Positions 1 to 64,000 of a DNA stretch of 64,000 nucleotides are shown in pieces. Every line of letters begins with the position of its first letter. The stretch's first letter is position 1. A program made the position numbers and the translations under genes. The notes under the pieces were generated by a model that saw nothing but the letters and a program-made list of their open reading frames with translations, ran no database searches and was not told the DNA's origin. Source of the DNA: Octopus vulgaris. Its lineage: Eukaryota. The stretch covers positions 22,692,001-22,756,000 of the forward strand of contig OX597835.1 of the NCBI GenBank assembly GCA_951406725.2, given 5' to 3'.

Positions 1-67
1 TTCACTTAAACCTTCTGACATACAGACTCTGACACCACACTCTACCATTCCATCTGATTGATCCCTA

Positions 68-505
68 AATAATAATAATAATAATTGTGTACAGTGCTCA
101 GGTGCACTACAACTCATCTAAAGTGTATATATAATCAGGTGTAGTTTCGGCGGATTTCGGAAAGCATGAGGGCCTTAAAGGATGCAGTGTCATGGCAGTC
201 AACAACTGACGCAGGCAGTTTATTCCATGCTTCAGCAACTCTGAGCGTGAAAAAATGTTTCCGAAAGTCATGGGAGCTGTGTTGTTTTCTGACTTTGTAG
301 GTATGTCCACGTGTGTTAGATCAAAAAGGTGTTCAGTGTTGTTGTTGGTGAGGTGGTTGATAACTTTGTGGGTGTTTACCAAGTCCGTCGCCAGACGCCG
401 GAGCTTCAGTGAATCCATGCCCAGGGAAACAAGGTGCTCAGAATTATTTCAAGGTTCAGTCCTTGTACAGAGACAGCCAGGGTTTCTTCTATGGCGCCTA
501 GTCGT
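68..505 (-). mobile_element. CR1/L2-group LINE 3' fragment with (ATT)n tail
   Basis: Minus-strand translation SLKLRRLATDLVNTHKVI...FFTLRVAEAWNKLPASVV..FK is the typical CR1-type ORF2 C-terminus. It ends in an (AAT)n tail at 68-85. Sibling copies at 4228, 23372 and 36870. Confidence 0.75.
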
Positions 506-595
506 TAGCTGACCACTCGTGTGCTGTATTGGTCAGTTGAATCAGTGGTGGCCTGATGCTTCACACAACCATCACCACGATAACCACTACTAGTA

Positions 596-830
596 ATCAT
601 CATCATTATCATACGTCTGTTTTTCCATGCTGGCATGGGTTGGATGGTTTGACAGGAGCTGGCAAGGCCGGAGAGCTGCGCCAGGCTCCAATTGTCTGTT
701 TTGGCATGGTTTTTGCAGCTGGATGCCTTTCTCCGACACCAACCACTTTGCAGAGTGTGCCGGGTGCTTTTGTATGTGGCACTGGCACAGGTGGTCATAT
801 GTGGCACTTGCACAAGTTGCTTATCATGAG
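596..830 (-). mobile_element. 5'-truncated RTE LINE 3' end (GAT-tailed)
   Basis: Matches the 3' terminus of the RTE at 32930-33104 (ggaaggcatccagc...aacccatgccagcatgg...gatgat). Confidence 0.7.
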
Positions 831-985
831 GCACTGGCATGAGTGCATTTTACTAACATTACTGCTATCACAACCACCACCACCACCACTACTTCTACTA
901 CAATCATTACTATCACCACCACCACGACTATTATTAATACTAATATTACTATTGCTACTACCACCACAACCATTCATCAGCAACA

Positions 986-1219
986 CCTATTTCTTTACTA
1001 CCCACAAGGGGCTAAATACAGAAGGGACAAACAAGGACAGGCAAACGGATTAAGTTGATTATATCGACCCCAGTGCGTAACTGGTACTTTATTTATCGAC
1101 CATGAAAGGATGAAAGGCAAAGTCGTCCTCGGCGGAATTTGAACTCAGAACGTAGCAGCAGACGAAATACCGCTCAGCATTTCACCCGGCATGCTAACGT
1201 TTCTGCCAGCTCGCCGCCT
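986..1219 (-). mobile_element. tRNA-derived SINE (family B, GCCTTTCATCCTTTCGGGGTCGATAAA central domain)
   Basis: ggcggcgagctggcagaa head, gagttcaaattcc B-box and the conserved central domain; many copies in the window. Confidence 0.8.
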
Positions 1220-1399
1220 ATCACCACCACTACTATTATTAATACTAATATTACTATTGCTACTACCACCACAACCGTTCATCAGCAACACCATCACCAC
1301 TTCCACCATGCACTCCTACACATCACCACCACCACCATCATCATTATGTAACATTGATATATATATATAAATATGTCTGTCTGTGTGTCTCTTTTCCAG

Positions 1400-1527
1400 T
1401 TTACTTGGTACCGAAGGAGAATGTCTGTCAGGTCCCAGTCATGAAATGAACTCACAACCTGGTACTTACTCCCTGTTTAGTTCCTCACCTTGGTCAGTCC
1501 ATATCACTGCTGCCGGAGATTCTAAGA
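1400..1527 (+). CDS. SMG7: SMG7 (nonsense-mediated decay factor) internal exon
   Basis: Acceptor ttttccag|, donor A|gtaagt. Encodes LLGTEGECLSGPSHEMNSQPGTYSLFSSSPWSVHITAAGDSK; TYSLFSSSPWS resembles the YSLFEGTPWS motif I recall from vertebrate SMG7. Its phase-1 end joins the next exon in frame. Confidence 0.8.
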
Positions 1528-1654
1528 GTAAGTACAAAACACACACACACACACACACATGGTATTGCCTGATGGACAGGGGTAAGATGTCTGATAGGCA
1601 AGGCAGGTGGGCCATTATTGGAGAGGGAAAGTTATTACTTTCCAAATATGTGAA

Positions 1655-2820
1655 AATGCATGGCCTTAGTGGTTAGGGCGTTGCACTTACAATCATGATA
1701 TCGTGGGTTCATTTCCCAGACTGGGCAGTGCGATGGGTTTTTAAGCAAAACACTTCATTTCACACTGCTCCTGTTCACTCTGCGGGCAAAAATGGGTAAT
1801 TCTGCGACAGATTGTACTCCTGGTCAGAGGGAGTGTTGGCCTGCTTGCCTGGCCAAGAGGGTGGCATCATTTGAAAGCTTAAAAAAAAAACATGTAAAGC
1901 GCATTGTGACCAGCAATGTACAACATCTAATAAACAATGTAAAGCACATTGTGACCAGCAATGTATAACATTTCATAAACAATGTAAAGCGCATTGTGAC
2001 CAGCAATGTATAACATTTCATAAACAATGTAAAGCGCATTGTGACCAGCAATGTATAACATTTCATAAACAATGTAAAGCACATTGTGACCAGCAATGTA
2101 TAACATTTCATAAACAATGTAAAGCGCATTGTGACCAGCAATGTATAACATCTCATAAACAATGTAAAGCGCATTGTGACCAGCAATGTATAACATTTCA
2201 TAAACAATGTAAAGCGCATTGTGACCAGCAATGTATAACATTTCATAAACAATGTAAAGCGCATTGTGACCAGCAATGTATAACATCTCATAAACAATGT
2301 AAAGCGCATTGTGACCAGCAATGTATAACATTTCATAAACAATGTAAAGCGCATTGTGACCAGCAATGTATAACATTTCATAAACAATGTAAAGCGCATT
2401 GTGACCAGCAATGTATAACATTTCATAAACAATGTAAAGCGCATTGTGACCAGCAATGTATAACATTTCATAAACAATGTAAAGCGCATTGTGACCAGCA
2501 ATGTATAACATTTCATAAACAATGTAAAGCGCATTGTGACCAGCAATGTATAACATTTCATAAACAATGTAAAGCGCATTGTGACCAGCAATGTATAACA
2601 TTTCATAAACAATGTAAAGCGCATTGTGACCAGCAATGTATAACATTTCATAAACAATGTAAAGCGCATTGTGACCAGCAATGTATAACATTTCATAAAC
2701 AATGTAAAGCGCATTGTGACCAGCAATGTATAACATTTCATAAACAATGTAAAGCGCATTGTGACCAGTGATGTATAACAGTGATGTATAACATCTGATA
2801 GTCTGGTTGATCACGTGATC
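1655..2820 (+). mobile_element. tRNA(Arg)-like SINE (family C) with expanded 3' minisatellite
   Basis: tggccttagtggttagggc head; 3' part ggtggcatcatttgaa...gcgcattgtgaccag...acatctgatag..tggt..tcacgtgat is homologous to the copy at 13745-14047. Confidence 0.75.
1888..2780. repeat. 45-bp minisatellite, about 20 near-identical copies
   Basis: Unit TAAACAATGTAAAGCGCATTGTGACCAGCAATGTATAACATTTCA starts at 1931, 1976, ... 2741 with an exact 45-bp period and only a few substitutions. Confidence 0.97.
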
Positions 2821-2949
2821 CACTTTCCAAATATAGCTGTCTTAATCTTAGATCCTTCTGCAGAGTTGGCCTGTACATTGCTTTTTTTTTAAAAACCTGG
2901 TACTTATTCTATCAATCTCTTTTGCTGAGCTACTAAGTTACAAGGACAA

Positions 2950-2994
<45 letters not shown>

Positions 2995-3204
2995 AACAGA
3001 AACTGTTTACTTTAAATTTGATTCCTGACAAACTCATGTTTATCTTTGTCATTACCTGCAATCTATGAGCTTAATGTGCTTGCATATGTATGTCCAGGAT
3101 TAACATAGGTAATTATACCAGTAATATAATGGATACTTCTAGCCCTTAAATGGTTATTCCAACCTCTAACTCTATTAACATATATATATATATATATATA
3201 ATGT

Positions 3205-3612
3205 CCCAAACTTTGGCATTAAGAGTTACACAAATACTAGAACTGGGTGCTGCTTCATAGTGCCAAGGACTCCAAATTTGCCATCAAGATGTAGGACAAG
3301 ATACTGTGATAGCCTGGGCTTCCGAGGTCCCACAGCTCTTCAATATCCTCCCAAAGGACCTGAGAGACCTGCATAGGGTGGATGCAGATGTCTTTAAAAT
3401 AAAGCTGGACCTCTTCCTGTCAGGTGTCCCAGATAAACCAACTTCACGGCAGGAGGTGCAGATGAGGGCAGCTGCATCAAACTCTCTCATACACCAAATG
3501 TCAATTGCTAAAAAGCATTTGTGAAGTAAAATCATGTAGCAACACTGAATGGCGGTGCCCCAGCATGGCCACAGCTCGTGAGCTGAAACTAGATAAAATG
3601 AAATGAAATGAA
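3205..3612 (+). mobile_element. CR1/L2-group LINE 3' fragment (second family)
   Basis: PQLFNILPKDLRDL...DVFKIKLDLFLSGVPDKP...RAAASNSL is an ORF2 C-terminus, followed by a 3'UTR ggcggtgccccagcatggccacag and a (TGAAA)n tail. Confidence 0.7.
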
Positions 3613-3816
3613 ATATATATGCACATACACACATGATGGGCTTCTTTCAGTTTCCAACTACCCAATCCACTCTCAAAGCTTTGCTTGGCCTGTGGCCATA
3701 GTAGAAGACACAATAGGATCGAACCCAAAACCATGTAGCTGGGAAGCAAACTTATTACCACACAGCCACTCCTGCACCTCTCCCTTCATTTATCTATTTT
3801 ATATTTCTATTTGAAG

Positions 3817-4103
3817 GTCTGGGATCATCTCCGTTCTCATCGCAAGCAAGTAGCATCCGCAACTCACCGGATCCTTTATCCGAGACCTACTGCACCGAAT
3901 CCAGCATGGTGACCCCGACTTTTGCCAGTGGCTTCGGTTTCTCCTTTTCATCCGCCAACGACCACTGGGGTTCTTCACCACCTGCCCCTGCACCTCTTCA
4001 GTCTACTCCACCTAATGCTGCTGCTGCTGCTGCCCCTCCTCCAGTGCCCGCAGGACCTCCTGGAGGAGCTACGTCGTCATACTTATTCCAGGGAAACCTC
4101 CAA
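3817..4103 (+). CDS. SMG7: SMG7 penultimate coding exon (Pro/Ser/Ala-rich)
   Basis: Acceptor tttctatttgaag|GT, donor CAA|gtaaga. Encodes (S)LGSSPFSSQASSIRNSPDP...PPPVPAGPPGGATSSYLFQGNLQ, in frame with both neighbours. GC-rich island in AT-rich DNA. Confidence 0.85.
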
Positions 4104-4227
4104 GTAAGATGATTCTCTTTGTTTTGGTTTGGTTTGAAAATGAAACAAAAAAACAAAATTGTCTCAACAACATAAGTAAACAACCTTTTACGTTGGTTTT
4201 AGAAGCGTTGAATGTGTATCGTATAAA

Positions 4228-4535
4228 ATAATAATAATAATAATAATGAAATTATTGTATACAGTGCTCAGGTGCACCACAACTTGTCAGAAAGTGCATA
4301 TAAAGTACATGCAGTAATGTAGAAATGTCTGGAAAGTGAACATGCTTGTGTGTGTATGGAGGGGAGAAAATCAAGTGTAGTGTTGGCGAATCTCAGGAAG
4401 CATGGAAGTTTTGAAGGATGCAGTGCTCCGACAACTAACAACCGATGCCGGCAGTTTGTTCCACGCTTCAGCAACTCTCAGTGTGAAAAAATATTTCCTG
4501 AAGTCATGGGAGCTGTGCTGTTTTCTTACTTTTGT
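4228..4535 (-). mobile_element. CR1-type LINE 3' fragment
   Basis: KVRKQHSSHDFRKYFFTLRVAEAWNKLPASVV..FK plus (ATT)n tail; same family as 68-505. Confidence 0.75.
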
Positions 4536-4547
4536 ACAACCAATAAA

Positions 4548-4739
4548 GTAATATTTTAAACACAGCATGGCCGTAAAAACAGCAGAAGGACTGGGTGTTA
4601 TTACCCTTATAAGATGGTAAAAAAGTTGTCAACTGACAATCACATGGCTTTTTGTTGACATCTTTTTTTCTGCCTTATAAAGGTAATAATATCTAATCTT
4701 TCTGCTGTTTACATGGCTATATTGCATTCAAAATATTAC
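4548..4739. repeat. Imperfect foldback (about 85-bp arms)
   Basis: gtaatatttt...cagcagaagg...ttattacccttataag...gtcaac is inversely repeated as gttgac...cttataaaggtaataa...ttctgctg...aaaatattac. Confidence 0.75.
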
Positions 4740-4909
4740 CTTTTTGTTTGTACCAAACATTGTTGATTTTGGAGATGTACTTGCATAGCAAGTGATTTGA
4801 TCTGAGATCGTGTGCTGAAACGAAAACAATTGCAGCGTGGAAGGTGTTTGTAAGCCATTTAAGAAACACACGAAAGCTGTTCGATTCACTTCAACATTTA
4901 AGTTTAATC

Positions 4910-4956
4910 TGTCAAAATATTTTCGTCGCTTTAAGACCGCGACCTGTTCACTGACA
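4910..4956 (-). ncRNA. Minimal type-I hammerhead ribozyme motif, G3:C8 core variant
   Basis: UGUCA-GUGAACA-G-GUCGC(GGUCUUAAA)GCGAC-GAAA-AUAU-UU|UGACA: perfect 5-bp stems I and II and a palindromic stem III (AAUAUU). Confidence 0.65.
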
Positions 4957-5055
4957 AAAATCTAATTTTTTATCTTTTTCTTTTTAGCAAGAAGTCAGCA
5001 GTTGAACCCAGATCACCGTGTCTTAAATTTTCTTTTCTGATTGCTTTCCTTGCAG

Positions 5056-5139
5056 TCTCTCTGGTCTGTTGCTGGTCCCTCACCACTGAAGAAGCTTCTG
5101 GAAGTTCAGAAACAACAACGTCAGAACGACCCCCATTGA
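5056..5139 (+). CDS. SMG7: SMG7 terminal coding exon
   Basis: Acceptor ttgctttccttgcag|. Encodes SLWSVAGPSPLKKLLEVQKQQRQNDPH*, which matches the SMG7 C-terminus as I recall it (SIWS...GPSALEQLL.QQKQ.Q...PH). Confidence 0.85.
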   Translation, partial: SLWSVAGPSPLKKLLEVQKQQRQNDPH

Positions 5140-5447
5140 AAGTAAATATTGGCCATTGCAGGACAAAGATGCTGCTGTGTTTTGTACAACAAAATTCTGG
5201 TGCTCCAGCTGGACTGCCACCCTTGTTGAAAAAAGAAAAAGGGAGAAGGCCACTCTGAGTTTCTCACTACCACTGGCCGCTGGTCAGGTTCATTCCTCTA
5301 GTAGGACAATGTCCTATTTTGGAAGTTACCGCTACACATTGGGATGGAGAAGGCCGACCCATGTCCACCTGCTTCCAGCCTAGCATTGACCAATAGTATT
5401 TTTGGGGATCATTTTTAAGAAAATAAATGGAAAAAAAAATGTATATC

Positions 5448-5496
<49 letters not shown>

Positions 5497-7567
5497 GTAC
5501 GTATCTTTAAATATACATATATATATGTGCGTGTGTGTGTGTGTATATATAATGTTTATATCTATAAATATATATATATATATGTATATGTATGCATATA
5601 TCTATAAATATGCATATATATAGGTATGTATGTATCCATAAATATAAATATATGTACTTGTGTGTGTGTGTGTATATATATGTGTAGCATGTATCTATCT
5701 ATCTCTCTCTGTCAAACTACGTATATACATATACACACGCATACACACGTGTATGTTTATATATATATATATATATGGGTATATGCATGCATACGTACAC
5801 ATATACACACACACATATATATGCACATAATGATAAATTTTAATTTCCCCCCAAAAACTAAACATTTTTTTGTCTTTTTTATTTTGTGAAATTTAACGGC
5901 AAAAAATTGAAAGTCAACACACATACCAACACATGCATACACACACAGATATATATATATATATATATATATAAACACACTTATAAACATATCTATTATT
6001 GTGAAAAGTGAGGAATTTTGAGCATACAGAAGAAAACAAAACAAAAAAACATTCTTGAAATATTTTGTGACGATGAGGGAGGATTGAGAGTGGAGGGGGG
6101 AGGGGGCATTTTTTTTCCCATTTTGCTTTTTTTTTCCCCTGCTTTTTTTTTTTTTTTTTTTTTTCTTGAAACAGAAAAGATATTCAAGAAGAAATTCTGG
6201 TACATTCTGTCTACTTTTCAACAGTTTCTTTTTTTTTTTTTTACTTTTTGGAAAATTTTTCATTTTTTTTTCTCTTGGTAGTAGAGCTGTATTTTTCATT
6301 TTGTTTTTTTTTTTCAAAGAAGAGAGGGGAGGGAGTTCTAGCTTTGTTTGTTTTTTTTTTTTGATATGTATTTTTTAAATATATATATTTTTTTCTTTTT
6401 TGGGGGTTTTTGCTTTTCCTTCCTTCCTTCCTTTCTTCCTTCCAAAAATCCCAAGACCAGTAAAGAAATAAAAGCAAAATCAACCAACCAAACAAACAAA
6501 CAAGCAAACCAAAAAAAAAAAAATGGTAAAAAGAAATTATCAAAAAAAAAAAATTAAAATGTATGATAAAAGCTACTCCCCTTCATTCACCCCCACCCCA
6601 CAACAAAAAATATATGAAACAAAACAATAACAAAGAAAAAAAAAAGAAACGGTTCTCCCCCCCCCCCCCCCGGAAAAAAAAATGAATTATATATGAAATG
6701 CACCAAACTATTATTAGCGAACTGTTTTGGTCTCCAGTCTGTTAATAGTCACTAAAAGCAACCAACTACAACTACTACTGTAGTAGCAGCAGCAGCAACA
6801 ACAACCATAACAACAATAACAACAACAACAAGTGGTGGCGGAAGGAGGGAGTGATTTTTATTGACCAAAAGCAATTACAGATAAAGACAAAGAGAGAAAA
6901 AAAAAAGAGAGAGAGAATATGAGAATTTTGTTTTGCGTTTTGGTTGTTTTCTAATATCGCTCCCTCCCTCTTCCCTAGATCTTCCACCACCCCACTGTAA
7001 AAAAAAAAAAAAAGGAAATTTAAAAAAAAAAAAAACGGAAACCAAAGGAGGGTGGGTTGGATAGATCCACCAGTGTAGCCACCACCAAATTTACTATTAT
7101 CGTCATCATCGTCATCGTTGTCACCACCACCTTTTGTCATTACATTGTGTAAATATGGATGTAGCTGCATGCGAGATAGGGTTTCTCTGCATATCTACAT
7201 AGATGTATGTGTGTTAGCGCATATATTCATATATATATATATATACACATACATACATATAAAGACAGACGGACACGTGTGTGTGTGTGTGTATTTGTAA
7301 AAATATGTGTGTGTGTATATGAATACACATATATATATATATATATGGGGACACACACACTAAGTATGTATACACATGTATATGAATTTGTATTTGTTGT
7401 GTGTGTGTGTATATATATATATATGCATATACATATATATATGTGTGTCTATATATAATATATGCCTATATGTATATTTTTATGTATATGTATAAGCATA
7501 TATGCATAGATACATATTTTATGTTTTGTGGTGTATACACATAAATATGACACATATTTGTGTACAT

Positions 7568-7621
<54 letters not shown>

Positions 7622-7684
7622 ACGTACATACATACATATATATGTATGTGTACATACATACATATATACATATATATATATGTG

Positions 7685-7715
<31 letters not shown>

Positions 7716-7772
7716 GTGTACATACATACATATATATATATATATATGTGTACATACATACATACATATATA

Positions 7773-7805
<33 letters not shown>

Positions 7806-8490
7806 ATACACATATTCATAAACATCTGAACAGAAAACATGTATCTGTGTTTACATGCTTTCGTGTGTGTGTGTGTAACATGTGTATATACATGTCCATA
7901 TATGTGCTTGTGTAGATATGTGCACACAGCCACACTTCCAATTATGTGGACATCTTTTGTTTGTGCGCATGTGCTTACACCGGCTGAAACGGCAAACGGA
8001 AGTCTAATTCAAGTAGTAGTCGTAGTAGCAGTAGTAGTTGTAGTAGTAATCGTGGTAGTAGTAACAGCAACAACAACAACAACAACAACAAAGGTGATGA
8101 TGAGGATGATGATAATGATACCGTTGCTGCTGTTTCTGGTGATGGTGTTAAAAATTGCATCTGCTTTTTATAAAGAAAATGTGTACTGCAAAAAATAAAA
8201 TTAAAAAAAAAACAAAAACAAACAACAAACAAACAAAATACCCCCAATTTAATGGGCTGCTGGGAGAAATTATAATTATGTAATACCACACACACACACA
8301 CACGTAACCATAGGCAAACTACACACACACACACACACACAACTCTTTTTCCTTGCCTTCCTGCTCTCTGTATTATTATTTCTTCTTTAACCTTGTTTTG
8401 TGAAGAAATATTTTATAGGTTTATGGTCAGGGGTTAGTGGGGGGAAATAGCATTTAGAAAAGAAAAAAAATAAAATAAAATAAAATTTCA
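5140..8490 (+). other. Putative long SMG7 3'UTR
   Basis: About 3.5 kb with no recognisable SINE/LINE, rich in poly(T)/poly(A) and microsatellites. AATAAA at 5422, ~6467, ~8194 and a cluster at ~8468-8485. The true end is not determinable. Confidence 0.4.
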
Positions 8491-8814
8491 CTAGATGTTG
8501 GTTTTGTCAAAGTTACTGCTCTTTGTCTGTCTGCCATTGTCATAATCACCATCACCGTCATCATCGTCATCATCATTATTCTTATTCTCGTAATTGCCAA
8601 GTTAAAAGCAGGGTAGTGGAGATGATGTGTTGCCGAGGGGTAACAAGTTGTATATCAGTTCCTTCCTATGATCCATTAGCTCAGAAATCTAAATGTAGTA
8701 TGCTGAAATAGTAATAAATACCAGTGGTACCTTTGGGGTTTGATTTCATCATCAACTCTTTGGAAAATTTTGAACAAAAACTGATTGCTATTATTTTAGA
8801 AACTTATTATTAAT

Positions 8815-9292
8815 ATTATAGCATGCTGAGCAAAATGCTTAGCAGTATTTTGCCCATTTTGTTCTGAGTTCAAATTCTGCCAAGGTCACCTTTACTTTTC
8901 ATCCTTTCGGGGTTGATAAATTAAGTACCAGTCAAATACTAGGGTCGATGTAATCAACTATCCTTCTCTCCAAAATTTCAGTAGAAAACATCATTAAAGC
9001 GACGAGCTGGCAGAATCATTAGCATGCTGGTCTCCCCCAAATTTCAGGCCTTGTGCCTATAGTAGAAAGGATTATTATTATTATCATCATTAAATGTCAG
9101 CATGTCAGACAAAATGCCTAGTGGTGTTTCTTCTGGCACTTTACGTTTTGAGTTCAAATTCTGCCGAGGTCAACTCTGCCTTTCTTCCTTTTGGGATCGA
9201 TAAAATAAGTGCCAGTTGAACACCAAGGTCAGTGTAACCAACTTACCATTCCCCTAATATTGCTGGCCATATGCCAAAATTTGAAACCATTA
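8815..9292 (+). mobile_element. Cluster of degenerate family-B SINEs
   Basis: Repeated gagttcaaattctgcc...cctttcggggttgataaa..agtaccag cores separated by (ATT)n. Confidence 0.75.
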
Positions 9293-10206
9293 TTTTTATC
9301 ATAGAATGTTATAATTTTTTATCTCCAATTATAACTTATCAAAGCCACACACACATTGTTTGTGTGTGTGTGTGTGTGTGTTAGTATATAATTGTCTGTT
9401 CCAAATGCATGCTATTTGAGTAAGTGAAACTGAAGTTGTAATGTTCATGCCTCTCCCTAGAGTTTTATTAGTGAGGGGTCTTAGGTGAAGTGTAACCTTA
9501 GCTAAAATTTGAAACCACATCAGCTGTAGTCTGCAGTATGTATCAGCTAGACTAGTACCAACAGTATTCATTTGTATTAACGATAATGACACATACTTAA
9601 GACTACAGATGTTGAGAAGTCCCCAGTACGTCACTGGTACTATTTTTATCTATTCCCAAACAGACAGCAGACGAAAATAATAATAAAAAATAATTTTTTT
9701 TTTTTTTTTTTTGCAGTCATAATTTTTTTTCAGTTGCATGGTACCCTACCTGTCACCATTCTTTAGTTGCAAAATCTTGCTGTCCCTTGATGTCTCTGAT
9801 TGAAATTTGGGTCCAGCTTGTATAAACTAAAGCAAATCCTAATAATAATAAAAATAATGCCAATGATAACCAGTTTTCCTCACTTCTTAGGTTGAATGGA
9901 CGTGAGATGAGTTACATTTTGAATTCAAGCTGATAGTTTAAATGCATTCTTAGCCTGATGCACGTGTGTGTAATATACATGCATGTACCCACGCATATTT
10001 GGGGAAATCGCCCACAGTAGACTAGCATCCTATCCTGTGGAAAATGAAGTTTGCTTCTGATCCACTTAAGCACTAAACGGATCAGAACTAAACACCAACT
10101 CAGTCAACACCTGTGCTTTGGAGAAAAGGGTTGGGTTTGAAACCTTGGTATATGTGTGTATACATTCACACAAGTAAATATATTTATACACCTGTGTCTA
10201 TATATA

Positions 10207-10245
<39 letters not shown>

Positions 10246-11174
10246 TTATGTATTGTTTACATCATAAGAATTTAGAAGCTTGAAACTTTGAGAGACCCGA
10301 AATCATTTTTACCAATGGAACTCGAAACAATTAAGGCTGGTAAGAACAAAGATTGGGAAATTCAAAGGATTGCTTTGATACAACGGTAGAATGCTTATCG
10401 TTTCCACAGAAGATGTTGGTTCCAGCCCCACAAGCAGCCATTGACTTTTTCTGTCCTCGGGGGTTTTTAGCCCTATATTTGCACATTTATTATTTATAGC
10501 TTTATCTACATTGAATTCCACTGTGAAAACTGCATATATGATGCACATGCCTGTGTGTGCATAATATGCATATGTTTCTGCCTTTTTGTAGTGATACAAA
10601 TGCATATTATACTTTATACATGCAGCAGCTACCATTCTTGTTTGTTGCATTACTGTAATTCTACCTTGTGCCAGTTACCCACTTACCAATTACAGAGCCC
10701 CTCTTCCGTCCGTCTCTAGAATCTCGCCTCCCGACTACTACTTACCCAACCCAAACACGACGCTTCTAATTATCATTACAAATAAATCTATCCTATCCTA
10801 TCCCATCCATTTTTTTTTTCTTTTGTGGTGTGGTTTCTTTCTAAGTCACATAGTTGTATTTCTTCCTTTCCTTGTTCTCCCCAGCATCCCTACATGCTCT
10901 CTCTAACTTCTGCAACAACAGTATTAATAATAATAATATTAATAATAACAACAACAACCACTAGTGGGACCCGTGAGAATTCCATGGTGTAAGACAGCAT
11001 ATTTCAAAATATATTAAACACAAGCAAGGAATTTCAAAAAATTCTTTGGAAATTCTGCCAGTTAATCAAATCTGTACTTTCACTAATGGAAATAAACTTA
11101 GGTGGTGTTGCTTCTTTTAGTATGTTTGACAGATATTGATGTGCTTTTATAGATTAAGGAACAAAAGACTTATT

Positions 11175-11204
<30 letters not shown>

Positions 11205-11210
<6 letters not shown>

Positions 11211-11585
11211 TAAATTAGAGACAAATCAAACAATGAAAGACTTAAGCCAATACATAAATTAATTTATATTATTTAGATATAAAAAATATAATTAATATCC
11301 ACTACGATCGTTTCCTGTCTGTCATCAAAAATTTGATGACAGAAGACAGGAAACGATCGTAGTGGATATTAATTATATTTTTTAATAATTGTTACATATC
11401 TAAATAATATAAATTAATTTATGTATTGGCTTAAGTCTTTCATTGTTTGATTTGCCTAATAGTGGTTTTGTCTCTAATTTAATATAATATAATATAATAT
11501 AATATTTTACTATAAAATTGGATTCAATCCTAAATCTGATTTTTCCCTGTAAGTTTGGATTTATTCCCTAATATTTATTATTAAT
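11205..11585. mobile_element. AT-rich foldback element (family shared with 49362-49728)
   Basis: Near-perfect palindrome centred at ~11330 with arms aaattagaga...caaacaatgaaagacttaagccaatac...ccactacgatcgtttcctgtc. Same arm and 3' extension as the 49362 copy. Confidence 0.7.
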
Positions 11586-12687
11586 ATATATATATATAAA
11601 CTATTTTCGTGGTCCAGATATCTCAAAGGCTCAGTCCAAGTTATTTTACCAATTGAGATTATTTCCATTTCAGTTCAGTTCAGGGATCTATCTATTTGCA
11701 TAACTATTGATATACCTGTAGATTCACCTGCCTTCCTACCCAAATCTATCTAAGTAACTATGATATCTTCTTTCCCTTCTGCTGATGTGTGTATCTGTTT
11801 ATTTTCATAATACCGATAAGCATTTAAACTTTAAAAAAAAAAAAAAGAATTATGGCATTGCTCCATCATGGCCACAGGTTTTTGTCTGGAACACACAAAA
11901 GATAAAAATGTAGCATCTACAGCTATTAGTCAACCAAGGTTATTCCACCTTCATTTAACTCTGTATCATTATATCTTTTAAAGTGTAAATTTATAGATTT
12001 TCATGACGTTTTAAACATTTTGATTGTGCCTGTGATTTTAACACAAATGCAGAATAATGTAGACTTCCCCTCCCTGTCATTCTCTCCAATAATATAGACC
12101 TTCACCCTCTCTCTCTTTTTCATGTTTTCCATTTCTATTTTTCCATTGATTTAACAATCCCTATTTCCGTTCTTTCTTTGTCTCCCTTTCTCCCCCTTCT
12201 CTCTATGTATATATTTCCCCATTCGAGTTACAGCCTCCTTTGATGTAAGCATAACATAAATGAGAGAAAACGAAGCAGTTAGTCATTTTCATGCAGGAGA
12301 AGATTAGCTACATGCAAAGCACTACATGTACTGCACGTTCTACATGTTTACTTTTGATTATTTCTCTTCATGAAAACCAGTCCATTTCAGGCTTTATTTT
12401 GTTACCTTTGGTTGAGCAGATGCTAACCGATTGCACTAAAGCGTATGCATTGAGGAAATTTTAAAGAATAAAAATACATAAAGAAACCACTTTTCACTGT
12501 CCAACTTCGAAGAAGGCTCAATCCAAGTTATTTCATCAATTGAGGTTATTTTCATTTCATTTCAGTCCAGTGATTTAGCTATTTGTATAACTATTAATGT
12601 ATATATAACTCTCTATTTGCATAAGTATTTAGACTCACCTACCTACATATTTGTCTGCCTGTTTATCTAAGTAATTATCATATCTAC

Positions 12688-13160
12688 ATGTAAAAAGCAC
12701 CATCCGATCGTGGCCGTTGCCAGCCTCGCCTGGCCCCCGTGCCGGTGGCACGTAAAAAGCACCTTCCGATCGTGGCCATTTGCCAGTCTCGCCTGGCCCC
12801 CCCGTGCCGGTGGCACGTAAAAAGCACCTTCCGATCGTGGCCATTTGCCAGTCTCGCCTGGCCCCCCCGTGCCGGTGGCACATAAAAAGCACCATCTGAT
12901 TGTGCCCGTTGCCAGTCTTGCCTGGCCCCCGTGCCGGTGGCATGTAAAAAGCACCATCCAACCGTGGCCGTCTGGCACCTGTGCCACTGGCACGTAAAAA
13001 GCACCCACTACACTCATGGAGTGGTTGGCATTAGGAAGGGCATCCAGCCGTAGAAACATTGCCAGATCAGACTGGGCCTGGTGCAGCCTTCCGGCTTCCA
13101 GACCCCAGTTGAACTGTCCAACCCATGCTAGCATGGAAAGCAGACGCTAAACGATGATGA
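12688..13160 (+). mobile_element. RTE LINE 3' end with about 5 GC-rich ~55-60-bp repeats
   Basis: gtgccggtggcacgtaaaaagcacc units followed by the gtggttggcattaggaagggcatccagc terminus and a gatgatga tail. Confidence 0.8.
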
Positions 13161-13666
13161 CTTTCCCTTCTGTAAATGTATCTGTTTAATTTCACAATAC
13201 CAATAAGCATTTAAACATAATAATGAAAAAAAAAAATTAATTAAAAAAATGAATTTATGGCAGTGCCTCAGCATGGCCACACTGTTTTTGTCTGGAACAC
13301 ATAAAAGATACAAGTGTAACATCTACAGCTATTGGTCAACCAAGGTTATTTCACTTTAATCTAACTCTCTATCGATATAACTTTTAAAGTTTAAATTTAT
13401 ATATCTTCATGACATTGTTTCATTATGTTAAAACATTTTGATTGTGCCTGCGATTCTAACACACAAATGCAGAATGATAAAGACCTTCTCCCTCCTCACT
13501 CTCTCTAATAATATAGACTTCCTCTCTCCCTTCAGTAATATAAATCCTTTTTCTCTCTCTTTCATGTCTTCCCTTTCTATTTTTTCACTGATTTAACTAT
13601 CCCCATTCTGCTTCTTTCTTTGTCTTCTGTTCTCCTCTTCCTCTCTCTCTCTCTCTCACTCTCTCA

Positions 13667-13744
<78 letters not shown>

Positions 13745-13745
<1 letters not shown>

Positions 13746-14047
13746 GAGGCGCAATGGCCCAGTGGTTAGGGCAGCGGACTCACGGTCGTAGGATCATGGT
13801 TTCGATTCCCAGACCGGGCGTTGTGAGTGTTTATTGAGCGAAAACACCTAAAAGCTCCACGAGGCTCCGGCATGGGGTGGTGGCGATCCCTGCTGTACTC
13901 TTTCGCCAGAACTTTCTCTAACTCTTTCTTCTGTTGGCCTGCTCGCTTAGCCAGCGGGGTGCCTTCATTTGAAGGCTAAAACAATGCAAAGCGCATTGTG
14001 ACCAGCGATGTGTAGCAACATCTGATAGCCTGGTCGGTGACATGATA
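13745..14047 (+). mobile_element. tRNA(Arg)-like SINE (family C), full length
   Basis: ggaggcgcaatggcccagtggttagggcagcggactcacggtc...ggtttcgattccc A/B boxes; body and 3' tail are shared with the 1655, 22590, 45070, 54175 and 61445 copies. Confidence 0.85.
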
Positions 14048-14402
14048 TATATATATATATATATTTCTACATTTGAGTTACAACCTCCCTTGATGATGTA
14101 AGCATGACATACAAATGAAATAAGCAGGAACAAGTGGAATAGTATAGTAATAATACTCCTTTCTACTATAGACCGAAGGCCTGAAATTTGGGGTTGGGGG
14201 GCTGGTCGATTACATTGATCCTAGTGCTTGACTGGTACTTACTTTATCGGCCCCAAAATAACAAAAGGTAAAGTTGACCCTAGCAGGATTTGATCTCAGA
14301 ATGTAGAAAACCAGAATTGTTGCTCAGCATTTTGTTTTGATGTACTAACAATTCTGCTGCTCACTGCCTTAGTTGCAGTAGTAATATTTATTCCTGCTTA
14401 AA

Positions 14403-14678
14403 AGTGGATGTGGTGTTAGAACACAGAATACTGCAATAGTTACCACAAGAGAACCTTTCATGTGGACTTGTGGTGCATATAAGCACTCTTGTTTATATCG
14501 CTAGCAGGAGACAATCACTGGCATTGCCACTACCAGATGACAGGATTTCAGCCTTCTTTGGCCTTGTCAATGGTAGACACCCGACCACTGGAAATAGTAG
14601 TGACCGCTCCACTAGCAATAGTCATAGAACCACAGTGCCTAATTGCTGTATTCTGTGTTCTTTCACAACATCCATTTT
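14403..14678. mobile_element. MITE with ~33-bp imperfect TIRs
   Basis: tggatgtggtgttagaacacagaatactgcaat versus attgctgtattctgtgttctttcacaacatcca. Confidence 0.65.
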
Positions 14679-14734
14679 TTAAGGCCTTGTGCTTTTAGTA
14701 GAAAGGATTATCATCATCCCCCTAAACCCTTCTA

Positions 14735-17576
14735 GAAGAGTGAGCTGGCAGAATCATTAACATGTCGGACACAATACATAGCAACAGATCTTCCAGCCTT
14801 TTACATTCTGAGTTCAAATCCTGCTGAAGTGAACTTTGTCTTTCATCCTTTGGGGGTGGGGTTTCATAAAATAAGTATCAATTGAACACTGAGAGCTCCC
14901 TTCCACAAAATATCAGGCTTTCTGCTAGAAAGAATTATTATTTAGGCGGTAAACCCGCAAAATGCTTAAGCGAGCATTTCGTCCATCTGAGTTCAAATTT
15001 TGCTGAGGTCAACTTTGCCTTTCATCTTTGCAGGGTTGATAAAATAAAAGTACCTGTTGAACCCTGGGGTTGAGATCAGCCAATTCCCTCCCCAGAATTA
15101 CTGGCCTTGTGCCAAAATTTGAAATCGTTGGCTCAGTAGAACAAAATGCTTAGAGGTATTTCTTCTTGCTCTTAATGTTCTGAGTTCAAATTCTGCCAGG
15201 GTTGACCTTTCCTTTTATCCTTTGGGAGGATGGTGGTGGTTCAATAAAATAAAGGACCTGTTGAACACTAGGGGCTGATGTAATTATCCCCACCCCCAAT
15301 ATTTCAATCCTTGCACCCATAGTAGAAAAAATTAATATTACTATCGTAAAGAAGGAAGCAAATTGTTAGAAAGCACCAGACTAAATGCCTTACAAGCATA
15401 AAGTGTTACTTCTTTCCTGGGTTCAAATCACGCCAAAATCAATATATTCTTTACTTATGGGCAATAAAGTAAATACCTGTAATATACTGGTCAACTCAAC
15501 ACCCTTATCCTACTATAAATTCTTCGGGGATATGAACTCAGAAAATGGTTCTTCTTAAATCAGCTTGTCAAACTGAAGTACCAGTAATGTGCTCAGGATT
15601 AGACAATGTGATGTACAGTTCTGCCTTTCAAAACAGTTTTGTACCTAAGTCTTTTAGCCTTAATCAAATGCTTAATTTCACTGACCTATGACCAAAGGCA
15701 TTAAAGCTGTAATCGTCCAGTTTGAGGACATCTTTGTGGTTGTTTGACCAGCTAGAAATAGCAGCGAAATTCCCCCTCCTCTTTTTCCTTCCCCCATGTC
15801 TTAGAGTTTTAGTTGAGTAAGAATAAAATATGGCAAGAATATTCACCCCAGCAAAGGTGGTGGCCATGCTGGATTACAATTGAGTCTCAGATTATTTTCC
15901 TCGTAAAATTAGTCTGCTTGCATTTATGTAATAATTAAGAAACATTGCTATTATCATTTGTATTTGGACTTAGTGGAGATTGCAGGAGTGTTGGGGGAAA
16001 TGCCCTGCAACAATCATGCCAGCTCTTTACTTTGAAGTTCAAATTCCTTTCATCCTTTTAGGGTCCATAAAATAAGTACCAGTTGAGCACTGGGTTGATG
16101 AAATCAACTGTTGCCCCTTCTCCTCAGATTGCTGGCCTTGTGCCAAAATTTGAAACCATTATTATTAAGGTGGCAAGCAGACAAAATACTTAATGGTGTT
16201 TCATCTGTCTCTATTCTGACTTGAAATGTTGTTACGGTTGACTCTACCTTTCATCCCTTTCGGGGTCAATAAATTAAGTACCAGTTGAACATGTAATCAA
16301 CTAGCCCCCTCCTACCAATTTTCAGGCTTTGTGCCTATAGTAGAAAGATTATTATTAATTGGTAGAATTGTTAGTGTTGGATGAAATTCTTTCCAGAATT
16401 TGCTCCAACTTGTGTTCTGAGTTCAATTCTTGCTGAGGCCAACTTTACCTTTCTTCTCGTTAGGATCAATTAAACGAAGTACTATAGTTAATTTAATTGA
16501 TTATTCATCTCCAATCAAATTTCTGGCCTTGTGCCTATGTAAGTTATTATTATTGTTATTATTATTAAAGTGGTGAGCTGGCAGAATCATTAGCATGTTG
16601 GATGGAATACTTTTGGGTATTTCACATGGCCGCTACATTCTGAGTTCAAATTTCACTGAGGTTAACTTTGCCTTTCATCCTTTTGGGGTTGATTAAATAC
16701 GTACCAGTTATGCACTGAGTTAATGTAATCAACTTAATCCCCTCCCCCAAGTTGCCCTTGTGGCAAAAATTTGAAATAATAATAATTATTATTATTAAGG
16801 TAGTGAGCTGGCAGAATTATTAGCACACTGGATGAAATGCTTAATGGTATTTCGTCTGTCTTTATGTTCTGAGTTCAAATTCCGCCAAGGTCGACTTTGC
16901 CTTTCATCCTTTCAGGGTTGATAAATTAAGTACCAGTTACGCACTGGGGTTGATGTAATCGACTTAATCTGTTTGTCTGTCCTTGTTTGTCCTCTCTGTG
17001 TTTAGCCCCTTGTGGGTAGTAAAGAAATAGGTATTTCGTCCGTCTTTACGTTCTGAGTTCAAATTCTGCTGAGGTCGACTTTGCCTTTCATCCTTTCGGG
17101 GTCGATAAATTAAGTACCAGTTACGCACTGGCGTCGATGTAATCGACTTAATCCGTTTGTCTGTCCTTGTTTGTCCCCTCTGTGTTTAGCCCCTTGTGGG
17201 TAGTAAAGAAATAGGTATTTCGTCTGTCTTTACGTTCTAAGTTCAAATTCTGCTGAGGTGGACTTTGCCTTTCATCCTTTTGAGGGTTGATAAATTAAGT
17301 ACCAGTGAAGCACTGGGGTCGATATCAAACTAGTCTCTTCCCCTCAAATTTCTGGCCTTGTGCCTTTAGTAGAAAGGATTATTATTATTATTAAGGCCGT
17401 GAGCTGGCAGAATTGTTAGCATGCTGGGTGAAATGCTTAGCAGCAATTCATCCGAGTTCAAATTCCATTGGGGTCGACTTTGCCTTTCATCGCTTAAGGG
17501 TCAATAAAATAAGTACCGATTGAATCGACTAGCCCCCTCCCCTAAAATTTCAGGCCTTGTGCCTATAGTGGAAAAG

Positions 17577-17608
<32 letters not shown>

Positions 17609-17830
17609 GGGCAGCGAGCTGGCACGTTCGTTAGCTTGCTGAGCAGAGTAATTAACCGTATTTTGTGTGTCTTTACATTTTGTTGTTCAAATTTCGTCAG
17701 AGTCAACTTTGCCTTTCATCTTCTCACTGTTGATAAAATAAGTACCAGTTGTGCACTGGGGGCCAATGTAATCAACTTAGCCCTTCCCCTCAAAAACACT
17801 GCTGGCCTTTTGTCAAAATTTGAAATTATT
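14735..17830 (+). mobile_element. Head-to-tail array of family-B SINEs (about a dozen or more copies)
   Basis: Repeated gagctggcagaatc...gagttcaaattc...gcctttcatcc...ggccttgtgcc...(ATT)n units; internal ~180-bp tandem duplication at 16850-17310. Confidence 0.85.
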
Positions 17831-18303
17831 AATGACCCCCACCCCACACCTCCATTCACCTTCTGTGTAAATTTGTGGATATCTCATTTTATAATTTCTT
17901 TACTTGGACAAGGCATGAATGCCTTGTAATCTGCCTTTTGTAATTATGTAAGCAACTTACTGTTTAACACCTTATACCTCACTATCCCTGAACCAGCAGA
18001 CCTATATAATCACAGGCATTCCAGTCATGACCATCCCATTTTATATTCATGCATTGTGTATCTAAGTGCTACATTGACTGAGTCCTTGTTTTCTCAAGAC
18101 AGTAATGTGTGATTTAAGGCAGGTTTGGCTGCTATTTCTTGCGTAGAGGCTCCCTTGTTGGCTGTATCGATATCGGTTGTGTTGTTTGCATGAGTCACTA
18201 TAGTAACAGTTTATTAATTTTTTTTTTCCTTCATTCATACTCTCTGCAAAACATGATGATGATGATGATGATGATGATTGATAATTTAATCTGGTGGTTC
18301 TCC

Positions 18304-18471
18304 ATTACTATAGCAACGAGTTGAAGAAAAATACCGATTGACCACGCCTGTCCCCACCCCCTCCTCCCACCCAATACAGTTGTTTGTGTGTGTGACGTAG
18401 TTTGTGTTTGTCTCTCAGTTACTATGGCAACGAGTTGGGACAGACGGAAGAAGCAGAGTACCCTTGGCAAC
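18304..18471. promoter_or_regulatory. Cluster of three RFX X-box motifs
   Basis: ATTACTATAGCAAC (18304), GTTACTATGGCAAC (18418) and GTACCCTTGGCAAC (18458) in non-TE sequence. Confidence 0.55.
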
Positions 18472-18929
18472 TAGAATATAAATAAAATAGATGGTAAAAG
18501 AAAAGAAAAGAGAAAAAAAAAAAAGAAACCACGTGTTTTGTCTGTTTTAGAATTTACAAATAAAAACTTTTATTCAAAATGGTCTCTTGTGAGTAGCAAA
18601 CGTTCATCCATTCTCACGCTCTCCTTCTCTCAAAACAGTCCAAACCTGACATCACCAAATACTTATCTATGTCTCTATCTTGCTTCTTTCTTTCCTTCTT
18701 TCTTCTCATGCACACATTTACATAATATAAACTCGTACATATTTCACTCTAACACATACACATACACTAGTTTGACTCACATACACACACACACACTATC
18801 CGCAACATGTTACCCGCACACTTCACACAATCCTTCTCTTACACATATTTCGGATACAACTTCTCTCTTCCTCTCCCTCTCTCTCTCTCTCACTCATATA
18901 GACAAGACTCTCTTCCTCCTCTCTCTGTT

Positions 18930-19400
18930 TCACACACAAACAGACGACATCCTCTCTCACAAACACATTCTCTCTCTCCCTCTCACCCACACAAACCCCC
19001 CTCTCACACACAAACTACATAAATGGACCTTTTCTTTCTCTCACATAAACAGACGACATCCTCTCTCTCTTTCTTTCTCTCTCTCACAAAAACAGACTAC
19101 ATCCTCTCTCTTTCTTTCTTTCTCTCTCACATAAACAGACGACATCCTCTCTTTCTTTCTTTCTTTCTCTCTCACATAAACCGACGACATCCTCTCTCTT
19201 TCTTTCTTTCTCTCTCACATAAACAGACAATATCCTCTCTCTCTCACACACAAATAAGCCGCCTCTCTCTCTCTCTCTCTCATACATAACACATAAACAG
19301 ACGACATCCTCTCTCACAAAGGTACATTCTCTCTTTCCCCCTCACAGACACAAGCTGTCTCTCTCTCTTTCTCATACGTAACACATAAACGGACATCTCT
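18930..19400. repeat. CT-rich minisatellite (~45-55-bp units)
   Basis: Repeated ctctcacataaacagacgacatcctctct(CT/CTTT)n, about 8 degenerate copies. Confidence 0.85.
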
Positions 19401-19409
19401 CTCTCTCTC

Positions 19410-19455
<46 letters not shown>

Positions 19456-19962
19456 TCTCCCCAGTCCCATGTCTGCTACACAGTCTATCATTTTTTTTTT
19501 CTCGTAGAAGGTTGAAAAATACCTGGAAATAAAATTTTTTTTGAATTTCCTTCAATTTATTATGTTGTATTGTTTCATTGCCTGTGTAGTGAAGGATGGT
19601 GGTGGGGGACACGACAGGAGTCTGGTGATGATGGGGAGGAGGAGACAGAAAGGGGCTCGGTAAGAGGATGATGGTGAGAAGGGAAGAAGCTCTGGGGTCA
19701 TGTGTGGAGTGATGATGGGAGGAAGGGTGAGGTAGGCTTGGTAAAGGGAGGAGCGTGGGGTGATGTAGAGATGAGGAGAGGGTTTGGTGAAAGGGTGGTG
19801 GTGAGGTGGGAGAAGGATTAGTGTTAGTGAAGAGGAAACTGGGGAAGGGTTTAGTGCCAAGCGGCATCGGCCCAATTTGGTAGGGTTTTCTTTTCTTGGA
19901 GAAGCACTGGTGTCCAGGACACTTATACTACTGAGTAGAAAGAAAGAAAAAAAAAACATTGC

Positions 19963-20108
19963 TCAGGTGTGGCTGTGGTAAGAAGCTTGTTTCCCAACCA
20001 CACGGTTCCGGGTTCATTCCCACTGCGTGGCATCTTGGGCCTACCAAAGCCTTGTGAGTGGATTTGGTAGACGGAAACTGAAAGAAGCCCGTCGTATATA
20101 TATGTATG

Positions 20109-20145
<37 letters not shown>

Positions 20146-20650
20146 TTGTCCCCGCCCCCAACATCGCTTGACAACCAATGCTGGTGTGTTTATGTCCCCG
20201 TTTATGTCTTCTACTATAGCCACTGGCCAATCTAACCCTTGTGGGTGGATTTGGGAGACGGAAACTGAAAAAAGCCCGTCGTATATATATATCTATATAT
20301 TAAAATTGGGGAATATTAAAATTAGGTTTCTCGTCCATAAAGGGTTTAGCTTTATGGCATATCGTCAGATCCCTAAAACGTGTTGGCCCATGACTTCTTA
20401 AATTATGGAGGCTGAAATACCTTTATATATATATATATATGTTTGCCCCCCCCCCATCATCGCTTAACAACCGATATTGGTGTATTTACGTCCCTGTAAC
20501 TTAGCGGTTCAGCGAAAGAGACTGATGAAATAAGTACCACACTATGAAACAAATACGTACTGGGGTCGATTTATTCTACCAAAAAATTCTTCAAGTCGGT
20601 ACCCCAGCATGGCCCGCGGGCCAGTGACTGAAATAGGTAAAAAGAAAGAA
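19963..20650 (+). mobile_element. Rearranged family-A CORE-type SINE fragments
   Basis: gtggctgtggtaagaagcttg...ggcatcttggg...gaaactgaaagaagcccgtcg left part and cttgacaacc...ccagcatgg right part. Confidence 0.7.
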
Positions 20651-21132
20651 AATAAACGACTTACAAATATCTGTGCAGATCGCAGAGTGAATCTTGGCTG
20701 ATGAAAGGCATTTAGAATAATTTAGATATGTACACGCGGACTTAATTGGTCAAGGGGCTCCACCACCTGAAAGGTTATAATCATCAAGCCTTGAACATTA
20801 CGGTCTCAAGTCCTGGGTCGTATTATGTCGGTTACCCACTTCCCATTGTGACAAGATCACAACGTCGTAAGGCTGCTCTTTTACCGCTGGATGGACTGGA
20901 GCAACGTGAAAAAGGAAGTGGGGTTTTTTTTTTCAGGAACACGACGCACCGCCCGGTCCGAGAACCGTAATTGCGACCTTACGATTGTGTGTAAAATACA
21001 CTAACCACCAGGCCACGCGGTTGTGATTGATCAGTTACTGGTTCAGTAGTTGAAGTGATTAAATAAAGATCTATGTGTGTAGTATCCAACTCTAACATGA
21101 AGACAGACAATGCTGTTCTTTAGATGATATAT

Positions 21133-21516
21133 TCTTTTATACTCTAGGCACAAGGCCGGAAATTTGGGGGGAGGGGGCCAGTCGAATAGATCGACCCCAG
21201 TACGCAACTCGTACTTAATTTACCGACCCCGAAAGGATGAAAGGCAAATTCGACCTCGGCGGAATTTGAACTCAGAACGTAAAGACAGGCGAAATACCTA
21301 TTCCTTTACTACCCACAAAGGGCTAAACACAGAGAGGACAAACGGATTAAGTCGATTATACCGATCCCAGTGCGTAACTGGTACTTAATTTATCGACCCC
21401 GAAAGGATGAAAGGCAAAGTCGACCTCGGCGGAATTTGAACTCACAACGTAACGGCAGACGAAATACGGCTACGCATTTTCCCAGCGTGCTAACGTTTCT
21501 GCCAGCTCGCCGCCTT
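21133..21516 (-). mobile_element. Family-B SINE with internal duplication
   Basis: Two gaccccgaaaggatgaaaggcaaa cores; head ttctgccagctcgccgcctta at the right end. Confidence 0.8.
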
Positions 21517-21538
21517 AGACGATATATATAATTACGAA

Positions 21539-21617
21539 CAGGGTGTCCATAAATTGTCTTTAATATAGATGTAATAAAATTGTGGAAGTTGTGAAGATAA
21601 TTTATGGACCTCCTGTA
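21539..21617. mobile_element. Tiny Tc1/mariner-type MITE
   Basis: TIRs cagggtgtccataaattgtctt / aagataatttatggacctcctg. Confidence 0.5.
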
Positions 21618-22231
21618 TAAGAGTACAGACTGTCAAAAAGCCAGCACAACTTTGACTAGAAGTGTGTGTAGGCTTTAAGAAATAAATAGAGATGCAATGC
21701 TTGTTGTCAAACTGTAATATTACTACTTAGAAAATCCCAAGTCTTCTTACAGGTTTTGATATTGTATCGAATATAAAGCTATGTATAGCCAAGGACTTGA
21801 GATTTTGACCAGTTTTCTTCCAGAACCAGTTATCTGCATAATATAAACGGACAATATTAAGGGAGGTAAGCGTTAAAGAATCGTAAGTTACCTCCCTTTA
21901 CAATGCAAACTAGAAGCATTGTAAAAATTTTATTTTTTTGACAACCAAGAAGAGGATGATAACAATGATACAAATAAACAGTCTTTAAAAACCGTTTACT
22001 TTTCTATTTCAGCAGTAAAAAATATAATACGCCTCAGAATCCGGGAAACAGGGCTAAATGAGCTGATGGTTCAGAAAGAAAATTTTACCTCTTTTCACTC
22101 CATTTTTAAAGAAAAATTACGAATGTTTGACGAACACAGCACAAATTAACAAGATCTTAAAGCCACTCAATTCTTCTCCCACTCAATTTTCTTTTTGAAT
22201 TCAGATATCAAATTTCAAGGAAAACAGATTT

Positions 22232-23372
22232 CCGTATAGACTCGTGTAAAAGTCGAATTTCTTAGACCATTTTTTAAGGTCAAATTTATGGGGTCGACTA
22301 TTGCATGGATACCACTTTTGAGGGGCTAAAATTCAAGCTAGAATCCGAAGTATTGCATCAGCAGCAGAAACCCAACTGATCTTTAGCGAATAAAAGCAAA
22401 AACACAATGAATTCCAGTAATATAACCAATTCCATGCATCAAAACACACGTCCTGGTCAATAACAAAACCCATAAACCAGGCCATGTATAGCCCCTTATA
22501 AATATTTGCACTTTCTCTTTTAGGTGTACCCCTCAAACTTAACAGACTAGCTGAGTGAAACCAATTTATATCTCATAATTATGTTCTGTTACCACCTAAA
22601 TCTCCACGAGGCTCCGACAGGGGATGGTGGTGATCCCTGCTGTACTCTTTCACCACAATTTTCTCTCACTCTTACTTCCTGTTTCTGTTGTACCTGTATT
22701 TTAAAGGGCCGGCCTTGTCACTCTCTGTGTCACGCTGAATATCCCCGAGAACTACGTTATGGGTACACGTGTCTGTGGAGTGCTCAGCCACTTACACGTT
22801 AATTTCACGAGCAGGCTGTTCCGTTGATTCGGATCAACTGGAACCCTCGTCGTCGTAACCGACGGAGTGCTTCAGTTCTGTTACCACTGGTAACATATCT
22901 ACCCAGTACCAGCATGCCACTGCCTACCGTAATACGGTGCATGCAGCTGATACCTACATGGCGTGTTTCACATCATAACTCTTCAATAACTTTATACTAT
23001 TTTCATATTTATGGTTAAAGTCACACTCATCACAAGTGTATTATGGCACAGCATATTAGTGGTACATTTTTATTTCTAATTAATTAAATGCAAATTGATG
23101 ATTTAAATACCAAAGTTGTAAAAAGAAGCAGAAGCGCAACAGTCTCCACCGAAAACGTTTTCTTCTTCGTCGCTGTAAGGCAACCACACAATTTTGTAAC
23201 AGTGTTATTCCTACATACGGGATAAAACGGTACCTTGACCCACAAATGCTGCCCCGTTGTTCGTGAAATACTAAGGTCAACTGTTATACAGGGCCTATGG
23301 AAAATTCCCCATTTTTTTGCCAAAAATAGGGGGTCGACTTTTACATGAGATTGACTATTACACGAGTATATA
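22232..23372. mobile_element. pogo/Tc1-type non-autonomous element with a nested SINE fragment (22590-22870)
   Basis: TIR ccgtatagactcgtgtaaaagtcga versus ttgactattacacgagtatata, with subterminal ggggtcgact motifs. Confidence 0.55.
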
Positions 23373-23700
23373 ATAGTAATGAAATTATTGTATACAGTGC
23401 TCAGGTGCACCACAACTTGTCAAAAAGTGCGTATAAAGTATATGCAGTAATGTACAAATGTCTGGGAAGCGAACAATGTATGAGTCAGATACATGCCTGT
23501 GTGTGTATGGAGTGGAGAAAATCAGGTGTAGTGTTGGCGAATCTCAGAAAGCATGGAAGTTTTGAAGGATGCAGTGCTCCGACAACTAACAACTGACACA
23601 GAGAGTTTGTTCCATGCTTCAGCAACTCTCAGCATGAAAAAGTGTTTCCTAAAGTCATGAGAGCTGTGCTGTTTTCTGACTTTGTAAATATGTCCACGGG
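23372..23700 (-). mobile_element. CR1-type LINE 3' fragment
   Basis: TRGHIYKVRKQHSSHDFRKHFFMLRVAEAWNKL; same family as 4228. Confidence 0.8.
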
Positions 23701-24317
23701 TGGAGTTCGAAAAGGTGCTATATATGGCAGTCAATGACTCATGTCTTCTAAAATACGCATATGGATTAATTTGGGGAAAATCACGAATGTGTGATCGACG
23801 CAGCTTAAATTGGCAAGATCTAAAGCTCAAACTTCTACCGATCAATTTTCCCGAAGCCAAAGTTAAAATTCCAAGGGAGATAATTAAAAACTAAGTGGTC
23901 TCCCCTGACAGTCTCTAACCATTCATTCGTATAGTATATCAGCTGTTTCTAATGTTTCCTATTTGTATCACAAACGGGTTTCATGAAAGAATTTTCCCCT
24001 CAGGTCGGGGGGGAGGGACTACGCTTTTATTTGCTTAGATATCAGTTGTGCTTGTGTGTGTGTGTATGTCCCCCAACATTGCTTGACAACCGAAGCTGGT
24101 GTGTTTACATCCCCGTAACTTAGTGGTTCGGCAAAGAGACCGATAGAATAACTACTAGGCTTACAAAGAAGAAGTCCTGGGGCCAATTTGCTTGACTAAA
24201 GGCGGTGCTCCAACATGGCCACAGTCAAAATGACTGAAGCAAGTAAAAGAATAAAAGTATATATATTTATATAAATACTTTTCAGTGCTAATTGTTAACA
24301 AGGGAAAAATACACTCA

Positions 24318-24715
24318 GTGGCTGTGTGGTAAGTAGCTTGCTAACCAACCACATGGTTCTGGGTTCAGTCCCACCGCGTGGCATCTTGGGCAAGTGTCTT
24401 CTGCTATAGCCTCAGGCCGACCAATGCCTTGTGAGTGGATTTGGTAGACGGAAACTGAAAGAAGCCTGTCATATATATGTATATATATATATGTGTGTGT
24501 GTGTGTTTGTCTGTGTTTGTCCCTCTAGCATTGCTTGACAACCGATGCTGATGTGTTTACGTCCCCGTCACTAAGCGGTTCGGCAAAAGAGACTGATAGA
24601 ATAAGTACTGGGCTTACAAAAAATAAGTCCCGGGGTCGATTTGCTCGACTAAAGGCAGTGCTTCAGCATGGCCGCAGTCAAATGACTGAAACAAGTAAAA
24701 GAGTAAAGAGTAATC

Positions 24716-24754
<39 letters not shown>

Positions 24755-25334
24755 TCTTTTCTCTCTTTTACTCTTTTACTTGTTTCAGTCATTTGACTGC
24801 GGCCATGCTGGAGCACCGCCTTTAGTCGAGCAAATCGACCCCGGGACTTATTCTTTGTAAGCCCAGTACTTATTCTATCAGTCTCTTTTGCTGAACCGCT
24901 AAGTGACGGGGACGTAAACACATCAGCATCGGTTGTCAAGCAATGCTAGAGGGACAAACACAGACAAACATATACACACACATACATACATATATATATG
25001 TATGTATGTGGTTGGCGTTAGGAAGGGCATCCAGCTGTAGAAACATTGCCAGATAAGACTGGAGCCTGGTGCAGCCTTCTGGCTTCCCAGATCCCCGGTC
25101 GAACCGTCCAACCCATGCTAGCATGGAGAACGGACGTTAAACGATGATGATGATATATATATATATATATATATACGACAGGCTTCTTTCAGTTTCCGTC
25201 TACCAAATCCACTCACAAGGCTTTGGTTGGCCCGAGGCTATAGTAGAAGACGCTTGCCCAAGGTGCCACGCAGTGGGACTGAACCCGGAACCATGTGGTT
25301 GGTAAGCAAGCTACTTACCACACAGCCACTCCTG
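24318..25334. mobile_element. Tail-to-tail inverted pair of family-A CORE SINEs; the minus copy carries an RTE 3'-end insert at 25008-25153
   Basis: + copy 24318-24711 and - copy ~24752-25334, separated by (AT)n. Confidence 0.85.
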
Positions 25335-25574
25335 TATATAATAGTAATAACAATAATTCTGGGATGGAATTTCTAAATATTTAATACATCCTTATTACAT
25401 ATTTATGCATATTTATGAATTCCATTCTATTGTTATATTTATCCTACATTATATAACCATGATGTAACTCCAAAAAACTGACTCAATAGTCAGCATCATT
25501 AGACTGTTGCCAGCATAATGAAATAGGAGCCTTATTTGCATATTCAAAACATTTCCCATAAGCAAATTCAAAAG

Positions 25575-25620
<46 letters not shown>

Positions 25621-25684
25621 AATAAAATACAGTGTACATTAAAAACTGGTAGTAAAAATTTCTATAATTTTTATTACCCTGATA

Positions 25685-26060
<376 letters not shown>

Positions 26061-26069
26061 TTATATATA

Positions 26070-26497
26070 TCATCATCATTTCACCATTTAGCATCTGCTT
26101 TCCATGCTAGCATGGGTTGGACGGTTCAACTGGGGTCTGGGAAGCCAGAAGGCTGCACCAGGCCCAGTCTTATCTGGCAGTGTTTCTACGGCTGGATGCC
26201 CTTCCTAACGCCAACCACTTCGTGAGTGCAGTGGGTGCTTTTTACGTGCCACCTGCACAGGTGCCAGACGGGGCTGGCAAACGGCCACGAACTGATGGTG
26301 CTTTTACGTGCCACCGGCACGGGGGCCAGGCGAGGCTGGCAACGGACATGAACGGATGGTGCTTTTACGTGCCACCGGCACGGGGGTGAGGCGAGGCTGG
26401 CAACGGACACGAATGGATGGTGCTTTTACGTGCCACCGGCACGGGGGCCAGGCGAGGCTGGCAACGGACACGAGCATACGGTGCTTTTACGTGCCAC
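26070..26497 (-). mobile_element. RTE LINE 3' end with GC-rich repeats
   Basis: Reverse complement of the 32770-33104-type sequence. Further copies at 29872-30283 (+), 30719-30811 (-), 33511-33842 (-), 60115-60440 (-) and 63668-63800 (+). Confidence 0.8.
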
Positions 26498-26544
26498 GAG
26501 ACCAAAAGTGTATGTATGTCGCTATATGTATATAAAAAAACAAA

Positions 26545-26898
26545 AAAAAAATGGTACAAGAATGTAACAGGCAACAACAAACCATTCAGACAGTTAGATG
26601 ATACAAAAAAAAGGACACAAAAAAGCAAGGACAGGTCATTTGGAGCTTTTAATTGTCAGTTGAGTTCCAGATTGTTGTTGCAGTTTCAGCCAGTTACACT
26701 CAAAACCGCTCTAATCTGGCCAGCCCCAAGAAAATCTAAGCTTCCAGATTAGAGCAGTCTCAAGTGTAACTGGCCAAAACTGCAATGACAATCTGGAATT
26801 CGACTGACAATTGAAAGCTCCAAATGACCCGTCCATGTTTTTCCCTGTCTTTTTTTTTGTATTGTCTGTCACCTGTTACGTTTTTGTTCCATTTTTGT
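26545..26898. repeat. Foldback element (~150-bp arms)
   Basis: ggacaggtcatttggagcttttaattgtcagt...gctctaatctgg versus ccagattagagc...ctgacaattgaaagctccaaatgacccgtcc. Confidence 0.75.
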
Positions 26899-27051
26899 TT
26901 TGTTAATATATATACACACATGTGCAGACTAGTTTGTCAAATATAAAACTTATTCAGATTACTTTGAATTAATCATGCATTTTCTCATAGCTTCAAAATT
27001 TTGATGATGTTGTAGCATGTTCATGAAGAAAGACTTGTTGTCAGTATACAT

Positions 27052-27268
27052 ACAAGTTGGCGTTGAAAAGTTCCTGGCTTTGGGTAAAAGAAAACACAGG
27101 AGGATCAATTAATTATGATGTTATTCACCATATTCCCCTCTCAGATTCACACACTTATTGCAGTGGTCTTTCAGTTTTTCTAAGCCCTGTAAAAGTACTT
27201 CGAAGGTTGGGCCTCCAACCATGCCCTTTGTGATACTCTTAAAGCCAGGAACTAGTCAGCCTCCCCAC
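27052..27268. mobile_element. mariner-type MITE
   Basis: TIRs gttgaaaagttcctggcttt / aaagccaggaactagtcagc. Confidence 0.6.
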
Positions 27269-28249
27269 CACCACTACCATACATAATTTATTGCAACATT
27301 AATACGGAACGTGTTCATGCAAAAAGAGTAAATTTTATATGAAACCACATATATTACAGGTTCAGAAGATCTTCATTAGAAATTCGCATTTTGGTTGGTT
27401 TTTACACATTAGTGCATATTCTTGTTGCCATGTTGCCATGGTATGTTTCTTCATTTATCGCACCAGGTTGAGTATGTAGCTGTGAGAACAGCTATTAGTG
27501 AGAGCGAAATCCACCAAAGACTGAATTCACTCGGGATCTGAGTTCATTCTGGCTCCTTCATGCTAAAACCAGTTATATTTGTAGCCCCTGTTTACAGAAA
27601 GTTCTAGTCATTGCTGCCAGACTGTCACATAAACAAAGGGTGTTGACTGGACTGAAAAGGGGCCTGCCTACATAATAAGCTCATGATTCCCATATGGGAA
27701 AATGCAGGGCCGAATTGAAGTGTTATAATGTGATTGTATATTTTTAGAATGGCATTGTAGGGTAGGTGTGAAAGTTCAGATCTGGCTGGTTTGAACATAA
27801 AAACAGTAGAATATTTGAGCCGGATGTGGCCAGTTTAAATGCTAAAGGGTTAAACATGATCAGCCTCACAAGAATGAAGGACAACTCCGAATAATAAGAC
27901 CCCAGAACAACAGCAAAACAGCTGGTGTACATTTAGTTGTTGTAGTCAGCTCTGAGGATGCAGGCCTGTGGTCCAAGGCAGTCAAGCCATGACTATCACA
28001 TCTTACTAATCTAGAAATCCTGGAGAGAACAAGGATGGTCCTGACTTTGTACACTTTTGACTTGGGAGTTAAAAAAAAGACAACAACAAAAATAAAATAT
28101 ACAGACATGACAACAACAACATAATGGTTGGGAGAGAGAGAGAGAGTATATACATGTATAGACTGCAACACCGCATTATATGCAATCAACCCCTCCTTAT
28201 TAAGATGTGCAATATTGACCTCAATTAGATAGAGGAGACTATTGTGAAA

Positions 28250-28582
28250 GGAAAGACACCCTTTGGTCACAAATGACCATGGGATTGCACCTAGAAAGTT
28301 TCCCTCCTAAGTATGAGTCTGGGTATAGTTGTTCATGGAAGACCAGCAGTCACCCATGCATATCAGTTTCTCCTCTCTTCACCTCTGATGTTGTCCAAGG
28401 GAAAGGCAAAGGGGCCAATACAACTTGGGACCAGTGATGTCGCAACACATTCCTACAGCTGAGTGAACTGGAGCAACGTGAAATATAAAGAGTCTTGCTC
28501 AAGACCACAACACACAGGCCAGTTTGCAAATTGAACACACAGCCTTACGACTGCGAGGCCAATGTTCTAACCACTGAGCTGT
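28250..28582 (-). mobile_element. tRNA(Arg)-like SINE (family D)
   Basis: Homologous to 48050-48380 and 59900-60112 (gagtgaactggagcaacgtgaaat...gtcttgctcaag...ctaaccactgagc). Confidence 0.75.
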
Positions 28583-28715
28583 TGTATGGAATGGTATATG
28601 TGAGGCTATTATGGATTTATGGTTTGCATTTAGTTGCTCTTTCAGGGTACACTACAGTCTGCTGGGTCAGAACTGACCAGGAGCTAAATTACAAAAACAA
28701 CAACATCATATAGGC

Positions 28716-29121
28716 GCAGGAGTGGCTGTGTGGTAAGTAGCTTGCTAACCAACCACATGGTTCCGGGTTCAGTCCCACTGTGTGGCATCTTGGGCAAGTG
28801 TCCTCTGCTATAGCCTCGGGCCAACCAAAGCCTTGTTAGTGGATTTGGTAGACGGAAACTGAAAGAAGCCTGTCGTATATATGTATATATATATATATAT
28901 ATATGTGTGCGTGTATGTTTGTGCATCTGTGTTTGTTCCCTAGCATTGCTTGACAACCGATGCTGGTGTGTTTATGTCCCCGTCACTTAGCGGTTTGGCA
29001 AAAGAGACCGATAGAATAAGTACTGGGCTTACAAAGAATAAGTCCCGGGGTCGATTTGCTCGACTAAAGGCGGTGCTCCAGCATGGCCGCAGTCAAAATG
29101 ACCGAAAGAAGTAAAAGAGTA
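28716..29121 (+). mobile_element. Full-length family-A CORE SINE
   Basis: tRNA head ggagtggctgtgtggtaag...gggttcagtccc, CORE-like tggcatcttgggcaagtgtc, internal (TA)n(TG)n, 3' ggcggtgctccagcatggccgcag...gtaaaagag. Young copies also at 49731-50127 (+), 51630-52029 (+) and 62003-62415 (-); older ones at 41895, 43243, 46560, 54600 and 59315. Confidence 0.88.
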
Positions 29122-29748
29122 TATTGCCGTCTTCCATAAAAAAAAAGAAACCCATGAAGCCGGGTGCCAGGGTATGTAATGAAAAATAACTAAAACAACC
29201 AATACAGGCTGAGGCTGTTATGAATCTACAGTTTGCATCTAGTCGCTTCTTCTGAGCACCAACATGCTATAGGCCTGCTGGATCATAACTGACCTTGGGC
29301 TATTACAACAACACTACAGGCTGGGTGCTTATGTACCTTGTGTAAAACAACAAAACGCAACTGCGGGTAGCTTCTTCAAAGTAAAAGGTTATAGTTGCTG
29401 GGTTTGTGCATAAAAATAGCAACTTAAGAATAACGAACACCAATAAAGAACACCCTGCTCTTTCACTTCTGCTGGTTTCTTCAGTTACAGCTTCTAAGAC
29501 AACCAAAACACTTACAACACACCACCATCACCACAACCACCACCACCATCACTGCCAATAACCACCACCACCACTGTTCTGTCCCTTCATTGCAGCACTC
29601 TCCCACCGCACACACATACACCCTTTTGCACACACATTCTTACAATTGCATAAATTCTCACAGAGATGCATTAATATCTTGAGAGTAAGCAGATTTCTTT
29701 CATAGTTTTTGTTAAATACTACACCTTGCAGGTGTATGTGTGCATCTA

Positions 29749-29789
<41 letters not shown>

Positions 29790-29795
29790 CACACA

Positions 29796-29837
<42 letters not shown>

Positions 29838-30299
29838 TGTATATATGTAATGTAAATTTTATATATATATATGTAAAAAGCACCATCCGTTCGTGGCCAT
29901 TTGCCAGACTCGTCTGGCACCACCATCCGTTCGTGGCCGTTGCCAGCACCGTCCCGACTGGCCTCGTGCCGGTGGCACGTAAAAAGCACCATCCGTTCGT
30001 GGCCGTTGCCAGCCTTGCCTGGCCCTCGTGCCAGTGGCACGCAAAAAGCACCATCCATCTGTGGCCGTTTGCCAGCTCCGTCTGGCACCTGTGCGGGTGG
30101 CACGTAAAAAGCACCCACTACACTCACGGAGTGGTTGGCATTAGGAAGGGCATCCAGCCGTAGAAACACTGCCAGATCAGACTGGGCCTGATGCAGCCTT
30201 CTGGCTTCACAGACCCCAGTTCAACCATCCAACCCATGCTAGCATGGAAAGCGGACACTAAATGATGATGATGATGATGATGATATATATATACATATA

Positions 30300-30393
<94 letters not shown>

Positions 30394-30394
30394 T

Positions 30395-30551
<157 letters not shown>

Positions 30552-30807
30552 TATATGTATATAATTAATTAATAAGGGTGAGAGAATTAGATACTAATTT
30601 AATAGTATATTTATTCCACACCAAGTGGCCTAGTGCTACGAGAAACCTGGATTATTATAATATTTTATAACATATTATAATATTTACACAAAATAAATAT
30701 AAGAGAGTGGTCACTTATATCATCATCATCATCATCATCATTTAGCGTCCGCTTTCCATGCTAGCATGGGTTCGATGGTTCAACTGGGGTCTGTGAAGCC
30801 AGAAGGC

Positions 30808-30845
<38 letters not shown>

Positions 30846-30854
30846 TATACATAT

Positions 30855-33104
30855 GATGGTTCACTTGCGCTAAATGAGGATGCAAAGAGAGAGGTTTGGA
30901 GATGCCACTATGAAAGGTTGCTGAATAAAGAAAATGAATGGGATAAAGAGAGTCTGCCAAATGTCAACCCAACAGAGGGACCAGCCATCTGAGTTGAAAA
31001 TTCTTTGGTAGTTAAAGCAATTAGAAGCATGAAGACAGGGAAAGCCCCAGGCCCATCAGGAATTACTGCAGAGATGCTCAAAATATCTGGCAGTGTCGGC
31101 TATAACTTAGTCACCCATATAGTCAACCAGGTGATACACGAAGGAGTCATACCCAATGACTAGTGTAGCAGCATACTAGTCAACTGCTATAAAGGTAAAG
31201 GTGATGCCCTAGATACAAATAATTACAGAGGTATCAAGCTGTTGGATCAGGTAATGAAGGTTACAGAGAGGCTCATTGCCCAACTAATTAGAGAGAGAGT
31301 TAGTTTAGATGAGATGCAGTTTGGGTTCGTGCCAGGGAAAAGTACCACTGATGCTATATTCCTGGTAAGGCAGCTGCAGGAGAAATACCTAGCCAAAGAT
31401 AAGCCCCTTATCTGGTGGTCAATGAGGAAACTAGGGATAGATGAATGGCTGGTGAGGGCTGTGCAAGCCATGTACAGAGATGCCGTAAGTAAAGTGAGGG
31501 TTGGCAACATGTACACAGAAGAATTCAAAGTAGAGGTTGGGGTCCACCAGGGTTCAGTACTCAGCCCCCTCCTATTTATCATAGTCCTCCAGGCAATTAC
31601 GGAGGAATTCAAGACAGGTTGCCCCTGGGAGCTCCTCTACGCTGACGACCTTGCTCTAATTGCTGAGTCACTATCAGAACTGGAGGAGAAGTTCCAGGTG
31701 TGGAAGGAGGGTTTAGAATCGAGGGGCCTTAGAGTCAACCTAGCTAAAACCAAAGTACTAATAAGTAGGAAGGTAGACAATCCACAAATGTCTTCAGGAA
31801 GATGGCCCTGCTCGATCTGTAGAAAAGGTGTAGGTAGAAACTCTATAAGATGTACCCAGTGTAAGCTATGGACACATAAGAGGTGCAGCAATGTCAAAGG
31901 TAGGCTAACTGGGAAGATAGTTTTTGTATGTGGCAGATGCTTGGGAGCATTAACCTCCGAAAATCTGCAGAAAACAACTTCCGTCACTTTCCAGGGGGAA
32001 AAACTAGAAGTAGTTGATAGCTTCCGTTATCTAGGTGACCAAGTAAGTAGTGGGGGTGGGTGCGCTGAAAGTGTAACTGCTAGAATAAGAATAGCCTGGG
32101 CAAAGTTTAGGGAGCTCTTACCTCTGCTGGTGACTAAAGGCCTCTCGATCAGAGTAAAAGGCAGACTGTATGATGCATGTGTACAAACAGCCATGCTACA
32201 TGGCAGTGAAACATGGGCTGTGACTGCTGAGGACATGCGTAAGCTCGTGAGGAATGAAGCCAGTATGCTCCGATGGATGTGTAATGTCAGTGTACATACT
32301 CGACAGAGCGTTAGTACCTTGAGAGAAATGTTGTACCTAAGAAGCATCAGTTGTGGTGTGCAAGAGAGACGATTGTGCTGGTATGGTCATGTGGCGAGAA
32401 TGGATGAAGATAGGTGTGTGAGAAAGTGCCAATCCCTAGCAGTTGAGGGAACCCGTGGAAGAGGTAGACCCAGGAAAACCTGGGACGAGGTGGTGAAGCA
32501 CGACCTTCGAACTTTAGGCCTCACTGAGGAAATGACCAGCGACCGAGACCTTTGGAAATATGCTGTATGTGAGAAGACCAGGCAGGACAAGTGAGCCCAG
32601 CCCACTTATGAATGCCTTTTCTCCCTTGGACACAAAGACCTGTTGAGGCAAGCGAAGTCGATATAGAACCTCATCCAACGACAGGCACCCATGCCAACCC
32701 CCTTTGCTTGCGAAGACATGTTGGGGCAAGCGAAAGCGAAATCGAAATCGAATTGAACCAGCCAGGATCCCTGGTCTGGTGGTACGTAAAAAGCACTATC
32801 CGACTTGTGGCCGATGCCAGCACCGCCTCGACTGGCTTCCGTGCCGGTGGCACGTAAAATACACCAATCCGACCGTGGCCGTTGCCAGCCTCACCTGGCA
32901 CCTGTGCAGGTGGCACGTAAAAAGCACCCACTACACTCACGGAGTGGTTGGCGTTAGGAAGGGCATCCAGCTGTAGAAACATTGCCAGATAAGACTGGAG
33001 CCTGGTGTAGCCTTCTGGCTTCCCAGATCCCCGGTCAAACCATCCAACCCATGCTAGCATGGAGAACGGACGTTAAATAATGATGATGATGATGATGATG
33101 ATGA
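30855..33104 (+). mobile_element. 5'-truncated RTE-clade LINE (RT + Cys/His finger + 3'UTR + (GAT)n tail)
   Basis: ORF 31242-32594 has QFGFVPGKSTTDAIF, GVHQGSVLSP, YADD, FRYLG and RGRGRPRKTW. Upstream stops and loss of the DLEKAFD motif after KDKPL indicate a dead copy. Confidence 0.92.
31242..32594 (+). pseudogene. RTE reverse transcriptase ORF (internally deleted)
   Basis: 450-aa ORF with RT motifs; lacks the endonuclease domain and the F.D..KAFD segment. Confidence 0.85.
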
Positions 33105-34046
33105 TATATATATAGATATATATACAAATATATATATACATATATATATGTGTGTATGTATGTATATTTATATATATATATATATATATATACATACACA
33201 CATATATATATATGTATATATATATATATGTAATATGTATGAACTGGACAAGAGGTAGGGGTGGAAAGTAAACAAGGAATGAAAGAAGGCTAAACTATTT
33301 TGGTAGAGAGACATTAGCATTAAGAGTTTCATCTATCAGATATTTCTAAGGACAATTCTGAAAATAAACACTTGTTGATATAGACTGGAATTTTAAAATA
33401 TTGTCAGACAACCCCCCCACACACACACACACATACACAACACAACACACTTATATACAGACACACACACACAGGTATATATCTGTCTGTTTCTCTCTCT
33501 CTCTCTCTCTCATGCTAGCATGGGTTGGACGGTTCGACTGGGGATCTGGGAAGCCAGAAGGCTGCACCAGGCTCCAGTCTTATCTGGCAATGTTTCTACA
33601 GCTGGATGCCCTTCCTAACACCAACCACTCCGTGAATGTAGTGGGTGCTTTTTACGTGCCACCGGCACAGGTGCCAGGCGAGGCTGGCAACGGCCACGGT
33701 TGGATTGGTGCAATTTACGTGCCACCGGCACGGAAGCCAGTCGAGGTTGCGCTGGCATCGGCCACGATTCGGATAGTGCTTTTTATGTACCACCAGTCCA
33801 GGGGACCTGGCATCTGCCGGGTGCCAGTCATAGGATTGGTTCAAATATGAATAATAGTTTCAAATTTTTCCACAAGGGCAGCTATTTTGGGGGAGAGTCC
33901 TAGGGTATTAGTCGGTTACATCGACCCCAGTGTTTCTCTGGTTCTTAATTTATCAACCTCGAAAGACTGAAAGGCAAAGTAAAACATATGAATAATAGAA
34001 AATGGATTGAGCAACATGCTTTATTGCATAACATCACAATTCTTTC

Positions 34047-35101
34047 ATCGTTGCATTGCGTTTGTAGACTATGAGAAGGCCTTCGATAGCATCGAAACCA
34101 ATGCAGTGCTGAACTCACTGCAGAGGCAAGGAGTCGAGGTGCAATATGTGCAACTGCTCAGGGAGGCAAATTCCGGATGCACCACCGACATAGCTCTACT
34201 GTCATCACCTGTATGAGTGCCGGTCAAGAAGGGAGTGAAACAAGGAGATACGATATCCCCAAAACTTTTCACCGCATGTCTCGAACAGATCATCAGAAGC
34301 ATCGACTGGCAAGGCGGTGTCAACATCAATGGCAAGCTCCTCACCCATCTCCATTTCGCTGACACATTGTATTCATCGCTGAAACCACGAGTCAGCTTCA
34401 GACCATGCTGACGGACTTCGACATCAAAAGCTCTGCAGTAGGTCTCAAGATGAACCGCATGAAAATGAAGTTCATGCGGTCAGACAACGTACCAACAGGT
34501 CGAATGGTGATCGGCAGTGAGGAAATAGAGGAGGTAAAGGAATATGTCTACCTGGGACAGGAAGTGAATATGTGCTGAGATATCAAAAAGGAAATCAAAA
34601 AGGAAATCTCACGGAGAGTAAGGGCTGGATGGAAAGCGTTTAATGGCATAAGGGATGTGCTCAAGGGAAGGTTGGACAGGACCACCCGCGCCAACCTCAT
34701 CAACAGTACAGTTCTACCTGCAATGTTATATGAAACATGGGCTACCATAAAGTGAGAAGAGCAGAGACTGGTAACAGCTCAAAGAGCCATGGAAAGGTCA
34801 ATGCTTCGTATCTCGTTGAGAGAGCACATCTGTAGCGAGATCATCAGAAAAAAGTCCGGTGTGAGGGATGTCATCAAAGAGTATACACACAGATGGGCTA
34901 GACACATTGCCTCCGCGCAGTTGTTGAGTGGTACCCACACAAGCGGAAACAATCACCCGGAAGGCCTCCACGACGGTGGAGCTACGATTTCAGGAGGACG
35001 ATTGGGATCACGTGGATGAGAAAGGCGCAATCCATAGAGGAGTGGACAGAGTGCTGTGACCAGCGGTGTCAAATGGACGCCTGACGGACTGGTCAGACAA
35101 G

Positions 35102-35105
<4 letters not shown>
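34047..35105 (+). mobile_element. Degenerate RTE-1-type LINE RT fragment (second RTE family)
   Basis: CIAFVDYEKAFDSIE...KGVKQGDTISPKLF...LTHLHFAD...YVYLGQ...MERSML, broken by stops and frameshifts. Confidence 0.85.
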
Positions 35106-35154
<49 letters not shown>

Positions 35155-35299
35155 CAAGGAGTTTTCATCATGGGTGGCTGAAACTAATAGGTATGCACTC
35201 TGAGTACTCAAATATGTATACCACTAAGATTCTGGTTTGAACTGAAGTTGAAGTTGTGATTTTGTGACTGCTTTATTGAATGCAGCTGGAAGGGATACT

Positions 35300-35700
35300 G
35301 GGAGGTGGCCATGGATTTGGAAAGATTATTATGTCCATTCATAAAAACAACAAAAAAACCCAGCTTAATCCTCTAGAATACAGGCTGGAAAATTGGAATT
35401 TTGCTAGATCTGACAGTGCCGTGGGAAGAGAACATTGCTAATGTAGAGCTTCAGAAGGAGAGGAGGTATGAGAAATTAACCAAAGAGTGTGGGGAACGGA
35501 GGTGGACTGTTGAGTATTACCACCTGGCAGTGGGGGCTAGAGATTTCATTGAAAGGAAAATGGTAATGTTATTCAAAAGAAGCACAGAAATGAGAAAAGT
35601 AATAAGGAGGATACAGGAGGCAGTCGACAAAGCCAGCTTCTAAATATGGCTAAAACGAGGTCTCAAGAAGACATGCAGACTTGGAAATAGAGTCACCAGG
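35300..35700 (+). mobile_element. Restriction-like endonuclease fragment of an early-branched (Hero/NeSL-type) non-LTR element
   Basis: LDLTVPWEENI...KERRYEKLTKECGERRW....LAVGARDF matches the ELTVPWE...K..KY..L...GW...EVG.RGF motif. Confidence 0.65.
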
Positions 35701-36778
35701 TGAGGCTGGCTGGCACCAGGTAAGGCATTGCTGCTTGACAGGTGGGCCAAGGAAACCATTTCATTCATTGCATGCCCTCCTCCCCAATAGTTCGAAGGCT
35801 TGTACCACGAGACAGCTAGTTGGCTCTGGCTGCTGGAGCTGAAACATACACGACTCTGTTGGAAGGTAGATCTAGAGAGGGCATGGGCCAAAACTATGTG
35901 GCCTTCCCCTCCATTGGTCAGTTGAAGGTCATGTGACATTTAGCTGGTGCTGGCTGCAGGAGCCTACTGGGGAGTATTTAAAGGGAAATTTGGTAGGATG
36001 GTCATTCACCTGCTGACATTCGTTGACACTGCATCAAAGAACAAAAAAAACAAAGAAAAAACACACTCGACACCAGAGCTGAAGACACCTCCAAAAGGAA
36101 GGAGGCTGCCATGTTGAAAACAGTAGAGGAGTTGGGGTCGAAACTGGATGTGGTTCCTCTTGATGATGACCTCAGCCCTGGATCCTATAAAGGAGTTGTT
36201 GAGGTAGCAAACCATGAAAAGTGGATGGAATTCCTCCATGACAAATATATTTTACATTCTTCATTATTTTTATTAATTAATTGAAACAAAGGTGAAGTAT
36301 TTCAACAGAAATATGGTAGCAAAAAGGTTAAGAGGCTAATGATGATGATGATGGTGGTGGTGGTGGTGGCAGCAATGGCAACGGGGGTGGCAGTGTTGGT
36401 GGTGGCAATTTCATTTACAAAATCTCTGCATGTATGTGTGTGTGTACCAAAGTATATCTTATTCTGTAGTCAATACAGATTACCTGCTGTGATAATGGAC
36501 GAGAAGATTAACTAAAAACAAAAAAAAAAAAAGACTAATCAGAGGAAAGAAGAGAGGAGAGAGAGAGAGAAAAGATGGGAGATGGGTGATGCAGACAGAT
36601 ATTATGCACAAATAAAACATAAGCACGTGCACACACACACACACATGTAGGTGCGTGTGTGGGGGATGTGATATGGGATATGTGATATAAACAGGGGTTG
36701 CCTCATAAATTAACATAGATTAGAATACATTTTTCAGATATTTCCAGCATGCATTTGTACTGAACACCTTTGTTTTAC

Positions 36779-36817
<39 letters not shown>

Positions 36818-36869
36818 AAAACACACACACACACATACACACAGAGCAACAGACATTTGTACATTACTG

Positions 36870-36931
36870 CATATACTTTATACACACTTTCTGACAAGTT
36901 GTGGTGCACCTGAGCACTGTATACAATAATT

Positions 36932-36977
<46 letters not shown>
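36870..36977 (+). mobile_element. CR1-type LINE extreme 3' end with (TTA)n tail
   Basis: ctgacaagttgtggtgcacctgagcactgtatacaataatttca(tta)n. Confidence 0.8.
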
Positions 36978-36978
<1 letters not shown>

Positions 36979-37158
36979 TGTTTTTATGTTAAAACAAAAT
37001 AAAAATTTATTGCATTAAACTGAAGGGTCACTCAATACAGTTGGTAGAGTACAAAATTATTATTCTTTAACAAGAAAAGTATTGACAGTGACTTCAAAGT
37101 ATCATCAGACTGTAATAAACTTCAAATTCACTGTCAATATTATTCTTATTTGACAATT

Positions 37159-37225
<67 letters not shown>

Positions 37226-37920
37226 TGATGAACTCCCCTACTGGTTTCAACATCTGAGGATCTGACAACCTACATTTTCTTTGTCAGTCATAATGCTTGT
37301 GTCAAATGTGACATTTGAGCCCTGCCAATGACTTGCAAAAATGCTCACAGATGTTGCAAATATGAGGATTATTGGTTAGTGCAGGCTGCATATTTGCAGC
37401 TGCTTTTTTTCATTTACCTTGTGCACCTAAGCCTGTTAATGCAGCTAAATTTACAATAGTGAATGCTAACATACACACATACAGTTTAGCCAATAAGCAT
37501 GCGCAAATGAAGACATACAATAGAAATACAAAATGGCTGACGGTTAGTAAGGAGAGACACAAATAAGAAAGAAGAAAACAAAGGACCACTGATGCGGTCA
37601 CAGGAGTGTGACGAAAGAAGTGGCTGCTCCTAACTATGGAAATTGGCAAAGAAAACATTTGTTGGCACATGTGTGTGTGTGAGTGTGTGTTTGAGTGTGT
37701 GTGTGAGTGTGTGTGCTACTTTGCATAGGCCTCTGAGCAGGTATTTCCATGACAACTTGCTCTGTCATGGTCAATGAGACAATCACACACTACACACCTT
37801 CCTTCCAAGCACTGCTGTAAATAATGGAAGTGAGCTAGAACGTTAAAACTTAGTGCACAGGCACAGCAGAGTTCAAGGTCATTCTGTGCCAAGTGGCTTC
37901 ACTCCACGTGCTTTAGCTTC

Positions 37921-37934
37921 GTTACTATGGCAAC
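37921..37934. promoter_or_regulatory. RFX X-box
   Basis: GTTACTATGGCAAC, identical to 18418; a weaker ATTTCCATGACAAC at ~37743. Confidence 0.45.
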
Positions 37935-38007
37935 AGTCCGGATACTTATTGATCAGACCTCGTATATTTACATTTGACGGATATTTGTCTTCATCTTATT
38001 TGTTGTT

Positions 38008-38053
38008 AACACAACGTTTCGGCTGATATACCCTCCAGGCTTCATCAGGTGTC
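38008..38053 (-). ncRNA. Minimal type-I hammerhead motif (left arm)
   Basis: GACAC-CUGAUGA-A-GCCUG(GAGGGUAUAU)CAGCC-GAAA-CG-UU|GUGUU; one mismatch in stem II. Confidence 0.6.
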
Positions 38054-38116
38054 TCGGGGGAAATTTCAAACCTGAGTTCTCATTCCTAAGGTATTTTTCG
38101 ATGTTATTATTATTTA

Positions 38117-38182
<66 letters not shown>

Positions 38183-38412
38183 TCATTGCCTGGAATCGAA
38201 CTCGGAATCTTGGGGTTCGTAGCCCGCGCTCTTAACCACTACGCATATGCCCGTAGTGGTTAAGAGTGCGGGCTACTAACCCCAAGATTCCGAGTTCGAT
38301 TCCAGACAATGACCTGAACAACAACAACAACAACAATAATAATAATTATGATAATAACAACAACATCGAAAAATACCTTAGGAATGAGAACCTAAGTTCG
38401 AAATTTCCCCAA

Positions 38413-38458
38413 GACACCTGATGATGGCTGGAGGGTATATCAGCCGAAACGTTGTGTT
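38413..38458 (+). ncRNA. Minimal type-I hammerhead motif (right arm)
   Basis: GACAC-CUGAUGA-U-GGCUG(GAGGGUAUAU)CAGCC-GAAA-CG-UU|GUGUU: intact core, 5-bp stems I and II, palindromic ACGU stem III. Confidence 0.72.
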
Positions 38459-40164
38459 GACAACAAATAAGATGAGGACAAATGTACGTCAAATGTAAAT
38501 AATGTACATAATTCCTCATCTCTTAAATATAGAACTCGTATATTTATATTTGTGTAAAGGTCACGGTTGGAATGCTTCCAATCATAAATTTGTCCAATCG
38601 GAGCTAACTTGAAGCTAAATAACAACTCAAACACATTTAACAAATCCAATGTATGTAGTCTCTTAACAGGCTAGAAATAGCAGTCAAGTCTCCTTCAAAC
38701 CGTCTTAAGTAAAGTATACACACACACACACATACACACACACACATGCATACACACACACACATGCATACACACACACACATGCATACACACACACACA
38801 TGCATACACACACACACATGCATACACACACATACATGCATACACACACACACACACACAACACCTCCATTCATATCACGCCTCCACAATCCTTATCAAA
38901 CCATCGTCGCTGTAGCCGCCGCCACTCAAATAGCAGCAGCAGCAGCCACGGCAGCAGCAGCAGCAGCAACAGCAACAGCGGTAGCAGTAGCAGTAGAGGC
39001 AGCAGTTAACGACATCAGCAGTAACACTTCCTTTCCTTCTACGTCCTTCCCCCCTCCCCTCGGTCATTTCCACTGTACATTCCTCCTCCTCCTCCTCCTC
39101 CTCCGCCTCCCACTCCCGTCCTTACAGCTTCTTCCAGCTCACCTTAACGTCCTTGTTTACTAATACAAGCAAGCAGCTAACACGCGCGCACGCACACACA
39201 CAAGCGTGCACTCATATTAATACATAGTTACATTGATATGTATACGCAGACACGCGCGCGCGTGCGTGCGCGCGTGCATACACGTCCAACGCATTCTCAC
39301 TCACGCATCATATCCATATTTACACACTGACATGTGCAACCATATACACATACATACATACATACATACATACATACATACATACATACATACATACATA
39401 CATACATACATAAATACATACATACATACGTACATACATACATGCATACATACATACACACATACATACACACATACATACATACATACATACATACATG
39501 CATACATACATACATACATACATACATACATACATACATACATACATACATACATAAATACATACACGTGTCTCTCAGACAATCAGATAAACACACACAT
39601 TTAAACATACACACACACACACATCCTCAGATGTTAAACACATATTTATACACGCATATTCACATTTGCGCACATACGTATGAAGACACACACACACACA
39701 CACGTCCGCACGCATTCGCACTAGAATCCGATAGACAGATACACACCCACCCATTCACAGTAACAACACCATCACCGTTACTATAAATAATGGTAAACCA
39801 TACAGTCATAATAACTCTGTTTCTGCTGACATTGATATCTGTTAAGTCTGGCAGTGAACACGTTAAACCTATTGACAGTGACAGCCGAATCTGGCATCGT
39901 GCAGTGTAAAAAAAAATCATAAATAAATCACCTGACTGGTTTTGTTTTTTAATAAAATTCATCAGGGATCGTTCACCTCATTGCTTAAATAGCCAAGTGC
40001 ACAACTACATTGTTTGAATTATACACACGAATGATTGCTGCTTTTGTTATTTGAAAGAAAAAACAAGAACTTTTACGTAATTGTGTTCGGTTGATGACCA
40101 GGAAATTAATAACAAGTAGCATATATACAGACAAGCAAGAAGTAAACAGACACCTTTAATTTTC

Positions 40165-40620
40165 AAAATGGATCTTTTCGGTTTGAACGGCAGCTTTTAA
40201 CATAATTTCCACGTAACTAAAAAATTTTAAACGTCGTATACTGGTAGAATGTGTTTATAAAACATCTTTTTTTCTTGGCTTTATTGAGAAAATTCTATAG
40301 TTTGTAAGATATTTGGTCTTTAATTTCTTGCATTTCGGCAATTTCAACCAATCAATGAGGTGAAAACATTCTGTGCCGTATGAATATGTCCCTCGTTTAA
40401 GAAACAGATTAGGTTTAGGGTTAGGGGTGGGGAAAGGGTATCTTTTTTTTCTTCATAAATGTAAATAAACCCAATCTGTTTCTTAAACGAGGGACATATT
40501 CATACGGCACAGAATGTTTTCACCTCATTGATTGGTTGAAATTGCCGAAATGCAAGAAATTAAAGACCAAATATCTTACAAACTATAGAATTTTCTCAAT
40601 AAAGCCAAGAAAAAAAGATA
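40165..40620. mobile_element. Young foldback/MITE with near-perfect ~150-bp inverted arms
   Basis: 40263-40415 is the near-exact reverse complement of 40468-40619; the spacer contains TTAGGGTTAGGG. Confidence 0.8.
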
Positions 40621-41133
40621 TCAATGTAAGAACTAAACAGACCCGGAGACATGAGTCAGAGTGGAGGAAAGTATCCATCCAACCATTCATTCATTCAGCC
40701 TGTCAGCCATTTATTTTCTCCGTTCGCTATTCCTTTGGAGAGTCGAGGAAAGATAGTCCCCACGCACCTTCTCCATAGGGTCCTGTTCAGGAGCAACCGT
40801 CATTACATTTTCCGGTTGGATTCCCAAGTGTGACCAAATGAAGCTATGTATTTTGATCCAACTACCTCGTTCTTGATCTACCCCTAGGTCACTTACCTGT
40901 TGGTTTGCTTGAAGAATCCGTATTGCGATTCTTTCCTGTGACATTCTATAAATCACACGTCTGTAGTAACGGAGCTGTGAGAGGAGGGAAAATATGGGAG
41001 CTGAAATATCCCTTGGCCTGACGTGGAATCAAGGAAATATTAAGCGACACATTTGACAAGAGAGAGTAGAGATTTATAACGTAGAAAACTAGAGGTTTCT
41101 AGATGCTGCGAGTTACAAGTCGAGTCTGTAGAT

Positions 41134-41333
41134 CAGTGGTTTTCAACCAGGGTTCCGCCAGTACAGTCCAGGGGTTCCGCAAGAAGTTACAAAACTGCTA
41201 AAATCGGCAGTAATTTTTAATTCTCCTATGCAGATATGTGTGCATAAGACTATTAAATTATTGCACAGGGGTTCCTCGAGCCAGTGGAATGTTTCCTTGG
41301 GGTTCCGCTCAGCAAAAAGTTTGAAAAGCACTG
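41134..41333. mobile_element. hAT (Charlie-like) MITE
   Basis: TIRs CAGTGGTTTTCAAC / GTTTGAAAAGCACTG; 8-bp TSD CTGTAGAT/CTGTGGAT. Confidence 0.85.
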
Positions 41334-41339
41334 CTGTGG

Positions 41340-41760
41340 ATGGAGCGAAGTTTCGTTAGACAGAAGGTGAAACGATGATGGAATTGTATGATAAAAACCA
41401 TACAAGACATTGGACAGGCTTACAAAAAGCAAGCGACAATGTCAGAGAAGCTAGTTGTTGATATATTTAGCAAGGAAGGAAATAGACAGAGACGTTTGCT
41501 AGTGTTGCGCGATGTGAAACCAGAAGTATAAAGAATATATCAGTATCAATCAGGATGTTATTGATAAAAAGTGTGTATGAAATGGTAATGGTGTAATCAT
41601 TTTCAGTGACACTGAGAAGGGTGACGTGTAAATGCTACTACGAGAGGTTGTCAAACGAGGTAAATGTTTGGTAAAGAGAAGGGATCTGCCAATAAAGAGA
41701 CCGGATTTGGTTAATATACAGTTTACTAAATAAAAATGTGAAATTACGCTGTCTTAAAAA
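41340..41760 (+). mobile_element. Old RTE fragment
   Basis: Degenerate similarity to 30855-31030 (tgctactacgagaggttg..aacgaggtaaatg..tgg). Confidence 0.45.
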
Positions 41761-42622
41761 TGAAAGTAAATTGCGATAGAAAACGGAAGTGATAACAGAT
41801 ACATCCCATAATTTCATGTAAACACTACATGTGACATTACTAATGTATAGAATAGACAAATATTTGATATAACATGGAAAGCATACATGGGTGCAGGCGA
41901 GGCTGTGTGGTAAGAAACTTGCTTCCCAACTACATGGCACCTTGGGCAAGTTTCTTTGACCATAGTCTCGGACCGACCAAAGCCTTTGTAAGTGGATTTG
42001 GCAGACAGAAAAGCCGCCCGTTGTATGTGTGTGTGTTCTGTGCTTGTCCCCTCGCCATCCCTTGACAACTTATGTTGGTGTGTTTATGTGCCTGTAACTT
42101 AAAGGTTCGGCAAAAGAAAAAACGATAGAATAAGTACTAGGTTTACAAAGAATAAGTCCCAGGATCGATTTCTTTGACTAAAACTCTTTCAGGCGGTGCT
42201 CCAGCATGGCCGCTGTAAAATGGCTGAAACAAGTGAAAGAATTTTATATAATATGAAAACAATCACACCTACGAAAAATTATAACGAGAAATATGATATA
42301 CCAAATGAAGTTCGTGAATAGTTTTTTTTTTACAGTCGTCATACATGCTTCTGAAGATATGATGTAAATAAATCATCCTTCGTCCCATATTACCGCCTGA
42401 TTTACTTTCTTATTGGCGAGCATCCAAACACCTTTCTATTTTGTCTCTATTGCCCTTCTGGTTTCTGTCGTAACCTGAATTTTTTTTTAGAACAATTCAT
42501 TCCCACCTTTATTTTTTTACGGCGGAAAACTGCATGTTAACCCCTGAATTTGATAGTCATTTGGTTGAAATGGTTCATTACAGAAATCACGTCGGAGCAG
42601 TCAGTTGAACTGTTTTCCTGTA

Positions 42623-42843
42623 ACCCTTTCGTTACCAACCCGGCTGAAACCGACTCTGGCTCTGAGTACAAATGTTTTGTTTTCATAAGTTTTGAATTAA
42701 AATCTTCCACCAAACCTTAGTCATAATTTATTTTCCTAACACTAGCTGAAAGATAACTAAGTTATTTTACTAAATTCTTTGTTTTATTTAAAGTAATTGA
42801 AACAAATACAGAGCATCTCAAAATTAATACGGTAACAAAAGGG
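42623..42843. mobile_element. piggyBac-like MITE
   Basis: TIRs ccctttcgttacc / ggtaacaaaaggg with TTAA-like flanks; partial sibling at 36240-36331. Confidence 0.6.
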
Positions 42844-43807
42844 TAGCGGCCGCCAAACGTTTTTGAAACACCGACATGTTTCATGCAAGACAATTTTCCC
42901 CAGGGACCATAATAAAACACAATGAAGCGCGCAATATATAATTTAATTGTTACATATATCATACATACAATATTACATATATAAATACATATATTATTCA
43001 AAAACACTACACAGACTGCGATACTCGTTAAAATAGAAATAAAATTTTTTAAATCTCTTGTTGTACGGCCCGGTACTAAATAATCCACGGTCCATTGGCT
43101 GGGGACCCCTTTTCTAAATAATCTGAGCAGTGTGATGGATAAACAAAAAATAAATTCATGCTTTGAGCTATAACAAAATGAAACACAATGATGACAATTA
43201 GTCTCAGTATTACATTTTTATTTTCTAAATATTCCTATGTTCAGGCGTTGCTGTGCAGTAAGAAATTTGTTTCCCAATCAATTGGAAACGGATTCAGTCC
43301 TACTGTTTTGGAACCTTGGGCAAGTGCCTTCTATTATAGCCTCAGGCCAACCAAAGTCTTGTGAGTGGATTCGATAGATGGAAACTGAAAGAATTTCGTC
43401 GCGCACCCACGTGTGTGTGTGTGTCCCACCACCGCTTGACAATCGGTGTTGGTGTGTTTACGTCACAGTAATTTAGTGGTTCAGCAAAACAGACCTGTAG
43501 AATAAGTGGTCAAACTAAAGCGTTTGACCCGAGCACAAAAAAACAAAAAACAAAAGAAAAATATTGTAATAGGTGTAAAACAACTTGCTCTAAACGAATA
43601 TGAAAAAAAAAAGAAGAAAAATGCGCGCTCACGAAAGGGGGTGGGAGAGGACTCGGAAAATTATTTTCGGTCTTTGAAACCATGGCAAAACCCCTGACAA
43701 AAACTCGTGCTGCATCTCTTTTGTCAGTGAACAAGTCTCGCTTTCAAAGCGACAAAGATATCGACATTGAAATGAGATTCAAATGTTGCAGTGAACCAAC
43801 TGTGTGC

Positions 43808-43851
<44 letters not shown>

Positions 43852-44347
43852 ATGTGTGTGTGTGTGTGTGTGTGTGTTCTTGATAATCGTTCAGAACAAG
43901 TAGTTTTACGCCAATTACATTATTTTTTTTCGGTTTTTCCGGCTAGGGTCAAACACTATAGTTTAAAGGCCATGGTCTGACGATGTGAATTTAAAAATGA
44001 AGTCCTGGCTTTAAAAATAAAGTCCTGGAGTCGGCTCATACGTCTAAAAATTCTTCAAGGCGCTGTCACAGAATGGCCACACTCCAATGAACTGAAACAA
44101 GTAAGAAATAAAAGATATCTTCTTCGGACATAAGCTCTTGTTTCTACCACTGACAGAAAAAAAATGAAGAGAAAAAGAAAAGAAAAACTGGTGTGATGCC
44201 ATCGCTGGTGAATAGATACCTTAACGGAAAATCAACGCTGAAATACAAAATAGGTGAAGTGCATTAGTTAACATAAGAAATTAAAGGAAGAAGTTGAAAT
44301 TATAGAGAGAGTATTTCTGTGATATGTGCGAAATATTTATTTCTCGT

Positions 44348-44875
44348 AAGGCGGCAAGCTGGCAGAATCGTTACCACGAAACGCCGCTGAGCATTTCGTC
44401 CGACTTTGCCTTTCATCCTCTCGGGGTCGATAAATAGAGTACCAGTTTCGCACTGGGTCGATGTAATCGACTTAATCCCTTTGTCTGTCCCTGTTTGTCC
44501 CCTCTATGTTTAGCCCCTTGTGGGTAGTAAAGAAATATATATGTTTTGAGTTCAAATTTCGACAGACCTTGTCTTTCATTTTGGACTCGATAAAATAAGT
44601 ATCAGTCAAGCACTGGGGTCGTATCGACGAACCCTTTCGCCACATATGTACTTATAGTAGAAAGGATTAATACTCCCTCGCGTAAGGCGGAGAGTCGTCA
44701 GAATCGTTAGCACGTCAAAATACTTAACGGCATTTCTTTTATCGCTATACGTTCTGAGGTCGATCTATCTTTCATCTTCTCCGAATCGACAAAATGAATA
44801 CCTGTTGCTGTATTCGATTTGCCATTTCCATCCAGACTTGCTAGTCTTGTGCCGAAATTTGAAAGCATTATTATT
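44348..44875 (+). mobile_element. Family-B SINE cluster
   Basis: taaggcggcaagctggcagaatcg heads and gcctttcatcctctcggggtcgataaa core. Confidence 0.75.
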
Positions 44876-45799
44876 TCTTCGCGTGATATTCCTACAGGTA
44901 TTAGCAGCGTTCACGAATCTCCACTTCTCTCTCCAACCCAAGTTATTCAGCTGCTAAGACTATCGAATATCTTTCTCTTCCAGTCTTCCCTGGTTTCTTC
45001 AATGAAATCTTCAAAGCTTTATTTCCTCTTATGACTGTTATTTTCTGTCCATCTGACGACTTTATTGGCGGTCTCCACGAGGCTCCGGCAGGGTGTGGTG
45101 GAGAACTCTGCCGTACTTTCTCTCACTCTTTCTTCCCGTTTCTGTTGTACCTGTATTTCAAAGGGCCAGCCTTGTCGCACACTGTGTCACGTTGAATCTC
45201 ACCGAATCTGGACCGAATTTCAATCACAACCTAAATACATTTCCTTTTTCATTTAACGTCATTGATAATACAGAAGAGAAAGGAATGAATGCTACACAAT
45301 CCTATATATTCTGCTCATTTAAAATTGATCCGAGGCTGATTGTCGATCTGTACGGGTCAGGACACGTTGTTTAAAAGAAGCTGAAACCATTAGTACGTGT
45401 GACCTGGTGGTTTCCCCATTCCCGTAGCTAGAGTGTGTGCCGCTCGAGGCGGCCCTTCAGTTTTCAGTCCCTGGGCACCCAACAAAAAATACATATTGCT
45501 TATAGCAGACCCAAAAGTGGTGCCACCTCCATAAAAGTACCTCCCGAGGCGGACCACCACCTCTGACTCCACTAGATACAAGACACATCATTTCGCGTTG
45601 CTGTACGATCACTTTGACATCTGACGTGTGTCGCACCGTCCTCTTGTGCGGCCAATAATCGATTTGATGGAGGAAGTGAGCTGAACGCACTGCACAAACA
45701 ATTGATTACTATACAAATCATCTGTGCAGGCTGTTTAACAAGAAATTGTGAAATCCTCAACTCTCGTCCTCCCCTCCCCCTCCCCTCCCCTCCCCAAAT

Positions 45800-45822
45800 C
45801 CCAGTTATATACTGAGGAAGGT

Positions 45823-45855
<33 letters not shown>

Positions 45856-45968
45856 CTATCTATCTATCTATACATACATACATATATATATATATACCAG
45901 TTATATACTGAGGGAAGTTCTTTCTCCCCCTCTCTATCTATCTCTCTATCTATATCTATCTATCTCTC

Positions 45969-46011
<43 letters not shown>

Positions 46012-46082
46012 ATATATATATATATATATATATACCAGTTATATACTGAGGGAGTTACTTTCTCCCCCTATCTATCTATCTA

Positions 46083-46128
<46 letters not shown>
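45800..46128. repeat. Three tandem CCAGTTATATACTGAGG + microsatellite units
   Basis: Unit starts at ~45801, 45897 and 46035. Confidence 0.8.
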
Positions 46129-46132
<4 letters not shown>

Positions 46133-47103
46133 TGTATTTCTTTTATTATTTTGTTTGTTTCAGTCATTTGACTGCAGCCAAGCTGGAGCACTGCCTGAAA
46201 GGGTTTTAGTCAAACGAATCGATCATCCCAGGACTTATTCTTTGCAAGTCTAGTACTGATTCTATCGTTTTCTTTGGCCGACCCACTAAGTTACGGGGAC
46301 GTCGATACACCAACACAAGTTTTCAAGCAATGGTTGGGGTCAAACACAAACAGTAAGACACACACATAAATTATTAAGGTTGCGTTTTCGCAATTTATAA
46401 CCAAAAAGCACAAGTATAGGCGTGTCTAAGGTGTACCAGTATTGCTAGAAATAAGAGCCAGAACAACTTTTTGCCACGAGAAGCACTTATTTAATGCAAT
46501 ACTGGTCCCTGACTAGTCACCTTAGTGCCCACTGTACTTATGTATGTACACACACACACACAACGGGCTTCTTTCAGTTTCCGTCTACCAAATTCACTCA
46601 CAAGGCTTTGGTCGGGCCGAGACTATAGTAGAAGACATTTGCCTGAGATGCCAAGTAGTGGAACCCGGAACCAGGTGGTTGGGAAGCAAGCTTCTTACCA
46701 CACAGCCACACCTGCGCTTCTCTATACTCTTTTACTCTTTTACTTGTTTCAGTCATTTGACTGCGGCCATGCTGGAGCACCGCCTTTAGTCGAGCAAATC
46801 AACCCCGGGAGAATTTGAACTCAGAACGTAGCGACAGGCGAAATACCGCTAAGCATTTCGCCCATCGTGCTTCTAGGAAAGCCGATTAGAAAGCCTTCTA
46901 TGTGGTCACTAGGCTTGCAAGAAATCGAAGCGAAATCTCTCAAATTATACTTTAGCATCTTAAATAAAGAAGGCAACGTTGAACAATGCAACCTTAGATA
47001 CTCTCTCTGTCTCGATATATCATGCCTACTTGAAAATCATGCTGGGATGGTCATGGTTGAAGCACTTTTGATCATAGGTCGGCAATGTTTCGGAATTAGT
47101 ATA

Positions 47104-47195
47104 TGACGTCAGTCATGAGCGCGCGCGTGCGCCGAGTGGATGTTTCACTCTCCAGCTGTCGAGCAGATTATGTTACGCACTCACGCGTGACGTCA
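47104..47195. promoter_or_regulatory. Paired palindromic CRE sites in a CpG-rich patch
   Basis: TGACGTCA at 47104 and 47188, with GCGCGCGCGTGCGC between and TCACGCGTGA overlapping the second site. Confidence 0.45.
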
Positions 47196-48012
47196 TAGAC
47201 TTTTACCGAAAGATTGCTCACAAACTATGCTCTAAACCAGACATAGGCAACCTTTTTGAGCAGCGGGCCGCATGGGACATGGCTCATCACCGGGTGGGCG
47301 GCACTTCTAAAAGAGTTCAAGCTAATTTTTCGTTTGGTATGGATTGCCCTTGAGTTTTCTTGTGCAAAGACAGGTTGGTCACAGCTGGAATGCCTTTCAG
47401 CATGTATATGTTTATATATATATATGCCTTCTTAGATTTAGGCTGACAATAACAGCTGGGGGCGGGGCATTCTTTATGGTGGGGTGGGGGGAGAGATTTA
47501 TGTAAACAATCGGTATTAATAAATATTGATATTCTAAAAAAATAAAATAGAATAAAATAAAATAAATAACAAATAAAGTAGATAAAAAGTAAAAAAAAAA
47601 CTCACCACAGTATTTATGATCCCTCCCCACCCCACCTGTAAATATACAAAAACCAAACAAAAAAATAAATTTCAGTTGAAAATATATTTGGGTTAAAATA
47701 GATATTCAACCTTTTTTCTTTTTTTGCTTTTAGTCACAAAATTGTTAATCTTCATGGATGAAAATATAAGAAACCAAAGAAATTAGAAATTTAAGAAAAG
47801 AAAAAAAAAAAAGAAAAAATGAAAAAAAAAAAGGAGTATGCTTCTTAACCATGTAGTCTTGGGTTCAGTCCCACTGCACAGTACCTTGGGTGAGTGTCCT
47901 CAACTGTAGCCTTAGGCCGATCAAAAAGCTCCGTAAATGGATTTAGCTGACAGTAATAGAAAGAAGCCCGTTGTGCGTATGCATATATATACATATACAT
48001 ATGTGTGTGTGT

Positions 48013-48049
<37 letters not shown>

Positions 48050-48050
<1 letters not shown>

Positions 48051-48380
48051 TGGTGACCCCCTTCGGTCAGACACAGACCATGGGTTTGCACCTAGAGAGT
48101 TACCCTCTGAGGCACAAGTCTGGGCAAGGTTGTATTATGGAAGACCAGCAGTCGCCCATGCATACCGATCTCCCCTCTCCACGTCACCGATGTTGTCCAA
48201 GGGAAAGGCAATGGCCGATACGGCTTGGTACCTGTGACGTCGCAACTCATTTCTACAGACGAGTGAACTGGAGCAACGTGAAATAAAGTGTCTTGCTCAA
48301 GAACACAACACGCAGCCCGGTCCGGGATTCGAGCTCACAACCTCACGATCGTAAGCTCGACGCTCTAACCACTGAGCCAC
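48050..48380 (-). mobile_element. tRNA(Arg)-like SINE (family D), near full length
   Basis: Head gtggctcagtggttagagcgtcgagcttacgatcgtgaggttgtgagctcgaatccc, followed by gttgtgttcttgagcaagacactt. Confidence 0.8.
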
Positions 48381-48552
48381 AGAAGTTGTGTATAGATATT
48401 GTATATTCTTTTCTACTCTAGGCACAAGGCCCGAAATTTTGGGGAAGAGGGCCAGTCGATTAGATCGACTCCAGTACGCAACTGTACTTAATTTATCGAC
48501 CCCGAAAGGATGAAAAGCAAAATCTACGTCGGCGAAATGTACAGATAATGTA

Positions 48553-48796
48553 AATTGAGAAAGAAGGAGGTCGCCAGAATTTTGGAAAAAAACATTTTTT
48601 ATTTATTCATTATTGTTAGCGCTTTCGTTCTTTTTCGAACTTGTCAGATAAAGTCGTAAATGTGCCAACAGGTAGGTCATTTATATAAATCATGTTTTCT
48701 TTGTTTTGTTTACAAGAGAACTTATGTTTTTTTGTTGTTTTTTGGGAGGGTGAAGTTCCAGGACAATGGAGATAGGTAGCTAGATAGGTAGATAAA

Positions 48797-48872
<76 letters not shown>

Positions 48873-48889
48873 AATCAATCTATCCATCC

Positions 48890-48940
<51 letters not shown>

Positions 48941-49019
48941 CATCTATCCATCAATCTATCTATCTATCTATCTACCTACTTACCTACCTACCTACCTACC
49001 TACCTACCTACCTACCTAC

Positions 49020-49093
<74 letters not shown>

Positions 49094-49311
49094 CCATTGT
49101 CCTGGAACCTTACCTCCTCCAAAACAAAACAAAAAAAAACAAAAAAAAACAACAATGTTCTCCTCTTCTAAACGAAACGAAGCAACAGTTGAACAACCTG
49201 TTTGCGCATTCAGAATTTTATTTGACAAGTTCGAAAACGAACAAAAGCGCTATTAATAATGAATAAATGAAAGAATTTTCTCCCAAAATTCTGGCGACCT
49301 CCTTCTTGCTC

Positions 49312-49312
<1 letters not shown>
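48553..49312. mobile_element. Inverted-dimer (foldback) element with HHR-like motifs and a (TATC)n core
   Basis: Arms gaaggaggtcgccagaattttgg...ttccaggacaatggagatag and their reverse complement; HHR-like motifs at 48612-48652 (-) and 49217-49257 (+). Confidence 0.75.
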
Positions 49313-49361
<49 letters not shown>

Positions 49362-49363
<2 letters not shown>

Positions 49364-49728
49364 AATTAGAGAAAAAAATCCACAATTATGCAATTCAAAC
49401 AATGATAGACATAAACAAAATCATAAATAAAAAATAAAATATAATTTTATAAAACATAAACTAGATCACAAAAAGTATAAAAATGAATAATCAATATATA
49501 ATAAGTATAATAAATTGATTATTCATTTTAATACTTTTTGTGATCTAGTTATGTTTTATAAAATTATATTTTATTTTTTATTTATGATTTGGTTTATGTC
49601 TATCATTGTTTGCATTGCATAATTGTGGGTTTTTGCTCTAATTTATATATTATATATTCATATTGTGACATTTGATTTAATACTAAATTAAATTTCCCCC
49701 CGTAAGTCTGGAGTTATACTCCCTAATA
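49362..49728. mobile_element. AT-rich foldback element (family of 11205)
   Basis: About 135-bp palindromic arms around ~49500, plus the shared 3' extension ...cccgtaagtctggagttatactccctaatat. Confidence 0.7.
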
Positions 49729-51030
49729 TAGGGAGTGGCTGTGTGGTAAGTAGCTTGCTAACCAACCACATGGTTCCGGGTTCAGTCCCACTGCGTGGCA
49801 TCTTGGGCAAGTGTCTTCTGCTATGGCCCCGGGCCGACCAATGCCTTGTGAGTGGATTTGGTAGACGGAAACTGAAAGAAGCCTGTCGTATATATGTATG
49901 TATATATATATATATGTGTGTGTGTTTGTGTGTCTGTGTTTGTCCCCCTAGCATTGCTTGACAACCGATGCTGGTGTGTTTACGTTCCCGTCACTTAGCG
50001 GTTCGGCAAAAGAGACCGATAGAATAAGTACTGGGCTTACAAAGAATAAGTCCCGGGTTCGATTTGCTCGACTAAAGGCGGTGCTCCAGCATGGCCGCAG
50101 TCAAATGACTGAAACAAGTAAAAGAGTATATATATAGGGTGGCTTGTTAGCAACTTTTCAACCGAAAGGTAAAAATAGCCCTCAGTCACTTTAATATATG
50201 TGTGTGTGTGTGTGTCACCGGTTAAGATTATTTGTTTTTGTAATCGATGCCTGTTATGGTGCAACGTCAGGATCGCCAGTTTGTAATGGTTGGTTCTTGG
50301 GAAAGCTGCACTTTTCTTGTTCGGGGTCACCAGTTATAAGCAATGAAAGATTTGTTGTTATAACGGCATGTTGTAGAGTGTGAAAGATAAACAGTGCATG
50401 AAGTTTTAAAGAAATATTTATTTACTGTTTCGTTACAATACCTTGCCTCGATGGGCAGGTTATGATAAAAATCGTAAAGCATGCGAAGTAAAGCTTGTGT
50501 TTGTGTTCTCTTCATTGTTTAGTAGTAATTACAGAGAGAGATAGACTGATGTTGTAAGAGAACAGAATTGGAGCTAGTGAGAGTTGTAGGGTTGTGGGAC
50601 GTTGTCTCACAGTTGCTGACAGTAAACTTCATTTCTACCTCTGACCAAGGTTCTTGCTGATCAGCCAGACTTCGTTCTCACTGAGTTGTCGCCGTAGTGA
50701 CTAACTAGTTGAGTCGTCACCAAGTCACTGAACTATCTTTTTGCTTGGGGTTTATGCTTTTATAACTATCCAGAAGGATAGACACATCGTTGAGAACAAT
50801 GGGCTTCGTTGGTGGTACTGTGATATCTCTATTCTAGTTTTTGGTGAAGTAGACGAGATTATAAGGGTCAAGTGGTGAAGACATCATTTCGGCTTAGCTA
50901 AAGGCAATCTAGCAAATGTAAAACTGTTGTCAGAGAAAAATCATTGTTCCACCGTGAGAAAAGTTCTGTTGAACTGTTAATTTAAATTTGGCTATGATGG
51001 ATCGAATCCACTTCATGTTTGCAAGATTCA

Positions 51031-51073
<43 letters not shown>

Positions 51074-51174
51074 TGTATGTATGTATGTATGTATGTATGT
51101 ATGTATGTATGTATGTATGTATGTATGTATGTATGTATGTGTGTATGTATACTTATATATGTGTGTGTGTTTGT

Positions 51175-52280
51175 GTGTACAAATGGAGCACCTCGGCTTT
51201 ATTTCCTCATAATTTTCAGAAAACTTAATATCTGTTAATGAAATATTCCACAAATACGCTTCAGATAGTGTAGATTCCGATTATATTGGAACTTGTGGCG
51301 AAAATATTTTTCGTAGAATGCGGCGACGAGTTTCGGAAATTTCACATAAGCTGGCTTTGTTTCCTCATAACTTTGAGAAAAGTGGGTAAATTTTTATGAT
51401 ATTTTCTACAAATACCTTTTCAGAGTATGCAAATTACAAAAATATCGGAATTTAATGTTAAAAACAATATTTGGTAGGTTCGTACTCATACATACTGGCA
51501 CAAATCACATACATCTACAAAATGAAACTTGAAATTTCGAAGAAAATTGCGATGAGGTGATGTGTGTCAATATGTATGTGTACATGTTCACCAATTTTTT
51601 CTTCCATATTGAATTCCGATATAATTGCAAGGAGTGGCTGTGTGGTAAGTAGCTTGCAAACCAACCACATAGTTCCGGGTTCAGTCCCACTGCGTGGCAT
51701 CTTGGGCAAGTGTCCTCTGTTATAGCCTCGGGCCGACCAATGCCTTGTGAGTGGATTTGGTAGACGGAAACTGAAAGAAGCCTGTCGTATATATGTATAT
51801 ATATGTGTGTGTGCGTTTGTGTATCTGTGTTTGTCCCCCTAGCATTGCTTGACAACCGATGCTGGTGTGTTTACGTCCCCGTCACTTAGCGGTTCGGCAA
51901 AAGAGATCGATAGAATAAGTACTGGGCTTACAAAAGAATAAGTCCTGGGGTCGATTTGCTCGATTAAAGGCGGTGCTCCAGCATGGCCGCAGTCAAATGA
52001 CTGAAACAATTAAAAGAGTAAAAGAGAGTACAGACTCTGAAAGGTATTTCATAAAAAAATTACCCATTTTTCTGAAAGATATGAAGAAACAAGACCAACT
52101 GGTGTGAATTTTCCGAAGCTCCTCCCCCACGCTTGGAAATTTGTTTTCACTACAAATTCCAATGTAATCGGAATCTACACCATCTGAAGCGTATTTGTAG
52201 AAAATTTCATGAAAAAATATCCGTTTTTCTGGAAGTTATAAGGGAACAAAGTTAGGTGGGCACAATTGTGTAGATACACA
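51175..52280. mobile_element. DNA-transposon remnant with ~250-bp imperfect TIRs and a nested family-A SINE
   Basis: acaaatacgcttcagatagtgtagattccgatta versus taatcggaatctacaccatctgaagcgtatttgt; SINE at 51630-52029. Confidence 0.7.
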
Positions 52281-52519
52281 CACAAAAGAAAACACGAGAT
52301 TAAAACATCCTGGCAGATAGCAATTAAGTACTCAATATAAAAGAAAGAATATGATTAAATTTCCAGCAAGTTGCTACCAATAAATGTTAGTAGAATACAA
52401 ATCCTTGGTAAATCCTCATGCCTGACAGGTAAATCCAACAATCCTTTTGTAAAATTTCAAAAAATTCAGCGTATTTAACAATCAATAATATGTACGAAAA
52501 AAAATCATATTATTGGTTG

Positions 52520-52559
<40 letters not shown>

Positions 52560-52560
<1 letters not shown>

Positions 52561-52761
52561 TCGCCATGATAGATCGTTAGCCACTACACACATTTTTTTC
52601 TCTCCTTTTTTCTTTCCTTGTTTTTTTTTTCTGTGTCCCTTTCTGTAGAAGAGCGTAGACTCGAAACGTAAAATACTTTTTCTATTTCTGAGCGTTATAC
52701 TAATACATTTGTTTGTTTTGTACACCACCTGTCTTCGTCTTTTGTTTTTTTCGTAACCTCT

Positions 52762-52765
<4 letters not shown>
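52560..52765 (+). mobile_element. Short non-autonomous element with decayed HHR (sibling at 59640-59825)
   Basis: Shared tagccacta...gaagagcgtag.ctc.aaa.gtaaaa...ctaataca...cctgtcttcgtcttttgt. Confidence 0.6.
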
Positions 52766-52844
<79 letters not shown>

Positions 52845-53164
52845 AATAAGGATAATATCGATATTATCAGGTGGCCAGCATGGGAAAAAATACTGTACAA
52901 AGGTGATAATTTTTTACAACTAAAAATAAGGGTGTCTGAGAGACATCACCATGCCGAAATAGCAGTCAAAACCCTGACTTTAAAAACTACGTTAAATGTT
53001 CATATTGTACCATGAGATAAGACAGAGGGACAAAATAGACTAGCAAAAAATATTATTGAATAATTCAAGATCCAGGATTTCTGATTTTGCTTTAAATAAG
53101 CTTTACCGTCATCGGTTGAATATATCAAAGTACATAAATACAGATATATATTTATTTTTAGTTA

Positions 53165-54080
53165 TATATATATATATTTATATAAATGAGGGTGCACAGT
53201 AGCACCGGCGATTGCTGGAAATGAGAGTCGAGATTTAACTCGGAAAGCCACGAACATATCATTATAATACCTTATTGTATTGATAATATACACTTTAACT
53301 GTTTTGAATTTTAGCGCTTGCTCATCAACGGTTTTTCCTTCACATAAACTATTACGAGGCAGGCTGTCTCCTTTAACTCTGAGTAGTAGTGAAGGCCTCT
53401 GACGAGAAACAAGATCATTCTGATCAAATTTCGAAATCACGTGATATGGCTTTATCTAACTATTTCATTCTGTGAGTTTATCTCACAAGGGAAGATAATG
53501 AATGTTTTTAGCAAGCGTAGTTGAAGTTTTATAATTAGGAGTTTTGAAAGAGTTTAAATGTGCACGATACCTACGTTTGAAATCTATGATGTTACCAATA
53601 TGTGGTCCATGTGTTAATACATTTGTATATAACATTTTTACAAATACAAAATCCCGCCAGGGGCCAAGATTCAGGATCTCGACAGTTACAGTTTTTTCTT
53701 CAACTAATTAGATGTATGGTCTTCAGTTTTGGTGGAATTAGAGGCAATAGGTTGTTGTGACGCCAAGGAGGAGCGTTTAGATTGTCGGAATCTGTTTTAG
53801 ATAGGACGAGTACATTAGGATTGCAAGTTACAACTACTTTGCCAGTGGAGTCAGGTCTAAAATGATGTACTTTATTTGTCCTCGTGTGTATAATTCCTTG
53901 AGATTGAATTTTAGATATGTTAATTGATCCCTATTCTCGAACTTAGAAATGATTTCTGCTTTCGTTATTCATGCTTTCATGCTTTTCCGCTTTGAATATG
54001 TGAAGCTCAAGTAGGTACCCCAAACCGTTTTGAAATATAGTCAAAGCTGATCTGTAAATTCTCAATTTTTAACGTTTTAA
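53165..54080 (-). mobile_element. Penelope-like element fragment (Cys linker + GIY-YIG endonuclease)
   Basis: Minus-strand translation across frameshifts: KVVVTCNPNV ... NCNCRDPESWPLAGFCICK(N)VIYKC ... IG ... FKRRYRAHLNSFKTPNYKTSTTLAKNIHYL, the typical PLE CNCR..CPL.G.C..V.Y / YIG..FK.R..H..SF signature. Confidence 0.75.
53391..53453 (+). ncRNA. Hammerhead-like motif antisense to the PLE endonuclease C-terminus
   Basis: AAGGCCU-CUGACGA-GAAA(CAA GAUCA UUC UGAUC AAA)UUUC-GAAA-UCACGUGA-UA|UGGCUU; core intact, U-U mismatch at the first stem-I pair. Confidence 0.45.
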
Positions 54081-54099
54081 AAGAACTAGATTCTATCCA

Positions 54100-54540
54100 A
54101 GGGCGGACCCAAGGTGGAGCCTGAGGGGCACGTGTCCCCTTCAAGAAAAGAAGTGTTGTTTTTTTGTTCCTTCTCGAGCCATGCATGGCTCATAAGGACC
54201 GGTTCTCCGGTTTCATTGGCGTATAGGTTCCGCACCTGGACGGGATGTTGGTTTCGTCGCAGGTGAGGAGAGAGTGAGAGAAAGTTGTGACGAAAGAGTC
54301 AGCAGAAGTTCGCCATTACCTTCTGCCAGAGTCACGTCGATCTTAGGTATTTCGCTTATAAACACACACATCGCCCGGTCAGAGATTCGAACCTGCGATC
54401 CCTCGATCGCGAGTCCGCTGCTCTAATCACTAGGCCATGTGCCTCCACCAAGAAAAGAAGCGCACCTTTCTAAATAATGTTATTATGCCCTTTTCATCCC
54501 TTCTGACCCACCTCCGAAAAATTCCTGGGACCGAGCCTGC
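54100..54540. mobile_element. Harbinger-like MITE remnant with a nested family-C SINE (54175-54447, minus)
   Basis: Ends agggcggacccaag / cctgggaccgagcct; inner tRNA head ggaggcacatggcctagtgattagagcagcggactcgcgatcg on the minus strand. Confidence 0.55.
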
Positions 54541-55324
54541 TATCAGTTATATAGGCACGCACGCACGCATGCATACGCGCGCGCGCACACTGAGAGGCGC
54601 AGGCGTGGTTGCTAAGAAACTTGCGTTGCAACCACGTGGGTTCAGGTTCGGTCCCACTGTGTGACACTTCGGGCGAGTGTCTTTTACAATAAACCCGGGC
54701 TGACCAATGCCTTGTGAGTGAATTTCGTAGACGGAGGCTTTGTTGAAGCCCGTCGTGTGTGTGTGTGTGTATTTGTGTGTGTGTGTGTGTGTGTGTATTT
54801 GTGTATATGTGTGTGTACGTATGTCTGTTCACCTCTTGAAAACCGATGAAGATTTGTTTACTTGTTTACTTGTTTACTTCCCTGTACTTTAGTTCGAGTA
54901 AACAACAGAATAAGTAGCAAATTAAAAAAAAAAAAAAGTACAGGGTCGATTTGCTTGATTCCTTCAAGGCGGTGCCCCAGCATGGCCGCAGTCCATTGGC
55001 AGAAGATATTCTTTAATCCTCTCTTTCTCATCTCGTTTTCCCCTGTTTCTTTCTTCTTCGTACCTTAACGTATATCTGTCCCCTTTCTTTCTCAATCTCT
55101 CACTCATTTTTTCCCTTCTTCTTGATCCTTTTTGTCTTCTTTGCATTTTCCTTCTCTTACATAAGTCTTTTTTCTTATTCTACACCTTTCTTTCCATTCG
55201 CTCGTTCTCCTTACCTTTTGCTGTTTATTTTCTCTCCTTTTAATTTCATTCTTTCTCATCGTTTCTTGTCTGTCTTCCTTCATTTACTTTGTCATTATTT
55301 TTTCTTTTTATTACTTTCACACGC

Positions 55325-55415
<91 letters not shown>

Positions 55416-56208
55416 GATAGAGATAGAGATAGAGAGATAGAGATAGAGAGAGAGAGATAGAGAGAGATAGATAGAGAGAGAGATAGAGATAGAGAGAGAG
55501 AGATAGAGAGATAGAGAGAGAACACGCACATACGTACAGACACAACGTTCACGCGCATAAAATGCGCATACATTCAAGCACATACTCACACTCAAAATAC
55601 ACGCATACACAGAAACCCACACCATATGCACACACACACGCACATGCAAACACGCATATACACACGCATACACACGACATACATACACAGACACGCACAC
55701 GTACATACGCACGCATACACACATACACACACAAACACACAATACACGCGCATGTATTACAATATTTGCCTCTCTTTCTCACTCACTCATTGACTCTCTC
55801 TATTTTTCCTCTCTCTCACCCCACCTCTCTCTTCAACAGAAGTGAGGGCTTCAACTAGACTGCAACCAGAACACACAAGCACTCACTCACACACACACAG
55901 TTCTCTTCTATCTGTACCTATAATAAGACACGAACGAAATTCTGCAAGCATCATTTTCTCGTTTACTCTTGCAGTGAAAGGACAAGACAATCATAAATCC
56001 ACAATCATAAAAGAAAAGAAAACAACTTAACCTTAAAGAAAAAGCACGAAAGAAAACAAAATCACAATGTATATAGATACAAGGTTTGGGAACCTGAACG
56101 AAAGGTCCTAATCAAGGACCTGAGACCAAAAAAGATCGGGGGGAAAATTGGAAAATATATTTAATATATTATACATATAAACGTGATTTGATATAACGAT
56201 TGCAAAAT

Positions 56209-56281
<73 letters not shown>

Positions 56282-56505
56282 CAGACAGAATGACAGAGAA
56301 AGCGAGCAGTTTCTAGGGATACCATACCTGGCAGTCTAAAAGGTAGGTAAGTACACACCTCGTTTTATTCTTCTCTCTAGTTTCTCTTGTTCTTTCTGTC
56401 TTTCTGTAATTCGTTCCCTCACCTTTTAATAACTCGTTCTATCTTTCATTCACTTATTCCTTCTTTCAGAAACCTCAATCACACGACCGCTCGTTTTGTC
56501 ATTTC

Positions 56506-56588
<83 letters not shown>

Positions 56589-56590
56589 AT

Positions 56591-56731
<141 letters not shown>

Positions 56732-56738
56732 CTCTCTT

Positions 56739-56769
<31 letters not shown>

Positions 56770-56902
56770 ATATCTGTCTTTTGTCTGCCTATCTACCTCC
56801 ACACACACACACACACACACACGTATGTATGCATATATGCATGTAGGTATATATGTGTGTGCAACTGTGTGTCTGTGTATGTATGTCTCTCTCTCGCTCT
56901 CT

Positions 56903-56950
<48 letters not shown>

Positions 56951-57455
56951 CACACACTGTAAAAAGAAGAGAATATGTTGTAATCCAATGCAAAATTTAT
57001 TATTTCCAATTTTTTCGTTTCTGATCTTCGGACGATTGAATCGAAAATCGAAAAGAGAAACTCGGAGTAGCGATTTTTGATGGTTTCACATTTCTAGATA
57101 CGAGTTAGACACACAAGTGCGCGCGCGATTCCTGTGTGTGTGCTCGTATATACAATTTATATATCCAAATAAAATTACATATATATATGCATAAAAATAT
57201 ACGTACGCATGTAGACATGCACACATAAGCAAACAGCTGCATGCATACATTTACTCACGCATACTCGCGCGCGCATACATACATATACACATTCACACAT
57301 CTAGCCATTCATATATTCATACGGACACACACGCGTAGTTATACACATACATACTGTCATCACACACTTATACATATGCACATACATTCCCACAGACATG
57401 GACATTTACATACACACATACATACATTCATGTATACACAGATCTATCTATCTGT

Positions 57456-57497
<42 letters not shown>

Positions 57498-57498
57498 C

Positions 57499-57545
<47 letters not shown>

Positions 57546-57546
57546 C

Positions 57547-57694
<148 letters not shown>

Positions 57695-57781
57695 GGAGTA
57701 AACACATAAATGTGAAACAAGGTGGAAAAAAGAGTACTCAAATACCAGTGGTAGAGTAATATGCTTTATTTTAAGCAGCAG

Positions 57782-57832
<51 letters not shown>

Positions 57833-58085
57833 TATTTGTAAGAGTATATATATTATATTCACTCACACATGCATCATAGATTTACAAAACAAATATATTT
57901 ACATACGGTCATACAAATTTGCATATATCTACATATATCTATAAACGTGTAAATCTCTGCGTGAGCATGTATGTGTGAGGGCGCATGCACGTGTAGATAT
58001 ATGCAAATTTGTGTATGTATGAATATGTATGACCTTATGTAAATATATTTGTTTGTAAATCTATGATGCATGTGTGAGTGAATAG

Positions 58086-58117
<32 letters not shown>

Positions 58118-58247
58118 CTATAACATATACACACATAAATGTGTGCATTGATATACATATATGTGTGTGGATATACGACGGTATGTATGCGTGTATGTAG
58201 TAGATACGCATGTTTGTGAATATATGCATGTATGCATGCGTGAGCAA

Positions 58248-58317
<70 letters not shown>

Positions 58318-58385
58318 CTGTGTATACATGAATGTATGCATGTGTGTATGTAAATGTCCATATCTGTGGAAATGTATGTGCATAT

Positions 58386-58469
<84 letters not shown>

Positions 58470-58477
58470 ACATATAC

Positions 58478-58543
<66 letters not shown>

Positions 58544-59024
58544 TCAAAACCTATGCAAATGCCGTCATCTGTCTGACATACGCGATTTCCTGTGAGATCA
58601 TTAAACTGCAAGAAAGAACAGCAAAATCTGGCTCAACTCAAAATTCTATTGTCGTCAACATGTTAAATAATGTTGTCTTACTTCTTGCTAAAAAGACTGG
58701 TTGGTTTACAAATGGAATGTCACAGAAATAATGCATTGACTAAAAAAAGAACAACTATAATTATATTCAAAAAAAAAAAAAAAAAAAGAATATTTTTATG
58801 TAGTTGCACAGTCTGCTAGAAATAGCAGTCAAATTTTTCTTCAAATCACATTGTGATGTCTGTGAACGAAGAGATACATTGAACAATGTAGGCTTTAATA
58901 CTGGACTGGACTGCTCAATCAAAGCTGATATGGAACTTAAAAACAACAGCCATAATTCTCTTTCTTCCTTCCTCTCTTCTTTCTTCCTTTCTTCTTTCTT
59001 TGTTTTTCTTTCTTTCCTTCTTTC

Positions 59025-59076
<52 letters not shown>

Positions 59077-60644
59077 TCTTTCTCTCTCTCTCTCTCTGCT
59101 GCCACTACATAAAATTCGTCCAGTACACTCTGTAAAGTAATTGGCACTAAGAAGGGCATCTACCATACCCCAACCCCATGACTAAACATGCGTTTACGGA
59201 AGACTGGAAACGAAGGACACTGCTTGCGTAACAGTGACACTCGTTTACAACTGTCACAGAATGTCAAGGCAAAGAGACAGTTACATATGTACACTCACAC
59301 TTTGGTATGTCTTCTAGTACAGCCTCTGACCGACCAAAGCCCTGTGAATGGATTTGATTGATGGAAACTGAAAGAAGCCTGTCAAATATATGTGTGTGTG
59401 TGTGTGTGTGTGTTGAGTGTTTGTCCCCCACCACTGCTTGACAACTGGTGTTGGCATGTTTATGTCCCCGTAGCTTAATGGTTTGGCAAAAGAGACTGAT
59501 AGAATAAGTACCAGACTTTGAAAAGAAAGAATACGTTCTGGAATCAATTCATTCCACTAAAATTCTTCAAGGTGATGCCCCAGCATGGCCACAGTCTAAT
59601 GGCTGAAACAGGTAACAGATAAAAGAGAAATAATATATGATTGACCGCTAGCCACTAAAGCTTTTTTTTATTCTCTCTCTGTTTATTTTCTCATGTTCCT
59701 TTCTGCTGAAGAGCGTAGGCTCAAAATGTAAAAGACTTTCTCACCTTCCCAAGCATTAAACTAATACACCTGTTTGTTGTTTATACGCCTGTCTTCGTCT
59801 TTTGTATTTTTGCAAATTCCAACTATATATATATATATTAACGTTTTTTTTTAATACATACATTACGAAGTGTGTGTGTGTTTGTGTGTGTATAGTAAAG
59901 GTGCATGGCACCGTGGTTAGAGTGTCAGGCTCACAATCATGAGGTAGTGAGTTCGATTTCTGGACCAGTCTGTGTGTTGTGTTCTTGAGCAAGACACTTT
60001 GTTTCACATTATTCCAGTTCACTCAGCTGTAAAAATGAGTCGTGATATCACTGTTGCCAAGGGTAACATTGGTAGCATGGAGAAGGGAAGCTGGTATGCA
60101 TGGGCTACTGCTGGTCTTTCACACTTGAATGGTGCTTTTTATGTCCCACTGGCATGGGTGCTAGTCAAGCGGCACTGGCATTGGCCATGCTCAAATGGTG
60201 CAATTTATGTGCCAGTCAGGTGGCACTGGCATCAGCCACACTTGAATGGTGCATTGTACATGTCACTGGCACAGGTGCCAGTCAGGTGGCACTGACATCG
60301 GCCACACTCAAATGGTGCTTTGGTGCTAGTTAAGCAGCACTGGCATTGGCCACGCTTGAATGATGTTTTTTACATGTCACTAGCACTGGTGCCAGTCAGG
60401 CGGCACTGGCATCAGCCATGACTACAATTTCACCTGGCTCAACAGGTGTGAGCCAGGTGTGATAATGATCCTACAGACCGTTCACTACCCATTTCCATAT
60501 ATTATGGCTTATATTACATAACATTTGTATGAAAGATATGGAACGAAAAATAGCTTGTTTATGAAAATAATGGTAATGTCAATTTGACTCTTCTCCTTAC
60601 TACTTTTAAATTATTACATGTGTGTGTGTGTATTTATATATATA

Positions 60645-61161
60645 CTAGCAGTATTGCCCGGCGTTGCTCGGGTTTGTAAAGGAAATAACTATATAAGCAT
60701 TTTTAGAGAGTTACTTCCCTTATAGATGCCAATTCGGGCTTTCTTAGCCATTTCTGTTTTGGTGTCTTCAAGCCATGAAGTCGTTGTTCTAAAAGAACGC
60801 TGGTCTCCTTGACAACGCATTACGACGTTGATTTGCTTACACTCCCTTCCCCACAGCTTCACGAGGGAGGGAAGAAGGGGGAGAAGCAAACACAGGTGCA
60901 GGTGTTTGAGCGTGGACGCCAACACCGCCGCCATCGACACACGAAAAATTATGCATTAATATGGAATAAAAAATGATGTTAAATTATTTTTAAAATCGTA
61001 GACTCATCGTAGACGCGCGCTAATACTCAGACGGGCTCGATATGAATCACGACTATAAGATACCCGAATTTGGTTAAACTGCACCGCAAAATGTGGGAGG
61101 AGTTAGGAATCTAAATCGAAGGGGACAGACACTCACACAACTACAGTTTTATATATATAGA
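60645..61161 (-). mobile_element. Non-autonomous Helitron
   Basis: Minus strand starts TC (61161) and ends with the hairpin cccgagcaacgccggg then CTAG (60645); inserted between A and T with no TSD. Confidence 0.8.
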
Positions 61162-61602
61162 TATCTGTGTGCACGAATCTGTGCATGCACACACACACAC
61201 ACGCATGCACACGCGCACGCTGTTTATTTGTTTGTCAATTCATTTTTTAATTACTGCCCTATATTCAACTAATACTTTGTTCTGAAGCATACATTGAGTT
61301 CTACACCAGGTTATTACCCTTGAAATGTCTAAGGGAAGTGTGTGTGTGTGTATGTGTGTGTGTGTGTGTGTGCATGTGTGTGCATGTGTGTGTATACACA
61401 CACACATAAATATAGTTATACATATATATATCATCATCATCATCATGTGACCGACCAGTCCATCAGATGTAGTTACACATCGCTGGCCACAATGCGTTCG
61501 CATTGTTTTAGCCTTCGAATGACACCACACCGCTGGCTAAGCGAGCAGGCCAACAGAAGAAAGAGTGGTGAAAGAGTACAGCAGGGATCACCACCTCCTG
61601 CC

Positions 61603-61647
<45 letters not shown>

Positions 61648-62451
61648 TATTACAGTCATGCATGTGTGCATGTGTGGGTAGGCATGGTTGTTTACATGTA
61701 AGAAAAAAATTAGCTACAAGAAATAAGTCTAAGTGGCCAGTGGCATAAATGTGGACAATAAAGATGATTAATGGTACACTGGACATCATACAAGATAAAT
61801 TCATAATTTATTGAAGCTAACCTCCCTTCTGACATGAATAAATCATTTCAATTAAGCAAGAATTCCTTTTGTATGGCATTATGTATATATGTATGTATGT
61901 CACTATTCAGTTATATTTCTTGCCAATAAAAAGCCAGTTTCTAACATAGATCCAAGGGTCCTTCATCGGAATTTCAACATCAAAAGGGTATGTATGTATG
62001 TATACTCTTTTACTCTTTTACTTGTTTCAGTCATTTGACTGTAGCCATGCAGGAGCACCGCCTTTAATCGAGCAACTCGACCCCGGGACTTATTCTTTGT
62101 AAGCCCAGTACTTATTCTATCGGTCTCTTTTGCCGAACCGCTAAGTGACGGGGACGTAAACACACCAGCATCGGTTGTCAAGCAATGCTAGGGGGACAAA
62201 CACACACACACAAACACACACACATACACACATATATATATATATATACATATATACGACAGGCTTCTTTCAGTTTCCGTCTACCAAATCCACTCACAAG
62301 GCATTGGTCGGCCCGGGGCTATAGTAGAAGACACTTGCCCAAGATGCCACGCAGTGGGACTGAACCCGGAACCATGTGGTTGGTTAGCAAGCTACTTACC
62401 ACACAGCCACTCCTGCACCTGTATGTATGTATGTATGTATGTATGTATGTA

Positions 62452-62487
<36 letters not shown>

Positions 62488-63550
62488 TGGACGTACGTAT
62501 GTATGTATGTATGTATGTATGTACGTATGTATGTATATATATATGTATGTATGTACGTACGTATGTACGTATGTATGTATGTATATATGTATGTATGTCA
62601 TTATTCAGTTTTATTTCTTGCCTATAAAGAGCCAGTTTCTAACCTAGATCCAAGGGTCCTTCATCGGAATTTCAACATCAAAAGGGTATGTATGTATGTA
62701 TGTATGTATGTATGTATGTATGTGTGTGTGTGTGTGCTGATTTGTATGTTTTGGCTTATGTATGTGTTCTCATGTATATAGTTGAATGTGTAGACATGCT
62801 CTAATATACTTAAATGATAAACTTCTGGAAAGTTTTACAGGTTTTTACAGTTCCAGTGATAGCTTTGATTTGTAGCCTTTAAATCATCTTTCCCCTTGTT
62901 TGTTCATTTATTTGTATGTATATATGTTTGTTTGTCTGGTTTTTTTTTGCATGTATGTATGTATATATGTTTGTATGTGTGTTTGTTTGTATGTATGTAT
63001 GTATATATTTGGCATAGGCATTGGTGTGTGGTAACAAGTTTGCTTCTCATCCACATGGTTTTGGGTTCAGTCCCACTGCATGGTACCTTGGCCAAATATC
63101 TTTTACTATAGCCTCAGGCAGACCAAAACCTTGTAAGTGGATGTGGTAAGTGGAAACTGAAAGAAGCCCATTGTGTGTGTGCTATATGTCTTTTCATGTG
63201 TGTGTGTGTGTGTGTGTGTGAACTTGTATGTGCACATGTCAGCGTGTGTTTATACATCTAAGTGTGTCTGTGCTGGCATACATATGTGTTTGTGTGTGTG
63301 TGTGTGCACTTGCATGTATGCATAGTGCTTATAATGAGTTAATGGAAAGAACAACCAGAATTTGTTCTGTAATAACTGACTACAGAACTGTATTGTCGTT
63401 TCAACTCACTTGACTGGTTTTAATCTTTTATTCTTTTTAATGAAACACTTTCGCTCGACATTCACCCGTCTTGTCCTTCAGACATTAATATACACAAACA
63501 TATACACATATATAAGCATATATACATATACATCACGCATGCTTGCTGAG

Positions 63551-63590
<40 letters not shown>

Positions 63591-64000
63591 GTATATATGT
63601 ACATAGATGTACACACACATGTATGTATGCATGTATGTATCTAATATACACATACTGTCTATTTTGCTGAGTGGTTGGTGTTAGGAAAGGCATCCAGCCA
63701 TAATAACCCTGTCAAAACAGACACAGTAGCCTGGGGTAGTCTTCTACATAGCCGGCTACTGTCAACCGTCTTATCCAACCCATGTATGCATGGTAGACAA
63801 ACATTAAACAATGATGATGGTATTTATATATATATATATATATATATATCGTTGGTATTTATAAATTGTGAAACACCATCGGTATGCAAATTAGGGACTC
63901 CTTCATAGAGTAACTATTGCATTTGTTAAGTATATAAACAGTTTGGTGGATTGTTTCTCTGGAGGCTGTCAGAATGATGTAGATGCCTCTGATGAAAACA

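Follow-up and report, generated by a model that had tools for sequence, protein, structure and literature searches.

A Penelope-like element of Octopus vulgaris with a tRNA-Arg-like head, a candidate Pol III promoter, in its terminal repeat

Layout of the locus

The analysed window is a stretch of 64,000 nucleotides from the 2.8-Gb, microsatellite-rich genome of Octopus vulgaris, which comprised 227 contigs. It held a unit of two head-to-head arms, each consisting of a tRNA-like head, an (AAT/AAC)n linker and a minimal hammerhead. The unit was flanked by a 12-bp target-site duplication. The left copy (37959..37970) has its last 6 nt in common with the end of the left arm, and the right copy (38535..38546) has its first 2 nt in common with the end of the element. 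The inverted arms, the 12-bp direct repeat, a hammerhead in both arms, a predicted cut after 38453 and the absence of poly(A) had been described in a first-pass annotation and were borne out by the sequence.

The left arm (37965..38254, minus strand) was assigned as a pLTR copy with a short 3′ end at ORF nt 118. Its 5′ end lay 2 nt ahead of the tRNA-like start. It comprised a tRNA-Arg-like head at 38178..38252 with a B box and an A box, the latter with one base deleted here, and an (AAT)n linker at 38104..38177. The start of a PLE ORF was detected by tblastn at 37965..38083, frameshifted and with its ATG at 38083. The minimal type-I hammerhead of this arm, also on the minus strand, was located at 38008..38053, with a C-C mismatch in stem II and a predicted cut after 38013. 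The head-to-head junction was an overlap of 3 nt between the arms at 38252..38254. The arms had been annotated as meeting at 38243/38252, and the supposed 8-nt loop corresponds to the 5′ terminus of the left head.

The right arm (38252..38536, plus strand) was assigned as a pLTR copy with the long 3′ end and was without the first 10 nt of the head. Its tRNA-Arg-like head at 38252..38317 was 5′-truncated into the A box, with the B box intact, and was followed by an (AAC/AAT)n linker at 38318..38364. Codons 1-51 of an 835-aa RT/GIY-YIG ORF were present at 38384..38536, with two stops in this copy and 88% identity to the family protein (tblastn, E 2e-22). The body had been regarded as non-coding and turned out to be the start of the PLE ORF. 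The minimal type-I hammerhead was located at 38413..38458, with a predicted cut after 38453. The PLE 'tail' at 38506..38536, present in the right arm only, is the stretch between two preferred 3′ ends. The arms were unequal and differed by 35 nt at the 3′ end, the right being longer. Arm-to-arm identity was 63/66 in the head and 127/139 in the body, and two non-consensus bases were common to both arms.

The head had been labelled tRNA-Arg(ACG)-like in both arms. It was indeed tRNA-Arg-like; the ACG anticodon was found in the left arm only, and the anticodon region read CTACTAA in the right arm and in 73/74 family arms. Naming the anticodon of the head was rejected, because ACG is confined to the left arm and the score of Arg(TCT) came close to that of Arg(ACG). 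On contig C2, more than 20 matches to the tRNA-Arg(ACG) anticodon arm were clustered at 211887736-211907122, many of them about 206 bp apart.

Other repeats were also present in the window. A tandem array with a 90-bp period and units about 98% identical occupied 1888-2780. A further family of dispersed repeats, one end of which is partly inverted, was represented by four copies at 66-331, 4223-4532, 23367-23717 and 36850-36959. Dense clusters of repeats of about 190-300 nt in both orientations lay at 8796-9302 and 14143-17831. A different, very abundant short repeat, also in inverted pairs with arms of about 300-600 nt, was found at L003:200-922 and at many window positions.

Affiliation with an autonomous Penelope-like element

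The sequence upstream of the head was common to several copies and encoded a GIY-YIG-type C-terminus. This C-terminus was 39% identical to protein P0093, through the GIY-YIG domain. Among loci picked by the endonuclease, the unit lay downstream in 25/30 and included the head in 22/30. Walking upstream from the GIY-YIG region revealed RT motifs and Pfam RVT_1 (E 6e-5 and 2.5e-6). From the other side, hammerhead and tail ran straight into the ORF start in 5/30 loci picked by the N-terminal region of the RT. One locus, L136, was a whole pLTR-ORF-pLTR copy.

The family consensus was scripted from 43 aligned spans, many of which were the same locus fetched twice. It held an uninterrupted ORF of 835 aa, with RT followed by a C-terminal GIY-YIG domain. 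The order of the unit was head, (AAT)n, ATG, hammerhead, tail, remainder of the ORF, stop, 29 nt and the next head. The ATG was located 70 nt ahead of the predicted hammerhead cut, and hammerhead and 'tail' fell within the first 51 codons of the ORF. Median identity of copies to the consensus was 93%, and no copy with an intact single ORF was found. The family protein had 1016 homologues, with RT-family domains in those among the matches listed, and was about 40% identical to proteins of Anolis and Branchiostoma. From this identity and the domain order we infer a placement in the Penelope/Poseidon clade.

The partial-tandem pLTR-ORF-pLTR arrangement with an ORF that starts inside the pLTR is that of an EN+ PLE. 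An RT/GIY-YIG ORF, an inverted truncated copy with tail and target-site duplication, and a minimal hammerhead, all found here, likewise belong to EN+ PLEs. The window unit is thus almost certainly made of pLTR copies of an autonomous element of the Penelope/Poseidon type. The first-pass annotation had recognised a Penelope-type hammerhead and Penelope-type inverted integration, both of which match PLE architecture. It had proposed a comparison of the 3′ part with the pLTRs of autonomous PLEs in the same genome, and the 3′ part is the start of a PLE ORF. Its view of the unit as a parasite with a borrowed PLE tail did not hold, as the whole unit is pLTR: the head follows the ORF, and hammerhead and tail run into it.

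A second PLE-related region, at 53165-54080 of the window, contained a hammerhead-like motif with a palindromic stem III at about 53392-53462 (plus strand). Inverted to it lay a short frame that resembled a GIY-YIG C-terminus by eye and had no Pfam hit. Relatives of this remnant sat within (TA)n runs and frequently formed inverted pairs. Because it gave no tblastn match to the protein of the window family, it probably belongs, judged by sequence, to another PLE family. The remnant was rejected as partner of the window unit, a role suggested for it earlier.

The hammerhead motif

The hammerhead core of both window arms comprised a 5-bp stem I, one extra base after CUGAUGA, a 6-bp stem II and GAAA; stem III was loopless and palindromic. 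A 26-nt hammerhead pattern had 3165 exact matches in the genome and none for the reversed control, and the motif is therefore not due to chance. Conservation of the core, on which the earlier reading had depended, was seen in the family consensus, where the motif was present and stems I and II fold. Near-identical hammerhead architecture was found in 25 related PLE loci. Of 110 unselected arms, 39 had an intact core and 24 had the core and both stems. The core decayed at the pace of its neighbours. Rfam returned neither a hammerhead nor a tRNA match in the element, only microsatellite noise. In standard RNA-seq no read ended at the predicted cut site, a library type unlikely to show such ends. 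For the consensus, a genuine hammerhead is predicted.

An inverted pair that activates the ribozyme as a dimer was rejected. Such a head-to-head layout had been thought to supply the hammerhead dimer, and its geometry places the two hammerheads on opposite strands, facing away from each other. Modelled homodimers of the motif gave no clean stem-III dimer. The hammerhead was probably not needed for forming the window insert. As a separate observation, arms joined to the ORF often carried a small deletion in stem III across the cleavage triplet region, more commonly than arms that start at the head. In that region, about 15/47 ORF-joined arms had gaps at three adjacent columns.

The tRNA-like head and transcription of the element

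The family head was identical to genomic tRNA-Arg(ACG) at 51/73 positions, and 0/2000 shuffles were as good. Arg isotypes were the top 7 of 38 genomic tRNA sequences, a set that sampled seven isotype labels and left out Ile, Asn and most others. The consensus head carried A and B boxes, which fit the textbook consensus. ARAGORN made no tRNA call in the window element, and a relaxed ARAGORN scan of control PLE loci returned pure noise. No B-box match was found downstream of the ORF in 52 related loci.

The sequence TTTT is a Pol III terminator. It did not occur in the 2817 nt of the consensus. This absence had P values of 0.03 by synonymous permutation, 0.002 by resampling and 0.007 by base composition, and failed to reach significance with Markov models of first and second order (P 0.07 and 0.21). 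In 30 family copies the observed/expected ratio of T4 was 0.27, compared with 1.46 in 79 related PLE loci of other organisms that served as controls. T4 was absent from 14/30 family copies and from the matched ORF part of 4/79 controls. From the ORF end to 100 nt past the hammerhead, T4 was present in 24/25 related pLTRs, whereas the non-coding pLTR of the family was T4-free. These statistics have to be read with the family counting as one lineage and not as 30 tests. All of the T4 controls came from other organisms, and with a distant PLE protein as query 30/30 loci found in the Octopus vulgaris genome were this family. G4 runs were also depleted (0.22 versus 0.63), and the closest relative, L265, had a T4-free ORF part yet no tRNA head. 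Three related PLE ORFs of other organisms, at L265:2593-4736, L279:597-2446 and L303:2828-4677, ran for about 2 kb without TTTT, but their pLTRs were rich in T and a tRNA head was absent. L303 had 0 TTTT where 7.5 were expected.

The 5′ ends of copies were located in 78 arms that contained the 3′ part of the head, with 0 as the first G of the head and two ORF-joined arms with a broken head left uncounted. Twenty-three arms started inside the head. The other 55 reached the head start, and 43 of them stopped there, 39 at -8..+3 and 4 over a palindromic junction, while 12 continued into the ORF. In the read-through RNA a predicted hairpin spans -14..+9 at the head start. A TATA-like motif was located upstream of the head at -34..-30 and an initiator-like motif at -19..-15. 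Other explanations of the 5′ ends have to be weighed because the hairpin lies at the same spot and a TATA-like motif is present; by its predicted fold, the hairpin could on its own determine where the 5′ ends fall. PLEs that have no tRNA head are also known to carry palindromes at the 5′ end of the pLTR (PMC3846280).

Two RNA-seq runs of a related organism gave 9688 and 7305 matching reads, unstranded and from a 6% sample of each run. The reads covered the family, including the ORF-to-head junction, with embedded copies dominating. For 76-82% of the reads the match gave way to dissimilar sequence, which is what embedded copies would produce, and neither run had a pile-up of starts or ends on the family.

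The best explanation of these data, with a probability of roughly 0.55, is an autonomous PLE with a tRNA-Arg-like, Pol III-type promoter head in its pLTR and with the short arms as its by-products. Pol III transcription of the coding element itself is rated, from the sequence features above, at a little over even. A fuller account would have an autonomous coding retrotransposon switch to a tRNA-Arg-derived Pol III promoter, with a 2.7-kb transcript purged of oligo-T and internal priming that sheds tens of thousands of SINE look-alikes. It is tentative and falls somewhat short of an even chance.

The strongest competitor is an ordinary Penelope element, driven by Pol II, whose 3′ UTR at some time took up a piece of a tRNA or SINE, which would make the head a passenger. 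Copies would then end at the head start through a hairpin that stops reverse transcription or through a nearby Pol II start. PLE identity and insertion mechanism would be unchanged from the Pol III reading. The hairpin and the TATA-like motif fit this proposal. However, a hairpin block would be expected at the 3′ base (+9), and the peak of 5′ ends is at -8..+3. The first base of the captured fragment must also have hit the boundary by chance, and the non-coding pLTR is T4-free as well, unlike nearly all of its relatives. A captured passenger is considered less likely than a Pol III-type promoter head.

Short copies

The insertion survey comprised 94 of the first 100 listed 26-nt matches, all on contig C1. 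They fell in 90 stretches, and 88 loci were left after 2 overlapping duplicates had been dropped. Head and body were found together throughout the genome, as the first-pass annotation had supposed. The head was present in 60/88 hammerhead-picked loci among the matches listed, and most head-picked loci had the body. The head went with no other body: in 29 head-picked loci, with the query's own dropped, the PLE body lay within 400 nt in 23, further off in 4 and was absent in 2. Exact copies of the 26-mer were carried by 11/110 unselected arms. Because there were 3165 exact matches and so few unselected arms hold the 26-mer, the genome has roughly 30,000 arms, with a wide margin.

Like SINEs, the short copies have a tRNA-derived head with A and B boxes. 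They are without the LINE-shared 3′ end or the poly(A) or simple-repeat tail of SINEs, their 3′ ends lying inside the PLE ORF start. A non-autonomous lineage of their own was not evident, as the head follows the ORF in most endonuclease-picked loci and SINE-specific variants were absent. The comparison of 63 ORF-joined with 79 head-start arms revealed no column with a different majority base. Two subfamily sites occurred in similar ratios in both sets, A/G at 30/27 versus 38/39 (p 0.86) and T/A at 27/15 versus 45/28 (p 0.85), and linkage of the two sites was equal. Several columns differed at p < 0.02 through extra gaps and decay in the ORF-joined arms. Divergence from the consensus was 6.3% in ORF-joined and 4.8% in head-start arms, a comparison confounded by the head-start set being partly picked by similarity. 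On the simplest reading of these sequences, the short arms would have been copied from the 5′-terminal part of the autonomous RNA.

A weaker form of the first-pass proposal, namely a true SINE lineage that depends on the PLE and exists beside the autonomous element, with solo head-start copies transcribed by Pol III and re-copied in trans, would account for the 43 to 12 excess of head-start over ORF-joined arms and for the abundance suggested by the rough estimate. The promoter boxes and the two priming sites are also preserved in solo copies, divergence from the consensus is lower in head-start arms, and Adineta pLTRs are able to mobilise unrelated sequence in trans (PMC3846280). Against such a lineage, the short copies have no majority-base difference and contain both subfamilies at an equal ratio, and the divergence gap is confounded by the choice of short arms. 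By analogy only, the Anolis Poseidon template needs about 55 nt of ORF past the priming site (PMC11167929), which solo arms are without. Such a lineage is improbable.

Insertion pattern and mechanism

Head-to-head arms were present in 51/88 loci among the matches listed. In the same set, 48/51 inverted pairs had one long and one short 3′ end and 3/51 had two short ends. The 3′ ends clustered at ORF nt 123-129 and 152-165. A flank word of at least 8 nt was shared as target-site duplication by 34/51 pairs among the matches listed, compared with 7.9% of mismatched flanks. Adineta Pen2a (PMC3846280) and PLEs in general (PMC8557442) are described as inserting in the same long/short inverted pattern, which also agrees with the in vitro behaviour of Anolis Poseidon (PMC11167929).

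At a U/A subfamily site the two arms agreed in 34/34 pairs, 25 with U and 9 with A, where about 13 mismatches were expected from independent templates. The arms disagreed in 9/43 pairs at a second diagnostic site, which is a CpG and was set aside. Arm-to-arm difference within pairs was 8.8% versus 8.9% between random arms (P 0.23), and shared variants were enriched (P 0.0005). Such values are expected of one template per insertion followed by long neutral decay; a single template is supported by the full agreement at the U/A site, although about a quarter of pairs carry A.

The preferred reading, an autonomous PLE with a Pol III-type head, suggests the following course. The RNA would start about 6 nt ahead of the head, cross the 2.7-kb unit, which has no terminator, and enter the repeat that follows. 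By analogy with Anolis Poseidon, for which two internal RT start sites and two-strand cleavage are reported in vitro (PMC11167929), the PLE protein would nick both strands of an AT-rich target. Reverse transcription would be primed at two internal sites, at about ORF nt 123-129 and 152-157 (analogy to the same element, PMC11167929). Priming in the 5′ repeat of the RNA would reach the RNA end after about 290 nt and yield short, SINE-like arms. Priming in the downstream repeat would yield a copy that extends into the ORF. Joining of two cDNA ends by microhomology would leave the arms inverted, one ending long and the other short, in a duplication of 8-13 bp. Short arms would be by-products of the autonomous element, and they are probably unable to be copied again because they end at a priming site.

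Formation of the pairs by fold-back, in which a palindrome at the 5′ end of the RNA let one cDNA snap back and serve as its own template, concerns this step only and is compatible with either promoter model; template variants common to both arms, palindromic junctions in some copies and the self-priming proposed for Adineta PLEs (PMC3846280) agree with it, but in many pairs (the window, L037, L050 and L184) neither arm contains the other, one having more 5′ sequence and the other a longer tail, which makes fold-back highly improbable. Whether or not Pol III is involved, the family backs the in vitro PLE mechanism by genomic counts, with both strands primed at two sites (48/51) and one template (34/34). 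Some of the 'SINE' annotation in the Octopus vulgaris genome would be PLE terminal repeat.

Comparison with known systems

Octopus OR1/OR2 and OK SINEs were reportedly described by Ohshima and Okada in 1994. OR1 or OR2 are listed as CORE-SINEs in two papers (PMC4824008, PMC4758252). A repeat annotation of an octopus genome lists Penelope and SINE families, and its available text holds no description of a tRNA-headed pLTR (PMC13282606). The literature covered contained no account of a PLE whose promoter is tRNA-derived or of Pol III type; Repbase, Dfam, SINEBase, the library of PMC13282606 and supplements lay outside this scope and may hold the family.

The octopus family shares with Penelope/Poseidon PLEs, namely Anolis Poseidon PAc (PMC11167929) and Adineta Pen2a (PMC3846280), a single ORF of about 840 aa with RT followed by GIY-YIG. 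Also shared are an ORF start within the pLTR, overlap of ORF and hammerhead, two 3′ ends separated by about 30 nt, an inverted 5′ pLTR, a one-sided tail, an 8-13-bp duplication and AT-rich targets (PMC11167929, PMC3846280). In that comparison, a pLTR that begins with a tRNA-derived A/B-box head and a sense strand without T4 runs were particular to the octopus family. Described PLEs have TATA/Inr-like or LINE-like internal promoters (PMC11167929, PMC3846280), the latter in D. virilis Penelope (PMC2377424). Minimal hammerheads of metazoan PLEs were described by Cervera and de la Pena in 2014 (PMC4209133). They and the octopus motif have in common the extra base between positions 9 and 10.1, the G10.1-C11.1 pair, the palindromic 15.2-16.2 and type I, and no difference from the account in that source was seen in the sequence motif, which was all that was compared (PMC4209133).

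Animal non-LTR retrozymes are likewise short hammerhead repeats related to PLE pLTRs (PMC7229834; bioRxiv 10.64898/2026.07.22.740005). They form head-to-tail arrays and circular RNAs, and the available text of these sources describes no tRNA head (PMC7229834; bioRxiv 10.64898/2026.07.22.740005). A non-LTR retrozyme was rejected for the window copy, which is inverted and coding-derived; tandem headless units were seen only in L018 and L048. At L018:525-1496, five head-to-tail headless units (linker, hammerhead and tail, with a period of about 190 nt) adjoined a full arm. This array is retrozyme-like and derived from the family pLTR.

The PLE features of the octopus family are all known, and the Pol III step is the interesting part. 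In the standard account, SINEs depend on Pol III and parasitise LINEs that are driven by Pol II. If true, the Pol III step would be a route by which a SINE is born from its own autonomous element. Since a Pol III RNA is uncapped, another route to translation would be needed; how an uncapped 2.7-kb RNA is translated, and which role a hammerhead that overlaps the start-codon region plays, would be the questions to follow.

Schistosoma Sm-alpha/Sj-alpha are likewise short, abundant repeats in which a hammerhead comes after a promoter of Pol III type (review, PMC6765202). They are non-coding tandem repeats with no autonomous partner named in the available text of that review, whereas the octopus unit is part of a coding element and mostly inverted (PMC6765202). 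The likeness suggests that the same origin of Sm-alpha as that of the octopus pLTR is worth checking. With the TRIMp3 elements Cassandra, Helenus and Ajax, the octopus element shares a tRNA- or 5S-derived promoter, in the octopus a candidate one, inside the terminal repeat (Kojima 2024, PMC10886601). TRIMp3 are non-autonomous LTR elements of less than 1.3 kb, whereas the octopus element is a PLE and autonomous in structure (PMC10886601). Kojima 2024 states that Pol II is obligatory for the autonomous partners of TRIMp3 (PMC10886601). If true, transcription of a coding PLE from a tRNA promoter would break this stated rule of Pol II-only autonomous partners.
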